A stretch of 64,000 bases of DNA from Paragordius varius (lineage: Eukaryota; Animalia; Nematomorpha). A program made the translations under genes and the position numbers. The stretch spans positions 3,286,001-3,350,000 of the forward strand of contig OZ176057.1 in the NCBI GenBank assembly GCA_964247055.1. The letters are read 5' to 3'. The notes below the pieces were generated by a model. The model had not been told where the DNA came from. It searched no databases and was given only the letters and a program-made list of their open reading frames with translations. Shown in pieces: positions 1-64,000 of the stretch (positions are counted from its first letter, which is position 1; every line of letters begins with the position of its first letter).

Positions 1-23
1 TCCTTTTTTCGGGTGCAAAATAA

Positions 24-55
<32 letters not shown>

Positions 56-426
56 TTATAATATCTTTCCAAATCTAAATAAAACCGCTATAAATATATA
101 CAATTATATATCATTGACAATTCCAATTTGATCAATTTAAATTCACCCAAAATTAAATTATATGTTTTTGGGCTAACTCATTATTAATATGAAATATATC
201 TTTATGACATTGTTTATAGTTTTTTTCAGTATTATTTAAGTTACTAACAAAATTTAATTTTTTAAAAATATAAAAAAATATAGTTAATATTTAATCTTAA
301 AAACAAATTTATTTTAGGGTGAATTTAAATTGTTGGGAATTGTTTAAGGGTGAATTTGAAGTGTTTATATATAAAAAATTTTTAATGAATTATTATATTT
401 TAACATTTTTATGATCATATATTTAG

Positions 427-3400
427 CCATATGATGAGGGATATTTGAAACAAAATGACATTAAATACCTGTCTTTTCACAGTTGGTTACGTAAATTGGC
501 TCATAACAATGATAAGTACGCTTTTTTATGCTTTTTTAACGTTATTTATATATTGATTTTCAAATAAACTTTTTATAGATATTTATATTGTTCATGTTAT
601 GTATAATTTATAATATTTTTGTTTTTAATTACTTTTGCAAAATTTTTCTGTATAAATTAAATATATGGGTTTGTAATGTGTTTTTGCAGATGATTATTAG
701 TGTAACATTTCATAAAATTTATGATGGAAAAAAATTAATTGGATATAAAAATTTAACCCTGATAATAATCAAGGAACATTCAATATTTTTCATTTCCCCG
801 AATGCTGTATGTATATTAGAAAAAATTTGGTATTGGAACCGTTGAAATGCAAACTAAATTCGAATGGGGGACTTTTATGCAAAAATCATGCACCTTACCC
901 CCAAGGAATTTGCTCAAATTGTCAACCATCTGCTATTACACTTACTGGACAAGTATTCTTATTTTATTATATCCCCCCAAGACAAATAAAGCGTTTCTAT
1001 TAACTGGAAAAACGTTTGGATAGATTGGGAAAATATTTGGTTAGAATGGGAAAATTATGTTTGTTTCGATTAATGAGTAATATATATTTGGATTGAGTGG
1101 TATTATGATTGCTTATGATAAGTGCTTAATTAACAATGGTAAAAGTTTTGATTGGATGGGCTATTTGATTTGATTCGGTTGGGCAAATATTTAGTCTGAA
1201 TAGGAAAATGTTTGATATGGAAAAAAATATTAGTAAGCAAGAAATATGTTTGAATAGATGAGAATTTTTGATTTCATTTGATAGATGGTTAATTAAGAAT
1301 GATAAATGACTTGATTGAATGAGAAATATGTTTTGATTCAGTGAAATATTTGGATCGATTAAGCAATATGATTAATCTGAATACAAAATATGTTTTATAA
1401 GAATGGGGAAATGTTTGAACATTGCTCAAAATTGAATTAGTTGTTATGGTTCTTTTCTTAAAATTATAAATAAAGTAGTAAAGGCTGTTATTTTTTTGGA
1501 CTATAATTTTTAAATCAAGTCGAAAATTATTTGGATTGAGTAAAACAATGGTTAGTGGGATCGTGTTTAATTGAGTTTCGTAGAATAAGAAAATGTTTTG
1601 ATGAATAAAAAATAGTTGGATAAAGTAAAAATGTTATTGCAAATGTGTTCAACCGAAAATTGTTTTTTATAAAACAGATGGTTGTTTTAATTTAAAAATA
1701 TATTATATGAATGGAAAACATTTCATAAAAGGAGGTATTATTTATTGATTAGAATGTAAAAATGTGATTAAGTAAGAAAAATATCTGATTAGAATAATGA
1801 TTTGATCGAGAAAATCATATATAAAATCATATTTTTTTGAAATCTGTTTTTATTAAAATTGAAGTTAGCTGAATTGAAATTGGTTTTTATTTTTGTTTTC
1901 CAATTGTTAGCGTCGCGTCTTCTATATTTTTGGTGCCGCAATGAAATTGTCTTACTTCTAGTACTGAGCCAGCTTTTCAAGGACACCCCGTCCTAGATTT
2001 TGAGCTTTTATTGAACCATATTATTATTTGAATAGGTTTTAGTCTTTTGGCCCGTAAGAGAAATCAGTGATTTTGTGAATTGTGTAGTTGATTCAATTGA
2101 TTGTTTATTATCAAAATGATAAAATTCGGGATGCGAACAAAAACCATTGTGTTGAGTATTTTGGATTCCGAAATTTGAACCAAGATTAGGCTTTTTATCT
2201 AATTTTTTTGGATTGACTCAATATAATAAATGTTTTATTGTGCGGAGACATGTTTTAGTTAAATGGAATGGTAAAACTGTTGTGAATTGAGGAAATATTA
2301 TTTTAATTAATTAAATAAAAACTGTTTTGGTAGATTTAATAATATAACAAGATTTTTACCTTTGACACTTACAATGCATTGTAGACGTACAGACATATTG
2401 ATAGTATTATGTTTGAAAATGCTGAAATCATTGATGATTTTTTGGATTTTTGGCGCAAAACTGGTTTCCAACGTATGGCATATCTCTACGGTTATTATGC
2501 TAAAATGTCAGAATCTAATTCAAATTTCGATAAAAATGATGTTTTGAATGCTAATAATTCTGAAAAAAATGTTGAAACTAATAAAATTGTTGTTAATCCA
2601 CCACTGGGTATACAAGCAGTTGTATGTGCCCTGTACGAACCTGATCAGGAATGTACTAGGGATGCTATTCAAATAATTCGTCCTGAACACCATCAAAACT
2701 CTTCTACTAATAGAAATATTATAACCCAGAAAAAGGATGTTGAAATGAATGGTAATTTAGTTATCTAATTATAAATATGTGGGAAATGATATAAGAAAAA
2801 AGTAAAAAAAATGACTTTTATCAATATAACTTTATATAGGGTACGTACAAAATTTTGCGGCGTTAAAGTGTGCATTTTTTATCATTTCTTTTTAAAACTC
2901 AACATTGGAATCTATAATTTTTAAAGGTCAAACACATAAATTAGTCAAAAATTGAAACTCTAACAGACAGTCGCTTAGCAGTTTTAAGATCATTATCATT
3001 TTTTTATGATGAATAAAGCAAAACGAAATAAAAAAAATCATACCATAAATAAGTTATCTAATTTTAGCTACAGGTGACAAACATATCTATTATAAAACAT
3101 GTCAAACGACTGCCCAACTTTTATAATTACTTTTGCATACTAAAAATTATTTGGGGTTTTTTTTAACTAAAATACCAAATTAAAAAAATGCCTTTTTTAA
3201 AGCTCAAAATTTAACACATTTTATATATTTACCTATATTTTCAACAATAATAAAGATGGTAACAATAATGAAGGTGATAGGACGCCATCTTCGGGCTCGA
3301 CAAACAGCTGGTATCCACCTCGAAGTGATCAAGGTTTAGTTTATTTAGTTTAGTTTTTGGACAAAATTATATATATGGACCACAAAACGTATCCAAATTA

Positions 3401-6400
3401 TAAAAAATATATATATGTTTTGTTTTTAGAAACTATATTTTTAACTTTTATTATTTTAAGTTATATAGCTTTGGGTTGGTTGTAAAATGAGGAGTCTAAT
3501 AAAAGAAAACTTTATTTTTTTAAAATCTTATTTTTTATTGATATATCTATCGCTTTGGGTTGGTTGTGAAATAAAAATAGAGATGAATTGATAACAATTA
3601 ATTTTTTTAGTTATGTATGTGTATATATAGAAAAAACCCATGGATAAAAACGGGTTTCTCTACATAAAGATAATTTTTTACTTTTTTTTAATATCACATT
3701 AACTTTTTTATTCCATATTTATGATTATCAATTTTAAATAATTTTGCAATTATTCTATTTCTATACTATATATATATATATATATATATTAGTGGATAAA
3801 ACAGCTGATTACATAGCCCGAAAATTGGGGCTCCAATGCATAGGATGGATATTTACTGATCTCCTACCCAAAAAACGCAATAAAAAGAACAAGAAATCTA
3901 AAAATAATAATAATAATCCAGAAAATTCTGAAAATTTGGGTATATTAGACTATTTGTGTTTTTATAAAATTTATGTCACATGCGCCATATAAGATTATGA
4001 TGGTTTCTTTTGTGTTAATTTTCTTTGTCTATTATATCAATTTATAATTATTAATTTGTCACACATTTGAATTCATTTTAATTATTCTTTGTTAAACATT
4101 ATTTAGGTTATTATTTTTTTAACAACTCCTGATGATGCCATTGGGCGAAAAATTAAGTTTTTAATAAATTTATTTTTATTTCCTACATTATTCATGACGT
4201 TATAATACGAATCTTAATAAAGGGATAATTCTATTAAACAATTGTTTTTAAAGGAAAAATTGGTAAAATAAATAATATAGCGTTTCATATTGTGTTCCTA
4301 CTGCTTTTTACAGTTTTATTTTTGAAATCTTATTTCCCATACAATTTATGCTGAAAATATGGGCTGGGCCGCAGACAACCCTGATCTATAATAATTGGAT
4401 ATAAATTTTTATTTAGAAAAAACTAAATATACCATTTACACTTCAAATTCACCCTTGAACAATTCAAATTCACCCTTGAACAATTCAAATTCACCCTTGA
4501 ACAATTTAAATTCACCTTTGAACAATTCCAATTTACCCTAAAAATAAATTATGTGTTTTTGAACTAATATAACTCATTTTTAATATGAAATATATGTTTA
4601 TAATATAGTTTATTATTTTTTCAGTATTATTTTAATTTAAAACAAAATTTTTATTTTTAAAAAAATATATAAAATATAGGTGTCTTAAAAAACATATATT
4701 TTATTTGAGGGTGAATTTGAATTATTCGAGGGTGAATTTGAATTGATCAAGGGTGAATTTGATTGTTCAAGGGTGAATTTGAATTGTTCAAGGGTGAATT
4801 TGAATTGTTCAAGGGTGAATTGAATTGCAAATGGTATATGTTTAAGATCTAATTTTTTATATCATGTAAGTTGTTTGTTAAATATGATTCCTCATTATTT
4901 ATAGACTATAGTATGTATAAAAACATTACGATTATTTTATTTTATATTTACTGTATTCTCAAATTTTTTTATTTTTATTTCCATTTGCAGATGATGAAAC
5001 TGAAGAAAGCATTGTTGGAAAAGTTCAATGTTTACGGAATAAGGTTATATTTTACTTTTTATTTTAATTAGTTTTTTTTTGTAAAAAATATTTCTAAATA
5101 AACAAGTTTTTTTTTACCTTAAAAATTATTAACAATTTTTTTTATGATTTGTTTATAAAACAAATATATACTTAACATTTTTATAATACATCTTCATATC
5201 ACATACATAAGTTAATAAATTTATAATTGTGATAAAAAAGAAAAAATTAAATTGTAAATACGTATATTGTAGGATACCTATTTTCTCAGTGGAACAGAGT
5301 GTATGATATCAGCTGATTTCCAAAACAATCACCCCAACATTTGTAAATACTCTTCCACAGGTGTCTTTGGTTCCAAATTTGTTACCGTTGTTGTTTCTGG
5401 TAAAAATATAAATTTTATAATTTTTAGAAAGACAGATAGATGGCTGTTTTAATTCACTTGATATCCTGTAAATGAAATTATTACATATAATAAAACTAGA
5501 CTTTGTTAAAACTGATAAAATATTTATATTTTTTTTTGATTGGTAAATACTATCATATACTGTTATTCGTATATGTTAAATTTTGATAAAAATTTGTTTC
5601 TCACCGTTGAATTTTACGATCCAAAATTACGGCCTGCCAAGCGATTTAAATCTTATTTTATATTTGTCATTCTATTCAAACGATTCTTGTTTTTTTTGGA
5701 ATAAAAAGAAGGCATACAACAATTTTTTATACTTATCTATCTTTTTATATCTGCTTATATTTTTGTGATATTTTATATCTACACTCTCTTGATATATTAA
5801 TAATGTGCTTAAATATTTAAAAAGGTGGAACCACAAAGTATGAATTTTAATGGTTGCTTATTTTACACTATAGTTGGGGGCAATTTGCAACACAGTAGTG
5901 TAGTATGGAAAAAACAACAAAATGTTGAATAAACAATTATTTCCTTTCTTTTTTCCCATACACTACTGTTTTGAAAATCGCCCGCCCTAATATAGTGTGA
6001 AATAAGTAAACATTAAACATACTGTATATTACAAAAAAATTGAAACCGGAACACACCTACACCATATATGTGATTAAAAACATGTCTTTTATTTTCTCGA
6101 AAAATTCGGTTAGAGTTGAAATTTGCTAACATATGATCAGAGCTAGGTTTTTTTTAGAAAAATCGTGGTTGGAAACCATAAATTCATATAATGAACTGTT
6201 TTTGCTAACAAATAAATGGGATCATAAATAATTTTTTATAAAAAAAATGGTTTATACCAGTATGTCAAACATTATATAACTAAAAATATTTTTTAGAATA
6301 TTTTTCAACTAGAATTGACATATGAACTCAGAAAACTTTTTTTAGCCAAAACAATTATTTATTTTATAAAAAATGGTTATAAATCTTTATGAGCGTAAAT

Positions 6401-9400
6401 ATTTTTTTTGCGTCAGGTGATTTGAATGAAACTATTCACCTCGAAGGATATCAAATCAGTGAACAGGGTTGTGCTTTGGTGAAAGATGATTGCATGCTTC
6501 CTGTCACGTGTCGCCCCGATCTGGGTTGGATAAAAGCGCCATCTGCCCAACAATTTACACCCGACGTTTATTACAAGGTAGGGAGAGGTGTTTTGAAGTT
6601 AGCATTGGGTTTATATATACGGCATTCTGACTGCTTATTCTGTTTTTTGTAACAAATTTATTTTTGAGACCATTTTATATTTACACTAAATAAACGTTAA
6701 ATTGGGTTTTTACTGGTCTAATATCATGTTTACTTTATAATGACAATCATACTTTTTTTGACCCTGATTTTGTCCACATATGTAGTATAAAAAAATATGT
6801 TATTTTATTTTGCGCAAAACATAAATCGATAATTGTACCATAATTGAAAAATTATTAAAATTCTTTATAAATTCAATATTTACTTATATAGTGACGAGTA
6901 ATATTATATGCTATATATCTGTGCTTGCTTTATGGCTAAAATGGTGTATAATTTACATGACAGTAGCAATGTATACTAATTTTCGTTTTTATATTATTTT
7001 TAACATTTTATTTATCTTCGAAGATTATGGATAAAAAATAAAATGCGTTGTTTATAATTAAATAAATATGTAATTAATATGAAAATGACAATTGTCACAT
7101 ACATGCATGATACCCTTATATGGTCTCTAATAGTGCTCATTTAAATTTTCATTTAAAGGCAAAAAACTCGTATGGATATGAGGTGATAAAAAAAGCTAAT
7201 GGTTCAACATTTCCCATTGATTTCCTACTCATAAATATCCCAGCAAGGCAACCCAAAGTACCCAAATATACCTTCTCTCACCATAGGGAAAAAGCTATTA
7301 ACTCTAATAATCTACTTCCAAATGGTTTTCCCATAGAGAATCGTATAAAATATTTGGATGAAAATCAGGTTTAATACATGCCTTACTTTTGTTTCGTGTA
7401 AAAATTTTATGTTTTATATACGTATTTTAGAAATGGCATGTGTGTTTTAAAAGAATTTTCTTTTTTTTCCTATAATGTGTTTGCGAATCAATAAATCGTA
7501 AAAAATGTTTTCTTATCAATTTAGTGTTGCGTTTGAAACAGTAGTTGTTTGCCAAAATTTTTAAGTTAACATTTTTTATGTTAAATTAAAATGAATCATT
7601 TTTCTTATTTTTCTATATTTAAAAAATTAATGGCATTTTAAAAAATGTGTAAATATAATTACACACAATCGTTTTACCGTTAAACATTGAAATATAAATT
7701 GTATACTAATGTATAATTATATATCATTTCTCAATCAAAAGCAACATTTATTAACCTAACGCGACAATTTTCATAGCAAACAACTGAAAAAATGTTGCGT
7801 TTGCTTGAAAAATGGTATATTTTTACAGGATTTAAAGCGAATCTTATGCACTAAGGAGTGGAAATTTTTAAATATTTCAATTGTATAAATATTTAAATAT
7901 ATATTTTTTTGTGACATATAGACGTTTTATTCCTTTGCACATTATGTCAAACCGTATTTGCAAAAAAACCTAAAGGATTCTGATGCCTCTGCCATATGCC
8001 TTATGAATGCATTAAATAATTTTCATGTCCTTATTTTTTTGGCTAACATGGATATATTACCGATGAAGGTAGTTTTGAAATACATACTTCTCAATTTTTT
8101 AATGTTTAGATTTCATATTTTTAAACTTATATATGGGATAATTTTTAATGTAATTAAAAATATAATTTTAAATAAAATTTTTAGGGTTATAATAACAAAA
8201 ATTTTTAAAAACTGTAAAAATTTTTTGAAAAAAAAAACGGGCACTTAAGATTTGTAAAAGAACGCTTTGAATAAATATTTTTATAATAATTTCATTAAAG
8301 TTACCTATTTATATAAAAAAAGATTTAAATTTTTTTTATTTTTTTTTCTTAGGAAAATTTGGAAACACTGTTATTAGCGCTCAAGGAAAAGGATTTAAAT
8401 TGTTTTTTGGAATGGACTTTGAGTGATAATTGGTTAACTTTACAAAAGTTAATCGAAATGGAAGGTATATATATTTATTTACACATTCATTATGAAAAAA
8501 AATACACTTAGTTAATATAGACATGCTCAAGTTTTTCAAAAAAAATTAAAAAATAGACTTAAAAACACCCCTATGTTTTGGTAAAAATATTTACCCATAT
8601 TTTTGGAGTTTAAATCTATATATATATATCATTACAATTCAAATTTACCCTTGAAAAATTCAAATTCACCCTAAAAATAAATTATGTGTATTTCAACTAT
8701 AATAATTCCTCAGTATGAAATATATCTTTATGGCATAGTTTATTATTTCTTCAGTATTATTTTAATTTAAAACAAAATTTTTATTTTTGAAATTATATAG
8801 GTATTTTTTAATCTTGAAAAACATATATTTTATTTAAGGGTGAGTTTGAATTGTTCGAGGGTAAATTTGAATTGTTCAAGGGTGAAATTGAATTGTAAAA
8901 GGTATATCATTACAACTGTGAATAGTATATTAGAGATGTAAACATAATCACTCTATTTTATCTGTCCCTCAACCATAATCATAAAATTATACGACATGTA
9001 CAAGAAATTAGGGATTTAATAATCACGAGTGATTGAAATTACACAAACAAAACGTAAAAACATATAGACAAGTTTTTATTTTTTTAAAGACAACCATATT
9101 TTTTAAACCTAAATTTTTCCATATATATATGTAAATTATTAATAATTCTAAAATATGTAATATATATAAATAATTTATAGCTCTACTTCATAATTGGCAG
9201 TTTAAAACAATGAGTTACCTCTCAAAAAAACAAGTTTAAAAAAGTACAACAATCTTTAAAAAAAATATATTTGTCTTTACTTCACATTTTGTCTGTATAG
9301 TTTCTATATTTACTGTAAATGTGACAGGTGTTTATATTTTGATTTATATTGGTCTGTTTTAACAAAAAATGGATTAATACTATTGCTATTTACTACCTAT

Positions 9401-11342
9401 ATTTTAGATTTTTTATAAAATATATTTATATAGTGTGCATTTTAATAGTTTCTTATTTCACACTATAGTTGTGCAATTTGCAACACAGTAGTATATGGAA
9501 AAAAGCAAGGAAAGAAATGTTTATTCAACATTTTTTTGTTTTTCCCATACACTAATGTGTTGCAAATCACTTAACTATAGTGTAAAATAAACCATTAAAA
9601 TGCATACTGTATATATGTATATTTCACATTTCTTTTATGGTTTTATTTTAAAATATTTGAAGATATACATAATAAAGCCTATTAAAATCTCTTCTAAACA
9701 ACAAAATAGGCTAAATTTTTTCTTTTCTATTTATCATTTATATTTACTACTTACCTATATTACAATTGGGAATAAAATGGAGAAATACCAATTTATATAT
9801 CTATCCCTTATTGCAAAACCATCAGAATCAAAAAATATGGTGTTTACTTTATCAATATTTAGTTTTTTAGGTATAATCTCGATATTTTCAATTTAAATGT
9901 GTCAATCTAATTTTTCCCGACACTACGATGTTAATATAAGAAAGGCAAGGTTTATAATTATGATTGAAAAATATATTAGTTTATTGAGTCTTGACCTTGT
10001 CTTTTTTATTTTTAATGTTTATCTTTTTTTTCTTATTTCTTAGCTCAAAACTAAAGGTTATTTACTAAAAATTTTAGGGTTAAAAATATCTTTTTTGTCA
10101 AAAAATATTAATTATCATGTTTTGTGTTTAATTATGTGATTTGATATATATATATATTCCTTACTTTTCAAAATTATGTGTTGTTTATAAAAATAATGGA
10201 TATGGCTTTTTTGATAAAAAAACAACTGCCTATAACTTTTACAATTATAAGCTCGTAAAGTTTGCAACTATAGAGTATAAATAATAATCAAGGGAAAAAA
10301 ACTATTCTTTTTTCTTTTAATACATAATAAAAATATATATATCTGTGTTTTATAATTTTAACTTTTCAGTTAATTTTTTTTGGTTATATAAGCTCCTGAC
10401 ATTGCTTCCCCTCAACATTTTGATGATCAAAATTTTTCATCAAACACTGGAGAATTATTTCCCCAAAAACATTTTCAAGCCAAGCCCTACCATGAACATT
10501 TCAATTATTCGGCTCATCAAATAACGTCATCAAACACCGGTAAAGAGTTTGATCTGAATCAAAATTTTGATTCTGACACTTTAAATGAAAATCAAGCTAC
10601 AACATCATCGAAATTATCCAATAATAATAATAATTTTAATAATAGCAATAGCAATAAAACTTACGCAAATAGTGATACTACTTTACTGGGCAAAAATACT
10701 CTTAAATCGACCGATATTACAGACGGGTAACTTAGATTTAGTTTTAATTTGTTTTAAATTAGTTCATACCCTGTGAGTGAAAATAAATATATTCAAATTT
10801 AATTTTCAGAATTTAAAATGGTTTCTTACATTATAGTTGGTCAATTTGCAAAACAGTAGTGTATGGATTAAAGAAAGAAAAAATTGTTAATTCAACATTT
10901 TGTTGCTTTTTCCCTACACTAATAGTGTGAAATAAGCAACCATTAAAATGTATTTTACAGTAACTTTCAAAAGTTTTGAAATAAGAATTAAACGCATTTT
11001 TTTGCACCAAATTACTTATTAATGTTATTTGGCAATGATTATTAAAAAAATTTTTGAATTTTATTTTTTTTATAAAAAAAATAACGACAAAAAATGAATA
11101 TAGATAATTTTTTTGATTTAAAACTTTCTCAATATAAATGATTAGATATAATCAAAATCCTAAATTCTTATGAAATTTAATCATTTTTATATTTTTTGAA
11201 AAATGTAAAAGTATATAATCCTCCTAAAAAAATTATATATTTTGTTTAACATATAAAACACATCTTTTAGATCAGGGGTGTTTAACACTAATGGCTTTAC
11301 GGGCCGCCTTTTTACCTCATAAATCCCACCAGCCACATTACA

Positions 11343-11376
<34 letters not shown>

Positions 11377-14300
11377 ACATATATAGGCTTGACAAAAATT
11401 TTATAAGATATTAAACATAAAAGACTGTAAATTGCTAACACAATATAGCAATTTTTTCTAATTCTTGCCAATTAAAAATATTATATAAGAAATATCAATT
11501 TTATTAAGATAAGATTTGATGACCATCTTTTTGTAATTTGTGGATTTCCAAATTTTCCGCGCGCCGAATGTTAAATACCCCCTGTTTACGATAAATATGA
11601 AATGTTTAAGGATACACTTATATATACATATATATATATATTTATGTTATAATAATATTACAGCACTAAACAAAGCTATAATCTGAGAAAACGTAGCACA
11701 CAAACTGCTAATCAATCGGTAAATTTTTAAGTTATCAAAAAAATATTGTTTGCGTTTTAATTTATGCTTTTTGTAAAAAAGTTTTATTATCTAGTAAAAA
11801 TTAATGTGTAAAGACTTAAAAGATATTGACAAAAAATTTTTTTAAGGAATTTATATTTTTTAACGTTGCTTTGTTATTATTGTAATGTTAGTGAATAAAG
11901 TGGATTCTTTTACATAAAAATATGAGTCTTATTAATGTTTGTGTTTCCTTGTTATATTAATTTTTATTGTCGTAAATTTTTGGAAATTTATTTATTTGCA
12001 TTTTAAATCTTTAATTTTAATAATTTACATATTGTTAAACTAACATATATTATATAGAATACGGAAACTAGTGAGAAAACGCGTCGAATACCCAATGATA
12101 AAACAAAGTAAAATATTTTTATGTATATCATTCAAAAATTTATAGTTATACTAATATAATATGATAATGTATATTATAAAGCCTGGAAGAATAATTAAAT
12201 ACAGTAAAAATTGAAATTATACGGACAAAAGGTAAAAATATAAAGACAAATATTTTTTTCTAAAATACAACCATACTTTTTAAATCTTGATTATTTTTGA
12301 ATATAACATATTGTTTTAAATTCCAAAGTTTAGAATAGAGACGTATATTGGTAATATAATCAATTACATATTTTACGATTGTTAAATGTTTTAAATAAGA
12401 TAAATTAGGGTTTGAAAAAGTATGGTTGTGTCTTGAAAAAAATGTTTATCTTTATTTACGTTTTGTCCGTATAAATTAAATTTTTACTGTATATATATAA
12501 GTCATAACATAATATGTTTTAGATATGTTAATTAATACCACAAATTTTACCATAAAAGAGTATGCCATTTTTATTGGCATATTCTTAAATCTATCATAAA
12601 CTAGGCTGTTTTGTTAAAGATAAAAGATTTTCATATACACTATATAACATTCTGCTTGTATTAGGAAATAAATCTATATTGATTAATTTATATTATTTTC
12701 AATCCAAATTTCTGGGTAAATTTGGATTGAAAATCGTAGATATTTGGATTGGATTTTATGCGAAAATAATTGCGCTCAACTCTTGACCTTTTTGCGGTGA
12801 GATTAAAGAGTAGATTTTGTCGCTAGCCATGTTTCTGTTTTATATTGACAAAGCGTATAGCGCTGATGAAAATCTTAAACTTAGAATAATGGATGTTTTT
12901 TATTAACTAGAGTGGGTGCAACTTGTTACTTTTACCAGCCTTCTTCGAGTCTATCGATATATAGCAGAATTGCTATAATGTATAAGTAAAATAAATGTTG
13001 ACTAGGGATGTGGAGATGCATAGTTTGTTGTGTTTGTTGTTTAATTCTTCTTTTACGGATTTTCGCTTAAGATCAAATATTGTTTACTCATCGACCATAT
13101 ATTTATACTTTCCTTTATTAAAGTTAATATTCAACTGTCATTTGATTTATTTTAAGATTTTCGTTTTACGAAATCATGATTAAAAGTTTTATTTTGAAAC
13201 TGTGTTCACACAGCTGGGAACAAGGGATATAAAAAGTAAATCATTTTTGGTCCCTTTTTAAAGGGAAGAATGAATTTATACAAATTCCCCAGAATTGTGT
13301 TTAACTGTATTCATATAGCTTCTTAAGTTTTTTTTGAAAATTAGCTCTTTTGAACCAGTAGACCCCTACCCATAGACCTATGCTGAAAAAGCGTTGAGAT
13401 GCTTTGCCCTTATAGGGCAAATATTTGGAATCATCTTATATACCATCGTCTCATGGGTTTTTCGAAAAAATACCTTAAAACCAAAACATTCTATGGTAGA
13501 GCATTTTTCAGGGCAAGAGCTTAATTAAGGGATAAAATAAAACCGCTCTAGTTAAATTTTTGCGGGTAATATTCAAGACAGCCCTTATTGATTTCATATG
13601 GCCTGATAAGTTATCTAAAATTTGCCTCCAAAGTCTCGCTGTATCGATATGGTGTCACAGTTTTAAGTAGGTAGCCCCCTCTTCAGAAGGCAATATAAAA
13701 AAGACGTTTAATAAAAAATTTTGCCTTTATAGGAAAATATCTGAAATCATCATTTATTCCATATATTCTTAATAGTTTTTGGGAAAATTGCCTCAGAACC
13801 AAAAAGTTATTATATGGTGGCGCATTTTCGCAAGGGCCTAATTAAGGGGTATAAAAAAACCGCTCGACAAATTTTTCCTTTTTACGGGTAATATTACACC
13901 TTATTAAAGTTATATGGCCTGATAAATTTTTTGAAAAATAACAAAATTCGATAAAGTGGCGCAGTTTTAGATGGGTAGCTTTCTACACAGATGCCGATAC
14001 AAAAAGCGCTTGATTATAATTTTTGCCTTTTTACGGAGAATACCTGGTATCATGATTGATTTCATATGCTCTCATTAGTTTTTAGAAAAATTGCCTCAAA
14101 ACTAAAAAATCATTCTATGGTGGCTCATTTTTCTGGGCGTGAAGAGCCTAATTAACTGCTAATTAAAAAAACCTGTACGACCTAAATTTTGCCTTGTAAT
14201 GGGTAATATTTGAAGCACCTATTAAATATGGCCCGATGGGTTTTTTGAAATTTAGCCCCAAAGGCACGCTATTTCAATATGACGGGGCAGTTTTTAGCGG

Positions 14301-15970
14301 GTATCTCCTTAGCCAGCAGCCAATATAAAAAAAAACGCACGACTAAAATGTTTGCCTTTTAACAGGGAGTACCTGGAATATTCATTTAATTTTTACCTCC
14401 TCATACCTTGGGCGAAAAATAGATTCAAAAAATTATTTTTGTGGACTTTGTTTTTTCGAAAAAAATGGCATTTTACGGGGGGAGCGGGTAAAAAGAGGGC
14501 CTAATTAAAAAAGCGAGCTTATGTTCGGCGCAATCGAAAAAAAAATAAAAAAATCATATTTGAAATCGAATGGTCCAACATGTTTTCCGGAAAATTGTCT
14601 CAAACACGATTTTTGTGGACTTTTTTTACAGAGGGTTGGCCCGAACTGGAAGCCTAATTCAAAAAAAGGGCAAAGCTATTGTCGGGGCATTCATTAATGA
14701 TTATATTTTTTCGACATTTGGATGAATGGGTATACCGTTTTTTCGGAAACAGATCACAAAGCCAGCATTTTTATTTTTATAAATATATAGATACCATATA
14801 CAGTTCAAATTCAACCTTTAACAATTATTCACCCTTCAACAATTCTAATTTACCTAAAAATAAATTATGTGTTTTAGAACTAATATAACTCATTATTATT
14901 ATAAAATATATCTTTATGACATAGTTATTTTTTCAGCATTATTTTAATTTTTAACAAATTTAAAAAATTTCAAAACATATAGGTATAAAAAACCTAAAAT
15001 TTATTTTAGGGGCAACATGAATTGTTTAAGGGTGAATTTGAATTGTAAATGGTATACTTGTTTAATCATTTAACAAATTCAGGAAAGATTGTCGAAAGCT
15101 TGAAAAAAATATTTTTAATTTATGTGCGCTTAAATGTCACTAAATCTTTATTTTTATAAACTTACAAATAAATTCCTGGTAATAAGAGAGTTATATATTT
15201 TGAAGCGCTATCAGGGATATTTTTTAAATTTATATGCTATATATTACTGTAATAGACAAAAACATATAATTTCACTGTCGGATTCATCTGATGATAATAA
15301 TACCTCCTCCTTGGAAAATTTATCTTCGACTGGCCACGTGTCTCGACCTCGAGATCCTAATTCTAGTCAAACCGGTATGATATACTCTCATATAAAAAAT
15401 ATATTTTTATTATATAACATATTTTGGTATCTAAATTGGTAAGACTCTCAAGTGTAAATTTCAGAATCTAAAATTATCTAGGTTTCATAAATATACCTTT
15501 TAATTTTTACATTTGTTTTTTACAATTTAAAGTTTTTTACACAATCTTAAATCATTATAAAAGACACTGTGTACCAAACTAAAGGTTTTGCCAGGCTAAA
15601 AGCATAGAAAATAAAAAATATGGATAATGTATCTTGCTATAAACAAATTATCTACTTAATACATTTTAAAAAAAATTATTATTTTTGTGTGTAAAACCCC
15701 ATTTTGAAAAATTTACGCTGTATGAATATAAAAGAACCCCTAGTGTTTCCTAAATTTAAAGTTTATTGGAATATGTCCAATCAAAAATTGATAAATATAT
15801 ATATTTATTATTTTAAATAACATATGCAAAATGAAAATGCGAGTTTTAATAAATTTATTATTTATCAATCTAAAGACGGGGCCGGATGGACATGCATTCA
15901 TTGCACATTTGTTAATGGAGCTAATCAGTCGAGGGACAGCTGTGAAGTGTGTGGTCTACCTAATCATTAG
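427..15970 (+). CDS. NPLOC4: Nuclear protein localization protein 4 homolog (p97/VCP-UFD1 cofactor), 5'-partial, multi-exon
   Basis: Hand-spliced GT-AG exons with consistent phases: 427-515, 820-952, 2385-2751, (3256-3333 probable), 3793-3939, 4991-5043, 5273-5399, 6417-6577, 7159-7368, 7922-8068, 8353-8464, 10393-10726, 15256-15374, 15876-15970 (TAG). Motifs match NPL4 as recalled: PYDEGYL..YLSFHSWLRK, NHAPYPQGICSNCQPSAITL, YRHIDSIMFEN..FLDFWRKTG, IGWIFTDL, DTYFLSGTEC..GSKFVTVVVSG, EGYQISEQGCALVKD, FPIENR, and a C-terminal NZF finger WTCIHCTFVN..SCEVCGLP. Confidence 0.95.
1005..1790 (+). repeat. Degenerate C-poor minisatellite in an NPL4 intron
   Basis: Recurrent GGAAAA(T/C)GTTT(G)GATT(G)GAT-like units with strong strand asymmetry; continues at ~2050-2330. 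Confidence 0.6.
4428..4838. mobile_element. MITE family A (TATACCATTT termini, 21-bp AATTCAAATTCACCCTTGAAC subterminal arrays); representative copy
   Basis: Long inverted arms with variable numbers of the 21-bp unit. Further copies at ~107-372, ~8625-8906, ~14792-15056, ~20243-20521, ~20951-21264 and ~35322-35699. Confidence 0.85.
11273..11584. mobile_element. hAT-type MITE
   Basis: TIRs CAGGGGTGTTTAAC / GTTAAATACCCCCTG; 8-bp flanks TTTTAGAT / TTTACGAT (6/8). Confidence 0.6.
12202..12489. mobile_element. Tc1/mariner-type MITE (TA|CAGTAAAAATT)
   Basis: Inverted arms 12202-12290 versus 12410-12489 with TA flanks; a degenerate relative lies at ~9030-9320. Confidence 0.7.
12907..14791 (-). mobile_element. 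Non-autonomous Helitron in an NPL4 intron
   Basis: Minus strand begins A|TCTATATATTTATAAAAAT and ends with a short hairpin (GTAACAAGTTGC) then CTAG|T, with no TSD and an A/T insertion site. Internal diverged ~310-350-bp tandem units. The 5' part recurs at 37833 and ~34700. Confidence 0.75.
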
Positions 15971-16140
15971 AGAAACGCACATATTAGTTTAAATAAAAAA
16001 AATATTGATTGGCTATTAAAAATTTGTTTCTTATACATACATCATACATAATAAATTGTCCTTAATTTATCTTTACTTATTATATATTACATGGATTTTA
16101 GAACATTCTTCCTTTAATTTAGCGATTAGGTGTGTATCCA

Positions 16141-19100
16141 TCATTTCCGTTGCTTTGTCATGTCTTTCCCAATATTTGCTTTAATTTTCAATGTGGATCT
16201 ACGTGTAGGCCCTACCGTTCTTGCGTTTGCAGAATCATTCGTGTTAACAGTTGTTTGTTGTGAAACGGTACAAGTTTCAGCCTTATTTATTGTCATATTA
16301 GTATTGCTTTGGATGATATAATCTGAATAATTTGCTCCGTTGATTGATGTTTTATCCACATTTGCGTGTAATAATTTATTTAACATGGTAAGGTCAGGTT
16401 TTTGATCGTTGGGAAAAGCGACGGATAATAAGCCTTGGTTGTTGGTCGTATTATCATTATCAGATGTATTTGTATTGTTGCTAAGATTTAAGGTAGGTAA
16501 ATTATCTTTCCCTTTATTATTGTCCACCATAACTACAACATGGTCGTCAATGTCAAATTCTGTTTTAACCACGGGTACTAATGGTATTACATTAAGAGAT
16601 GACCCATTATTTATGTTGGCAGTGATGGATTTTAATCGTTTTCTCCGCGGAGACGTTGGTGATAAGGTATGGGGTGATTTGATTTTTGGATTAGTGTTAT
16701 GATTTAAATTACTAGTATCAGATGTATAATCTTTTTTTGTTCGTGTTGAGATAATGAATTGCATTAATACATTATACTCTTCAATCTGCTTCTCCAAAGA
16801 ATATTTATGACTAATATTATTGTTAGTAGCAGGGTTGTTAGCAGACGCCAAAAATTTTTGGACACCCTTGACCCAAGTTTGTTTATTAATTTTATTGTCA
16901 TCAGTATTTTTATTATCATTACCATAATAATTGTTGATTGTGATATCAAACTTTTTGAAATTTTTATGATTTTTAACCACATCAAGCAAATGTTTTAACG
17001 TTATCATTCTAAACGATAGATTATTTTTATCAATAATCTCATTACTTTCATAATCAAAGGTATTATTATTATTATTATTATTGGGATGTGAAAGATTTGT
17101 AGTTGTCTCATTATCTAATCCATACTTTAAACACCATCCCTGTATGGTTGGGGTAAGTTTTCTGTTTGAATAAATAAGATTTATTTAAATGTATAGAGAC
17201 AATAAATGATATTAACTATTACATACTTAAGTTCAGCAATTCCTTCAAATATTTTTGTCAAATCCGTAGTAGGTAATTCAGGAAAATATTGTTTAACATC
17301 CATTCTTGTCAGGTAAAATGGTAAAGATCTATATATTAATATAGTAAAGGCTTGTAATTATAATATATAATTATAAAAAGTTTGAAACATTTTAAATTTC
17401 TTGTTAAATTACAATTTATACTTTGAATTCAGAGATTTCGTGGTACCAACCAAAGATGTAGGGTGGTTAATATTATCAAAATGCATATTATGATAAGTTT
17501 CACCAACATCAAAACAGTACAGAATAAAATCTCTGGCTTGTAAACACAAATGTTCAATCAACAGTTTTTGTGTTTCAAGTCTTGAAATACGATTGTTATT
17601 TGAGTTGGTATTATTATTATGGTTACTATTAAGATTATTTCTGTTACGTAAATTGCATAGTTTAGGTAAGGCAGTTGTATTGATATTGGCTAAATTTCCA
17701 TCTATTTTATTATTGGTAGTAATTATATTAGATTGTGTTGCATCCTTTACACTTGAATCAAGTTTAATTTCGTCTTTATTATTTGCAACCGGTGAATTAT
17801 ATAGATATTGACTATAATAAAGAATATATATGGCATTAAGCAGGTAATGTGAATCAAAATTTAAAAAAGCTGCAATTTTAAAAATCTCATTTTCCAAAAA
17901 AAATAATACCAATTTTAAATTAAATATAAAATATAGTATATATTACGATTCAGCAGTTAGTTTCCAAATATTTTGAATTTAACAACAGGCTTATAAAAAT
18001 GATGACCAGAAATATGGTTGCTGGAAAAGATAACATTCTTTAAAAATGCAGCTACTTTTTAATCATTATTAAAATTTTATATTTTTATAAATCCCTCAAA
18101 TTAACTATAATAAATATATATTAAATTTTACAAAAAAAATAAGGTAATAAAAAACATTTAGTAAATGTCCTTTTTACCAAATAAATATATGATTTACCTT
18201 TTTATAACCCAATTCCCGGCACAAACCGTAGCGATAGTGTCAAGATATTCAATAATCGCTCTTTTAAGCTTTAATTTTTCGCGAATACTCAAATTAATAT
18301 TATTATTCCCAGTTTCATTATTGGTTTTATTTGTATCAGCACACAAATATCGGCTTAAAAAATGATCCCATATAATGGAAAATGGCAATATTTGTGCTAA
18401 AATCAAATAAAAAAAAATTATTTCATTTCACGTTTAAAGTAAGATAAATAATAAAATTGTATAGTATGGGATTTAATACCATTTACTATTTTATAAAAAA
18501 TTTATACGTAAAGTATGATATACGAACAACATAAATTTTTGGAAAATATTAATCAGCAAATTTTTATGGTTTCATACTGTAAATACTAAAAAAATCGATT
18601 AATTTTGTTTTTAACAGTAATCAACGCATTTATAATCAGAACTGATATCAATATAAAGCAAGTTAAAACATCAACCCAGCCAAAATGAACCAACACGGGA
18701 GAATAATGTGAAAATATCGTTAAACAAAGCGGAAAAATGCCATAAGGATAAAATATAAATACAATTAAGTTGTTATTCAGTCATAAAGTCAACAATGGTA
18801 AAATTAATTATTTACATTTTCTAACCATAATTTAATTTATTTGACTCTTACATTAGCGATTTAAAAAAAAATTAAAAAAAATTAGCGGCAAATTTAAGAT
18901 GAAGATATTTATATACTCATTTTTAACAAAAATTTTATAATATAATACGCCTGTGGGCTAAAGAAAGCATATTTTTAAACTCGGATGGATTACTTTTTAA
19001 GATATTTAAATTTTATTGCAGAAATATAAAACTACCCCAAAAGATAATGGTGTGTCAAAAACTGTGATTGAAATTTCATTGCTAGTTTAATTATCCACAG

Positions 19101-22100
19101 AGTGTTTACAGTAGAAAGTAATATGATTATAGAAATTGGTGCATATAAAAAAATCCTTTTTTTTAGCCAATAAAATTATCCAATGTTGTGCGGCAATAAT
19201 TGAAAAAAAAACAATAAAGTAGAGGACAAACTGTAAACCTATATATAATTTTACCAATCAATTTTTTGATCGCTTTTTAAAAATTTTTTCACACATACAT
19301 AAAATAATGATGTAAATACTGATCAAATAACAAAAAAATAGAAAAACAAGTATTACCTCGTTGTAAAAGCTCAAAAATCATGGTAAAACAAAACGGTTGA
19401 TCCACCACCGATTTTTGTGAGCGTGCCAATATTTGGTGTGCATTATTATTAATGTAATTATGTTGTTTGGGTTTAAGGCATGAACTTAATGATGTTGATT
19501 TATTCAAAAGTCGGGATAAAAGTTGAGCTATTTCACTATTGTTGGGGTTATTGGTTTTAATTTTTTCTAAACTGCTGTCAACTTTTTCGGGAAAAGGGAC
19601 AGTCACCATTAAAGGTTTTAGCAAAGTGTTCATGTACAAAATGGGCTTAGATTTTATTTCTGAACCATTATCTAACATGGTTGATTCAGATTTGGAATTG
19701 CTGGAATGATTTCTTAATTTATCATTGCCTTCATGAGGTAATGTTTGGTATTGACAGGGTAATATGGATTGTGAATAACTTGTGGTAACCAAATTTTCAA
19801 TGTACTTCATTTTCATAAAATACAATTTTGAGTAAAAAAAACGAGCTTTAAAATATTAAATCATTAATATATTATGCTTGCAATTATATGGGGTAAAATG
19901 TAATAAAAATGTTAAAAATTAACGTGTAAACACCCCCGGAATATGATTAAAGGAAACTGTATGTGACAAAGTAAACATTGAAAAAAAATGTATGTAAATA
20001 TTGATTTACCCTACGATACTATTTTAAGGTAAAAACGCAAACGCACATGTTAATATAAATTGAAACATTTATAAAGGGATAAAAATTAACCCCCCCCCCC
20101 ACTCCTGATATGAAAAATGCATGGCTCAATATTCGCATCATGACCGTTTTATTACTAAAAAAAGGATTCGTATTTAATAAACATTTTAACATTAACTAAT
20201 AATTATATTTTCTTCATTGATATTAAAGAGTATACAAAGAGATACCATTAACAGCTCAATTTCACCCTTGAACAATTTAAATTCACCTTCGAGCAATTCA
20301 TATTTAGCCAAAATAAATTATGTGTTTTTGTTGAAAATTACCTATATTTCTAATATTTTTAAGAAATGAAATTTATTTAAAGTTAACATTATATTGAAAA
20401 TATTATAGGCTATATGCTATAAAGAAATAATTCATATTAATAATGAGTTATATTAGCCCGAAAACACATAATTTATTTTAGGGTGAATTGTTTAAGAGAA
20501 AATTGAGGTGTAAATGGTATATAATTCAATCAATAAAATTAATGCAAATTTGATTTAAAATTACAATTTTTCGCTCTAAAAAATGGACAACAATCAGCAT
20601 ATGTAAGTTAATATATTTGCAATTATTTTTAAATTATGATTGTAGAGTCTAGAAAATAAACAAAAATTAGCATAGGAAGGTTAACAATAATTTATATTGG
20701 CAAACTTTAAAATATCAATTATAACAAAGAATGAAATTGTATAAAAATATTTTATCACTCGATTATCTCGGCCCAGGTAAGTCAAATCTATCCAGGTATG
20801 CTTATCATTAGCATTATTATTGTTAGTATATCCTGCCTCTATCATATCCAGCGATTTAAAATGCATTTTATCCAAAGGTATCAGGCTAAAATATATAGAT
20901 TATGCTAATATATCAATGTTTGGGACTAAACTAAATCAAATTTATTCATATATACCATTTGAAGTTCAGATTTACCATCCAACAATTCAAATTCACCCTA
21001 AAAATATTTTATGTGTTTTCAAACTATCTTTGTTAATATAAAATATATCTTTATGACATAGTTTATTATTTTTCAGTATTATTATTTTAAAAATTTATTT
21101 TTAAAAATATAAAAAATATTAGTAATTTTTAATCTTTAAAAACATATGAATTATTTTAGGGTAATTTTATATTGTTCAAGGGTGAATTTGAATTGTTCAA
21201 GGGTAAATTTGAATTGTTCAAGGGTGAATTTGAATGGTTTAAGGGTAAATTTGTTAAATGGTATATATTTGGGCGTTACAATACTTCGGCTTATAATAAA
21301 TATTTGAACAATTATGGTTAAAACATTAGAAAAAACACATATTTTTTTAAAACCTAGAAAGAAAATTATATATAATAAATATGCGAAAACAACTCTCATT
21401 TTTAATCACTTTTAAATTGTCATATTAAAAGGTTTTTAGGCATTTTACGAAATTTAGTGGTTATTATGTTTTGTGATGATTCTTATATATTGTTTTATCA
21501 AAATACTTAAATACAGGGTGAGATATCAAATGTAAACGTTAAACCTCGTTAAATTTCCCACAAAAACAATTTATAACGTCACCGAAAAACGATGGATACA
21601 AATAGTTTTAGGGTACCGTTAATAAAAGTATTTTGGAAAAAAAATTTTAACATGAATAATTTGTGTTTTCTTTAAACATTTCCACAAGAAATATAAATAA
21701 AATTTTATCTTGTGAAGGTGTTATTCTTATGATCTAGCTTGTTAAATTCTTTAAAGAATTGTTACGTCACCGAAAAACGATAAAATAGGGGTGCCGTTAA
21801 TAAATTTTTAACATGAAGGTATTATTTTTATGATCTAGTCGTGAAAAATTCTCCAAAAAAAGTTTCTAACGTCACCGAAAAACGATGAATACAAATCATT
21901 TTAGGGTGCCGTTAATAAAAATTTTTTTGGAAATTTTGTAATCACAAATATGCTGATCATGAATGGCTATTGTGCAATTACTTTGTGTTTGTTAAGGAAT
22001 TATGTTGACCTAAATCATTTGTTTGAACATTTTCCCCGGAAGATTTGCTATCAGTCGCAGAGTTTTGCTTCTGTTGTGATAGTTCCCACGTTTTGATATT

Positions 22101-24257
22101 TTGTGTAGCAAATTTAACATTAATCACTTCAGTTTTTATTGTTTCATTATATTCGGAGTCAGGATTAAGATCCATTTCTTCGTCAGGATTCGCGTCGAAA
22201 ATGTCACGATCTGTAAATTAATAAAAAAAATATATGGTTTTTACCATTATACTAATCCATTTCATAATATAAGAAACAAACTCATCATAATTCGTTATAC
22301 ATTTACAACAGAGTTAAAAAAAGCTATTAAAATTTTCGATTACATTTTATTGACATTTAGAGTATTTTAGAATCATGGATTCAAAATATTCTAAAAATAA
22401 CCATTATATTGGGTTAATAATATAGCTTTTATCATTAAAAATTAACAATAATTTTTGATGCCAAATATTTTTTTATTATCAATATATAGTCATGTATCCT
22501 TTATTTTATCAAAAATTTATTTCGTTGAATGGGTATAAATATTTTGTTAAAGAGTGGAAAAAACAAGAGCTCTATGACAATGACAATATCATATTCATCA
22601 ATGAAGTAAAAGAAGTGTGGGAGAAAGGCGTCGAAAATCATATGTGGTAAAGTGTGATTTATAATGAGAATACATTAAGAATTTTATCTTTAAATTAATG
22701 TTAAAGGAGTACGGAATTATACATATAAGATTTTCGACGCCTTTCTCCCAAACTTTTTTTATTTTTTTAATAAATATTTAATACCATAAAACTCTTGATT
22801 TTCCATTCTCAAAAATTTTTAATTTAAGAAAAAAATTAAATATATAAAGGATACATGACTTTAATAAAAAATACATTAAATTAAAAATTAGTTTTATAGT
22901 GTACATTAAAGTAATTGATCGATTCAGAAATAACAGTTTAACATTGGTTTTCTTTATTAAAAATACGAACTAAGATTTGTTTTGTAAAATTTTTATATAT
23001 GCATACATGTATTGGTTCGATAATTTTGAAATAACAAAATTAACTTTTAATATAATATTTTAATAAAATATTCCCTCTTTGACCAAAATATATTATATAT
23101 TTGAAAAAAATGTTTAAATATAATTAAATATATAACTATAGTTAAAAAAGTCGTGGGCAATTAATTATGTGCAAAAACTAACAAGGTATATTTGAGTTTT
23201 TTGACATTAACCATATCAAATCAAAAAACAAATTCCTCCCATTATGGCGGTAATAAATAAATTTAGTGATCTCAAATTTAATTTGATAATTTAGATATGA
23301 GTAAGTTTGATATCAAAATAAGATAATGAGCTCAAAAAATTCGGTAGACATCACTGCAAACGACAAATATTAAACAAAAGGGCGTTGATCAGGAACTGAA
23401 AATATGAAAAACCTTTGATATATCAATATTAATTCATTTTATTTAATGGGCCTTTTCATATTGATAAAAAAGTAGCGCAAAATGTTGAGAGGCCCAAGTT
23501 GTTACAAATATCTTTTAATATAAAGGCAATATCTTTTAATGTTAAAATTATATTCGCGACAGTTTATAATAGTTACTTGTCAAATAATTTATTAGCAAAA
23601 GCAAACTGTAAAGAGTTTAATGTCACTATGCAAGTAATACCTTTGTTTTTGGAAACGGCAAAAGAGGACGATTTATCCAAATAATTTAGGGTAGGTTTGA
23701 GTTCCAAAATGTGACTGATAGGTAATAAATAGAGAACACCTATAATTCATATATGAATAAAAAATGTAATTTATCATTATTAAACCATTAAACGTATGAA
23801 ACTAAAAAAATTTACCAAGCTTAAAAACACCAATAAACTCTTCATTCCCATTAACTGAACTTGCGGAATGAGTAGTAAATACTTTTCTACAATTTTTAAA
23901 TTTATTTGATACTTTTCCAAATATTTGGAGGTATGAGATAAATCTTTGGCCATAGCATTTTTGGAAAAGGCTTCTCCCTTCATTTTATCATAGTTATTGT
24001 TATGCATATCATATAGCATACTTAATTCAATCTTAAGTATATTAAAAGGGGTAAATACTTGGTCCTTTTTGCGCGAAATTTTGGCTGTATCAATATTTTC
24101 GGACCCAAAATCAAAATTAAGCGGTTTACTTCCAAACTAAAAAATTAAAAAAATTAACTTGAAGCAAATATAGAGAAAATTGAGGATCGGAAACCACCAA
24201 AACATCAATCTAAAATTAATCAAACTTTACTTCAGATATCACATTGGATATTGTCAT
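16141..24257 (-). CDS. POLR3E: DNA-directed RNA polymerase III subunit RPC5 (Sin-like)
   Basis: Exons (minus strand): 24257-24231, 24209-24159, 24136-24059, 24031-23913, 23886-23816, 23739-23641, 22210-21982, 20885-~20759, ~19845-19357, 18396-18198, 17811-17422, 17328-17227, 17161-16141 (TGA). The spliced product MTISNVISE/IDVLVVSDPQFSLYLLQ/FGSKPLNFDFGSENIDTAKISRKKDQ/IELSMLYDMHNNNYDKMKGE..GVLYLLPISHILELKPTLNYLDK..INVKFA..HTWIDLTYLG..AQILPF..AGNWVIKSQYLY..QARDFILYCF..QGWCLKY matches recalled RPC5 motifs (EIDVYL, NPNY..KGE, GELHLTP..ILQLRPSFSYLDK, GNWVVKS, GRDFV). The exon 8/9 junction is uncertain. Confidence 0.9.
21514..21930 (+). repeat. Mariner-like end (TA|CAGGGTG) followed by three diverged internal repeats
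   Basis: ACGTCACCGAAAAACGAT..GGGTGCCGTTAATAAA at ~21576, ~21765 and ~21868. Confidence 0.6.
22489..22859. repeat. Palindromic (foldback) MITE-like repeat
   Basis: GTCATGTATCCTTT / AAAGGATACATGAC and GGGAGAAAGGCGTCGAAAATC / GATTTTCGACGCCTTTCTCCC inverted pairs; one arm recurs at ~37070-37170. Confidence 0.7.
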
Positions 24258-24317
24258 GGTACCGAACTATAAGGTGTGATAGTTCCACCGTATTTTTTGA
24301 AAAAATCTGTAAATTAA

Positions 24318-24893
24318 CACTTCGATTCAAATTGGGGTATATAAAAACCCAAATTAAATATAAATTAATATTTTTAAAAATTACTGAAGGAAATGCCCCA
24401 ATTTAAATTTATGCTTCTATCCTGATAAAAATTATAAAAATATGCCAAAATAACTTGATAAAATTTTGTTTTGAAAAAAAAGTTCAATCTCAAACTACTT
24501 CGACGCCATTTTTATTTTACAAAATTTTTGCAAAATATAGTCTTTATTTAATTTAAGGGTAAAACTAAAGCTAATTTTTTTATATTATTTACATCTAACA
24601 TTGATAGAAGTAGAAAAAGAGGTTTATTTCGTATTATTTTTAAATTTTACCATTTGACACATGTCACGTTGTCGAAATTTTTAGCTTTTGGTTTTAGCTT
24701 AATATAAGTAATATCAAGTATTTTTGAATAATTTTTTTTTATATATTTCGGTTTATTAATGTTATATAAGTGCAAAATTTTGCCATGGTTTCAAATATTT
24801 CCATTTTAAAATATTTGATTTTAAACAGGCCTGGGGTATCCAACTACCCCAATTTGAATCGAAAGACTAAAATAAGTGTGTTGTATCCAAGTG
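24318..24893. mobile_element. TTAA-flanked (piggyBac-like) non-autonomous element just upstream of POLR3E
   Basis: TTAA|CACTT ... AAGTG|TTAA, plus the subterminal inverted segment TTCGATTCAAATTGGGGTA at ~24321 and (reverse complement) ~24845-24863. Confidence 0.55.
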
Positions 24894-27599
24894 TTAACTT
24901 TGGCATGCAACTAAAAAAACATTGGTTGGCAAAGAAAATGTTTAATACTTATGTACAAACGAGGGTATATTCTAAAAAAATATTTATTTATAATGTTTTG
25001 GTCTTAAAAAGAAAAAGTGGTAAAAATATTCTATATGTGCATCGAAAACTCCATAGGTTGCAATTTTTAGTTTTGATGTAAGTTCTGCCAAGGTTGCATT
25101 GGTTTCATGTAAATACTGTCTATCCACCTTATCCTTCTTCTGCCGATTGCAAAAAGTCGACCTCGAGTGTAGCAACACCACACACATCGAAAGTCATATT
25201 AGCCTCTATTTTAGCATATAATATTTTTGCAAAGGAAATGGATAGCAAATTAATAAATTAACAAATAAGTTACCAAGTCATAAATTTATAAAATTGGTTT
25301 AAAGTACAGAATAATATTTAAGATATGCTAATAAATTTTCATCATTTAAAATCTAATATTAATTATAGGCTACGAAATGGATACGGCTTAAAAACACTTT
25401 ACAAACTGCCTCAAAGTTTTAATTTGCTGATTTGTTTATTTTATTATTATATTTTGGTATGCTCCAACCGTGATCTATTTAAAAAAATACTTAAAACATT
25501 GAAAATTAAATATGCATTAGCCTTTTGGACGTATGATTCAAAAAACGTATTACTGTATCAAGCTTCTATCTGCTGCTATTTTTTCTTGCATTTTGTAAAG
25601 TTTAAAATACAACAGGCAAAATATATATTAGGTTGAATTATATAATAATCAACTTACAAAGGCACTAAATATTTTAACAGCTATTAATAATTAATTTTAA
25701 AAGCAGCTGTTTGTTTATATCCGCTTAGGGTTATTCCCATTATAGAAAAATTAAAAATGTGGAAAGTAACAAATTTTTTAATGCACGAAAATAATGTTTG
25801 ATAATTAATTCCAACAAACTTCAATAATGTTTATTCAAGTTTGAGCACAGGGCTACAAAACTACCCCGAACTGTAAGCGTTAAATATAATAAGGTTGAAA
25901 GTCGAAATGAAAATATTTTATATTTTAACTGAAAGTTTTTAAGCAAATGAAATATTTAAAGCACCAATTTAAACGGGTTAAACCATTCGGGTGTCACAAA
26001 TTTAATAGAAAATTTTGGAATCTCGGTATGTTAAGCTCTAGATCACGAAAAGGGCTTTTACACACCTATAAAAAGCTCATTAGCGGCATTTGTATCTTGA
26101 TTTATTAAATTAAAAATAATAAAATTATAGCTTATTTGATAAAGATATATTTTAGTTGAAAAAAAGACAAGTTTAAGTTCACGGTGCAATCGATAGTTAA
26201 AAAAATGTGTTAATTTAGATATTTTTTAGATAATTTTATCAGGATTCTCATCGCGCTTTTTAGTCTTACGAGAGTCATTTTAAAAGGAATTTTTTATTAT
26301 AAACACTCATATCAAAAAAGGGCAAAATCGGCTTTATATAAAAAAAGCTTGGAGTAAACTTTATCAAAAATAAAAACGCTTCAATTGCTTTTTAATTTTT
26401 CGTAGACAAATTTTGGGATATTTTGTATTTACTCATTATCTTTTTTGTCTTTTCATTTCAAACTCAAACATAAAAAATTGTTAATTAATTTGGCCCAAAT
26501 TAAAATATACAGCGAAAAAAATCAAAATAAGAAATATTAAAATCTTCCTTGCAAACTTTCGTCGGTCATCGCGAATACATCAGGCAAAGAAATATTCAAA
26601 TTCAAAAATTTTATCAATTAACTTTTGATTTTGAAATAGATATTGGCAATTTTCAGTATGTATTGGTTATATGTTTGTTTTATTCGGATTTTGTTGCCAC
26701 CGTCAAGGATGACACATAAAAATATATTTGAATTTAATATATTATGTAAAATATTATCAAATAAAATTTTATTATATATATACTCTTTTTTAATAAATGC
26801 ATTATCATTTTCATATACTGTCTCTCTGTTATAACCTAACACCTACACTGTGTTGAATCCAATCAAAACAGCTCCCAAAACAGCGGGTTTTATACCAGTT
26901 TAAGTTTTGTGCAAAATTACCTCAAAATGAAATCCTTTACAAATAATATGAAGAGTAACGTTTTAAACCTGTTGATTAACTACTGTTTTAAAGGTTATAG
27001 CGAATTATTTGAAAATTAATAAACATTAAAAAATTCCTAGAACATATAAGCGTCCAACTTAGTTATATTTTAGAAACATTTACTTGTATTAGTGATTTTA
27101 AAGAACCAAAAGAAATTTTTTTACGAATATATAATTCTTTGAAAAATTTGGATGAGCTAACGCAAAAATTTTAGTTTGGCCTCATATTTTTAATATTTGT
27201 TAAATTCGGAATTAAATGAGATACTAGAATATTCTAAAAATAAATTAAGCCTTATAAAATATTGAATAAAGCAAAATGAGGAAAACTCCGAAACGTTAAA
27301 AATAACAATAAAGGAGCCAATTGCGTTATAAAAACAATTTAAATATGCTAGAGTATGATTGATTAAAGATTTCTGAAAATAAGCGTATTATGTTTTAATA
27401 TTTAATTTTTTGGCAAATTTTTGTTGAAGCTCATTTTGTGTTAAAATTTTAGGTTTGATAAAAGCATTCATTTTAAAATAATATAAACTTTTTCTATACT
27501 CAATGATGCCGAACATTTCTATCCTTTAAGATTTAAATAATATGCTGTCTCAATCAAAAAAATTAAATTGGATTATTGCGAAATATCCATAATTCAAAT

Positions 27600-27870
27600 C
27601 AGTGACGTAACTTGCATTTCTGGCCCCCGGTGCATGAATCATTGATGGCGCACCCCCCCCCTTCCATACTCATGGCATTAAAAAAAATCACATTCAAACC
27701 GTAGACACGACCACTCATATAAATGGGTGATTTTTTTAATGTATTATTTAAAATAATAACTTTCAAATACCTTTTTTTTCGAAATAAAATTAAAATATAA
27801 ATGCAGCGCCCCTTTAACTATGGCGCCCGATGCATCCGCCCCCCTTTCCTCTCACCTAGCTACGCCTCTG
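27600..27870. mobile_element. hAT-type MITE
   Basis: TIRs CAGTGACGTAAC / GCTACGCCTCTG and GC-rich subterminal GGCGCCC motifs; the TSD is only weakly preserved. Confidence 0.5.
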
Positions 27871-28590
27871 CCTAAAATAAAAGCGGGTCATACCCATAAT
27901 CATTAATTTGAGACAATAGAAATGTTCAGTCCAACATGCTTTACATCAGATACGCTTCCACTAAATTTGGCAAAAAAAATAAATTTTAAAGCTATGTACC
28001 CTTTTTTCCAAATTACTTTTTTTGGTTTCTACATATACGTTAAACAGGCCGGTCGCATGAGGTCTCTATCGATATTCTATCTATTACTTAGATTACATTG
28101 ATTGTTCGATAATAAAGATTAAATTAATTATTTTAGTATAACAAATATTATTCGATTAAATCACCGGTTTGTATTTTTTTTAATTACCAGCCTCCATTTG
28201 TGCTAGGAGCCTCTGCTCTAGCATTAATTAAAAAATTTTATCCAATGACTAGCCCCACTTTCCTTAAAAATTGAATATTAACAGTTATTTTTATCAAGTT
28301 TGGAAAACATTATGTATTTTCGGATGCAAAAAAATATTATTGTTTAACGAATGCTTTAAAGCGACTGGGTCATTTTTAAATTTTATGAGTGTGTTGACTT
28401 TCAAAAATATTTGGCTTTGAAGCATTTTTTAATTAACTCCACGCCATCCGCTGGTTTTTTGAAGAGTTATGAGATTCGAAACTATTTTTGGAAAACATGT
28501 AGCCATAATGTGATCGTTTTTTTAAAAAAAAATTACGAAAGTACTGAATCATTTCTCTCTTCGTAAAGCCCCACCATCTCGAAGTATTTA

Positions 28591-28807
28591 CAGTATGCAT
28601 TTTAATGATTGCTTATTTCACACTATAGTTGAGTAATTTGCAACACAGAAGTGTATGGAAAAAACAACAAAATGTTGAATAAACAATTTTTTTCCTTTCA
28701 TACATTACTTTATTTATTTTATTCAAGATTTTATTGTTATTTTTTTTAAGTTACTGTGTTGCAAATTGCCCAACTAAAGTGTGAAATAAGCAACCATTAA
28801 CATACTG
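28591..28807. mobile_element. Tc1/mariner-type palindromic MITE family C (TA|CAGTATGCATTTTAATG); representative copy
   Basis: TA flanks and long TIRs (..GCTTATTTCACACTATAGTT). Other copies at ~5837-6024, ~9431-9609, ~10815-10960 and ~35130-35275. Confidence 0.8.
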
Positions 28808-29535
28808 TAAATAAATATTAGCGGATTTAAAAAAACGTATTAATTCTTTCAAATTTGAGAACTTTTTATTTTAAGTGTCAAGGCTGACGCTATTTTGTTA
28901 AAACTAGTTGGTGTAAATAAGCGCTTTAACCAAAAAATATTTAAATCTATCGTCACAAAAAATCGTGAAATCATATATGGGGAATTAAAATTTCAGTTTT
29001 ATGAAGTATTCCTAGTCTCTTTTCAAATAAGTTGTTAGGTAAAACTACACTAAATATTGTGAAACACACATGTTAAAATTTGTATAGCCTTAATTTCATA
29101 CATTATTTTTTGTACTAATGCTCCACTCACATTCTTATATATTGTGAATTTGTGGTGGTCAACTTTTATATAAAGACTCTAACATTAAAAGGCTTGACCA
29201 TTTTTTCGGGAAACGAAAAATCTTAAAAAAAGTTGATGATATAAATCGTATGGACTAATCACAATTTAGGACAGTGGTTTCCAACAGGGTGGCGTAGAAT
29301 CTAAGGCGGCGCAAAAAATTTGGAGAATATAATTAATTCAAATAAAACCAGAAACAAATTGTAATTTGGATGCAAATTATCAAGATTTTCGTCGATATTA
29401 ATATTTTAAAAATTGCAAATCCTAGGATCTCATAGATTGGGTTTTTATATTATAATAAATTTTACATTTTTATCTTAGATATTTAATCTATAGAGGAGCG
29501 CAGGAATTTTTATTTTCAATTTGGTGGGGCATGAA

Positions 29536-32500
29536 TAAGGTGACCAGACGTCCCGCTTTTTCACACTTTGTCCTGCGTCCCGCTACGTTTTTAAAATGTC
29601 CCGCTTTTTCACGATTATAAAAATTTCTTTTTAATACAAATAAATTTTTTTATCCGTTTAAATTTTTTATCCTTAAATATCTTTAATATCTATATAAATT
29701 TTAAATTAAAATTTTTTATTTTAAATTAATATTTATTTTTTTCGAAATTATATCATATGATTATACACTTTCCTTCCTACTACTACTGTCATCATTATCA
29801 AAAAGCCAAGTTAATACCACATCTAGATTAAAAGACAAATTGATACCCCAAATCGGTACCTTACACGTTTATTCCAGAAAATTAAGGTAATAAAATATTT
29901 ATTATACTAATATTTTAGTTTTATTCTTGCCAACATTATTAAAAAGCCAAATTAATACCACAAATCGGTAGCTTAAAAGACAAATTGATACCACAAATCG
30001 GTACCTTACACGTTTATTCCAGAAAATTAAGGTAATATAATATTTATTATACTAATAGTAGTTTATAAATATTAGCACAAAAAGAGGTTGTAAATTCAAC
30101 GATGAATTAATGAAAGATTTTCCTTTTATCCAAAAAACGAAGAATGAATCATCTGTTAAATGTCTTATATGCGAGGGGGAATTCATTCTAGCACATGGCG
30201 GCAAGCATGATATTACAAAGCATATGGAAACACAGAAACATAAAAAATGTTTAGAAATGGCGGCATCATCTTACAAAATAATCGATTTTTTTCGAAAAAC
30301 CGCTTTTGGAGAGGAAGAAAAGAATTTGGCACTAGCTGAGGGCGTGTGTTTTCACGCCGTTAATCACAATCATTCCTTTAGATCTATGGACTCTACCTCA
30401 CAGGTTATTCGCACGTTTCCATAAAAAATTTACATGTGCCCGTACAAAGGCTGAAGCTATTGTGTGCAATGTCCTTTCGCCACATGCATTTTCTGGAATA
30501 CAAAAAGATTTGCTGAAAATTAATTCCTTATCCCTATACTGATGCATCAAATCACCATGAAACAAAATTATTTCCCACTTAAATTTTGATTCAGAAACCG
30601 GAGTAAAAATTAAAATTTTAGATTTAATTTCTCTACCCGGTGAAAATTCCGAAATAATATTTACTTCAATAATGCATATTCTAGAAAAAAATAATTTAAA
30701 AGAACAAAATTATCGCATATTGCGCTGACAACACCAATACGAACTTCGGTGGAAAAGCAAGGAGGGGAACGAATAATATTTATAAAAGCAGATAATCTTA
30801 ATCAAAACATTATTGGCGTTGGGTGTGCAGCGCGTATAATACACAACGCTATTCAAACAGCTGCTGATTTGTTACCCCTAGATGTGTAAAATATAATTGT
30901 TAAAATATATTCCTATTTTTATATATACACGGTATGAAACGCTTAAAGAATTCTGTGAAAATGCAGAAGTTCAATATCAAAAAATGCTTGGATATTGTAA
31001 AACTCGTTGGTTAGCTTTTATGCCAGCTATCGAAAGAATTTAAAATGTACGATCCTTTAAAATCTTTTTTTTATCACAGCACAAATTCCTACAACTTTAA
31101 AAAAGTTTTTTGAAAGTGATTCTTCAAAAATATGGTTAGAATTCTTACATAATCAAGCTTCTCTCTTTCACAATGTTATTAAATTAATAGAAGGTGACAA
31201 AATTTCGGCAATCGAAGTAGCCAATGAAGTTAGTAACCTCAAATCGTAATGTCAAGAAAGATTAGAAAATAATTTTATACTATTAACCATCCGCATTATT
31301 ATAAATAATTTAGAACAACAAGGCTAAATAAATCGCCAAGATATCCTGTACCATATAAAAATGTTTTATACAAACTGTAAAGATTATTTGGAAGACTGGA
31401 CGACGTAATTCAATGAAATTGATCATTTTCATTGGATAACATTAAAATCAGAATTTAATTGGTGCGATGTTCAAAAATCGTTTGATTATATTTGTTCCCA
31501 AAAATTCTCAAAAAGTAATCTTTCAGAAAATGATCTTTTTTTCTGAAGTATCAATAGTTAAAAGATATATTAATAATTGGTTGGAAATATTTCATCACCA
31601 ACTATATTACATACAATAATATTTTAAAAATTGTGGAATTCGCACTATCTTTACCTGGAACCAACGCTGCTACGGAGCGCGTTTTTTCCACAGTAAATCA
31701 GGTGTGGACATCGAAAAATTAAATTTAAATGTTTAAACTTTAAAGGCCGTTTTATCTGTCAAATATTTGACAAATTCTTGTGAAGACTTCTGCAATATTT
31801 TAAAAAATGATGACATGCTAAAACGCATTCACTTAAACAAAAAATATACCAAAGAATAAAATATTTTCTTTAAAGTTTTTGTGTTAAAAAATAAACAAAA
31901 TTACTGAAAATATTGTATAAGTCTTCATAATTTATCAAATTATATTTGAACACATAAAATGGCTTTTATTCAACATTTAAATTTGATTCCGTGTCCTTAC
32001 TTAATTTACTGTGGAAAAACGCGTTTAATAGCAGTGGTTCAGGTAAAGATAATGCGAATTCTACAATTAAAATATTATTGTATGGAACATAATTTGTTTA
32101 AAAAAATGATTATTTTAACCATTTATATCCTACGTTTTTTCTGTTGTCCATAATATAAGTTTTCATTCAATATATTTATTTAATAATGAGACTTCATAAA
32201 AAAAGTGTCACTGTGCACCGTCTTGTCTTCCAAATAATCGTTTCTGTTTGTATAAAACATTTTTAAATTCTGGCTATTCATTGAGCCTTGTTTTTCTGGA
32301 TGCTTTATAATATTGCGATTAGGTAATTGTATAAAATTATTTTCTAACCTTTTTTGACTTGGAATTTTGACATTTGTTCTGTGATAAAAAATAGTATTCC
32401 AGGAGATCACATTTTTATAAATATTTCAATCGCTGGCAAAAGACCTAACCAACAGTTCTACAATATCCAAGCATTATAACATCTATATTTTGCACATCCA

Positions 32501-32878
32501 GGGGTAACAAATCAGTAGCTGTTTGAATAGCGTTGTGTATCTGCCAATAATGTTTTAAGTTTATTCGCTAAATTGTTAAAAATATTTTTTGTGCCGCTTC
32601 TTGCATCACCCAGCGCACTTTGTGATGATTTCGTCTTTATTATTTTTTTCTAGAATATTACAATCACTTCACCCTTTGTTCGTGCACATGGAAATTTATT
32701 GAATAAGGTACAAACAACCTGTGAGGTACAAATTTTTTTATATTTATAATGTATTTGTGTTAAAAATAATTAAATATTACAATAAATTTTTTGTATAAAA
32801 ATTTTTGGTTGCACCCCCCAATGACCCCCCCTTCTCGGATTTGTCCCGCTTTTTCCTTCAAAAAATCTGGTCACCTTA
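29536..32878 (+). mobile_element. hAT DNA transposon (Blackjack-type termini) with decayed transposase
   Basis: TIR TAAGGTGACCAGA / TCTGGTCACCTTA, subterminal GTCCCG motifs, 8-bp TSD GGCATGAA / GGTATGAA (1 mismatch). Confidence 0.88.
30075..31859 (+). pseudogene. hAT transposase pseudogene
   Basis: BED-like finger (VKCLICEGEF..HGGKHDITKHMETQKH), CARTKAEAI, DASNH, ADNTNTNFGG, KTRWL and dimerization motif LSLPGTNAATERVFS; multiple stops and frameshifts. Confidence 0.88.
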
Positions 32879-34699
32879 GGTATGAACAAAAAAAGGTTGC
32901 GAACCACTGATTTTTGAATTATGAAAAAACTTTTTTAATAATATCCACAAAATAATTGGGCTCATACATTTTATATAGTAGCTTTTCCATGTTGACCATC
33001 AAATTAAACATATTTAAAACCAAAATTTTAAAGTTTACAAAACAATACAATAATGTGTCAATTTTAGTTTAATGTCCAATATCTGGATTGGAAAAAAATA
33101 TTATTTAATTATGAAATTTAATAGCAGAAAAGAAGATGATATGCACATAAAAATTTATTTATGTGGTCGTACAAATACAATAATAAGCGCAAAGCGGCGG
33201 CATACTTATATATGTGTATGTATAAAAATCTCTTTGACTCTAAAATAATTTTTTTTATTCCACTTCAAAGGAAAAAAAAGTCGGAAGTTTTATTTTTATT
33301 ATTATATTTTTATTACAACACACAGAGTTCACAAAAAAAATAATTGTTAAAAGAAACACAGTAAAAAAATTAATAATTTACCGCGCGTTGTCTATTATAT
33401 AAATGCGCACATAAAAGAAAAAAATCCGTAGGTGATGTTTAAAATTTTTAGGATAAAAACCACAAATTGTATGAATGTGAAAATTTAATGCTTTAAAACT
33501 TATGAAACACCTTTGCTATATAATTCATATTTTTGTTATATTGTAATTGTGCCATATAATTTGCTTTCATGTAAGTTTTTTAAAAAAGAAACGGATGTCC
33601 TTTTATTCCTAATTAATTTTTTTTCATCTTTTTCTTGAACTGAATGGTTTAAAACAAAGTTTGAAAACTTTTAAAAAATCGCAGAAATTTCTAAGTCATT
33701 ATGAAAATACCTTATATAAAATATTTAGTGTTTGTTTATTGCTTAAAATGATTTCATTGCATTTGTCATATATAATAATCTTACAAAAGTTATAGAAATT
33801 AGGACAAAACTAACTTCGCTCATTTTTAACTCAAAAAAGCGGCCGTATATATATAGGGGGATTTATGTATAATTTATTAGCTTTCAAATAAAAAACTAAA
33901 AAATGTTGGCACAATATCACATTTTCTCCAATTCCGGCCAACTGAATAGGCAAATTCGGAATTATTAAAGGAGTGCTGATTTTACTAAGATTTTATGAGC
34001 TTATTTTTACCAAATTTTTGGTGGAGCGTATAAAAAGTCACGAAAAGCTTGTTGGCCACCCCTGATCTGGAGTATAATTAAGTTGAAATAGTATTTCTTT
34101 CGATATTTTTCATACACTTTGGCTATTTTGAGAGATGGATTGAATAGTAAGCGCTACAATATAATTAATATTATAGAGGAGTTAAAATTTATCATACAGT
34201 CTTATATAGGTGTGGCATATTCCAATTTTACCCTTTATAACGGATAATATGGTTGTTTTGCTAGAAATTAGAGAAAGCACTAAATTATTTAATTATTATT
34301 TATCTGATCCAGGAAACGACAAAGCAAAATATACATTAGAAGACAATCCAAATACAAAAATTTTGACACGAATTTTAAAAAAAAAGTGGTATATAACAAA
34401 AAAATCTCCTTAAATGAAAAAAATATAATAAAAATTTTTGTCAAATACCTCCAGCTAGACCAACCAACTCGATTTAACTTGGAAATCTGGTGAACATTGT
34501 GCGGAGAAATATGATAATAATACTCAATACTCGGACGACATTATGAACAAAAGCCATAGGATATAGCCAAAATATTTTGGTTAAAACAAGTTTTCCACAT
34601 TTTTGAAAAAATTGTTTTTTTATTACAGGCCTGTCATGTTAATTAACCGATGGAATGCCGTAAAACAGTGGTTAACGAACGGGGGCAATGTTCCCAAGG

Positions 34700-35130
34700 G
34701 GGCGCATATCGAAAAAATATAATCTAATAAATGCCCCGACAATAACTTCGCCCTTTTTTTTTGAATTAGGACCCCAGTTCGGGCCCACCCCGTATAAAAA
34801 ATGGGTTTTTTGAAAACAGAAGTCCACAAAAATTGTGTCTTTGAGACAATATTCCGGAAAACGTGTTGGACAATTTTAAATATGATTTTTGTTTACTTAT
34901 TTTCGATTGCGCCGAACATAGACGGCTCGCTTTTTTAATTAGGCTCTCCTTTTACCCGCCCCCGTAAAATGCCATTTTTTTTAAAAAAATAAGTCCACAA
35001 AAATTATTTTTTAGATTTTCGCCCGAGGTAAGAGACCGTAAAAAAATATTTCAAGTATTCACTGTTAAAAGGCAAAAACTTTAGTCATGCGTTTCTTTCA
35101 TATTGGCTGCCGGGAAAGGACCTACCCACT
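34700..35130 (+). mobile_element. Internal fragment of the same Helitron family
   Basis: CCCCAGTTCGGGCCCACCCCGT..TTTTCGATTGCGCCGAACA shared with ~37950-38110 and (reverse complement) ~14300-14700. Confidence 0.7.
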
Positions 35131-37832
35131 ATGTTAGCTTATTTCACACTATAGTAGGGCAATTAACAACACGGTAGTGTATGGAAAAAGCAATAAAATG
35201 TTTGAATAAACAGTATTTTCCTTTCTTTTTTCGATATACTTATGCGTTGCAAATTACCACCATTAAAATGCATACACCAACAGACATGATTAAATAAAGC
35301 ATTTAAAATACCAAATTTAATATAATTTACGATTCAAATTAACCTTTGAACAATGTTCACCCTCGAACAATTCAAATTCATCCTTGAACAATTTAATTCA
35401 CCCTTGAACTATTTAAATTCACCCTAAAAATAAATTATGTGTTTTCTGGATAATATAACTCATCATCAATATGAAATATATTTTTACGAGATAGTTTATT
35501 ATTTTTACAGCATTATATTAATTTTAAACAGAAACATATTATAAAAATATTATAAAATAAAGGTAATTTAAAAAACACAAAATTTATTTTAGGCCGAATT
35601 TGAATTGTTCGAGGGTGCATTTGAATTGTTCGAGGGTGCATTTGAATTGTTCGAGGGTGTATTTGAATTGAAGGGTGAATTTGAACTGTAAAGGGTATAG
35701 TTCTCAACCTCCTGAAATATCACTTAACCATGTAGAAGAAAAAAATGGACATCACCTATTGAAATATTTTAAAAAACATATTGGATATTATCATTTCAAA
35801 AATTTGATTTTTAATATCCAAAATAAACATTATGAATACAAGTTAACATTCCAAGATGCTATATTTTTGTTTGAAACGGCGTTTATATCCATTATCATAT
35901 GAAATGGGTAAAATATCTATACTTATTTTGCTGGATTTTATTGTCACCCAGATACCTAAAAAATACTGACCACAACACTACATAACATATTTTTATACAT
36001 TACTGTTGCTTGTATGCTTGATTGGTTGGTATATCTTTATATCTGTAAAAAATGTAATATACAAATACATATCCATAGAAAATTGTAAAAAATACAGCCA
36101 AACTTACAAATGTTTTTTATTTCTTTGATCTTTTTCATTATTGTATAATGCTAAAAGCAAAATGTAATGATAAATATTAAGCACCATATATATACATATA
36201 GAGGTATAAGCCTTTCTAGCAGGGAGATAGATTAAAAGATAAAAAAATTATACTATAATAGTATAAAAAGAATTTTTTTCTTTGATGTCACAAAAACGAA
36301 AAAATTTTGTTAAATATAAAGGAAAAAAAATAAAAACTCGATTTTTTATATTAAAAATAATAATTTTTTTGTTTGTTGTGTTTGGAAGTAGAAAATAATA
36401 CACATTGACCAATACAATTTAGATTAAAAAAATGTACGTAATAGAAAGATAAAACATTGTGAAATGTTTATGTTTTTAAAATTTGATTTTTTTTTATTTC
36501 AAACATTCTTTGGTAGCGCATTTTTATGTAGCTTAGTCTTTTAAGAATATTACGCTATTTTACAAGTGGTGTTGTTATATATTTTGAAAAATATTCCAAA
36601 AACTGACTATTTTATTCATATTTTTACATTTTTACCCGGCCTTTCCATATTCAATCAATAATTTTGCTTTCGCTATGAATACAATTATCCGTTAACATTT
36701 GGATCATTAACAAATATCCAGTCTATCAAGGTAACTGCTAATTTATATTAAATTAATAAATTGTAATTGAATCTTTTATCTAAAATAAATTAAAATTTGT
36801 TGTTTATTTAAAATGAATTAGTTGTGTCATTTTTTCCTATGTATTTAATAAAATCAATATTGCATTATAATTTTATATAGTAACTACCCTACCTACCTAT
36901 TCTATTCAAAAAGGTTGAATAAGCCATATTTTAACAAATTTTAACAAGAGATGGGGGGTGGGGGTGCAGCAATATTACAGTCCCCTATCCTTTATTTTAA
37001 TAAAATATTTTTTATAGGTATAAATATTTGGTAAAGTCTTATACTTTTTAATGAATATGATATTGTTAAAACCATAGAACTCTTGTTTTTTCCATTCTTT
37101 ACAAAATATTTCGACCCATTCAACGAAAAAAAAATAAATTTTACGTAAAATAAAGGATACATAACTGTATTTACTAGTATATAGTTTTCGACTTGTTTAA
37201 TTTATTTTTTATAATAGCAATCATAAATTTTTGGGCCTTTTTTTGTTTTTGTGTAATTGGTTTTCACAGAATAGTTGTGCATAAATTGTATAGGTAGACT
37301 AAAAATAATGAAATTTAAAAGTTTCAATCAATTAGGTCCTCTTTAGTCAGCAAAATAGTAGTCAAACGCATTTTACATATTATAATAATAAGATACTCAT
37401 TATAAAACGTTAAATTTTCAAAGTTTATTTTTTGCAGCAACGTCGTGTTTATATAGTCGGTGAATTTTTTAGCAAATATAATGCAGATAAGCAAAGAAAA
37501 AAACCTAATCCTAATCAAACAATAGTTTCTTTTCAAATACCATTAATCATGAACGAACGAATCAATATTAAAAATTGGTCATTTACATTTTTTATTAAAA
37601 TTGTGTTTTATATTTATCATATAATGTGATGACATGACTGGACATTTAAATCCAACGATAGTCGGCAACTTCTGAAAAAATTAAAGGGTGCAATAATCCT
37701 AGCCAACTTTGAGCTAAACTTAAAAACTATATTTTAGCTAATACAAAAATATTTAATGTCGTTTCCGCAAAAATTTAAGTTTTTTAAAATTATTCTCGGA
37801 TATTAATACAATCATTCATTGAATTTTAAAAA

Positions 37833-38215
37833 TCTATATATTTATAAAAATGGAAAATGCTGGCTTTGTGATCTGTTTCCGGAATATCGGTAGACCCTTT
37901 CAAATCCAAATATCGAAAAAATCCGACAATAGCTTCGCCCCTTTTTTAAATTAGGCCCCCAGTTCGGGCCCACCCCGTGTAAAAAACGGTTTTTTTGCAA
38001 ACAGAAGTCCACAAAAATCGTATCTTTTAGACAATTTTCCGAGGAAGTTGGACCATTCAATTTCAAATATAATTTTTATTTACTTATTTTCGATTGCGCC
38101 GAACAGTCGACTCGTATTTTTAATTTAGGCCCTCTTTTTACCCGCTCCCCCCGTAATGCCATTTTTTCAAAAAGTCTACAAAAATAACTTTTTGACTTTT
38201 ATTTTTCGCCCAAGT
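37833..38215 (+). mobile_element. 3'-truncated copy of the same Helitron family
   Basis: Starts A|TCTATATATTTATAAAAATGGAAAATGCTGGCTTTGTGATCTGTTTCC; reverse-complement similar to ~14400-14791. Confidence 0.75.
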
Positions 38216-39397
38216 AAACAAAATATTAGTATGAATGCACCGTTTTGAATTTCCAATGATATCATAGCTATTAAATAATGTTTCGGAATAATCCACATAT
38301 GTGAATCATTTTATTGTCCCTTTTTCGAATAGCCCCCCTTCCCCCAGAAGTTCGAAGGACTTCCTCGGTCTCACGAGATTACGTTAGAATAATCATAATT
38401 AGTAAAAATGAAATTCAGTCGATAGGGTAATTTTTTGTACAACGGTGTCCAACACAAATGGCTTCGCAAGCCGACTTTTTTGACTCAACAAATCCTGTGG
38501 GCCGCATTCGAAAAATATAGAAGCAAGAGTGATATTTGATATTTTATGCACAATACTGCAAAATTGTAAGCAATTTAACTACTAATATTTCACCAATTTT
38601 TTTTAGTTTGTTAAAAAATTGGAGACATTTGTTTAAGGAATATAATTTTGTTTTTTGAGCATATTTTCTAATAGTGGACTTATATATTATTGATATTTAT
38701 AGCTAGCTCATCGAATCTTTATGCCCATTTTTATTTAATAAGTTATGATCGTAGAAATATTTTTCGGCATTGTTCTAAAATGATGTAATCACCGATCAAT
38801 ATACAATTCAACTCATTAAAAGCCCCTCGCTAATCATTTTTACTAAATAAAATTGTAAACGCAAAAATTAAAAATTTCCCTAAAATTAAAATATTTCAAT
38901 TTATTTTAAAGAACAATATAATCATTATTCAGTAATATTAAGGTTGATAAATTTTTTGTTTTTTTTAACAAAAAACCCTTTGTGTTATGCAAATAATTTC
39001 CGCTTTTGGTCGTCAACTGACGGCATTTAAACAATTTTTAAATATTTAATATATGTATAAGTAATAAAAAGTTATGCTTAATGCTTAAACTACACCTGTA
39101 TGTGAAATAATTTTATAATTCCCTTTGATACCTTCATGCGACGCTTTTTTTATTACAATATAATTTATACTTTTAAATATATGTATATTATAAATGTAAG
39201 ATTTATCGGTATTAAACGTGAGTCTCTTTTCTCTTTATCACCTTTGTCCATTTCGTCAGATGTTTTAATGAAACGCATGGATATATCCCTTTGCTTTGTG
39301 TATTACATGTTTTATCAAATTTTACATCATAAAAGGTTTCTTCACAATTTATTTTTTATAGATAAATAGTTTTGGGACATATAAACTAAAATTGTAA

Positions 39398-42300
39398 ATG
39401 GAAAATATGGAACCAGTACCTACATCAAAGTTGATAGAGGCAGCCCGAGATCAATTATTAACTCTGACATCGACATATTCTAACAACCACAATAATCATT
39501 TAGTTAAAACCACTTATCATACCAATAATAACAATAATTTATCGTGCGATAATATGCGTATTACAGAAGCTATTAAAAAGAACAATGACCATCAAATACT
39601 GCTGAATAACCAAAATATAAGCTATGACACCAATTCATTATCTGACACAATTCCTGGCATCCATGCACTAAAATGGGCAACAAATCTCAATTCTCTCCTT
39701 CTTGATCCGGATGGTGTTAAGGCATTCACTTTTTATTTGGGGTCCGAGGGATATTCCGATAAACCATTGATGTTTATTTTTGCTGTACGTGGACTTAAAA
39801 AACGGAATGCTACGTTAATTGAAGACTTGCAAAATGGCAAAGATTTGTTTTCTCAAAACTGTGATGAACAACAACTCGTTGATAATAAAGATGAACACAT
39901 GTCACTACTCAGGCGTCGAATAAAGGCAATCTACCGTACATTTCTTCGTAGTAATACGGTCGTCAATAATAATTCTTGCAATGATAAAACATCAATTCAT
40001 TCCTCATCAAGTACTAATCTGTCCTGTTCCACGAGCCCATGTCTTCCAATTAATGCAGAGTGTCGCAAACATGTACGTGAAACCATAAATCAACTTTTTT
40101 ATTCTGCACACCAAAATAACAATCTTCTTCAACAGGATATTAATGGTTTTGTTTCAACATCTCAAAGTTCTTCTAATATTATTGATTTGATTAAACAGTA
40201 TACAGATATATTTGATGAAGCATTAGCACAAACGGAAAAACATTTAGCTGAAACGCATTATCGCAATTTCTTGAAATCTGACGTTTATCTTTCTCAACTC
40301 AGGGGTCAACAGTTGCCTGGTGATTGTTATCCTCCTAATAATAAAGTTCTACCAATCGAAAATACTTCCCAAAATGTTTCCAACTCTGATAATTCAGGTC
40401 TCCAAAATTCCACAAATTGCTCCACTTTGTCACGTGGTCGCAAAAAGGAAACAGACGATGTGCCAACAATGTTGACCACACAATCGTCTGCCCTTGTTAA
40501 CAACAATAAAATTTTATTATCCACATCAACAACAAAATATACGGAATGGGTTATGACAGCAAGTTCCGATAATTTAACGACAACATCGGGATCAGAATTC
40601 CTGGAGCTGCAACCCAGGGAAGAAAATCTACCTGGTAGTAATTATTGTGAAAAGATTCCAATTCCCGGCAATCAAAATAGCACGATAGAAAAAAAGATTC
40701 ACCACAAAGATAGTAATAATAATATGCCAATAAACAATAAAACGGTTACGGCACATGTACGAAAAGGTTCCATTCACACCAAACTACCCTCATCAAACGT
40801 GAATGCTACCACATCTCAAGAAACTGATCCTCTAACCTTTATACCGGTAATAGTTTTTAACCTTCGATTAATTTGTAAAAGTTAATACTAAGAAATTTAT
40901 TTGAATAATAGTAGCCACAATTAATAGTCATTTTTAGCTTGTATTTGTTTATAAATTATGTTGGATACAAAGTTAAAACATTATTGCGAATTAAGTTGCA
41001 TAAAATCTCAATTAAAATATTGGGATTGTGCTCATTTTTTATATATTTAACATTAAGAAATTGCAACAACCACAAAACACGATGCCACCCTCAGATCCCA
41101 AAATATTTGCTGCTTTGCTAACTGCTAAACTTAATAACTTATTAAACACTTCAAATGCAACACAGCTGAACAGTCGAACGATCAATAAGGATACAATTCA
41201 AACGACCAAGTATACAACATATATAAGTTTCTATAATGTAATAGATATAAATTCGGTTTTCCCATATATTAATACGATAAAAACCATATGCTGTTTAGAT
41301 CATTAAGTTTGACATCAACTCAAATAAAATTTGATAGTTCCCATCATGCCAACGCTAAAACCAGCTGTCGCTCTACAAATCTCGTTGATAACGAGGAAGC
41401 GGAAACAAGTCAAAGTATTTTGGATGATCACGTGAGCCGCGTATGGGCCGAAGAGGAACCACCGGTTGCCATGACAACCATACGGAAACAACTGACACAA
41501 GGTGCTGGTGGGATCGGTGACACAGTCCAGTCTTCTTCCAACCACAATAGCAATCATACCGATAAGGCTTTAAAGTACACATTGTTAAAATAATTTATCA
41601 TATAAAATGTTCCAAAAAAAAATTTTGCTGAAAAACCGCTTATTGTGGGTATATGTATTCCTGCATAAACTTATTGCATTTGTTAACAACATAGTTTTGT
41701 GTTTGTATTCGTGATTTCTTTTTTAAACACGGTCTTGCAGAAAAAATAAACTTAACCTTTTACTTCACATCGTTAATTTTAACTTTCAATGTTATGAATT
41801 GGTGTTCAATATATCAAACGGTTTAGTGATTGATATATTTTGAGTTTACTATAAAAAATATAAGAATATCGGTTACATGCAGCTTTAGCATAACAGATTA
41901 TAACTTGATTTACAACATCTAATTGTTTGTCTGGTATTATTGTGGTAAAATTAACAAATTACTTTTTTTTTCTAAAAGTATATCAAATTGAACTTTATAT
42001 GTTTTTGTTAGACCTTTTTATGCATTATCACATATATTGATATTGTTTTAGAATCCAAAATTGGTTGGACCGTGTTGCGACTTACGATGTATGCCCTCCA
42101 CAACAATTTGTCACCCAAAAAACTAATATCAAAAATAATTATCAAGATGATATATCTGCCATATCTGCACACTCGTCCTCATCCGTTTGCAATAATAACA
42201 ATAATAGTAAAAATTATAGTAATAGCGGTTACCATGGCAACTCCACCAATAATTCTCTAGTTTTACTGGGTGGCGCCAAATCGACCCAAACACATTGTAC

Positions 42301-44466
42301 GAACCAACGAGGTTATGTCTCAGATAATCGCGATAGCAAACCAAATTATAATCCCATTAATTTAAATGGCAACATTGTATGTGATAGTCGTGGTGTTGGT
42401 ACTAAAAACCCGAAAAATGGTTTTAACGCCCATATGGGTACTGCAAATTTATCATGCGTCAAAAATGAACGGAATACCCCTAATCATATTTACCATGGAC
42501 CGGTCTACGAGTAAACTTTTTTACCAGTTTTTTCTTTTTTTGTGCATAATAACAAAGTAAATCGTCTATAAATGCACCCAAGTTTAAATGGATGGCAAAT
42601 GAATCGTATCTTTATCAATATTATTATATAGTGGCCTTTACTTTATTTTTATGCTTTTTCATTGTTATATAAATTTATATATGGTTTAACTTTATACATT
42701 TTATTATTTTATTGCGCAGTTCAACCAATTCATCTCACGTGTCCTCATACCTTACACAAAGTGACTTTTCAAATGTCGCCGCCGCCGCACCATATTCTGA
42801 AAGCAATTTACATAATAACTCTGAACAACAAAACAATAATATTATTGGAATGAATAATAATAATAATACTAATCCACCACCAAATAATAACGTTAATGTT
42901 AATAACCTAAATAGTAATTTAATATCTAATTATTACTTAAAACGAGCGAGTAGTACATCTAGTGGTATATCCTCTATGGTTTTGGGACATCATAAAACTC
43001 ACCCCCTATACATGTTAAATCAACACCAACAAAATGGCAAAAAAATAGTCAACCGGCCAACCGGAAATGTGTCGGCAAGTGGTGGATCATTTCAAAACAG
43101 CACCCCGCATACATATAATTACAACAATAATAATAATTATGTTCATACAGCTTACAATAGTGATCATAATAACAACAATTCTAAAATATCATCGAATAAT
43201 TATGGTAACACATCATCTGATGTATTGTCTTCAGATATTTCGTCAAGGTAATACCCTCCCTATTTTGATGCATTTTTTTTAAATCATGCAAAGTCATGCA
43301 TTTTTAACGGTGAAGTTAATGTAAAACTATCATTTAAAATGGACTAATTTTTTGATTTTAATACCTTAATTAAGGTTTTAATACATATTATCATCTCTTA
43401 TATTAATCTTTTAAACATTGTTGTTTTATTGTATGTTGCAATCTCCATAGTTACCATCATTCAGACCATATGAATGCCAATAAGGGTTCATCCTCTACGC
43501 ATGCTTATAAACGTCATAATCACAATGCTAACGCCGCAGTATACCATAGCAAACAACTCTGTAATTCGGCCGTCAATACGTCAGAATTCGATACTGATGC
43601 ATACTGTGACGATGATAATAATTATTGGAACAAAAAAAGTGCCTGCGTTTTTACGAAAAAAACAGGAGGAGGAGGGAACAATTATTACATGCACAACAAT
43701 AATCATTATTCTTACCAGCAGCAGCAGCAAAATGATGACGTTTTTAGCATGTACACCTCATCCGATTCCCAACACCATTACTGTGATGAAGTCCAGGATA
43801 CGGAACACGAGGATATCATGACGGAAGCGGACAGGGCTTGTTTGGAAGATTTGAAAGCTGAAATGATCTCCGAGATATGTTGTGATGATGACGAGGAGCA
43901 AAAGAGGGAAAAGGAAACGAACCCGCAAAACGGGTCATGCTCCTCTACTAAGGAATCAATTTTGCCCGTATTTAATTCGCTAAAAATTGGTGAACAAACA
44001 GGTATGTACAAATAAAATCAACAAAATTTTGTGAAATTTATTACTCAAAGCCTATTTCAATATCTATAATCTTTAATTAATTATTGCTTTAGAAGCTGAA
44101 ACTAGTAATCCACAAATCCAACAGGTCCCAAATGCCCAAGATAAAACGATAGTTGGTTACTTCTTTTGCAATGAACCCGTTCCCTATCGTACTAAAATAG
44201 CGGGTCGCAATGTAACCCTGAAACAATTTAAGACACTCATCAGCAAGAAAGGCAAATATAGGTATAATAATAGTTAAAAATATTCTTAATTGTATTAGTT
44301 ATATGACATATTAATTAATTTTATCCACATATTTAGGTACTATTTTAAAAAATCAAGCGATGAATTTCAACCTGGTGGTGTGATCAATGAGGAGATATCT
44401 GATGATGAACAAGTTTTACCACTTTGGGATGGTAAAATATTTGCCAAAATTGAACCAACAGAATAA
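39398..44466 (+). CDS. AXIN: Axin (Wnt/beta-catenin destruction-complex scaffold)
   Basis: Exons 39398-40846, 41058-41209, 41299-41574, 42052-42510, 42720-43247, 43451-44001, 44093-44261, 44337-44466 (TAA), phases consistent. RGS domain ([43 protein letters not shown]), GSK3-binding-like helix ([13 protein letters not shown]), beta-catenin-binding motif ([13 protein letters not shown]) and C-terminal DIX domain ([48 protein letters not shown]). Confidence 0.95.
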
Positions 44467-45379
44467 TTAATATTTCTATTCAATAAGAATGGAATTGAAT
44501 TCTACGGTTTTTTACACAACGGATTTTATGACAATAGAGAAATCATATACACACACATTAAATATGAATAGCATTTAAACAAAAAATACCAAAAATATTT
44601 CGTAGATATATATAGGCTTTGCACCATATATATATAGCATTTAAATTAAAAAATGATTGTAATCTCAATATTTCACCTACAAGCTAGTTTTGATTGTAAA
44701 CAAACACATAAAAACTGTGATTAATCATATGCTTCAAATTGCTATTACTTTTAACCTTTTTAATTTGCGCACTTAATCAAATTACCTATATCCAAATATA
44801 TAAAAAAACTACCACTTTCAATCAAGATATACTACACACTCATTTTATCAAAAAACGTAAATTTGGGATTCGACAATTTGCATAGTGTATTATCCAATGA
44901 AAATATGTTTTGCTAACTGTCCAATCTTATTTACGTTTTACTCATAGTGCGTTTATTTAACCATATTTTTAAAACTCACATAGACGGTTTCATTTTTAAT
45001 AATTTTATTAAATTATCATGCGGGATGCCCATATCTTTTAAAAATCAATCTCAAGTTTTATATTATATATATATATATATATATATTTTCTACATATACA
45101 TTTTAAATTTTACTACCGAGCTTTAAAATTTTTTCATCTAAATTTAACACTTGACTAAAACATTATTCTTGTTTTATACATAATTTATAATTTTGTAGTG
45201 TCCACTGATATTTGAACAACACTATTTCTTATTATTACATTCATTATCTTTTAAAGATTTAAATAGCTAAAATATATTATTTATATGAATTTTATTATTA
45301 ATTGCCATAATGTTGAATTATATTATTCATGAGGAAATATTAGATAAATTACTATATTGTAAAGGTATATTCTTAATCC

Positions 45380-46000
45380 ATATAATAAAACTGCGCATAA
45401 AATCGGGGCGTATATAAAATATCTTATGTCTGATAAATAAATGTATCAGTCTGATAGTCATATCGGTTTTGGAGCTTAAGAAAGTCATTTGCGTTTTTAT
45501 CGTCTTTCTCGATCGAAATCGCACAATTGACCCACATTATGCCAAATAATTTTTTTTGATGGAAGCTTAATATGCTTTATTCCAAAAATATATCATAAAC
45601 TTTTTAAAAAAACCAAAATAATATTTTTATGAAATTTACGAAATACACGAGAATTTAAAGTTTTGAACCCGCTCAAAAAGGGCAAAATATCTCAATTAAA
45701 CGTAAACCGATATTTATCTATTTGTAATATACACTACGTCCGAAATCGCGGGTCATAAAAATACCCTGTGGAAATATATATACTCTTATGAAAATGTATC
45801 AGAAATTATCACGGTTTTGGCCCTTAGAAATGATATAAGAAAATCAATATAATTTTTGTAGTAACTGCTCCATAAGAAAGAGGCAAAATTTGCGCATATT
45901 TTGTTAACCAAAATTTTTTGGTGAAAGCTAAATGCTTTATTGCGTAAAGATATACTACATATAACAAGGAAAAAAATTTAAAAAAATAACTTTTATATGT
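45380..46000 (+). repeat. Two diverged ~370-bp tandem units (probable transposon-internal repeat)
   Basis: AAATGTATCAG..CGGTTTTGG..CTTA and GAAGCT(T/A)AAT(A)TGCTTTATT motifs occur twice about 370 bp apart. Confidence 0.45.
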
Positions 46001-46071
46001 GGGCTGCGAAAGCACCCTGTTCTCTTTAAACAAATGTTAAATTTTAATATAATCTAATTTTTTTAAAAATA

Positions 46072-46951
46072 CAGTAGCGTATGCAGTAAAAGATTGTTAG
46101 TGCAAAATAAACTAAAAACACTTTTTTTAAATCAGGAGGATATTATGGATAGTGTATACAAAATTAGGGGACAATCTTGGTATGTGTAAAAAATGCGCAT
46201 TTGGATTTTAAAATTGCGATAAAAAATTGTAAAAATATTAGTGAAACATAATTTCCCAGATTTCTTATAAAAATATGTTAAATTTTCAATTCATGGTAGA
46301 ATTATACATTCGTTATTTTAATTATGGAACTGTACCACAAATTATACTTTTATTAATATTATTACTTACTTTTCTCGATCTATTAAAAACTGAATATGCG
46401 TGGGGTGATAAATAAAAGGATTAAAATTTGGGGTTTTTTGTAATTAAAATAAATTACAAAAGTTTACTTGTTAAATGCATTTCAATTATTATTATTATTA
46501 ACCGATACCTAATCTTTTACATAGATTCAGGGAAGGATTTTAAACACAATGAATGATGTCTTCTTATATGTGAAACAATTTAAAAAAAATATATGTTACA
46601 GTAGTGATTATTTGTTTATTGATAATATTGTTGTGGAATAAGTATAAAATTTGAACAATAATTTTAATACATTTCTAGAAGTATTAATTGTTAAATTTTT
46701 GGTATAGTGGCTTCTTTTTCCTCTGAGTATTCATAAACATTTTATAATTTTACAATAAAAATTTTCAGATATTTCTCAAGATTTTATTTTCTTATTAGCT
46801 TTTTAAATACCATATGTGCCGACCAACTATCCTCATTTATATTGATTTATCATTCAGTCTTATTAAACATATCCATAATATCCCCCTTTTTTTAAAAAAA
46901 ATCTTTTTTAGTTTATTTTGCACTAACAATCTTTTACTGCATACGCTACTG
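46072..46951. mobile_element. Tc1/mariner-type non-autonomous element
   Basis: Perfect TIR of about 47 bp, CAGTAGCGTATGCAGTAAAAGATTGTTAGTGCAAAATAAACTAAAAA, with TA on both sides. Confidence 0.85.
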
Positions 46952-47748
46952 TACATATTATTTTCAATTTAATTTAGCAAATTGTTAGAGCACACTCCAT
47001 ACTATTTTGAAGCATGAAACGGTATAAAAACGCTTTATGAATTAAAAAGATCCCTTTTTCCATATGATTTGAAGATGCTGAACTTTTTTATAGCTTCAGA
47101 AGGTGAACAAAAAACACAATTATATTCATAAATATGAAGACGAACAAATGAAATAAAATGTGAATAGATAGATACGTTATTATTGAATTAAAATTTAATC
47201 TATTTTTATATGTTAGAGCGTTTCGTTTGAATTATGCATTAAATAGGATGAAGCACTTTTAAACAAATTCAAAAATTAAATTTTTGAAAAAAGCATGAAT
47301 TTTTATAAAATTTTTAGTTTATATCATAATTTAGCATATAATTGTCATTCAAAAATTGTTTTTTATGAAAAATAATATCCTAATATTACGCTGATAATGG
47401 TTACAAGTTATTTTTATGTTTTGTTTTGATATTTATCATAAAAAAATCGCTTTTATTGATTGGGAAAACGTTTTTATTGATTGGGAAAATGTTTTTATTG
47501 ACTGAGAAAATGTTTCGATTGACTGGGAAAACGTTTCGATTGACTGGGATAATGTTTCGATTGACTGGCGTTTCGATTGATTGAGAAAATGTTTCGATTG
47601 ACTGGGAAAACGTTTATTTTAACTGGGAAATGGTATATATGTTATTATGGTTGAATAATATAAATAATTAACCCTGAAAAGCTTTTTAATTATAATTTAT
47701 CTGCAAGTTTTTGATAGTAATTGATTTAAATATCAGCTTATTTCAATA

Positions 47749-48820
47749 TATACCATTTCCTCAAAATAAACGTTTTCCAAGTCAATAAAAACGGTTTAAT
47801 TTTTGATGATAAATACTAAAATAAGATATAAAAATAACTTTAAACCATTATTACGGAGATAATTTTTAATTAAAAACATAATTATTGAATGACAATTTTT
47901 CCAAGTATATTCCAGTGCACAATCATTAATGACTTATTATTTAAATGTTGTATTTTTGGAATTTGAGTTACGCATTAATATTTGCGGAACGCTTCAATTA
48001 GTTTTTAAATATGTCCGGTTTGTCGATAAAAATACTGTCGGAAAAAATATCTAAACCAAAATATTTTTTGATAAAAATGCTTTTGATTTAAAAATATTTA
48101 ATAAAAAGGATATATGACTAAAACAAGGGTGTAACTAAATGCCTTCGCGGGCATTTGACTCAAAAAGCACACGGTTCCCCATTCAAAATATATACGGGCT
48201 TTCACATAATTAATAAGACTGTAATATACAATATAACAATTTTTTTAATTCATTACCAATTTAATAGATTCATTCATAATAATTGCGTAAGAAATATGAA
48301 TATTACTAAGATTTTGTGGGCATATTTTTGCATATAAATTTTCATTGCGGCCCGCACAAAGATACTCGGAAGGCCGCCTTAGGCCCCCAACCAAATGTTA
48401 AATATTATAAAATTAGCGTAAAATTTGTGTTTAGATTCAATATAAAGTGCTAAATGACCTTTGTGATAAAAATTGTATATTTTTATATATTTTATTAATT
48501 CCTCCGTAACTATAGATTTTTTAAGTTAGCCGCATATATTAATGCGAACCATCGATAAAAAAAATATTATCTAAAATCAAATTCCAAAAATATAACATCT
48601 AAAGAATAAGTCATTAATCATTGTGCACTGGAATATACTTGGAAAAATTGTCATTAATTGTGTTTTTAATTAAAAATTATCTCCATATATTACGCTAATA
48701 ATGGTTAAAAGTTGTTTTTATATTGACTGGAAAAATGTTTCGATTGACTGGAAAAACGTTTCAATTGGAAAAACGTTTCGATTGACTGAGAAAACGTGTT
48801 TTTAACTAGGAAATGGTATA
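47749..48820. mobile_element. MITE/foldback family B (TATACCATTTCC termini, ~21-bp GATTGACTGGGAAAACGTTTC repeats)
   Basis: Inverted arms of about 250-300 bp (for example 47890-47940 versus 48604-48655); a solo right arm with ~7 repeat units lies at ~47335-47637. Confidence 0.75.
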
Positions 48821-49718
48821 TCTTAAAAAGTGAAAATAAAAATTAAATCAGCTATTTATTTATCGGTAATATATGGTGTACGGCCCTTGAAACAAAATGA
48901 AATTTGCAGTCCATTTGGATAAAAATCACTGGTATAAATTGTGTAGACATAGCGCTTTTAACATAAAGTAATTTTACACCATTACAGAATTTGGTCAAAA
49001 TAAGCAATATTTAATTTTGTGTCTTAGCATATAAATTATTATCGTGTTATTGGTTCTTTAAGGTTTATGAGCACTGGACCATTAGAGCGAAAAAGACTTT
49101 CGGTTACGTAAAAAATAAAGTCAAACATGGATATTAGATTTACTTTTCTAATATAGTTTATTAGTTATAAAAAATTGGAATGAAACAGTATGCACATAAC
49201 AAAATTTGTTAAGCATAAAATCAGTTGATTGTGCAATTTTTAAATACGGAAAAATTACGATAAAAACATTCTAAATTGATTGGCAAGGCCAAACAAATGA
49301 AATATGTATGTATATAATTATTAAATTTTAGAGCATGTTAAAAAAATTTATAAAGATATAATGTATGGTTTCCCTAACCAAATTTTGATATCAAAAGCCA
49401 CATAAGTGAAATAAAATTTAAAAAATCAGTGGCTAAACAGCTGACCCCAATTTCAACAAAAAGTCATATATTTTAAGTTAAGTTTTCAAAAAAATCAAAT
49501 ATTGAAATTTATTTACCCATGATAAAATTATACTTACAGACATGATAAATGTAAAAATTAAATATTTTTATTAAAAAAGTGGACGGATGTTAAATATTTT
49601 TAACAGATGGATGAATAGTATTGCAAAAATGCCACTAAAATCACCATTCAAAAGGCATATAAATAATGCGATATAACATATTTTTTAGTAACTCTAGTTT
49701 TTACTCTACACATGAATA

Positions 49719-50930
49719 TTAGGGAATATTATTTTTTAAGTAATATGAAAAAAATCCGAAACTTTTAATTTTCTCCTTGTATAAATTAAACATTAAAATC
49801 ACGCCAGGTTCTGTAATAAAAAATAGCATGGTTACGGATATCAAAAACGTATAATTGATATATATACAGGTATAAATAAATGTTAGAGTATAGAGGTAGT
49901 TTTGTAGGAGAAAACAAACTATACGTGATAAAAGCACAATTAATATTAGCAAATTTAGCACAGTCAATTGGTATAAATCTCGTTTGGTTTCCCTCAACTG
50001 ATAGAGGCGTATTTGTGAGATTAAAAGTTTTTTCGATGTCTGACCAGTTTCTACATTCAATGGCAGTTGAATAGCTTTTGGTTCATGTAAAATGATGCCT
50101 GGCAACATAGGCAAATTTTTTGAGTCGTTTTTCTGGCGACAATGTTTGAAATATTTTATCACATTATATTTTACAAATAAAGGTTTCCAATATCTCAACT
50201 TTAAACGTAGATCCTTTGTTTCATGCTGGTGATCTTTATTATTCGAAACTAGATTATTATCTCTTGAATGAATTTTCCTGCTTCTTTGTAAATTCCATAT
50301 AAGGAAATGCGTGACATTGCAAATATTTATACGCACAACTTCTACAAGAGCACACGTTCCGAAAATTAAAAATATATAAGGAATCAACTTGGTCACAATA
50401 GTATTATACGTTAAAATGAAATGTTTTGAGATGTTTTGTTTAAACCAGTCCGGTTTCATTTTATAAGCTAAATGTACTGTTATCAGACTTACAATGCTAA
50501 TAATATAAGCACTATATAAAAAGAGTTTGACACGATGCCAAATGCCATTGTAAAAAGTAAAAATTAATCTAGTGACACGATAAAATATGGTCAGGAGAAG
50601 CGCATAGCTTTGGGTAGTTATTAGAATTTGATTGCATGAGAACAGTAGATAGGGTAGCGGAAAAATTTCTAAAAAAATGCAAATTTTACCGATTGTGTGC
50701 GTTAACAAAAAGGCTATAGAATATATTCTACTAAAGGAGATCCATTTCTGTTTAAGACTCCTTTTCCAATATTTATTGATTATATTATGACAATAGTTCA
50801 ATCTGAGTTTCGACCCAAAAGGTAAAGCCTTTGGAAAATATCGAATGAGGAGGAAGCATATTAGACGAATTGCATGTAACACTAAACATGTCCATTCTAT
50901 AAAATTCATGATTTTCCGAATTTTAAACAT
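49719..50930 (-). CDS. Divergent rhodopsin-like 7-transmembrane receptor (orphan GPCR-like), single ORF of 403 aa
   Basis: A 403-codon uninterrupted ORF is far longer than expected by chance in DNA this AT-rich. About seven hydrophobic segments; TM3 ends LLLTIFYRVTRLI (DRY-like position), TM5 has KLIPYIFLIF, a long polar third intracellular loop, and TM7 FITEPGVIL (NPxxY-like position). Confidence 0.6.
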   Translation of the reverse strand: MFKIRKIMNFIEWTCLVLHAIRLICFLLIRYFPKALPFGSKLRLNYCHNIINKYWKRSLKQKWISFSRIYSIAFLLTHTIGKICIFLEIFPLPYLLFSCNQILITTQSYALLLTIFYRVTRLIFTFYNGIWHRVKLFLYSAYIISIVSLITVHLAYKMKPDWFKQNISKHFILTYNTIVTKLIPYIFLIFGTCALVEVVRINICNVTHFLIWNLQRSRKIHSRDNNLVSNNKDHQHETKDLRLKLRYWKPLFVKYNVIKYFKHCRQKNDSKNLPMLPGIILHEPKAIQLPLNVETGQTSKKLLISQIRLYQLRETKRDLYQLTVLNLLILIVLLSRIVCFLLQNYLYTLTFIYTCIYINYTFLISVTMLFFITEPGVILMFNLYKEKIKSFGFFSYYLKNNIP

Positions 50931-52106
50931 AAGAAAAATGGAGTTTTATTGCAAAGAACAATAATCTTATATTTTGGCTACCAAAAGATGGATTAAAATT
51001 ACCCAAATAGATTTTTTTTATAAATACAATTATTGCTAATCGCTAATTGTGGCTGATAATGAATACGCCTTAATAAAAAATCTAATTTGTTATTTGATAT
51101 TGGGGCATTATCATGCAAAGCGTGCACAATGGTTACGTTTTTTGGAAGTTTCACGTTTATAAAGAGATTTTTATGAAAAATATATATATAAGGGGGCTTT
51201 AGTTTTTTGAAATTACGTGTGTTCTCTAGTAATTAATTAATTTAAATGAAACGTACATAAGGTAATTAAAAATTGGATCTAAGAGTAAATGATTATCCAC
51301 ATAAATAATATCTCCCTTTAAAGGTACTATTAGGCCAATTTAACTAAAAATATTTAAAATTTTTAATCCAAAACATCAATATTAAAGTATGTTTATATAT
51401 TTTATTAGAAATTGAGATTTACATATTAAATACAATATCATTCCCATGGAATTAATATTTAAAAAATCAAAAAACTTACCTTCGCCTGCTATTAAACATA
51501 GGCTTCTCTACATGGGTAATTTTACTAAATGTTTGTGCATTTTTTTATTTTGTTGAATGATGCTTTATCCGATTTTAGACAATTGCAGGTAAAAATTCTT
51601 AAATTTAAGCTGTGTCTGAGGTCGATTATCAATAAACTTTATCAGCAATGGTAAAGCTGAAAAAATTGGATTTTCTAATGCCCATGTGTTTATATGAAAC
51701 CGGGTGATTTTTCAAGTTCTAGTGAGCCCCGCGGAACCATTTGTATTGGTAATGGGAGTTTTATATTACAAAGAAAACATTTATTAAATACCAAAATTAA
51801 ACATGTCTGTGGAATATCACATACTTAAATTATATATTTTGCTTGAAGATAAATTAACATTAACTACGTGTATCATAAAGTGTTATAAGTGTTTAAAGGT
51901 GCTTTTGTGTCCACGAAAATAGGATTTAACTTAACATTACTCTTTCCCTGTCCTTGATATCTATCTGGTGGGCGGATTCGTATAGGGTATGGCCGTTCTG
52001 TGTGAGTGTCAGTGGTAGGTGATATAGTGGGTGTTGGGATTGCAACTCAATGATGGGTTTCGAGGGTAGGGATGGTGATGCCAGGGCTTTGGTCGTGACA
52101 GTAGGG

Positions 52107-53925
52107 CAGTGGTACTCACCAAAAAAATGTGACGGGCCAAATAAAATATATTTTTTTTTCGAGGGCCATGAACCTGAATATGGCAAATATTCCATAGCTA
52201 TTTGACACATATGCACATATTTAACTCTAAATCAGCACAATGAATTTTTTGCGGATCGCATGTAAATCCAGCTAAAAACGCGTTTTGCACCATTTAGTTT
52301 AAAAAATTAAATATTTTGATAACATTTATTTTGATATTCAATAATTTTTGACAAATTCGGTTTCGCCTCATGACAGGCCAATTTTAACATGTCGTCCATT
52401 TGATTCGGTTAAGCGATTTATGTATGTATTCTTGACATATTTCATTTTTGAATGTGCCGTCTCACACGTGTAAGTTGAGGGAAAAACAGTTAGGATAACT
52501 TACATTTTTAATATTTTCATATTTATTTTGCACATCTTGCCAAAACCCACATCTTTCTTCGCTATGATTTCCTTGAATATAGACTCCGAATTAGAATAAT
52601 TATTAGAATCTATGAATTCTATGATATGCGCCTGATCAAAACCGAAATGTTCAAGTTGCTTTTTATTGGATATATCCATATGCCATGACAATGAGTTATA
52701 ATGAATTTTTAAATATTTCCTTCTCGAATTTTAACTCATTAGATAGAAATGTTAAATGAATGTCTGTATTAAATTAATCTCCGCAGTAAATTCCATCTTT
52801 TCTTCATGAATCGTTTTAAGTGTTAGAAAATATGAGAGTGTATTTATATAATCTTGTTTATATATATTATTAATTTTTCTTCAAAAGCAAATATTTTAAT
52901 AGCAAATTGGGTTATTATTTTCCCTTGAAGACTTGTATTTTAGTAATGTCGCAAAGGCCGGCTAATAATCAGAAGTTGTTTTAAACGGAGGTTTATTTCT
53001 CTGCCACGGATGTGTTTAACTATATCCACTACGTTTTAGTTACTGAATTGGGTGATTCATCTTTTACACGCGAAACCAAGTTTTGCTGATGAATAAAGCA
53101 GGGAAAGGATAAAATATTTTGCAAATTATTTTGTTTTTTCAAAGACGAATAAATTTTTTGTTTATTCCAATCATAGAGGGACAGCCACCTGTGCAGATAC
53201 CAATATAGATATACCATTATTATCGTAAAAAGTTCTAATTATTTCGAGAAAATCGATTTCTTTCGTGTATTCTTCATTGGTAAAAATTTTAAATATTCCT
53301 CGTTGATTATGTTGTCCTTATATATGAGGCAGGTAACAACATTTTTATTTAAAACGACAAAAAAATTTTCTTCCCATTCTTTTATAAAGGAACGATTTTC
53401 ATCGGATAATTTACGTTTTTTACCATTAGATGTTATTCATTGAATTTATGTTTAAATATTATGTAAATTTTTTCAAAAAAATAGGAATATAATCTGAATT
53501 ATGCTATAAAAAAACAGGCGAAATTTAATGATCTTGATTTGAAAAATATTTATGGGCAGTTATTAAAAATGCAGGATAGCAATGAAAAGAATATGTATAT
53601 GGAAGTTTGGGTGAAAGGCTTGCTTAAATACAAAAAAAAATGGAATAAAAATTTCAAAATAGAAAAGAAAATAGAATACAGAGAAACAACGTATGCCAAA
53701 ATTTTAAAATCATTTTTATGTAGAGAAATTTTTCTACATTTCAAATTGGGTAAAAAATAAAACAAAATTAATTTTAAAGAAAATAGATTAATATTAAAAT
53801 AAGCGAAAATTTGTTTATGTGTACATCAATAAAAAAATAATTTAAGTATCAATATGGTCATAGGGCAATTTTAAAGCACTCTTAGGGCCGCATGCGGCCC
53901 GCGGGCCGCGGTTTGAGTATCACTG
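52107..53925 (-). mobile_element. Non-autonomous hAT DNA transposon (Buster/Charlie/SPIN-like), copy 1
   Basis: TIRs CAGTGGTACTCA / TGAGTATCACTG, perfect 8-bp TSD CAGTAGGG, subterminal GCGGCCCGCGGGCCGCATGCGGCCC, and a minus-strand transposase remnant with CFIHQQNL (CxxH motif). Confidence 0.93.
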
Positions 53926-54224
53926 CAGTAGGGTATCTGACACATAGGTCATGCGATGATGGTGTTTCTTCGGACGATGTTGTCCTTTTCCATTATTCTC
54001 ACATCCTTCCTTTGGACTCAGTTGGTCAGCGTGTTTTCAGATGATTTTGTTACCATCTCGTATTTCATATGAGAGTAATCTGAGTCGTTTATTTCCTTTT
54101 CGCATTGATTAGTTCATTTTTTATATATTTTTTTCGTATTCATGGTATTTGTGGTTCAGTTTTACACCTTCTAACAAGTCTGTCTGTTTATATTTTAGCC
54201 ATGTGATTGGATTGGGTAGGGTAT

Positions 54225-54542
54225 TGTTAGAGTGTAACTGACAGGCTAATTTGAATAGACCTGTTATTACACGATTAGGTTAAACACACATCATCCGTTA
54301 TATATCAGTACATTAACCTATTAACTTATCTGTATACTATAATTATATTATTATAACCTCCCCACCACTTGTGAATATCATTATTATACCTTGAGATAAT
54401 TGTATATAAGCAAACATCTCACCTTGATATATGTGAATACATTAAACCTAATTATCTTATATATATATATATATATATAGATCATGATATAACGCATGGT
54501 TTTTGTGATATACAATATATACATTGTCGTCCCCAGATAATA
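54225..54542 (+). repeat. 5' LTR of the younger Gypsy element
   Basis: Direct repeat of 58484-58836, differing by about 7 substitutions, small indels and (TA)n length; ends TG...TA. Confidence 0.95.
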
Positions 54543-54561
54543 TTGGTGGCCAAAACAAGAT

Positions 54562-57500
54562 ATGACAGACGAACCAATGAACACCACAGCTCCTCATGCT
54601 AGTATTGCGAATTTAGCCATAGAAAAATATAACGATAATAATAAATTTGAAGAGTACCTCGAGTATATTAGCAACGTACTCGAGGCAAAGGATATTCCAG
54701 TAACCGAAAGAACGCTTAAATCAACGATACTAGCATATGGCGGATTCATGATAGTAAGAAAGATTAACCAACACCTATACCCCAAGAAAATAAAAGACGC
54801 CACATGGGCGGAGATCACGGAAACAGGCAAAAAAATATTCAATCCGACATAATCAAAATTCCAAGGTCGTTTTGAATTTTATAGGCTGACGCAACGAGGG
54901 TGAAAGTTTTATCCAATTCCTTGAGCGTGTCAAGATAGGAGCTGAAGAAGCTCAATTTACTGAAGCCATAGAACAACGTATTCGTGATGCATTCGTAATA
55001 GGACTGCGACAGCCTCAACTAGAGATGGATATCCATTCCAGGTATCCAGATGCTTTGATAAACGGTATTCCTGTTCCACTAACAATCGTAGATCTCGCAC
55101 TAGCACATTAGTCTGCTAAGGCTGGATTACAAAATAACAATAATAGTAATAACAATAGCAATCGATACAGTAGCAATAATAATATCAATCGGTTACAACA
55201 TAATAAATTCAATCGACAAACAATAATAAAACCTTCTACCACATGTAAATATTGCGGCACCACACACCCACCCAACAAGTGTCCAGCCTGGAGACGATCC
55301 TGCAACAAATACGGAAAGCTGAACCATGTGTGGCCAAAAGACAAAGACCCAACTTCAATAGGCAATTGTTGAAGGAAATTAACGTGGGTCATAAGGCGCT
55401 AACTCCCTTACTGATAACACTAGTAATAAACGGGTTAAAAAAAGTTTTTATATATGATACCGGTTCGGACATTAGTGTAATAAACTTTGCCACATGGGAG
55501 CAAATCGGTAAACCCAAGCTGCGTCCGACACCCCCAGTAAAATCGTACAACAATACCACAGTGCCAATGATGGGGACAGCAAGTGTCAAGGTCCAGGTAA
55601 ATGGTAAACAAATGGCCGGGGACATATGTGTCCTATGCAAAACGATGGGGATGGCCCCGCTAATCTGTGGACTGGACTGGATGGCGAAATTCCAGATCGA
55701 GATGCCACAGGTTAAAGTTAATTATCTTAAATTGAATGAGATTTGTGAAAATTTTAAAAATTTATTCGAAAATAAGTCAGGGTGTTATAAGGACCCTGTA
55801 AAAATTCGCATTGCAGGGAATGCGATCCCGAAAATATGGCCATGTCGCAGGGTGCCTTTTCCATTAAGAGAAAAGGTGGAGAAAGAGCTGACGAGGCTAG
55901 AAAAGTTAGGCATTTTAGAACCGGTTGATCCTAACACCACACCTGTGACATGGGCCACGCCTACGGTTAATGTACTTAAACCGAATGGCGAATTAAGAAT
56001 ATGTAGTGATTTTCGGGTAACGATTAATAAGTGGTTGCAAGAAGACTCCCACATAATTCCCGCGTTTGATGAGTTGGTATCGAAAATAGGTGAAGGTATC
56101 ACATTCACGAAAATTGATTTAAAAGATGCTTACCTCCAGATGCCAGTGGCAGAGGAGTGTCAAGAATTGTTAACTATCTCAACACATAAAGGTTTTTTTA
56201 GATACAAACGCATGCCGTTTGGACTGGCCACGGCACCTATCATCTTCCAAAGAGTGATGGAACAAGTGCTGGCTGGAAGTTCGGGAACTTGCGTTATTTA
56301 GATGACGTCCTAGTGACTGGTAGGACGGAAAATGAGCACATTAACAATTTAAATAACGTATTAAGTCGTCTTGATAAGGCCGGATTTAAATTAAGACAAG
56401 ATAAAATAATGATAGGCGCAGAATCAGTAAACTATTTAGGGTTTGAAATATCGAAAAAGGGTATAAGCCCGTGTGAAAGCAAACTCAAAACAATTAAGGA
56501 ACTAAAAAGGCCGGTAGATAAAAAGTCGTTACGTAGTTTTTTAGGTTTTTTGACATTTCATGAACGCTTTATACCAAAATTACAAATGATAGTCGGTCCC
56601 TTACATGAATTAACTAGTAAAAATACGAGATGGTGTTGGACCGAGAAACATGAGGAAAGCTGGTTAGCAGCTAAGAATCTGTTAAGCGAAAAATTGTTTT
56701 TAACACCATATAATTCGAATAGGAAATTGATAATAGAAACTGATGCGTCAGATTTAGGATTCGGATGTATTCTAAGTCATGAAGTTAATAGTGAAAGGTT
56801 ACCGATAGCGTATGCCTCACAAAAGTGTAGCAACGCTGAAAGGATTTATTCCACTATAGAGAAGGAATTAAAAGCAATATTATTTGCGTTACGAAAGTTT
56901 CATAGTTTCATATATGGTAGAAAATTTATAATATTAACTGACCATTTACCTTTAGTAAAGTTATTAAATAGAGATCGAAATTTAAAAGAGATACATAATG
57001 CTAAAATACCTAGGTGGATTAATATGATAAATGAATACGACTTTAATATAAGTCATCAAAAAGAGGCTCAAAATAGAGCTGATTATTTATCGAGATGGCC
57101 GATTGACGAGATCGTTGCCTATGATGAAGATTATGCGACCAGATATTTGAGATTTTTGAATTGTCATAACGTGCGGTTAAGCAGAGATGAAATTAGAAAA
57201 GAAACATTAGATTCAGTATTACAAAAAGTAATTAAAGCGTTAAACAACCATGACTGGAGTTCTCCAGAATTAAAAAAGTTTGTAAACCGTAAAGACGAGT
57301 TGGCATATCAATATGGCTTATTAAGTTTAAATGATCGGATTGTAATTCCGAAACCCCTCCAAAAAAAGGTGGTGAGATACCTACACAGCGGGCATAACAA
57401 CGTAGAGACCATGAAAGCGATGGCCAGATTTACGTGTTATTGGCCAGAATTAGAAAATGACCTGGTAAAAGCCAGTAGTCAATGCGAATCGTGCCACGTA

Positions 57501-58470
57501 GTAGGCCGAATGTCACTCAGAATTCCACGTATCAGTGGGATCATAATGTTGCTGTGTGGGAGCGTTTGCATATTGATATAGCCGGACCGGTAGACGGTTT
57601 GTATTGGTTGTTGATAATTGATAGTGCCTCGAAATGGGCAGAAGGATTTATGTTGAAAAAGGTAACCGCAGCGAATATCCACAAATTAGAAGAAACGTTT
57701 GCAAGGTTTGGTTTGCAAGAGAGATCGTGAGCGATAACGCTTCGTACTTCAGTAACAAGTACTTTACGTCAACCTTAAGTACGTTAGGGGTGAAACATAT
57801 TAAGGTTACCCCCTACCACCCTAAGAGTAATGGGATGGTAGAAAGGTTAGTAGGTACAATAAAAAATAAATATAAAAGAATAAAAAATAATGGGTTATCC
57901 ACCCACGAAGCGTTTAACACTAGCTTATGGGCGTATAGAAATTCTATACACTCAACAACGAAAGATACCCTGGCCCAGTTAATGTTTAAGCGTACCCCCC
58001 ATACGCCCTTAACCTGGTTAAATAGTAGGGAGAGATTGTTAGATGCACCGGCCCCCCGACGGCAGTTTGCCATTAATGACCAGGTAATGATTAAAAATGA
58101 ATTAAGTCCAGGGTGGCGCACCGGAGAGATTACGGACCGTACAGGGTTATTTTCATACAAGGTATGGGACAAGAACCGAGACAAAGTTGTGAGGAAACAC
58201 GCTGACCAAATAGTACAACAACCACAACCACAGCCGACCACTGCCAGCAACACAAATGAGGAGGAGGTAACCACTGCCACGGATGATGGAACAATCGCTG
58301 AAACGCAACCAAACACGATCAATTCAAGGGACGAAATCGAACTTACTCCGACAGCCGAAAGTCCAAATAATAATAATAGCCAGAAACCTGAGACTATCTA
58401 CTCCCCCGCTAAAACACAAGAACGGCGGTACCCGACAAGAAATCGGCAGAAACCTGCCCGCTTTCGTTAG
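54562..58470 (+). pseudogene. gag-pol of the younger Gypsy element, broken by stops and frameshifts
   Basis: ORF pieces 54562-54852, 55252-56301, 56289-57581, 57482-57730 and 57634-58470 join into one gag-PR-RT-RH-IN polyprotein only through frameshifts (for example at ~56290, just before YLDD) and in-frame stops in gag. Confidence 0.9.
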
Positions 58471-58483
58471 GGGGGGGAAGTGA

Positions 58484-58717
58484 TGTTAGAGTGTAACTGA
58501 CAGGCTAATTTGAATAGACCTGTTATTACACGATTAGGGTAAACACACAACATTCGTTATATATCAGTACATTAACCTATTAACTTATCTGTATACTATT
58601 ATTATATTATTATAACCTCCCCACCACTTGTGAATATTATTATTATACCTTGAGATAATTGTATATAAGCAAACATCTCACCTTGATAAATGTGAATACA
58701 TTAAACCTAATTATCTT

Positions 58718-58770
<53 letters not shown>

Positions 58771-58836
58771 TCATGATATAACGCAAGGTTTTTGTGATAT
58801 ACAATATATACTTTACATTGTCGTCCCCAGATAATA
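58484..58836 (+). repeat. 3' LTR of the younger Gypsy element
   Basis: Direct repeat of 54225-54542, preceded by the polypurine tract and followed by the TSD GGTAT. Confidence 0.95.
58720..58768. repeat. (TA)n microsatellite inside the 3' LTR
   Basis: Pure TA run, longer than its counterpart in the 5' LTR (~54459-54479). Other (TA)n tracts at ~24-48, ~3765-3790, ~11343-11365 and ~45063-45085. Confidence 0.9.
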
Positions 58837-60738
58837 GGTATGTTTTAGGAAAAGTTGAGCGGGACATGTATTTGTAGCACTGTGTATGTTAGTGCGGTAT
58901 CCCCAAAGCGTGTTGTTTATTTATTTTTATTGTGGGTCACCGGCTTCTGCTGACCGATAATGTGTTTTGAGGGTATATATCACTCGTTCCACCATTCCGT
59001 TCGTTTTTGGATGATAGGGAACTGATATTACATGATTAATGTTTCCCGTTTCCATGATTTTTTTAAGCTAATCAGATGTAAAGTAACGTTGTCGGTTACT
59101 ATCATTCTTGGAGATCCATATCGACTCAAACATTCGTCTAAATTTAAGATATTTTTAGTCGATATCATTTTCGATAGTTTAACTTCGACCCATCGAGAAT
59201 AATTGTCAATAAGAACTCTCCAATAAAAATTGTCTATCGGGCCTGCTATATTTAGATGTAATCTCTCCCATATTGCTGTAGTGTTCCAATTGTATGAGGG
59301 ATTCAGTTGGCATCGGACGGTTTTCTTGACATTTTTTACACGTATCTACACTTTTTTATGTCGCTTTCCATGTTTGCCAAAAAATTATTTGTCTTTCTGG
59401 TTCGTACATTGCTCTGACCGCGGGTGTCCGTAATGTAATAAATGTAAGAAATTATTTTAAGATTCGGGAATCATTAATCTATGCCAATATAATAACCCGT
59501 GCGTATTTTCAATTTCATTTCTAAAACTGTGGAATGGATGTAATGTTTGAATGCAATTGTTTGCTCTTAGTGCACTTATTACCTGTTTTAATCAGAGTCG
59601 GTTGGTCTGGCTAATATGGTCACGATTTATATTGAATAGATTACTATTGACAAACCTTAGTGTTCTGCTATTTGAAGGCATTCTGTGTCTTGTTGTTGTA
59701 GATCTGTCGGCATGCGAGACAATTGATTGGCAATGTTTTTGGCTTTTAATGTACCGTAGATGGTAATTCGGCTTTATAAATTCAACGTAGTATCTTAAAA
59801 TCGTTTTTTGGTCTAGTTTACGATTATTTCCCAACAGCTTTATTAGTGGTTTGTGATCAGTACTCAGTTCAAACTTCTTCCCCGTAATAAACGTTTTAAT
59901 TTTTATAAAAACGAAACGTATAGCTTGTGATTCCTTTTTTATCACTGAATTTTTTCGGGTTCAGACTACTTTCTTCATACCTAGGCAATCGGTTTATTTA
60001 TGCTCTCCAGCGTGATCTGTAGTAATACTGATCCCTACCCTTTATTCAGAGCATCTGTTCTGAATAGGTAACTCAGGGTTGAACGGAGTTGGTTTAACAG
60101 TATAGCATATTAAATTTTTGGCTCTGTTAAAACAATCCTTGTTTTATAACTGCTTAGGTCGTGAAGTACAGCCAAAATTCCATGCAATTTTGGGAGGAAT
60201 CATGTGTGCAAATTTAGTAATAAGAAAGACTTGAGTGTTGTTTTGTTAGTGGGTTTTGGGAAGTCTTGTATGGCTATAACTTTATCGGCGGCTGGTCAGA
60301 TGTCGTTGTTTGACATAACATATCCTAAATAGCTTACAGACGGTTGAAAAAGTTTTAGTTTTCTTTTACTTAATATTCGTCTAGACGTTTAAATACCCTT
60401 TCTAAGTCTCTTATGTGCGCTTCGGTTTGTCCCTCTTATTAAAATATCGTCTAAATATACAGTTGTTTCTGACAGTTATTTAAATTTTATCCATTAATCT
60501 TAAAAAATGCAGGGGGCGCCTATTAGACCAAAGAGAAGTTTTTATATATAAAATACCCTAGGGTTGTTGTAATTCTTAGAAACTTTTGATTTTCTTGATC
60601 TATTGGCAATTGTAAAAAGTGTCTTTTAAATCGATTAACAAAAATGATTCTCTTCATCTTTTGGAAACTAATTCGTCAACGGAATATTATGGCTGTCATC
60701 TACTAAATACGAATTTATTGTACCACGATAATCTACAC

Positions 60739-62560
60739 CAGTGGTACTCACCAAAAAAATGTGACGGGCCAAATAAAATATATTTTTTTTTCGAGGGCCA
60801 TGAACCTGAATATGGCAAATATTCCATAGCTATTTGACACATATGCACATATTTAACTCTAAATCAGCACAATGAATTTTTTGCGGATCGCATGTAAATC
60901 CAGCTAAAAACGCGTTTTGCACCATTTAGTTTAAAAAATTAAATATTTTGATAACATTTATTTTGATATTCAATAATTTTTGACAAATTCGGTTTCGCCT
61001 CATGACAGGCCAATTTTAACATGTCGTCCATTTGATTCGGTTAAGCGATTTATGTATGTATTCTTGACATATTTCATTTTTGAATGTGCCGTCTCACACG
61101 TGTAAGTTGAGGGAAAAACAGTTAGGATAACTTACATTTTTAATATTTTCATATTTATTTTGCACATCTTGCCAAAACCCACATCTTTCTTCGCTATGAT
61201 TTCCTTGAATATAGACTCCGAATTAGAATAATTATTAGAATCTATGAATTCTATGATATGCGCCTGATCAAAACCGAAATGTTCAAGTTGCTTTTTATTG
61301 GATATATCCATATGCCATGACAATGAGTTATAATGAATTTTTAAATATTTCCTTCTCGAATTTTAACTCATTAGATAGAAATGTTAAATGAATGTCTGTA
61401 TTAAATTAATCTCCGCAGTAAATTCCATCTTTTCTTCATGAATCGTTTTAAGTGTTAGAAAATATGAGAGTGTATTTATATAATCTTGTTTATATATATT
61501 ATTAATTTTTCTTCAAAAGCAAATATTTTAATAGCAAATTGGGTTATTATTTTCCCTTGAAGACTTGTATTTTAGTAATGTCGCAAAGGCCGGCTAATAA
61601 TCAGAAGTTGTTTTAAACGGAGGTTTATTTCTCTGCCACGGATGTGTTTAACTATATCCACTACGTTTTAGTTACTGAATTGGGTGATTCATCTTTTACA
61701 CGCGAAACCAAGTTTTGCTGATGAATAAAGCAGGGAAAGGATAAAATATTTTGCAAATTATTTTGTTTTTTCAAAGACGAATAAATTTTTTGTTTATTCC
61801 AATCATAGAGGGACAGCCACCTGTGCAGATACCAATATAGATATACCATTATTATCGTAAAAAGTTCTAATTATTTCGAGAAAATCGATTTCTTTCGTGT
61901 ATTCTTCATTGGTAAAAATTTTAAATATTCCTCGTTGATTATGTTGTCCTTATATATGAGGCAGGTAACAACATTTTTATTTAAAACGACAAAAAAATTT
62001 TCTTCCCATTCTTTTATAAAGGAACGATTTTCATCGGATAATTTACGTTTTTTACCATTAGATGTTATTCATTGAATTTATGTTTAAATATTATGTAAAT
62101 TTTTTCAAAAAAATAGGAATATAATCTGAATTATGCTATAAAAAAACAGGCGAAATTTAATGATCTTGATTTGAAAAATATTTATGGGCAGTTATTAAAA
62201 ATGATGCAGGATAGCAATGAAAAGAATATGTATATGGAAGTTTGGGTGAAAGGCTTGCTTAAATACAAAAAAAAATGGAATAAAAATTTCAAAATAGAAA
62301 AGAAAATAGAATACAGAGAAACAACGTATGCCAAAATTTTAAAATCATTTTTATGTAGAGAAATTTTTCTACATTTCAAATTGGGTAAAAAATAAAACAA
62401 AATTAATTTTAAAGAAAATAGATTAATATTAAAATAAGCGAAAATTTGTTTATGTGTACATCAATAAAAAAATAATTTAAGTATCAATATGGTCATAGGG
62501 CAATTTTAAAGCACTCTTAGGGCCGCATGCGGCCCGCGGGCCGCGGTTTGAGTATCACTG
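60739..62560 (-). mobile_element. Non-autonomous hAT DNA transposon (Buster/Charlie/SPIN-like), copy 2
   Basis: Near-identical to 52107-53925 (a 3-nt insertion at ~62201 is visible), with a different perfect 8-bp TSD ATCTACAC. Confidence 0.93.
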
Positions 62561-64000
62561 ATCTACACATAACCTTAAGGCATCATTCGCTTTTGTTATA
62601 AAAATAGGGGTGACCCAAGTTGGTTTCTCAGTCGTAGTAATGATTTGATTATGTTCGCTTCTAAAAGTCTCTTAATTTCAGAGTCGACTTTTCTAATAAT
62701 ATGCGGCGACACTTAAATATTTTTGATTTTGTATTGTTTTTAAAAATAAAGTTTGATAGGGGAATGAACACCCTTTTCACGGAAAAGTGAAATAATTTTA
62801 TTAAGTGAATTTTCCTCAAATATATTATTAATAAAGTATTTACGACAATTTATCAACTGTTTAACGGCATTGAATTCTAGCTGATCAACCAAGAATTGAA
62901 GCCTCCTAGCCGTTACAACCATACACGCCAAACATTTTTGTACACTGACCATGCACCTACCCTTGGAATTGATTTTTTGTCCACCATAGCTATACAGATC
63001 TGGACCTGTTTGTTGCAACTCGAGCTCCCCAATTTTTTCCCACGCTTGACAATCAATTATAGATACACTTGAACCTGTGTCTATAATCATGCGTATTGGC
63101 TTACAACTAATTACTATTGGTATTTTAGGGGTGTCTCTACATTCGATATGTTGAACGTTGCTTATCATACATTCGATACACTGGTTGCTAATCATTTTCC
63201 TATTACAGTACAGTTGGAAGTGATTTCAGCCTTAACACTTATCGTTGTTTGCCCCAAGCTGGGCATCTGCCGGGTGGATGACCTAAACCGCAGAATCGAC
63301 AATTGTTTTGGTATTTTCGAGCTGTAGTCTGCAATATGTGGCCATCTATTGTTGCTAATTGATGTGCCTTTTTACAATTGAGCAATGTCTACAGCTTATT
63401 TTAGGGTTTTGGTTATGTTTTCCCACATAATTTCGGCGAATCTAGTAAACAGATCTAATTTAATTTTCGACTCCCAGGCCTGCAATGAAAGCGTGGCGCA
63501 TTTTTCATCGACGTCAAGCTTGAAGTTCCATTTTGTGGCTATGGTTTTGACTCGTAAAAGAAATTTCGTAAATGTTTCATTCTCTTTACGACGAAGTTTT
63601 ACGAAATTAAATCTGGGCTGGAATTTAATTGTCCTATTCAATTAGTAAATTTTTCTTTCGGTTTCAATGATGTTGAGCCAGGAAATATTACCGAGCAAAT
63701 TCGGGAAAAGGAATTGTTCGATTTTCTAGGTGACCGACATTCGTAAGCTAGAAATAATGTCCTGCAATTGTTGTCGCTTGTGGTGAGTTTTTTGCAACTA
63801 GCATTCGCTGAATGTTAAAACGTATCGGTTCGTTTTATTAAAAGTTCCCTAGGAATTTTTGCCAGGTTCATCACCCCAAGGGAGGGTTATATCACAAAAA
63901 ATATACTAACTATTTTGATTGAAGATACAATTAACATTAACTAAGTGTGTCATAAAGTGTTATTGTTTGCAATTATATAGGTGATTGTGTCCACGAAAGT

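Follow-up and report, generated by a model that had tools for sequence, protein, structure and literature searches.

In the monogenean flatworm Gyrodactylus salaris, introns show a bimodal size distribution, with a mode at about 32 bp that is found mainly among the first and second introns of genes, longer introns occupying later positions (PMC4040987). Tapeworms also have a bimodal intron size distribution (PMC4040987). A 5'-biased class of short introns beside long ones thus has a precedent in Gyrodactylus, and the statement made with the original prediction, that introns of such small size are found only where they dominate genome-wide, was incomplete, G. salaris being a counterexample (PMC4040987). 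The locus described here is POLR3E, the gene for RPC5, in a stretch of 64,000 nucleotides of Paragordius varius DNA (referred to as the window; positions are counted from its first letter). It resembles the Gyrodactylus situation in that discrete intron size classes occur in one genome, with the shortest at the first positions, as seen here in one gene. It differs in that the short class of POLR3E measures 21–27 nt rather than about 32 nt, in that it extends over intron positions 1 to 4 instead of just one or two, and in that the present animal is no flatworm but a horsehair worm, and hence an ecdysozoan; in addition, the Axin gene of the window suggests that the relevant variable is distance from the 5' end and not intron rank.

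The dicyemid mesozoan Dicyema japonicum has a mean intron length of 38 bp (PMC6736024). It shares with POLR3E the possession of animal spliceosomal introns far under the usual animal minimum; however, short introns are the rule in its reduced genome of 67.5 Mb, whereas POLR3E mixes them with an intron of 1,430 nt.

Tiny GT-AG introns are also known from Paramecium (about 20–30 nt), from Stentor (about 15 nt) and from the nucleomorphs of chlorarachniophytes (18–21 nt). The splicing of GT-AG introns of 15–30 nt in these organisms indicates that the lengths observed in POLR3E are physically possible, but the lineages concerned are unicellular and nearly all of their introns are tiny; we know of no positional bias of tiny introns in ciliates or nucleomorphs. 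A further element of comparable length is the IRE1-spliced intron of XBP1/HAC1, which in animals measures 23–26 nt, is removed in the cytoplasm, has CNG-containing stem-loops at its borders, and is the single such intron of one gene. The POLR3E segments are similar to it in length, but there are four of them, they have GT..AG ends, and they are devoid of CNG motifs.

The four segments are located near the 5' end of POLR3E, which is encoded on the minus strand and whose presumed start codon begins at position 24257. Micro-intron 1 (24230–24210, minus strand) comprises 21 nt, is inserted in phase 0 with its donor at +27 from the ATG, and contains an in-frame TAA as well as a TAG. Micro-intron 2 (24158–24137, minus strand) comprises 22 nt, likewise in phase 0, with its donor at +99 from the ATG; its retention would shift the reading frame. 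Micro-intron 3 (24058–24032, minus strand; 27 nt, phase 0, donor at +199) would keep the frame and is free of stop codons. Micro-intron 4 (23912–23887, minus strand; 26 nt, donor at +345) is in phase 2, and its retention would again cause a frameshift. All four are bounded by GT and AG, and the coordinates, lengths and sequences given in the original prediction were recovered exactly on the minus strand. We consider it highly probable that this POLR3E gene is functional and that the segments, 21, 22, 27 and 26 nt in length, represent true spliceosomal introns of the GT-AG type, whose removal from the RNA we infer from the genomic sequence.

With an average GC content of 18%, the micro-introns are poorer in GC than the exons (33%) and lie in a window with a GC content of about 28%. 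Micro-intron 3, at 26% GC, has the highest value of the four, between those of introns and exons. The donor hexamers GTAAAG, GTTAAT, GTATTT and GTATCA are weak, and AA precedes the donors. Adenosines are found 7–12 nt upstream of the AG in each of the four micro-introns, three of which have the tetranucleotide TAAT in this region, and a run of T ahead of the AG occurs in two; these counts have to be read against a background of 82% A+T. A search for a branch motif in the four micro-introns yielded nothing clearly above chance for AT-rich sequence. An A at position -8 is present in two of four, and the pattern T-R-A-Y at exactly -9 to -6 in one of four, so that neither amounts to a strict rule. 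An 8-nt direct repeat, AAAAGTAT, the copies of which are 30 nt apart, flanks micro-intron 4; according to a rough estimate, this repeat is within chance for the given base composition. The micro-introns are most likely removed by the ordinary major spliceosome, each being recognised as a unit (intron definition), with a branch adenosine some 7–12 nt ahead of the AG, which would be near the physical minimum for lariat formation. An intron of 21 nt would have space for barely more than the donor hexamer, the branch site and the spacer that separates the latter from the AG.

The gene model assembled around the micro-introns begins with exon 1 (24231–24257, minus strand), whose 27 nt encode the ATG and eight further codons. 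Its residues V-I-S-E align with V-V-Q-E of human RPC5 (residues 9–12), and its alignment with the Pfam profile starts at residue 5. Exon 2 (24159–24209, minus strand; 51 nt) aligns with the human segment IDVYL...LYLFQ. Exons 3 (24059–24136; 78 nt), 4 (23913–24031; 119 nt) and 5 (23816–23886; 71 nt), all on the minus strand, were aligned with both the Pfam RPC5 profile and human RPC5; the sizes of 51 and 78 nt predicted for the internal exons 2 and 3 proved to be correct. An ordinary short intron of 76 nt follows as intron 5 (23740–23815, minus strand; phase 1, donor at +442), with a junction that is gap-free in comparison with human RPC5. Exon 6 (23641–23739, minus strand; 99 nt) encodes the conserved RPC5 motif L(R/K)P..YLDK and by itself matches positions 119–143 of the Pfam RPC5 profile and residues 122–146 of human RPC5. 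Intron 6 (22211–23640, minus strand; donor at +617) comprises 1,430 nt and is partly made up of multi-copy DNA, variant multi-copy contigs covering 23300–23615 in its interior. As to the later introns of the gene, the 76 nt given in the original prediction were thus recovered, while the intron of "about 1 kb" measured 1,430 nt (23640–22211).

Exon 7 (21982–22210, minus strand; 229 nt) is predicted to encode an acidic stretch followed by a V.V.F segment, in a frame compatible with exon 6, which ends in phase 1; it had no match in Pfam or the PDB, and its likeness to RPC5 was judged by eye. A later putative RPC5 exon (18197–18427, minus strand) shows a weak match to positions 280–328 of the Pfam profile (E 0.23), and the POLR3E gene thus probably extends over at least 6 kb. 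Upstream of the gene, a very high-copy repeat (24319–24800, strand not assigned) ends 62 nt from the ATG. Summed contig depth in sequencing run X1 was 10^5–10^6 over this repeat, as compared to about 600 over the gene; self-BLAST revealed no second copy of it within the window. The genome is crowded with repeats. The genes NPL4 and Axin are neighbours of POLR3E in the window.

Removal of the four segments generates an open reading frame of 115 codons from the ATG at 24257, which continues past the 76-nt intron into exon 6. The joined product of exons 1–4 (60 aa) matched the Pfam RPC5 profile with an E value of 1e-4 (22.2 bits), residues 5–57 being aligned over an equal span with profile positions 4–56, and aligned with residues 9–63 of human RPC5 without gaps. 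The joined product of exons 4–6 (96 aa) matched positions 53–143 of the profile (PF04801) with an E value of 1e-12 and a score of 48.5 bits, which exceeds the gathering cut-off of 23.1 bits. It also aligned with residues 56–146 of human RPC5 (E 3e-8), gap-free at the junctions of micro-intron 4 and the 76-nt intron; in the PDB search with this product, human RPC5 was the sole significant match, and yeast RPC5 appeared weakly among hits at chance level. The two Pfam alignments are in register where they overlap (residues 53–54 correspond to profile positions 52–53). All five junctions, those of the four micro-introns and of the 76-nt intron, are gap-free with respect to human RPC5, so the original claim of an RPC5 N-terminus that becomes continuous upon removal of the segments, without gaps relative to the vertebrate pattern, agrees with the observed colinearity with Pfam RPC5 and the human protein. 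Searches of Pfam and the PDB with the unspliced pieces of the reading frame (exons 2–4) did not retrieve RPC5, exon 6 being the only unspliced piece near the 5' end that matches. Comparison of a 188-aa POLR3E exon with 1.84 billion representative proteins gave no match, nor did a word-indexed protein search with a 118-aa genomic open reading frame, for which full-length RPC5 fell outside the compared length range. All four micro-introns are supported by homology, micro-intron 1 the least, with about five aligned residues in exon 1.

The order of intron lengths in POLR3E is 21, 22, 27, 26, and then 76 and 1,430 nt, with all micro-introns lying no more than 346 nt past the ATG. The clustering of the micro-introns at the 5' end is real in this gene, and the two intron size regimes that had been postulated are apparent within POLR3E, where lengths of 21–27 nt come first and 76 and 1,430 nt follow. 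The first exon of Axin comprises 1,449 nt, intron 1 (40847–41057) has a length of 211 nt, and intron 2 is about 89 nt long. Since Axin intron 1, which begins 1,449 nt from the ATG, is not tiny, the comparison speaks tentatively for an influence of the distance from the 5' end and not of intron rank, as judged from one gene in which an unseen upstream exon is possible. NPL4 enters the window at about position 81 of the zinc-finger profile; its introns say little on 5' ends, because its own 5' end is located outside the window.

The micro-introns might be real, and their 5' clustering might nevertheless require no mechanism, if ancient introns had become shorter throughout and transposons had later re-inflated the distal ones, their insertion being selected against near promoters. 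We regard this as a serious possibility, with somewhat less than an even chance of being correct. Intron 6, with its 1,430 nt, does lie on repeated DNA, repeats abound in the genome, with one of them ending in the immediate vicinity of the start codon, and a similar positional bias exists in Gyrodactylus without a known mechanism. Two distal introns that are too small to contain a whole transposon, however, intron 5 of POLR3E (76 nt) and intron 2 of Axin (about 89 nt), still exceed the length of about 25 nt. We have a slight preference for a constraint linked to the distance from the transcript 5' end over pure drift, because the repeat-free distal introns stop at about 65–90 nt and not at 25 nt. 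The data, from a very small sample, point to a lower intron size limit that depends on position. A positional constraint of this kind could mean that the spliceosome removes introns of less than about 30 nt only within a few hundred nucleotides of the 5' end and needs about 65 nt or more downstream, a proposal we put forward as an unlikely one; splicing of the 5'-proximal micro-introns might then be assisted by the cap-binding complex or by RNA polymerase II in its early phase. If this were true, promoter distance would set intron size limits, and these limits would report directly, in a natural setting, on co-transcriptional splicing.

With respect to the number of micro-introns, it is conceivable that only three are obligatory and that the 27-nt micro-intron 3 is coding or alternatively retained, adding nine residues after KKDQ. 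Its length is a multiple of three and it lacks a stop codon, loops of RPC5 tolerate length variation, and the spacing between residue 57 and the anchor in exon 6 loosely fits both versions. Because the segment is in frame and stop-free, the reading frame is uninformative, and homology is the sole guide to its status. When micro-intron 3 was kept, the Pfam score was 18.3 bits instead of 22.2, and the match did not extend past the junction; human RPC5 is continuous at this site (KQQK|VELEM), without extra residues. These results, together with the GT..AG ends of the segment, make a coding or retained micro-intron 3 improbable; its GC content of 26% is intermediate between the levels of introns and exons.

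Another explanation would take the locus for a pseudogene in decay, or the segments for assembly artefacts, the "introns" being small frame-breaking insertions. Two observations could be cited in its favour. Sampled words from the gene region were present only in DNA-like sequencing runs and absent from the RNA runs filed under the species label, and no X6 contig matched 23300–24800. Moreover, random sequence quite readily yields long reading frames when GT..AG pairs can be chosen at will: if four such deletions were allowed, a length of 115 codons was reached from 8% of random ATGs in the window as well, and the length of the reading frame by itself is weak, non-significant evidence for introns. 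The GT and AG ends of all four segments, the gap-free alignment of the spliced product with human RPC5, and a colinearity with RPC5 that continues through exon 6 (with the later exon recognised weakly by Pfam and exon 7 by eye) nevertheless argue against a pseudogene or an artefact.

Contigs from three sequencing runs were placed on positions 23300–24800, namely from X1, which shows no difference from the window and possibly represents the sample used for the assembly, from X3, a second individual, and from X5, a run filed under another species label but nearly identical. X1, X3 and X5 all have contigs that contain the four micro-introns without indels, micro-intron 1 being unchanged; in X3, a single contig of 907 nt spans 23430–24336 with six substitutions and no indel. 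As the four segments have the same lengths in the X3 and X5 contigs, the suspicion that the GT/AG ends or the frameshifts are assembly errors, which had been raised along with the original prediction, is not supported. There are seven variable sites, six of them in exons and one (24144, in X3 and X5) inside micro-intron 2, the length of which is unchanged. In the spliced frame, five of the six exonic substitutions are synonymous third positions, and one is an exchange of L for I; the probability of finding at least five of six at codon position 3 is 0.018. The three substitutions in exon 5, the frame of which is set by removal of the 26-nt micro-intron 4, are all synonymous, and the one at 24113 in exon 3 alters a third codon position without an amino acid exchange. 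Selection acts on the spliced reading frame. Given the equal segment lengths in a second individual and in a run with another label, and the strong predominance of synonymous substitutions in the spliced frame, we consider a pseudogene or an artefact very improbable.

X1, X3 and X5 are DNA runs. None of the best-supported joints listed for their contigs skips a micro-intron, although contigs may hide rare forms, and depth is even over exons, introns and flank, so that excision at the DNA level is disfavoured. Non-spliceosomal removal, by IRE1-type cleavage, translational bypassing or somatic DNA excision like that of ciliate IESs, hardly merits credence, for although lengths of 21–27 nt resemble those of the XBP1 intron and of short Paramecium IESs and the removal step itself is deduced, all four segments have GT..AG ends, without CNG/CNG loop motifs or TA..TA ends, the three DNA runs are continuous across them, and a special mechanism acting at four sites of a housekeeping gene would be unparsimonious. 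An IRE1-type intron was ruled out by the absence of the CNG|CNG motif, the 3' boundaries reading ...AG followed by A or T; an IES of the ciliate type was ruled out by ends that are GT..AG and not TA, and by the lack of skipping joints among those listed; translational bypassing was rejected along with both. An Rfam scan of the window retrieved nothing, and snRNA or spliced-leader genes were thus not found in it.

Gene predictors and read mappers commonly apply a minimum intron length, which is about 39 nt for AUGUSTUS and 21 nt for STAR; on account of these minima, genes like POLR3E would be broken or truncated in annotation. For another horsehair worm, Gordionus montsenyensis, the description of the assembly reports a GC content of 26.93%, close to that of the window, and a BUSCO completeness of 71.6% and never mentions introns. 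Some of the gene loss reported for nematomorphs could be an annotation artefact. A literature search linking hairworms with introns retrieved no report; Cunha et al. 2023, the main nematomorph genome paper, was outside this search, and earlier publication is possible.

Judged from genomic sequence, POLR3E can be regarded as a well-supported example of ultra-short introns clustered at the 5' end of a gene, with a positional rule that is testable. Its sharp layout, with four micro-introns within 346 nt followed by introns of 76 and 1,430 nt, may serve as a natural test of splicing constraints that depend on promoter distance. If confirmed by RNA, the POLR3E micro-introns would be among the shortest in any animal, residing in a repeat-rich genome beside introns of kilobase size, and ultra-short introns would reach a lineage beyond dicyemids and flatworms.

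In Axin, a gene neighbouring POLR3E (39398–41298 covers its 5' part), a first exon of 1,449 nt is followed by an intron of 211 nt (40847–41057), the second intron measuring about 89 nt. A first intron that is distant from the 5' end is thus not a micro-intron.

The second micro-intron of POLR3E (24158–24137, minus strand) carries a SNP at position 24144, present both in X3, the sequencing run of a second sample, and in X5, a run deposited under another species label. The exchange converts TAAT to TAAC, 8–11 nt before the AG of the intron; the TAAC variant reads more like a branch site than TAAT does. Over 23609–24318, X5 differs from the window at three positions, all located within 24003–24188, with zero differences elsewhere. 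The X5 material probably derives from the same species as the window, or else from a mislabelled sample. Species misidentification in public data of Chordodes hairworms was described in a 2026 preprint, which may or may not concern the X1, X3 and X5 runs.

An acceptor-like sequence, CCTTATAG (24262–24275, minus strand), precedes the ATG of POLR3E by about 10 nt; it could serve in trans-splicing or mark an intron in the 5'UTR. Neither spliced-leader nor snRNA genes were found in the 64-kb window.

Two near-identical blocks containing the same ORFs (52503–53825 and 61135–62460) flank gag/pol-like ORFs (54500–58500), an arrangement that looks like a long-terminal-repeat retrotransposon with repeats of about 1.3 kb. 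Additional integrase and reverse-transcriptase fragments are located at 59–60 kb. A long POLR3E intron harbors a tandem repeat (21154–21405) with FKFTLEQ-like units encoded on both strands, probably a piece of a transposon.

Contig depth also identified a very high-copy repeat family at 24319–24800, where summed depth reached 10^5–10^6, as compared to about 600 over the POLR3E gene; BLAST of the 64-kb window did not reveal any further copy. The repeat lies upstream of POLR3E, with 62 nt between its end and the start codon, and the promoter must be located either in this gap or within the repeat itself.
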